NCBI GenBank assembly: GCA_030648815.1
Contig: JAUSHA010000029.1
Location: forward strand, 1-19,473
Direction of reading: 5' to 3'
DNA from: a bacterium
Lineage (GTDB): Bacteria > Patescibacteriota > Minisyncoccia > Minisyncoccales > MHMH01
DNA length: 19,473 nucleotides
Shown here: piece by piece, positions 1 to 19,473 of the stretch
Layout: the number at the start of each line of letters is the position of its first letter
How positions within the stretch are numbered: position 1 is the stretch's first letter
Translations under genes and position numbers: made by a program
The notes under the pieces: generated by a model
Told to the model about the DNA's origin: nothing
Seen by the model: only the letters and a program-made list of their open reading frames with translations
The model's database searches: none

Positions 1-1284
1 ATCTTTAATATCTATTTCTTCGAGAGTGACGCCTAAAGCTTCGCACAGTTTAATCGCATTATTTTTGGTGCGATCAGATGTGCCAAATCCGGGCATAGTC
101 AGGGCAATGATGTTTTTTCTGTCCCAGCCCAGCAGATCAAAAGTTTTTACCGCAGTAAGCAAAGCCAAGGCTGAGTCTAGACCGCCGGAAATGCCGATAA
201 GAAGTTTGCCGGCTGATCCGGTTTCCAATCTCTTGGCCAAGGCCGCCGTCTGGTCTGAAAAAATTTCTTGACATACATTATCTCTCTGCGATGGATCCAA
301 AGGTATAAAAGGATGCGCCGGCACCGCTCTTTTAAGCGGACTGCCAGTCGGTTCCGGCAAATCAAACTCCACCATCCTGAATTTTTTATTTCCCAACTCT
401 TGAGTATTATCGCCAAAACTTGTTATCTGTCTGCGGTCAAAAAGCAGTCTTTCAAAATCAATATCTTGAAAAACGAGCTGGCTTGATCTTGAAAACCTTT
501 CCGATTCGGCCAAGATTGCGCCGTTTTCGGCAATAATGCCGTGGCCGTCAAAAATTACATCAGTGGTTGATTCTCCGACGCCGCACGAACAGTAGGCATA
601 TGCTGATATGCACTTAGCTGATTGGCTCGAAACTAAGCTCCTCCGGTAATCCGCCTTGCCGATAATTGAATTGCTGGCCGAAAGATTCAAATGCAATGTC
701 GCGCCGGCCAAGGACTGATAAGCGCTTGGCGGAATAGGCACCCAAAGATCTTCGCAAATTTCCACGCCAACAACCATTTGCGGAAAATTAGCCGCCTTGA
801 AAAGAATATCCGTTCCAATCGGCACTGTCTTCCCAAAAAGTTTAATCCTTCTGGATCTAAGATTTTTTGCCGGAGAAAACCATCTTCTTTCATAAAATTC
901 TTTGTAAGTCGGTATGTAGCTCTTGGGCACAATCCCAAGAATCTTGCCTTGATGCATCATCACGCCGCAGTTGAACAACTGATTGTCGCAAATAATGGGC
1001 GCTCCGACAGCTATCAGTATTTCACAGTCTTTCGTTTCATTAAGAATTCTGCCCAACGCCTTTTGCGACGCTTCCAGTAAAACTTCCTGCTGAAAAAGAT
1101 CAGCTGCCGTATAGCTTGTCAGGCACAATTCCGGAAGCAACAAAACATCAACGTTGTTATTTTTAGCTTCCTCTATCAGCAAACAAATCTCTGTCGCGTT
1201 AAACTTAGGATCAGCCACCTTAACTTTCGGTATGGCTAAAGCCACTCTGGCGAAACTAAAATCTCGAGGCTTGTAACTTTTCAT
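1..1284 (-). CDS. nadE: Glutamine-dependent NAD+ synthetase, N-terminal part (CN-hydrolase glutaminase domain plus the start of the NAD synthase domain). The 3' end lies beyond the window start.
   Basis: ATG at 1284..1282 (rc) preceded by AAAGGAGA. The frame is open to position 1, so the ORF track (complete ORFs only) does not list it. My translation begins MKSYKPRDF...LLPELCLTSY...VEICEDLW (nitrilase/CN-hydrolase Glu-Lys-Cys triad region). It then reaches ...LLIGISGGLDSALALL..., the SGGxDS PP-loop of NAD synthetase. Confidence 0.88.
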   Translation of the reverse strand, partial: MKSYKPRDFSFARVALAIPKVKVADPKFNATEICLLIEEAKNNNVDVLLLPELCLTSYTAADLFQQEVLLEASQKALGRILNETKDCEILIAVGAPIICDNQLFNCGVMMHQGKILGIVPKSYIPTYKEFYERRWFSPAKNLRSRRIKLFGKTVPIGTDILFKAANFPQMVVGVEICEDLWVPIPPSAYQSLAGATLHLNLSASNSIIGKADYRRSLVSSQSAKCISAYAYCSCGVGESTTDVIFDGHGIIAENGAILAESERFSRSSQLVFQDIDFERLLFDRRQITSFGDNTQELGNKKFRMVEFDLPEPTGSPLKRAVPAHPFIPLDPSQRDNVCQEIFSDQTAALAKRLETGSAGKLLIGISGGLDSALALLTAVKTFDLLGWDRKNIIALTMPGFGTSDRTKNNAIKLCEALGVTLEEIDIKD

Positions 1285-1330
1285 GTTTCTCCTTTTTCTA
1301 TTATCAAAGTACGGTCGAAAAATTATAACA

Positions 1331-1360
1331 AAAAGCCCCGTTGTTGTCAACAGGGCTTTT
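1331..1360 (-). terminator. Rho-independent terminator ending the vWA/kinase operon.
   Basis: Hairpin AAAAGCCCCGTTG-TTGT-CAACAGGGCTTTT. On the minus-strand transcript it is followed by UUUUUGUUAUAAUUUUU. It lies immediately downstream of the 1367 stop. Confidence 0.7.
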
Positions 1361-1366
1361 ACATTT

Positions 1367-2230
1367 TTAAATCTTGGTTTGCTGGGTCTTCAGCAGGGTC
1401 GCTACCTCATTGGCCCGAGCTGCACCGCGAGTTGCGGCCAGACGAGCCAGATACTTATCAATATCGCCGAATTCCTTGGCGATGATGCCATGCACTACAT
1501 TGGTAAGCCGAAGGAAGTTGCTCCCCAATTCAATGAAATGATCATTCTCTTCCACCATTAATCTCTGCAGTCTTTTCATTGATACGTGTTCGCTGCAACC
1601 GATTACATAGAAAGCTTTGATTTTCTTTTTCAGGGCATCCAGCTCTATCTTCCAATCAACGCCATTCGGACACCCATTATCCCTCCCGGCATATCCTATT
1701 CCATGAGGAACGGAGTCAATCACGGCAAGCACAATTGTATTTGTATCTTGCAAATCCCATGTATTTATCTCCTTGATAGCGCACTCATATGCCTCGGGCT
1801 CGTCATCGCCGCCGGCATTCTCAATGCTATTCAGGTTATTTTTCAGGACTGCGGGATCGCCGGAAAAAGCTGTCGGCTGAAACCATAAACGCCCGTCGCA
1901 ATGATCGCTCACGCCCGTAAAGGAAAATTCTATCTTACCGGCTAATTCCGGAATAAGATCGACAATCTCTGCGCAGAGATATTCCGCCTTCTTTCTTAAA
2001 TTATCTATGTACTCCCTGGTACTTCCGCTTACATCCATTATCAGTAAGATATTCACTTTTCCCGTGGGTCGGGTAATCTTCACGACAACCGGACTCGCTT
2101 GAGCCGCTCTTCTTGTCGGTGGCGGGGTCGATCTTGCCGGTGGCGTGGACGGTGGCGCAGGCGTTGGTCGGAAAAATGACGATCCTCCGCCACTTGGTAC
2201 CCTCTTGTAGCTTTCGTCGCTGTAGCTCAT
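1367..2230 (-). CDS. von Willebrand factor A (vWA) domain protein with an N-terminal Pro/Thr/Ser-rich low-complexity segment.
   Basis: 287 aa ORF. ATG at 2230 is preceded by AAGGAGGG. MIDAS-type motif ILLIMDVSGST (DxSGS). Low-complexity PTPAPPSTPPARSTPPPTRR near the N-terminus. Last gene of the operon. Confidence 0.8.
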   Translation of the reverse strand: MSYSDESYKRVPSGGGSSFFRPTPAPPSTPPARSTPPPTRRAAQASPVVVKITRPTGKVNILLIMDVSGSTREYIDNLRKKAEYLCAEIVDLIPELAGKIEFSFTGVSDHCDGRLWFQPTAFSGDPAVLKNNLNSIENAGGDDEPEAYECAIKEINTWDLQDTNTIVLAVIDSVPHGIGYAGRDNGCPNGVDWKIELDALKKKIKAFYVIGCSEHVSMKRLQRLMVEENDHFIELGSNFLRLTNVVHGIIAKEFGDIDKYLARLAATRGAARANEVATLLKTQQTKI

Positions 2231-2257
2231 TGGTCCCTCCTTTTTATTTTTTGCACC

Positions 2258-3079
2258 CTATGTTTGGTGCGGTTGCCAATCTTGATTTACATAATTGGTC
2301 CGGATCTTGAAAAAAATATCCTGCATCTCGCCGGCTGATTTATAACGTTCCAGCGGATTTAATTTCATCGCTTTCATTATAGCCGCCGATAACTGCGAAT
2401 GAATCGCAGAATCAATTTCATGCGGCGCTTTTAGATCTTTATCCGATTTCAATTTAATCGCTTCCAGCGGTAAAACATTAGTCAAGGCATAGTAAGCAGT
2501 GGCTCCCAAGCTATAAAAGTCGCTGGCTGGCGTACAACATTCTCCGCGATACTGCTCGGGCGAAGCGAAGTACTTAGTGTAAGAAATCTTACCTCCGCCT
2601 TCGTTTTCGGCCACAGTAACTTTATTTTTAGCTATTCCGAAGTCAACCAATACGGCTCGGTGCTCTCCCAAATTAAGAATGATATTTCCCGGCTTAATAT
2701 CACGATGGACGATGTCCATACGATGCAAATAAGCTAAGCCGGCCAATATCCGATCTAAAATCCAACAAATAGCATCTTCGCTGAACGGCTTTTTCAAATC
2801 AATAAAATCCTGCATTGACTTGCCTCTAATGTAATCCATCACCAGAAAATAATGCCCCTGATATATAAAGAAATCCTTAACTGCCGGGAAAGAAGAATGT
2901 CTGATATGCCGATAAAGTATTTTTGCTTCTTCCAGGAATTGCTTTTCCGCTTCCGGACCTTTTAGGATCAATTCTTTAATAACAACCTCTTCCTGCAAAA
3001 GGATATGCTTGCCTAAATATATCCTACCCATACCTCCTTCTTTAAATGGCTTATCAAACTCATATTGATATATTCTCAA
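2258..3079 (-). CDS. Hanks-type Ser/Thr protein kinase, catalytic domain only.
   Basis: Motifs seen: Gly-loop FKEGGMGRIY, VVIKEL (VAIK Lys), HRDIKPGNIIL (HRDxKxxN), VDFGIAK (DFG), FASPEQ (APE). The start appears to be TTG at 3079 (the track lists it as M), with GGGAGGTGA nine nt upstream. It is in the same frame as the upstream phosphoesterase, separated by TGA plus two codons. Confidence 0.88.
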   Translation of the reverse strand: MRIYQYEFDKPFKEGGMGRIYLGKHILLQEEVVIKELILKGPEAEKQFLEEAKILYRHIRHSSFPAVKDFFIYQGHYFLVMDYIRGKSMQDFIDLKKPFSEDAICWILDRILAGLAYLHRMDIVHRDIKPGNIILNLGEHRAVLVDFGIAKNKVTVAENEGGGKISYTKYFASPEQYRGECCTPASDFYSLGATAYYALTNVLPLEAIKLKSDKDLKAPHEIDSAIHSQLSAAIMKAMKLNPLERYKSAGEMQDIFFKIRTNYVNQDWQPHQT

Positions 3080-3085
3080 AGTGCA

Positions 3086-3799
3086 TCACCTCCCTTCAAA
3101 TAATCGTTCGGCTAAAAAGACAGGCAGTCCAGCTTTCATTATTTTCTTAGCTGTCTTCTTAATATAGTAATCTATCCTAACCAGAGAAAATGTCAAACTG
3201 TCAGTATCCAGCAAGCCATAGCAAGCCGATGGATTCTTGTCTCTTGGTTGACCGACACTGCCGACATTTATGATATATCTCACGCTGTCTTTTAATTCTA
3301 CGCCGTCTTTAAACACGTCGCCATCGCTCGTAAAAATCGCAGGGTAATGCGAATGACCGACAAAACAAATCTTTTCCTGAAAACCGTTAAACTGACTTAA
3401 GGCTTCGATGGCGTTAAAAATATAATGGAATCTCCCTGGCTTAATGGGCGAGCCGTGAACCAACAGAATATCCGGCAATCTTACCGTAAAAGGCAGGCAA
3501 GCCAGATACTGCAGATTTTCCGATTTCAATAGAGCCTTCGTCCATAAAGCCGCTAGTTTGGCGGCCGGATTGAAATGCTCCAGCCATGAATCATCAACCA
3601 TCACATAATCGTGATTTCCGACGACAGTCTTAACGCCCATCTTTTTTATTCTTTCAACGCACTCATTCGGATTAGGGCCATAACCGACAATATCTCCCAG
3701 GCACAGAATTTCATCAACTCCATTTTTTTTAATGGATTTCAGAACACTCTTTAACGCTTCTAAATTTCCATGGATATCAGATATTACGGCGTAGCGCAT
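3086..3799 (-). CDS. Calcineurin-like metallophosphoesterase (PPP-type motifs). Probably the phosphatase partner of the adjacent kinase.
   Basis: 237 aa. Motifs ISDIHGN (GDxHG-like), LGDIVGYGP (GDxxxxG), GNHD (GNH[DE]), VGHSH. ATG at 3799 with AGGAGGG SD. Whether the substrate is a phosphoprotein or a phosphodiester cannot be told from the sequence. Confidence 0.78.
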   Translation of the reverse strand: MRYAVISDIHGNLEALKSVLKSIKKNGVDEILCLGDIVGYGPNPNECVERIKKMGVKTVVGNHDYVMVDDSWLEHFNPAAKLAALWTKALLKSENLQYLACLPFTVRLPDILLVHGSPIKPGRFHYIFNAIEALSQFNGFQEKICFVGHSHYPAIFTSDGDVFKDGVELKDSVRYIINVGSVGQPRDKNPSACYGLLDTDSLTFSLVRIDYYIKKTAKKIMKAGLPVFLAERLFEGR

Positions 3800-3821
3800 C
3801 TTTTCCCTCCTAAAAGAATTT

Positions 3822-3857
3822 AAAGGGACGCAATGGATTTTCCAAATGCGTCCCTTT
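3822..3857 (-). promoter_or_regulatory. Intra-operon stem-loop between the FHA gene and the phosphoesterase gene.
   Basis: AAAGGGACGCA-(14 nt loop)-TGCGTCCCTTT, an 11-bp perfect stem in the 62-nt gap. It is not followed by a U-tract on the minus transcript, so it is more likely an attenuator or processing/stability element than a full terminator. Confidence 0.45.
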
Positions 3858-3861
3858 CTTC

Positions 3862-4401
3862 TTAGACTACTTCAAAAATCACGTATCCCTCGCTGCCGCC
3901 AAAACGGAAACGAGAACCAACCAGAATCTCTTCTTCTTGATCTTTTAGAAGTTCCTTCCAATCAGTATTCTGCGGCTTAATCATTGTCTTAGCTCCGCCG
4001 ATGGCTCTAAGATACAGACGGCCCATTCTCCGGATGATAATCGCTTGCTTCCGGGAAACAGTATAGCCGACATCCTGGCCAATTTTCACTTTCTCGGCAA
4101 ACTTGGTCAGATCCACATCGGGTATTATGCCCTGGTCAAGATCTGTCCGGCCGATCGTAAATCCGAAATCATCTTTAGGAAGCTCGAATTCCCGGTCAAT
4201 AACATTACCTCCGACCACTAAACCGCAAGCCCTGCCAATAATACCGACTGCGCTCGCTGGAGTATGAGCTGCAGAAGAAGAAGCAATAATTGGAACACTT
4301 GCTCCCACTGTTACTTCTAACGGTTCACTGCAGACTTCGCACAAAATAGCTCCCGGCTTGTTATCTAAGCCGCAGTTATTGCACTTTATTTCTCCGGCCA
4401 T
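3862..4401 (-). CDS. Zinc-ribbon plus FHA (forkhead-associated) domain protein.
   Basis: N-terminal CNNCG...CEVCS (CxxC...CxxC). FHA-like core FTIGRTDLDQ...VSRKQAIIIRR...LVGSRFRFGG. ATG at 4401 with AAGGAG nine nt upstream, one nt after the vWA stop. The track's 4425 start is a TTG inside the upstream gene. Confidence 0.72.
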   Translation of the reverse strand: MAGEIKCNNCGLDNKPGAILCEVCSEPLEVTVGASVPIIASSSAAHTPASAVGIIGRACGLVVGGNVIDREFELPKDDFGFTIGRTDLDQGIIPDVDLTKFAEKVKIGQDVGYTVSRKQAIIIRRMGRLYLRAIGGAKTMIKPQNTDWKELLKDQEEEILVGSRFRFGGSEGYVIFEVV

Positions 4402-4402
4402 T

Positions 4403-5614
4403 TTACTTAGCTCCTTTCTTGCCAATTATGCCCTTGTTGGCTTCAGTCACCGTGACCGTCCTTAGGGTTCTTTTGGCATCCTCATCACTCTTGGCTAAGG
4501 TCTCCACTTTTTTGGCCATACCAGTATTCCCGGACGTCGTAAAAAGAGTTTGGGCCCTATTGTATTGCCCGGATAGGGTCGCTTTTGTCCCCTCGGTATT
4601 CAAAACCGTATTCCTTACTGTCTTATCAACCGGCGAGATCAGCTTTTCATCGGCTGTAAAGTTGACAACCACATTCATGGATTTGACTCCTGCGCCAGCA
4701 ACGCCCTGCCAGCTTAACGCAATAGTGGCTATTTTAAAATCGCCAACTGCTTTCCCGGCGTGAACTTTAGTCTTGATAAGATATGCCTGTCCGCGGACAT
4801 CAAGCCCGGGGAATTCGTCCTTAACAATCTTACCGGAAACCGGTAAAGCTAACTGCTGGGGAACATATTTAAACGCTTCCAAAATTTCAACGACCGGCTC
4901 TGCCGTAATACCAATTCTCACATCAAGATCTTGAACGCTTTTTAGATTTTCCATTTCATCTTCCAGGCGAAGCCTCATGGCACCAACTTGCTTAACGTGC
5001 TCAAAATATGAGCCGTGGCCGGCAACTTCTGCCATATTTTTAAGAAATTTCTCGTTGTAATCAATGCCCGTGCCGAAAACGGCAAATGGAATTCCGAGCC
5101 TATTAGCTTGGCGCGCTAACTCAAGGCAAGCTCTTTCTTCAGCAGCAGCTGACGGAGCATTAACGTTGCCGTCAGTGAAAATGATAATTTTGGGCAAAGA
5201 TCCGTCCATTGGTTTTACATCTTCCAGAGTGTATCTTAGGGGGTTCGAGAGATTAGTACTGCCGCCGGTGCGTACACCATCAATCAGTTTTTTTATTGCG
5301 TTAATATCTCCCACAATCGTCGGATCAAGTATTACCTTCATGGTGTCGTCAAAAACTACGATGCAAAGACGGTCCTTGCCCTGGCGCAAAAGACTCAAAG
5401 ACTCATTTACCGCGGCCTTCAGCGCCTGGATCCTTGTCAGCCCTCCGTCGGCCGGCTCATCCATGGAACCGGAACGGTCCAAAATCTTCCTAAGATCGAG
5501 CGCAAGATCAGCCGATTGCTTTTGGCTGTCTCGCAGCAAGCGAAGTAAAAAAATTACTTCGGCCTCATCCGTGATGGGTAAATACCGCTGACCCAATGTT
5601 AGTTCAACCTGCAT
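4403..5614 (-). CDS. vWA domain protein (~200 aa vWA plus ~200 aa C-terminal beta-rich domain of unknown type).
   Basis: 403 aa. MIDAS motifs LDRSGSMDE (DxSGS), GGSTNLSNPL, IIIFTDGNVN. Strong SD GAAGGAGGTG before ATG 5614. Confidence 0.8.
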   Translation of the reverse strand: MQVELTLGQRYLPITDEAEVIFLLRLLRDSQKQSADLALDLRKILDRSGSMDEPADGGLTRIQALKAAVNESLSLLRQGKDRLCIVVFDDTMKVILDPTIVGDINAIKKLIDGVRTGGSTNLSNPLRYTLEDVKPMDGSLPKIIIFTDGNVNAPSAAAEERACLELARQANRLGIPFAVFGTGIDYNEKFLKNMAEVAGHGSYFEHVKQVGAMRLRLEDEMENLKSVQDLDVRIGITAEPVVEILEAFKYVPQQLALPVSGKIVKDEFPGLDVRGQAYLIKTKVHAGKAVGDFKIATIALSWQGVAGAGVKSMNVVVNFTADEKLISPVDKTVRNTVLNTEGTKATLSGQYNRAQTLFTTSGNTGMAKKVETLAKSDEDAKRTLRTVTVTEANKGIIGKKGAK

Positions 5615-5653
5615 TTGGCACCTCCTTCTTTAATTGTCAAAAATCTCCTTTGA

Positions 5654-6286
5654 CTAAAAGACATTAACACACCGTCGAAGCATGTCAAGAACCGGGCAAA
5701 AATCGGATTCTTCTTTCAGGGCAATTTTATCTTCATCTAACACAATAACGCATTCTGAAAAAAAATTATTCCGGTATTCCGGCGACAAATAAATCTTCCT
5801 GAAAAACTTTCTAACTTTTTGCTTAGCCTTAGTTTCGTTATCATACTTTTCCAGAATATCTTCCATAATCTTGACGCCTTCTTCAAACGCCCGCAATTCT
5901 ATATATGGGCACTGCCTTTTGGCTGAAAGCCGCATAAACGGGCAATCAAGCCATTTTGTCAAATCTTCGTTCTCAAAAAAAATAATGTGGCCGAGCTCAT
6001 GGGCAAACTCAAATTCCTGACGAAATAAATCTGCTCTATCTTCCCCGGTCACCAAAAGCGTTTCCAAAGGAACCGAAATAATTTTCCAAAGGCGAGGTAT
6101 TCTCAATCTGCCTATTTCGTCAATCGTTAAGGGATTGATTACTCCCCACCAGCGAATGTTCGAAGAGGAATTGTGGGGAACGAAAAAAACATTCATTTTC
6201 ACGGCAAGCTCAATTAAGTCGGCAAAAATAAAATCCTTGTCTCTTAATCTGTCACGAGCAAATCTGTTAAACTGGCGATCATTCAT
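5654..6286 (-). CDS. HExxH zinc metallopeptidase-like protein (ImmA/IrrE / DUF955-like signature). First gene of the operon.
   Basis: 210 aa. FEFAHELGHIIF contains HExxH with the HELGH form typical of ImmA/IrrE-family peptidases. AAAGGAG SD before ATG 6286. Stop is 40 nt upstream of the vWA start. Confidence 0.55.
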   Translation of the reverse strand: MNDRQFNRFARDRLRDKDFIFADLIELAVKMNVFFVPHNSSSNIRWWGVINPLTIDEIGRLRIPRLWKIISVPLETLLVTGEDRADLFRQEFEFAHELGHIIFFENEDLTKWLDCPFMRLSAKRQCPYIELRAFEEGVKIMEDILEKYDNETKAKQKVRKFFRKIYLSPEYRNNFFSECVIVLDEDKIALKEESDFCPVLDMLRRCVNVF

Positions 6287-6515
6287 TTGTCAAAGAACTC
6301 CTTTCATAGGATAGAAAACATTAGCATTTCCTCATAAAAAAATCAATGTCTCAAAAACAATAATATAAAATCCTTACTATTCACAATATAATTTTAATGT
6401 GATAGCCTAATTTAGGTCAACGAGTTCGTTTAAAATTTAACTCGCCGAGGAGGAAAAAGAGAATGACTTAAAAAAAACGAGATGCCGCATTGGTTCTAAA
6501 AAAACAAAGGAGGTA
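6287..6515. promoter_or_regulatory. AT-rich divergent promoter region between the minus-strand signalling operon and the plus-strand MVP gene.
   Basis: 229-bp very AT-rich spacer holding both 5' ends. It contains AAAGGAGGT (6506..6514) and two tiny uORF-like ATG...stop units (ATGACTTAA; ATGCCGCATTGGTTCTAA). Exact -35/-10 boxes are not assignable by eye. Confidence 0.4.

Positions 6516-19473: not shown

What the first reader, a model, noticed from the sequence alone, without database searches (positions are those of the whole stretch)
1367..6286. Six-gene vWA-centred phospho-signalling operon (HExxH peptidase, vWA, Zn-ribbon-FHA, MPP phosphoesterase, Ser/Thr kinase, Pro-rich vWA)
The six genes are tightly coupled (1-nt gap vWA to FHA; kinase in the same frame as the phosphoesterase behind a stop), each with its own SD. 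The architecture resembles the vWA + phosphatase + kinase triads (TerY-P-like) proposed as stress or conflict signalling modules. It differs in three ways: a calcineurin-type rather than PP2C phosphatase, an added FHA reader with a zinc ribbon, a second vWA with a PT-rich linker, and an ImmA/IrrE-like HExxH peptidase at the head. ImmA/IrrE-type peptidases typically cleave a repressor or partner protein upon a signal, which suggests a proteolytically triggered switch.
Basis: partly seen in the sequence, partly recalled or inferred. Interest (0 to 1): 0.7.

Follow-up and report, generated by a model that had tools for sequence, protein, structure and literature searches.

The report
Bacterial ArnA/ArnB-like phospho-switch operon
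The six genes are a real operon whose core is a bacterial counterpart of the archaeal ArnA/ArnB phospho-threonine switch, encoded with its own kinase and phosphoesterase; this is a new variant of a known signalling design, not a new kind of system.

Summary
Six minus-strand genes (6286 to 1367) each have a Shine-Dalgarno site, with gaps of 1-62 nt, a promoter-like site upstream and a strong terminator downstream.

All the domain calls hold except the peptidase.

- **403-aa vWA protein:** it folds confidently (pLDDT 90.9) into the ArnB-type architecture: a vWA domain inserted in a beta-sandwich, then a Thr-rich four-helix bundle. ArnB is among its top structural matches.
- **179-aa protein:** a RanBP2-type zinc ribbon plus FHA domain, like ArnA, its only PDB sequence match.
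- **Kinase and metallophosphoesterase:** both keep all catalytic residues.
- **287-aa protein:** a divergent vWA domain behind a Pro/Thr-rich linker.
- **HExxH protein:** an orphan family with only sub-threshold M78 similarity and an unresolved fold. It is missing from three related loci, so a protease-triggered switch is unsupported.

TerY-P membership fails on all three defining features.

The system is rare. It occurs in Nealsonbacteria-like CPR bacteria, and a collinear version sits in a contig labelled as an Asgard archaeon.

Most likely mechanism: the kinase phosphorylates the vWA protein's C-terminal threonines, the FHA protein binds them, and the phosphoesterase resets the switch. The output is unknown.

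The adjacent Major Vault Protein gene is a lineage-specific insertion with huge-phage relatives.

The parts
6391..6420 (-). Promoter-like site (TTGACC-18-TAAAAT) upstream of the first gene, in the 229-nt divergent intergenic region shared with the MVP gene
   Evidence: consensus scan only; the overall count does not exceed shuffles; sequence
5654..6286 (-). HExxH protein, 210 aa. An orphan family with invariant E93, H96-E97-x-x-H100, E130, E135, E136 and four invariant Cys (115, 126, 179, 197). A possible M78-like zincin, unproven. An accessory component.
   Evidence: alignment; M78 at 21.2 bits against a cutoff of 22, helix only, in 7 of 9 members; 9 clusters; 2 representatives out of 1.84 billion; fold unresolved, no PDB sequence match; absent in L007, L010 and L011
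4403..5614 (-). ArnB-type tripartite vWA protein, 403 aa. N-terminal beta strands 2-27, vWA domain 38-225 with an intact MIDAS (D46, S48, S50, T120, D148), beta-sandwich 229-320, and a Thr-rich four-helix bundle 331-391.
   Evidence: VWA_2, 3e-14; only PDB sequence hit is ArnB, 8s05_A, 2.3e-5; MIDAS invariant; AF2 pLDDT 90.9; Foldseek top hits 4fx5, ArnB 8s05_A/B, 5a8j; 16.9% Thr in residues 321-403 against 4.4% elsewhere; 4 invariant and 12 mostly conserved Thr/Ser columns
3862..4401 (-). ArnA-type adaptor, 179 aa. A RanBP2-type zinc ribbon (C7-x2-C10-x3-N14-x6-C21-x2-C24), a low-complexity linker, and an FHA domain with invariant G84-R85 and S116-R117. SRKQA replaces SRxH, and the NG Asn is not conserved.
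   Evidence: the only full-length PDB match is ArnA 5a8i/8s05_C, 8.3e-6; the other matches are short RanBP2/NZF fingers; alignment; Pfam FHA in 12 of 12 members, best 1.7e-5, full model length; hhalign 99.2%, E = 1.6e-19, to a canonical Zn-ribbon-FHA protein
3086..3799 (-). Calcineurin-like superfamily metallophosphoesterase, 237 aa, with all metal ligands (D8, H10, D36, N62, H115, H149, H151). It belongs to the YfcE/ApaH-like/3RQZ group, not the PPP family. Presumed phosphatase of the switch; a variable component.
   Evidence: Metallophos_2, 4e-22; 3rqz, 1.8e-51; absent from the operon in L008, L009 and L010
2258..3079 (-). Minimal Hanks-type Ser/Thr kinase, 273 aa, kinase domain only. The Gly loop (G15, G16, G18), K35, E51, H125-R126-D127, N132, D146-F147-G148, S173-P174-E175 and the activation-loop T168 are invariant in 7 orthologues.
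   Evidence: (Pkinase, 7e-36)
1367..2230 (-). Second vWA-like protein, 287 aa. A conserved N-terminal MSYxDESY...FFRPTP motif, a Pro/Ser/Thr-rich linker (about residues 20-55), and a divergent vWA domain with D66-x-[S/T]-x-S70, GGD and D172-S-x-P-H-G. The Asgard orthologue carries an added C-terminal zinc ribbon like that of the FHA protein.
   Evidence: VWA_4 weak, 1e-3; alignment; hhalign against the vWA403 family: 94%, E = 1.4e-7, 150 columns; Asgard orthologue 37% identical, plus zinc ribbon
1331..1360 (-). Intrinsic terminator (13-bp stem, 6 GC pairs, T-rich tail) ending the operon. It overlaps a perfect TTGACA-17-TATAAT promoter for nadE.
   Evidence: nadE at 1284..1 on the minus strand

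Best explanation
The operon encodes a self-contained phospho-threonine switch of the ArnA/ArnB type.

**Shown here**
- The 403-aa protein has the ArnB architecture: a vWA domain inserted in a beta-sandwich, followed by a C-terminal four-helix bundle. That bundle is strongly enriched in conserved threonines.
- The next gene, 1 nt downstream, encodes an ArnA-type adaptor with a RanBP2-type zinc ribbon and an FHA domain.
- A catalytically intact minimal Hanks kinase and a catalytically intact metallophosphoesterase follow.

**Inferred, by analogy with the Sulfolobus ArnAB work**
- The zinc ribbon tethers the adaptor loosely to the beta-sandwich and bundle of the vWA protein.
- The cognate kinase phosphorylates threonines of the C-terminal bundle.
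- The FHA domain then clamps onto the phospho-threonines. This turns a loose complex into a tight one and changes which surfaces (MIDAS face, zinc ribbon) are free for downstream partners.
- The metallophosphoesterase resets the switch.

**Accessory parts**
- The 287-aa vWA-like protein, with its Pro/Thr-rich linker and acidic N-terminal motif, is a second scaffold or substrate. It parallels the second vWA protein ArnE/vWA2 that flanks arnA in Sulfolobus.
- The HExxH protein is a lineage-specific accessory of unknown activity.

The cellular output is unknown. The host is a Nealsonbacteria-like CPR bacterium that cannot use the switch for archaella.
For: - **Operon:** its reality and conservation are shown.
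- **ArnB-type fold:** the AF2 model has pLDDT 90.9 and pTM 0.88, with the element order beta, vWA, beta-sandwich, four helices. Foldseek's four best PDB matches are 4fx5 (TM 0.75), ArnB 8s05_A/B (TM 0.68-0.72) and ArnE/vWA2 5a8j. ArnB is the only PDB sequence hit. The MIDAS is invariant.
- **Thr-rich bundle:** 16.9% Thr against 4.4% elsewhere. T332, T336, T356 and T386 are invariant across 16 family members, including the Asgard and deltaproteobacterial ones.
- **ArnA-type adaptor:** ArnA is the only full-length PDB match (E = 8.3e-6). The zinc-ribbon pattern is RanBP2-type, as reported for ArnA. Pfam FHA is found in 12 of 12 members. hhalign gives 99.2% to a canonical Zn-ribbon-FHA protein that itself lies between an ArnB-like vWA gene, a kinase gene and a PP2C gene.
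- **Enzymes:** kinase and MPP catalytic residues are invariant.
- **Conserved core:** vWA, Zn-ribbon-FHA, kinase and the 287-aa protein stay collinear in a contig labelled Promethearchaeota, at 37-52% identity.
- **Mechanism of the reference system:** PMC6509490 and PMC12852372.
Against: - No biochemical step was tested. Phosphorylation of the C-terminal bundle, FHA binding and MPP action on protein are all inferred.
- Sequence similarity to ArnB and ArnA is low: 16-18% identity in the structural alignment, and the FHA region alone gives E = 0.84 against ArnA. The pair may be a distant relative rather than an orthologue.
- Pfam reported no hit in the C-terminal bundle, so no ArnB_C signature was seen.
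- The FHA domain lacks the conserved NG asparagine, and in the CPR members the SxxH histidine is Gln. Its phosphopeptide binding may be atypical.
- The MPP belongs to a group whose characterised relatives act on nucleotides (YfcE, ApaH-like). It is absent from three related loci.
- Structurally, 4fx5 from an actinobacterium matches slightly better than ArnB. Some remote tripartite vWA homologues sit in unrelated contexts.
Confidence: 0.62

Rival explanations
1. A TerY-P-like stress or anti-phage conflict module. A vWA sensor with a kinase and a phosphatase gates a defensive response, and the HExxH protein acts as effector or trigger.
For: - It shares the general logic of vWA plus kinase plus phosphatase.
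- The kinase scores well against kinase models from defence systems in PADLOC (PD-T4-6, mad6), though these are generic kinase-domain hits.
- The HExxH helix weakly resembles the M78 domains of RmrA and CapP.
- Divergence from a close relative is mosaic in the HExxH, kinase and 287-aa genes.
Against: - All three TerY-P defining features fail.
- PADLOC gives no hit for either vWA protein, the FHA protein or the MPP.
- No nuclease, NADase, pore or other effector is present in the operon.
- The locus sits among housekeeping genes (leuA-like, ychF, nadE), with synteny kept across lineages about 50% identical.
- No relatives were found in phage or plasmid collections.
- The mosaic patches have high dS as well, with dN/dS of 0.2 or less. 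This points to recombination, not diversifying selection.
Confidence: 0.1
2. A protease-gated switch. The HExxH protein is an ImmA/IrrE-type metallopeptidase that cleaves one of the co-encoded proteins on a signal, for example the Pro/Thr-linker vWA protein or the FHA adaptor's linker. That cleavage is the primary trigger, and phosphorylation modulates it.
For: - The HExxH motif is invariant, with conserved Glu residues 30-36 residues downstream (E130, E135, E136). This spacing resembles the HExxH...E arrangement of IrrE, which is my recollection and was not tested.
- 7 of 9 family members give weak M78 hits.
- The two best, non-significant fold matches of the poor model are PprI/IrrE and a zincin-like protein.
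- The gene is first in the operon, with a 39-nt gap to the next gene.
Against: - The M78 score is below the Pfam cutoff and covers only 25 residues.
- The family profile matches no peptidase in the PDB.
- The AF2 model is unusable at pLDDT 44.
- There is no HTH repressor partner of the ImmR type in the operon.
- The gene is absent from the Nealsonbacteria locus L007, the Asgard-labelled locus L010 and apparently L011, all of which keep the vWA/FHA core.
- Four invariant cysteines are not an M78 feature.
Confidence: 0.1
3. The switch exists, but its wiring differs from ArnAB. The FHA ligand is the kinase itself or the Pro/Thr-rich linker of the 287-aa protein. The metallophosphoesterase hydrolyses a nucleotide (Ap4A-like or cyclic) rather than phosphoprotein, which links the module to the neighbouring NAD and nucleotide genes.
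For: - The MPP's characterised relatives are YfcE, ApaH-like and SapH-type enzymes, and it is dispensable in three related loci.
- T168 in the kinase activation loop is invariant.
- The 287-aa protein has a conserved TP-rich linker.
- nadE, a NUDIX gene and a gene for a 186-191-aa protein that I read by eye as a nucleotidyltransferase (no Pfam hit) follow the operon in all CPR relatives that extend that far.
Against: - The strongest and most widely conserved Thr enrichment is in the C-terminal bundle of the 403-aa protein, the site used in ArnB (PMC12852372).
- The nadE block has its own promoter behind a terminator and is absent from the Asgard-labelled locus.
- PHROGs' best family for the MPP is a NinI-like Ser/Thr phosphatase.
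Confidence: 0.13
4. A vault-like assembly. The divergently transcribed Major Vault Protein homologue forms a shell, and the vWA proteins are its cargo or partners, as with the vWA-containing PARP4 and TEP1 of eukaryotic vaults. The operon would be its regulatory arm.
For: - An 830-aa MVP homologue (MVP_shoulder 3e-25, Vault_3 2e-12) starts 229 nt from the operon on the opposite strand.
- Both minor vault proteins of eukaryotes contain vWA domains.
Against: - The MVP gene is a 2.7-kb single-gene insertion. It is absent from the closest relatives, whose operon is otherwise about 92% identical at the DNA level.
- It is absent from all other loci carrying the operon.
- None of 15 viral contigs with MVP relatives carries any operon gene nearby.
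Confidence: 0.03

Closest known systems
ArnA/ArnB (with ArnE/vWA2, kinases ArnC/ArnD and phosphatase PP2A) of the Sulfolobus acidocaldarius archaellum regulatory network (PMC6509490, PMC12852372, PMC7472852)
   Same: - A tripartite vWA protein (vWA inserted in a beta-sandwich, plus a C-terminal helical bundle rich in Thr) is encoded next to a RanBP2-type zinc-ribbon-FHA adaptor.
- A second vWA protein lies in the same locus.
- Hanks-type kinase and phosphatase counter-players are present.
- ArnB and ArnA are the nearest solved structures by sequence, and ArnB is among the top three by fold.
   Different: - The host here is bacterial (CPR), and archaellum control cannot be the output.
- The kinase and the phosphoesterase are inside the same operon, whereas in Sulfolobus they are encoded elsewhere.
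- The kinase is a bare 273-aa domain, unlike ArnC with its OB and TPR-like N-terminal region.
- The phosphoesterase is a YfcE/ApaH-like MPP, not a PPP-type PP2A.
- The second vWA protein is a short, divergent form with a Pro/Thr-rich linker, not an ArnB paralogue.
- An HExxH protein is added.
- The FHA domain lacks the NG asparagine.
- Sequence identity is only about 17%.
Bacterial vWA-kinase-FHA-PP2C operons, for example Deinococcus radiodurans DRA0331-DRA0334 (bioRxiv 10.64898/2026.01.23.701218), and the metagenomic locus L013 found here (PP2C, ArnB-like vWA, Zn-ribbon-FHA, FHA-vWA-FHA, kinase)
   Same: - The same four functional roles (vWA scaffold, Ser/Thr kinase, FHA reader, phosphatase) sit in one operon.
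- L013's Zn-ribbon-FHA protein is homologous to the window's (hhalign 99.2%), and its vWA protein is a 25%-identical homologue.
   Different: - Those systems use PP2C, not an MPP.
- The Deinococcus kinase is membrane-anchored, and its phosphatase carries its own KI-FHA domain.
- Neither has an HExxH protein or a counterpart of the 287-aa protein.
- I did not compare the DRA0331-0334 sequences directly.
TerY-P triad (TerY vWA, PP2C, Ser/Thr kinase fused to a zinc ribbon or OB fold; Anantharaman et al. 2012 as summarised in PMC11090510)
   Same: A vWA protein, a kinase and a phosphatase are encoded together, and the triad is proposed to act as a phosphorylation-dependent switch.
   Different: - The vWA protein is not TerY-like (tripartite, no PADLOC hit).
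- There is no PP2C.
- The kinase has no fused zinc ribbon or OB fold.
- An FHA reader is present.
- The locus is not embedded in ter, restriction or defence loci.
Sec23/Sec24 core of the eukaryotic COPII coat, and other ArnB-architecture proteins (4FX5 Caci_2163, YfbK, WAV3), as discussed in PMC12852372
   Same: The same domain arrangement: zinc finger, beta-sandwich, vWA (trunk) and helical domain. Sec23/24 chains appear among the Foldseek hits (E about 1e-13).
   Different: There the zinc finger is fused rather than on a separate FHA protein. A gelsolin domain is present. No phospho-switch is known. TM scores are much lower (0.5-0.57).
Type VI secretion threonine-phosphorylation pathway PpkA/PppA/Fha1 of Pseudomonas aeruginosa (from my own knowledge, not tested here)
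   Same: It combines a Hanks kinase, a phosphatase, an FHA reader and a vWA domain (in PpkA) in a post-translational switch.
   Different: The vWA domain is periplasmic and fused to the kinase. The phosphatase is a PP2C. The output is a secretion machine encoded alongside. None of that is present here.

Membership tests
ArnA/ArnB phospho-switch module | Adaptor with an N-terminal RanBP2-type zinc ribbon and a C-terminal FHA domain (ArnA architecture) | tested here: met
   - The pattern C-x2-C-x3-N-x6-C-x2-C is conserved.
- There are PDB hits to RanBP2/NZF fingers, and ArnA is the only full-length match.
- Pfam FHA is found in 12 of 12 members.
- hhalign gives 99.2% to a canonical Zn-ribbon-FHA protein.
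ArnA/ArnB phospho-switch module | FHA phospho-threonine-binding residues (Arg of GR, Ser and His of SxxH, Asn of NG) | tested here: inconclusive
   G84-R85 and S116-R117 are invariant. His is kept in the Asgard and deltaproteobacterial members but is Gln in the CPR members. The NG Asn is not conserved (GGAKT aligns to ArnA's STNGT).
ArnA/ArnB phospho-switch module | vWA domain inserted in an eight-stranded beta-sandwich, followed by a C-terminal four-helix bundle (ArnB/ArnE architecture) | tested here: met
   - The AF2 model has pLDDT 90.9 with the right order of elements.
- Foldseek top hits are 4fx5, ArnB 8s05_A/B and ArnE 5a8j, with TM 0.61-0.75.
ArnA/ArnB phospho-switch module | Intact MIDAS site in the vWA domain | tested here: met
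   D46, S48, S50, T120 and D148 are invariant in 31 aligned homologues.
ArnA/ArnB phospho-switch module | C-terminal helical domain carrying multiple threonine phospho-acceptor sites | tested here: met
   At sequence level only: 16.9% Thr in residues 321-403 against 4.4% elsewhere, with 12 conserved Thr/Ser columns, 4 of them invariant. Actual phosphorylation is not testable here.
ArnA/ArnB phospho-switch module | Sequence signature of the ArnB C-terminal domain (ArnB_C, IPR040929) | tested here: not met
   Pfam reported no hit in residues 215-403 at E <= 0.01. I could not confirm that the library holds an ArnB_C model. The phmmer match to ArnB covers residues 31-214 only. Only the fold matches.
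ArnA/ArnB phospho-switch module | The genes for the two proteins are adjacent in one operon, with a second vWA gene in the locus | tested here: met
   There is a 1-nt gap between the vWA and FHA genes. The 287-aa vWA-like gene lies three genes downstream. This is conserved in all related loci.
ArnA/ArnB phospho-switch module | Phosphorylation-dependent tightening of the complex, and regulation of archaellum expression | not testable with these tools
   This needs biochemistry and genetics. The host is bacterial, so the archaellum output cannot apply.
TerY-P triad | TerY-like stand-alone vWA protein | tested here: not met
   PADLOC gives no hit for either vWA protein. The 403-aa protein is tripartite.
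TerY-P triad | PP2C-family phosphatase | tested here: not met
   The phosphoesterase is Metallophos_2/Metallophos. No PP2C is present in the operon.
TerY-P triad | Ser/Thr kinase fused C-terminally to a zinc ribbon or OB fold | tested here: not met
   The protein is 273 aa, and the kinase domain fills it. There are no extra domains. The definition is taken from PMC11090510.
ImmA/IrrE (peptidase M78) | Match to the family profile at or above the curated threshold | tested here: not met
   The score is 21.2 bits against a cutoff of 22, covering residues 84-108 only. Hits in 7 of 9 members are all weak. The family profile matches no peptidase in the PDB.
ImmA/IrrE (peptidase M78) | HExxH plus a downstream third zinc ligand | tested here: inconclusive
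   H96-E97-x-x-H100 is invariant. The candidate third ligands E130, E135 and E136 are invariant, but none can be assigned without a structure.
ImmA/IrrE (peptidase M78) | Zincin fold | tested here: inconclusive
   The AF2 model has pLDDT 44. Foldseek's best hits, PprI/IrrE (E = 1.3) and a zincin-like protein (E = 2.1), are not significant.
ImmA/IrrE (peptidase M78) | Adjacent HTH repressor or partner substrate of the ImmR type | tested here: not met
   No HTH protein is present in or next to the operon.
PPP-family protein phosphatase (calcineurin/PP2A type) | GDxHG, GDxVDRG and GNHE signature motifs, with closest relatives among the PPPs | tested here: not met
   The motifs here are DIHGN, GDIVGYG and GNHD. 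The best matches are 3RQZ, PF1291, YfcE, ApaH-like and SapH. The metal ligands of the wider MPP superfamily are all present.
Hanks-type Ser/Thr protein kinase | Gly-rich loop, beta3 Lys, alphaC Glu, HRD, DFG and APE-type motifs | tested here: met
   Pkinase E = 7e-36. All the motif residues are invariant in 7 orthologues.
Vault-type system (MVP with vWA partners) | Conserved linkage of MVP with the vWA operon | tested here: not met
   MVP is present only in the window. MVP relatives on 15 viral contigs lack the operon genes.

The most novel reading that the evidence does not exclude
The operon is the visible half of a larger regulatory supermodule shared by horizontal transfer between CPR bacteria and Asgard archaea. 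Its members would be the ArnB-like vWA protein, the ArnA-like Zn-ribbon-FHA protein, the minimal kinase, the second vWA protein, a second roughly 500-aa kinase with a long helical N-terminal region, and a short pyruvate-kinase-like protein.

In this reading the ArnAB/Sec23-24-type core is much older and more widely mobile than the Sulfolobales archaellum network suggests. The orphan HExxH/Cys4 protein would be a new metalloprotease family that processes one of the vWA partners in the CPR lineage.
Probability: 0.15. Interest if true: 0.6.

Novelty: new variant of a known kind. Interest (0 to 1): 0.45.

Why it matters
ArnA/ArnB has been studied as a Sulfolobales-specific regulator of the archaellum. 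Its three-domain vWA architecture was recently tied to the Sec23/24 core, but without evidence that the phospho-switch itself exists outside those archaea.

This locus shows the full switch packaged as one operon in a CPR bacterium: the tripartite vWA protein with a Thr-rich bundle, the RanBP2-zinc-ribbon-FHA reader, a cognate kinase and a phosphoesterase. A collinear counterpart sits in a contig labelled as an Asgard archaeon, and a more distant PP2C-containing version occurs in another bacterial metagenome.

That gives three things:
- a compact, experimentally tractable set of four to six small soluble proteins for testing the loose-to-tight model;
- evidence that the phosphatase slot is interchangeable (MPP, PP2C or none);
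- a rare look at eukaryote-like Ser/Thr signalling in the reduced genomes of the Candidate Phyla Radiation.

It does not reveal a new principle, and the output remains unknown.

Tried and rejected
- **HExxH structure.** The AF2 prediction from the 9-sequence family alignment gave pLDDT 44. The fold search on it gave nothing significant, so the peptidase fold could not be tested.
- **HExxH remote homologues.** The family profile found only 2 representatives among 1.84 billion protein cluster representatives. It matched no peptidase in the PDB, only chance Pat1 matches.
- **Wider distribution of the operon.** A genome-contig scan and a metagenome-contig scan with the FHA alignment returned one locus each. 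The system is rare, or too diverged for the pattern scans.
- **FHA region alone against the PDB.** ArnA was the only hit, at a non-significant E = 0.84. The Pfam scan and hhalign were needed to settle FHA.
- **The 287-aa protein against the PDB.** Neither the single sequence nor the family profile found anything. Only profile-profile comparison detected vWA.
- **TerY-P and defence reading.** PADLOC hits only the kinase domain, generically, and the HExxH helix, weakly. There are no phage or plasmid relatives.
- **Vault linkage.** Rejected, because MVP is an insertion absent from relatives and is not linked to the operon elsewhere.
- **Diversifying selection.** Rejected for the divergent patches in the HExxH, kinase and 287-aa genes. 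dS is also very high there and dN/dS is 0.2 or less, which fits recombination.
- **Other features.** No Rfam family or tRNA lies in the window. No flanking repeats mark the MVP insertion.
- **Remote tripartite vWA homologues.** Of the five sampled, only one (L013) has the full FHA-kinase-phosphatase context. One has a nearby FHA gene and three have unrelated contexts.

Full report
**1. Observation**

The window carries six consecutive ORFs on the minus strand, exactly within 1367-6286:
- HExxH protein, 6286-5654, 210 aa
- vWA protein, 5614-4403, 403 aa
- zinc-ribbon/FHA protein, 4401-3862, 179 aa from the ATG; independent gene calls on an identical metagenomic contig use the same start
- metallophosphoesterase (MPP), 3799-3086, 237 aa
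- Ser/Thr kinase, 3079-2258, 273 aa, TTG start
- a 287-aa protein, 2230-1367

The gaps are 39, 1, 62, 6 and 27 nt. Each start is preceded by an AGGAG/GGAGG-type ribosome-binding site, and the kinase is in the same frame as the phosphoesterase. A promoter-like site lies at 6420-6391. A strong intrinsic terminator at 1360-1331 (13-bp stem) closes the unit and overlaps a perfect sigma-70 consensus promoter for the next gene, nadE, which runs off the window end at 1284..1. These promoter and terminator calls are consensus matches only.

**2. What each protein is**

*Kinase.* Pkinase E = 7e-36. The Gly-rich loop, K35, E51, HRD (125-127), N132, DFG (146-148), SPE (173-175) and an activation-loop Thr (T168) are invariant in seven orthologues, including an archaeal-labelled one. 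It is a bare kinase domain.

*Phosphoesterase.* Metallophos_2 E = 4e-22, with all metal ligands invariant. It is not a PPP (calcineurin/PP2A) enzyme. Its motifs are DIHGN, GDIVGYG and GNHD. Its nearest relatives are the uncharacterised 3RQZ (E = 1.8e-51), PF1291, YfcE, ApaH-like and SapH proteins. "Calcineurin-type" is true only at superfamily level, and the substrate is open.

*403-aa vWA protein.* Its only sequence match in the whole PDB is chain A of 8S05, which is ArnB of Sulfolobus acidocaldarius (E = 2.3e-5).
- An AlphaFold2 model built on 31 homologues is confident (pLDDT 90.9, pTM 0.88). [quoted passage not shown]
- Foldseek's four best PDB matches are the proteins known to share this tripartite architecture: 4FX5 (TM 0.75), ArnB 8S05_A/B (TM 0.68-0.72) and ArnE/vWA2 5A8J. 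Sec23/24 chains follow.
- The MIDAS residues are invariant.
- The C-terminal bundle is 16.9% threonine against 4.4% in the rest of the protein. It has twelve conserved Thr/Ser columns, and four are invariant even in the most distant family members.
- In ArnB this bundle is the phosphorylated, FHA-binding region (PMC6509490, PMC12852372).

*179-aa protein.* Its N-terminus matches the RanBP2/NZF zinc-finger pattern C-x2-C-x3-N-x6-C-x2-C and hits such fingers in the PDB. This is the same finger type reported for ArnA.
- With family profiles, the only full-length PDB match is ArnA (5A8I and 8S05_C), at E = 0.0025 and then 8.3e-6.
- The FHA part alone is weak against the PDB (ArnA only, E = 0.84).
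- However, all 12 family members hit Pfam FHA over the full model (best 1.7e-5).
- The family aligns at 99.2% probability (E = 1.6e-19) to a canonical zinc-ribbon-FHA protein from locus L013.
- G84-R85 and S116-R117 are invariant. The SxxH His is Gln in the CPR members, and the NG Asn is not conserved, so the FHA domain is atypical.

*287-aa protein.* Pfam gives only a weak VWA_4 hit, and there is nothing in the PDB. Its family profile aligns to the vWA403 family at 94% probability over 150 columns, with DxSxS matching DxSGS. It also has a conserved N-terminal MSYxDESY...FFRPTP motif and a Pro/Ser/Thr-rich linker.

*HExxH protein.* H96-E97-x-x-H100, E93, E130, E135, E136 and four cysteines are invariant.
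- The similarity to ImmA/IrrE (M78) is below threshold (21.2 against 22 bits) and limited to 25 residues around the motif. It recurs weakly in 7 of 9 members.
- PADLOC and NCBIfam give similarly short hits to M78-containing proteins.
- The AF2 model is unusable (pLDDT 44), and its best fold matches, PprI/IrrE and a zincin-like protein, are not significant.
- The family profile finds no peptidase in the PDB.
- The family is an orphan: 9 clusters in 5.8 billion proteins and 2 representatives in an exhaustive HMMER search of 1.84 billion.
- Peptidase status therefore cannot be decided.

**3. Comparative genomics**

The window matches an NCBI MAG labelled only "bacterium". Its nearest named relative is a Candidatus Nealsonbacteria MAG (Patescibacteria/CPR).

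| Locus | What it carries |
|---|---|
| L004-L006 (proteins 84-99% identical) and L002 (51-73%) | the same six genes in the same order |
| L008, L009 | the operon without the phosphoesterase; L008's contig ends after the kinase |
| L007 (Nealsonbacteria) | the operon without the HExxH gene, and with an internally deleted FHA gene |
| L011 (deltaproteobacterial MAG fragment) | the vWA and zinc-ribbon-FHA pair |
| L010 (contig labelled Promethearchaeota, i.e. Asgard) | vWA (41% identical), zinc-ribbon-FHA (37%), kinase (52%), a GNAT gene, the 287-aa orthologue (37%, with an extra C-terminal zinc ribbon), a 520-aa kinase and a short pyruvate-kinase-like gene |

The last two genes of the Asgard-labelled locus also have orthologues downstream of the operon in the CPR loci. 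The kinase is 35-37% identical and the PK-like protein about 36%. There they lie beyond a nadE/NUDIX block that includes a gene I read by eye as a nucleotidyltransferase.

The conserved core is thus vWA, zinc-ribbon-FHA, kinase and the second vWA. The phosphoesterase and the HExxH protein are variable accessories.

A more distant bacterial locus (L013) has a PP2C gene, an ArnB-like vWA gene, a zinc-ribbon-FHA gene, an FHA-vWA-FHA gene and a kinase gene. The phosphatase slot is therefore filled by different enzyme families. Other remote tripartite vWA homologues sit in unrelated contexts. No relatives of the FHA or HExxH proteins occur in the phage or plasmid collections.

**4. Mechanism**

Shown: the architecture, the catalytic competence at sequence level, the Thr-rich bundle, the operon structure and its conservation.

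Inferred, from the Sulfolobus work in which ArnC phosphorylates the ArnB bundle sequentially and converts a loose zinc-finger-tethered ArnAB complex into a tight FHA-pThr complex (PMC12852372):
- The 273-aa kinase phosphorylates the C-terminal threonines of the 403-aa protein.
- The adaptor's FHA domain binds them.
- The metallophosphoesterase reverses the modification.
- The second vWA protein acts as an additional scaffold or substrate, as the second vWA gene ArnE/vWA2 flanks arnA in Sulfolobus.

I put 0.62 on this core model. The output is unknown. The genomic context is housekeeping (leuA-like, HI0933-like flavoprotein, ychF, nadE), not a defence island.

**5. Comparison with known systems**

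- **Closest:** ArnA/ArnB. Most architectural membership features are met. No ArnB_C sequence signature was detected, and the FHA signature is only partly kept. Functional features are untestable here.
- **Related theme in bacteria:** the Deinococcus DRA0331-0334 vWA-kinase-FHA-PP2C operon.
- **TerY-P:** fails all three defining features.
- **ImmA/IrrE membership:** not established.
partly supported. It is a vWA-centred phospho-signalling operon, but it is not TerY-P-like and there is no evidence for a protease trigger.

**6. Novelty and score**

This is a new variant of a known kind: a bacterial, operon-encoded ArnAB-type switch with an MPP in place of PP2A or PP2C, a bare kinase, a divergent second vWA protein and an orphan HExxH/Cys4 protein. 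It is collinear with a locus in a contig labelled as an Asgard archaeon.

It is of moderate interest (0.45). It widens the known range of a system considered archaeal and offers a compact experimental model. The principle is already known and the biological output is not visible.

**7. Side observations**

- The divergently transcribed 830-aa gene at 6516-9008 is a Major Vault Protein homologue (MVP_shoulder 3e-25; rat and human MVP E about 5e-20). It is a 2.7-kb single-gene insertion relative to the closest relatives.
- Its best relatives (42-51% identity, nearly full length) are on IMG/VR viral contigs of up to 501 kb, and on the huge-phage records LR756500-LR756503, up to 735 kb. None of the IMG/VR loci carries operon genes nearby.
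- Divergence between the window and L004 is mosaic. HExxH residues 1-90, kinase residues 61-180 and residues 61-90 of the 287-aa protein differ strongly, with high dS, while the flanks are nearly identical. This pattern indicates recombination.

Noticed in passing
window 6516-9008 (+); insertion about 6319-9047: An 830-aa bacterial Major Vault Protein homologue (MVP_shoulder 3e-25, Vault_3 2e-12; PDB MVP E about 5e-20) is transcribed divergently from the operon. It is a single-gene insertion absent from the closest relatives. Its nearest relatives (42-51% identity, nearly full length) are on viral contigs, including huge phages (IMG/VR contigs up to 501 kb; LR756500-LR756503, up to 735 kb). 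No partner gene is conserved next to it.
   Followed up: partly
window 2540-2900 (kinase codons 61-180), 6017-6286 (HExxH codons 1-90), 1961-2050 (287-aa protein codons 61-90), compared with L004: Divergence from the closest relative is mosaic. These patches have dN of 0.14-0.25 and dS of about 0.5 to 1.5 or saturated, while the flanking parts of the same genes are nearly identical. The kinase patch includes a 10-aa indel and the activation loop. The pattern fits recombination with a diverged allele, not positive selection.
   Followed up: partly
L002, L004-L007, L009 downstream of the operon; L010:14361-16951: A second kinase of 482-520 aa, with a long helical N-terminal region and a C-terminal kinase domain, is conserved near the operon in the CPR loci. 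So is a short (about 342 aa) pyruvate-kinase-like gene, seen in L008 and L009. Both are also in the Asgard-labelled locus (35-37% and about 36% identity). In the CPR loci a nadE/NUDIX block with a gene I read by eye as a nucleotidyltransferase lies in between. This region is beyond the window's end.
   Followed up: partly
L010:13259-14359: The Asgard-labelled orthologue of the 287-aa vWA-like protein carries a C-terminal zinc ribbon. It is about 59% identical over 22 residues to the zinc ribbon of the neighbouring FHA adaptor. This hints that both proteins dock on the same surface of the ArnB-like protein.
   Followed up: no
L007:2870-3256: In the Candidatus Nealsonbacteria MAG the FHA adaptor gene has an internal deletion (128 aa) that removes the GR and SR loops, and the HExxH gene is absent. 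This may be a decaying copy of the system or an assembly artefact.
   Followed up: no
window 11797-13198 and 14273-15794: Two further insertions relative to L004. The first carries a serine hydrolase gene plus an IS200-like Y1 transposase-domain gene (11838-13199). The second carries a 420-aa ORF with no Pfam or PHROG match (14413-15675).
   Followed up: no
window 1322-1360 (-): The operon's terminator hairpin overlaps a perfect TTGACA-17-TATAAT promoter with a TG extension for nadE. Termination of the operon and initiation of nadE therefore share the same 40 nt.
   Followed up: no
L013 (Logan SRR24079446 contig): A distant bacterial version of the module: PP2C, an ArnB-like vWA protein (420 aa), a zinc-ribbon-FHA protein (146 aa, canonical GR/SRRH/STNG), a 747-aa FHA-vWA-FHA protein, a 397-aa kinase and a small Kdo/RIO-like kinase.
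   Followed up: partly
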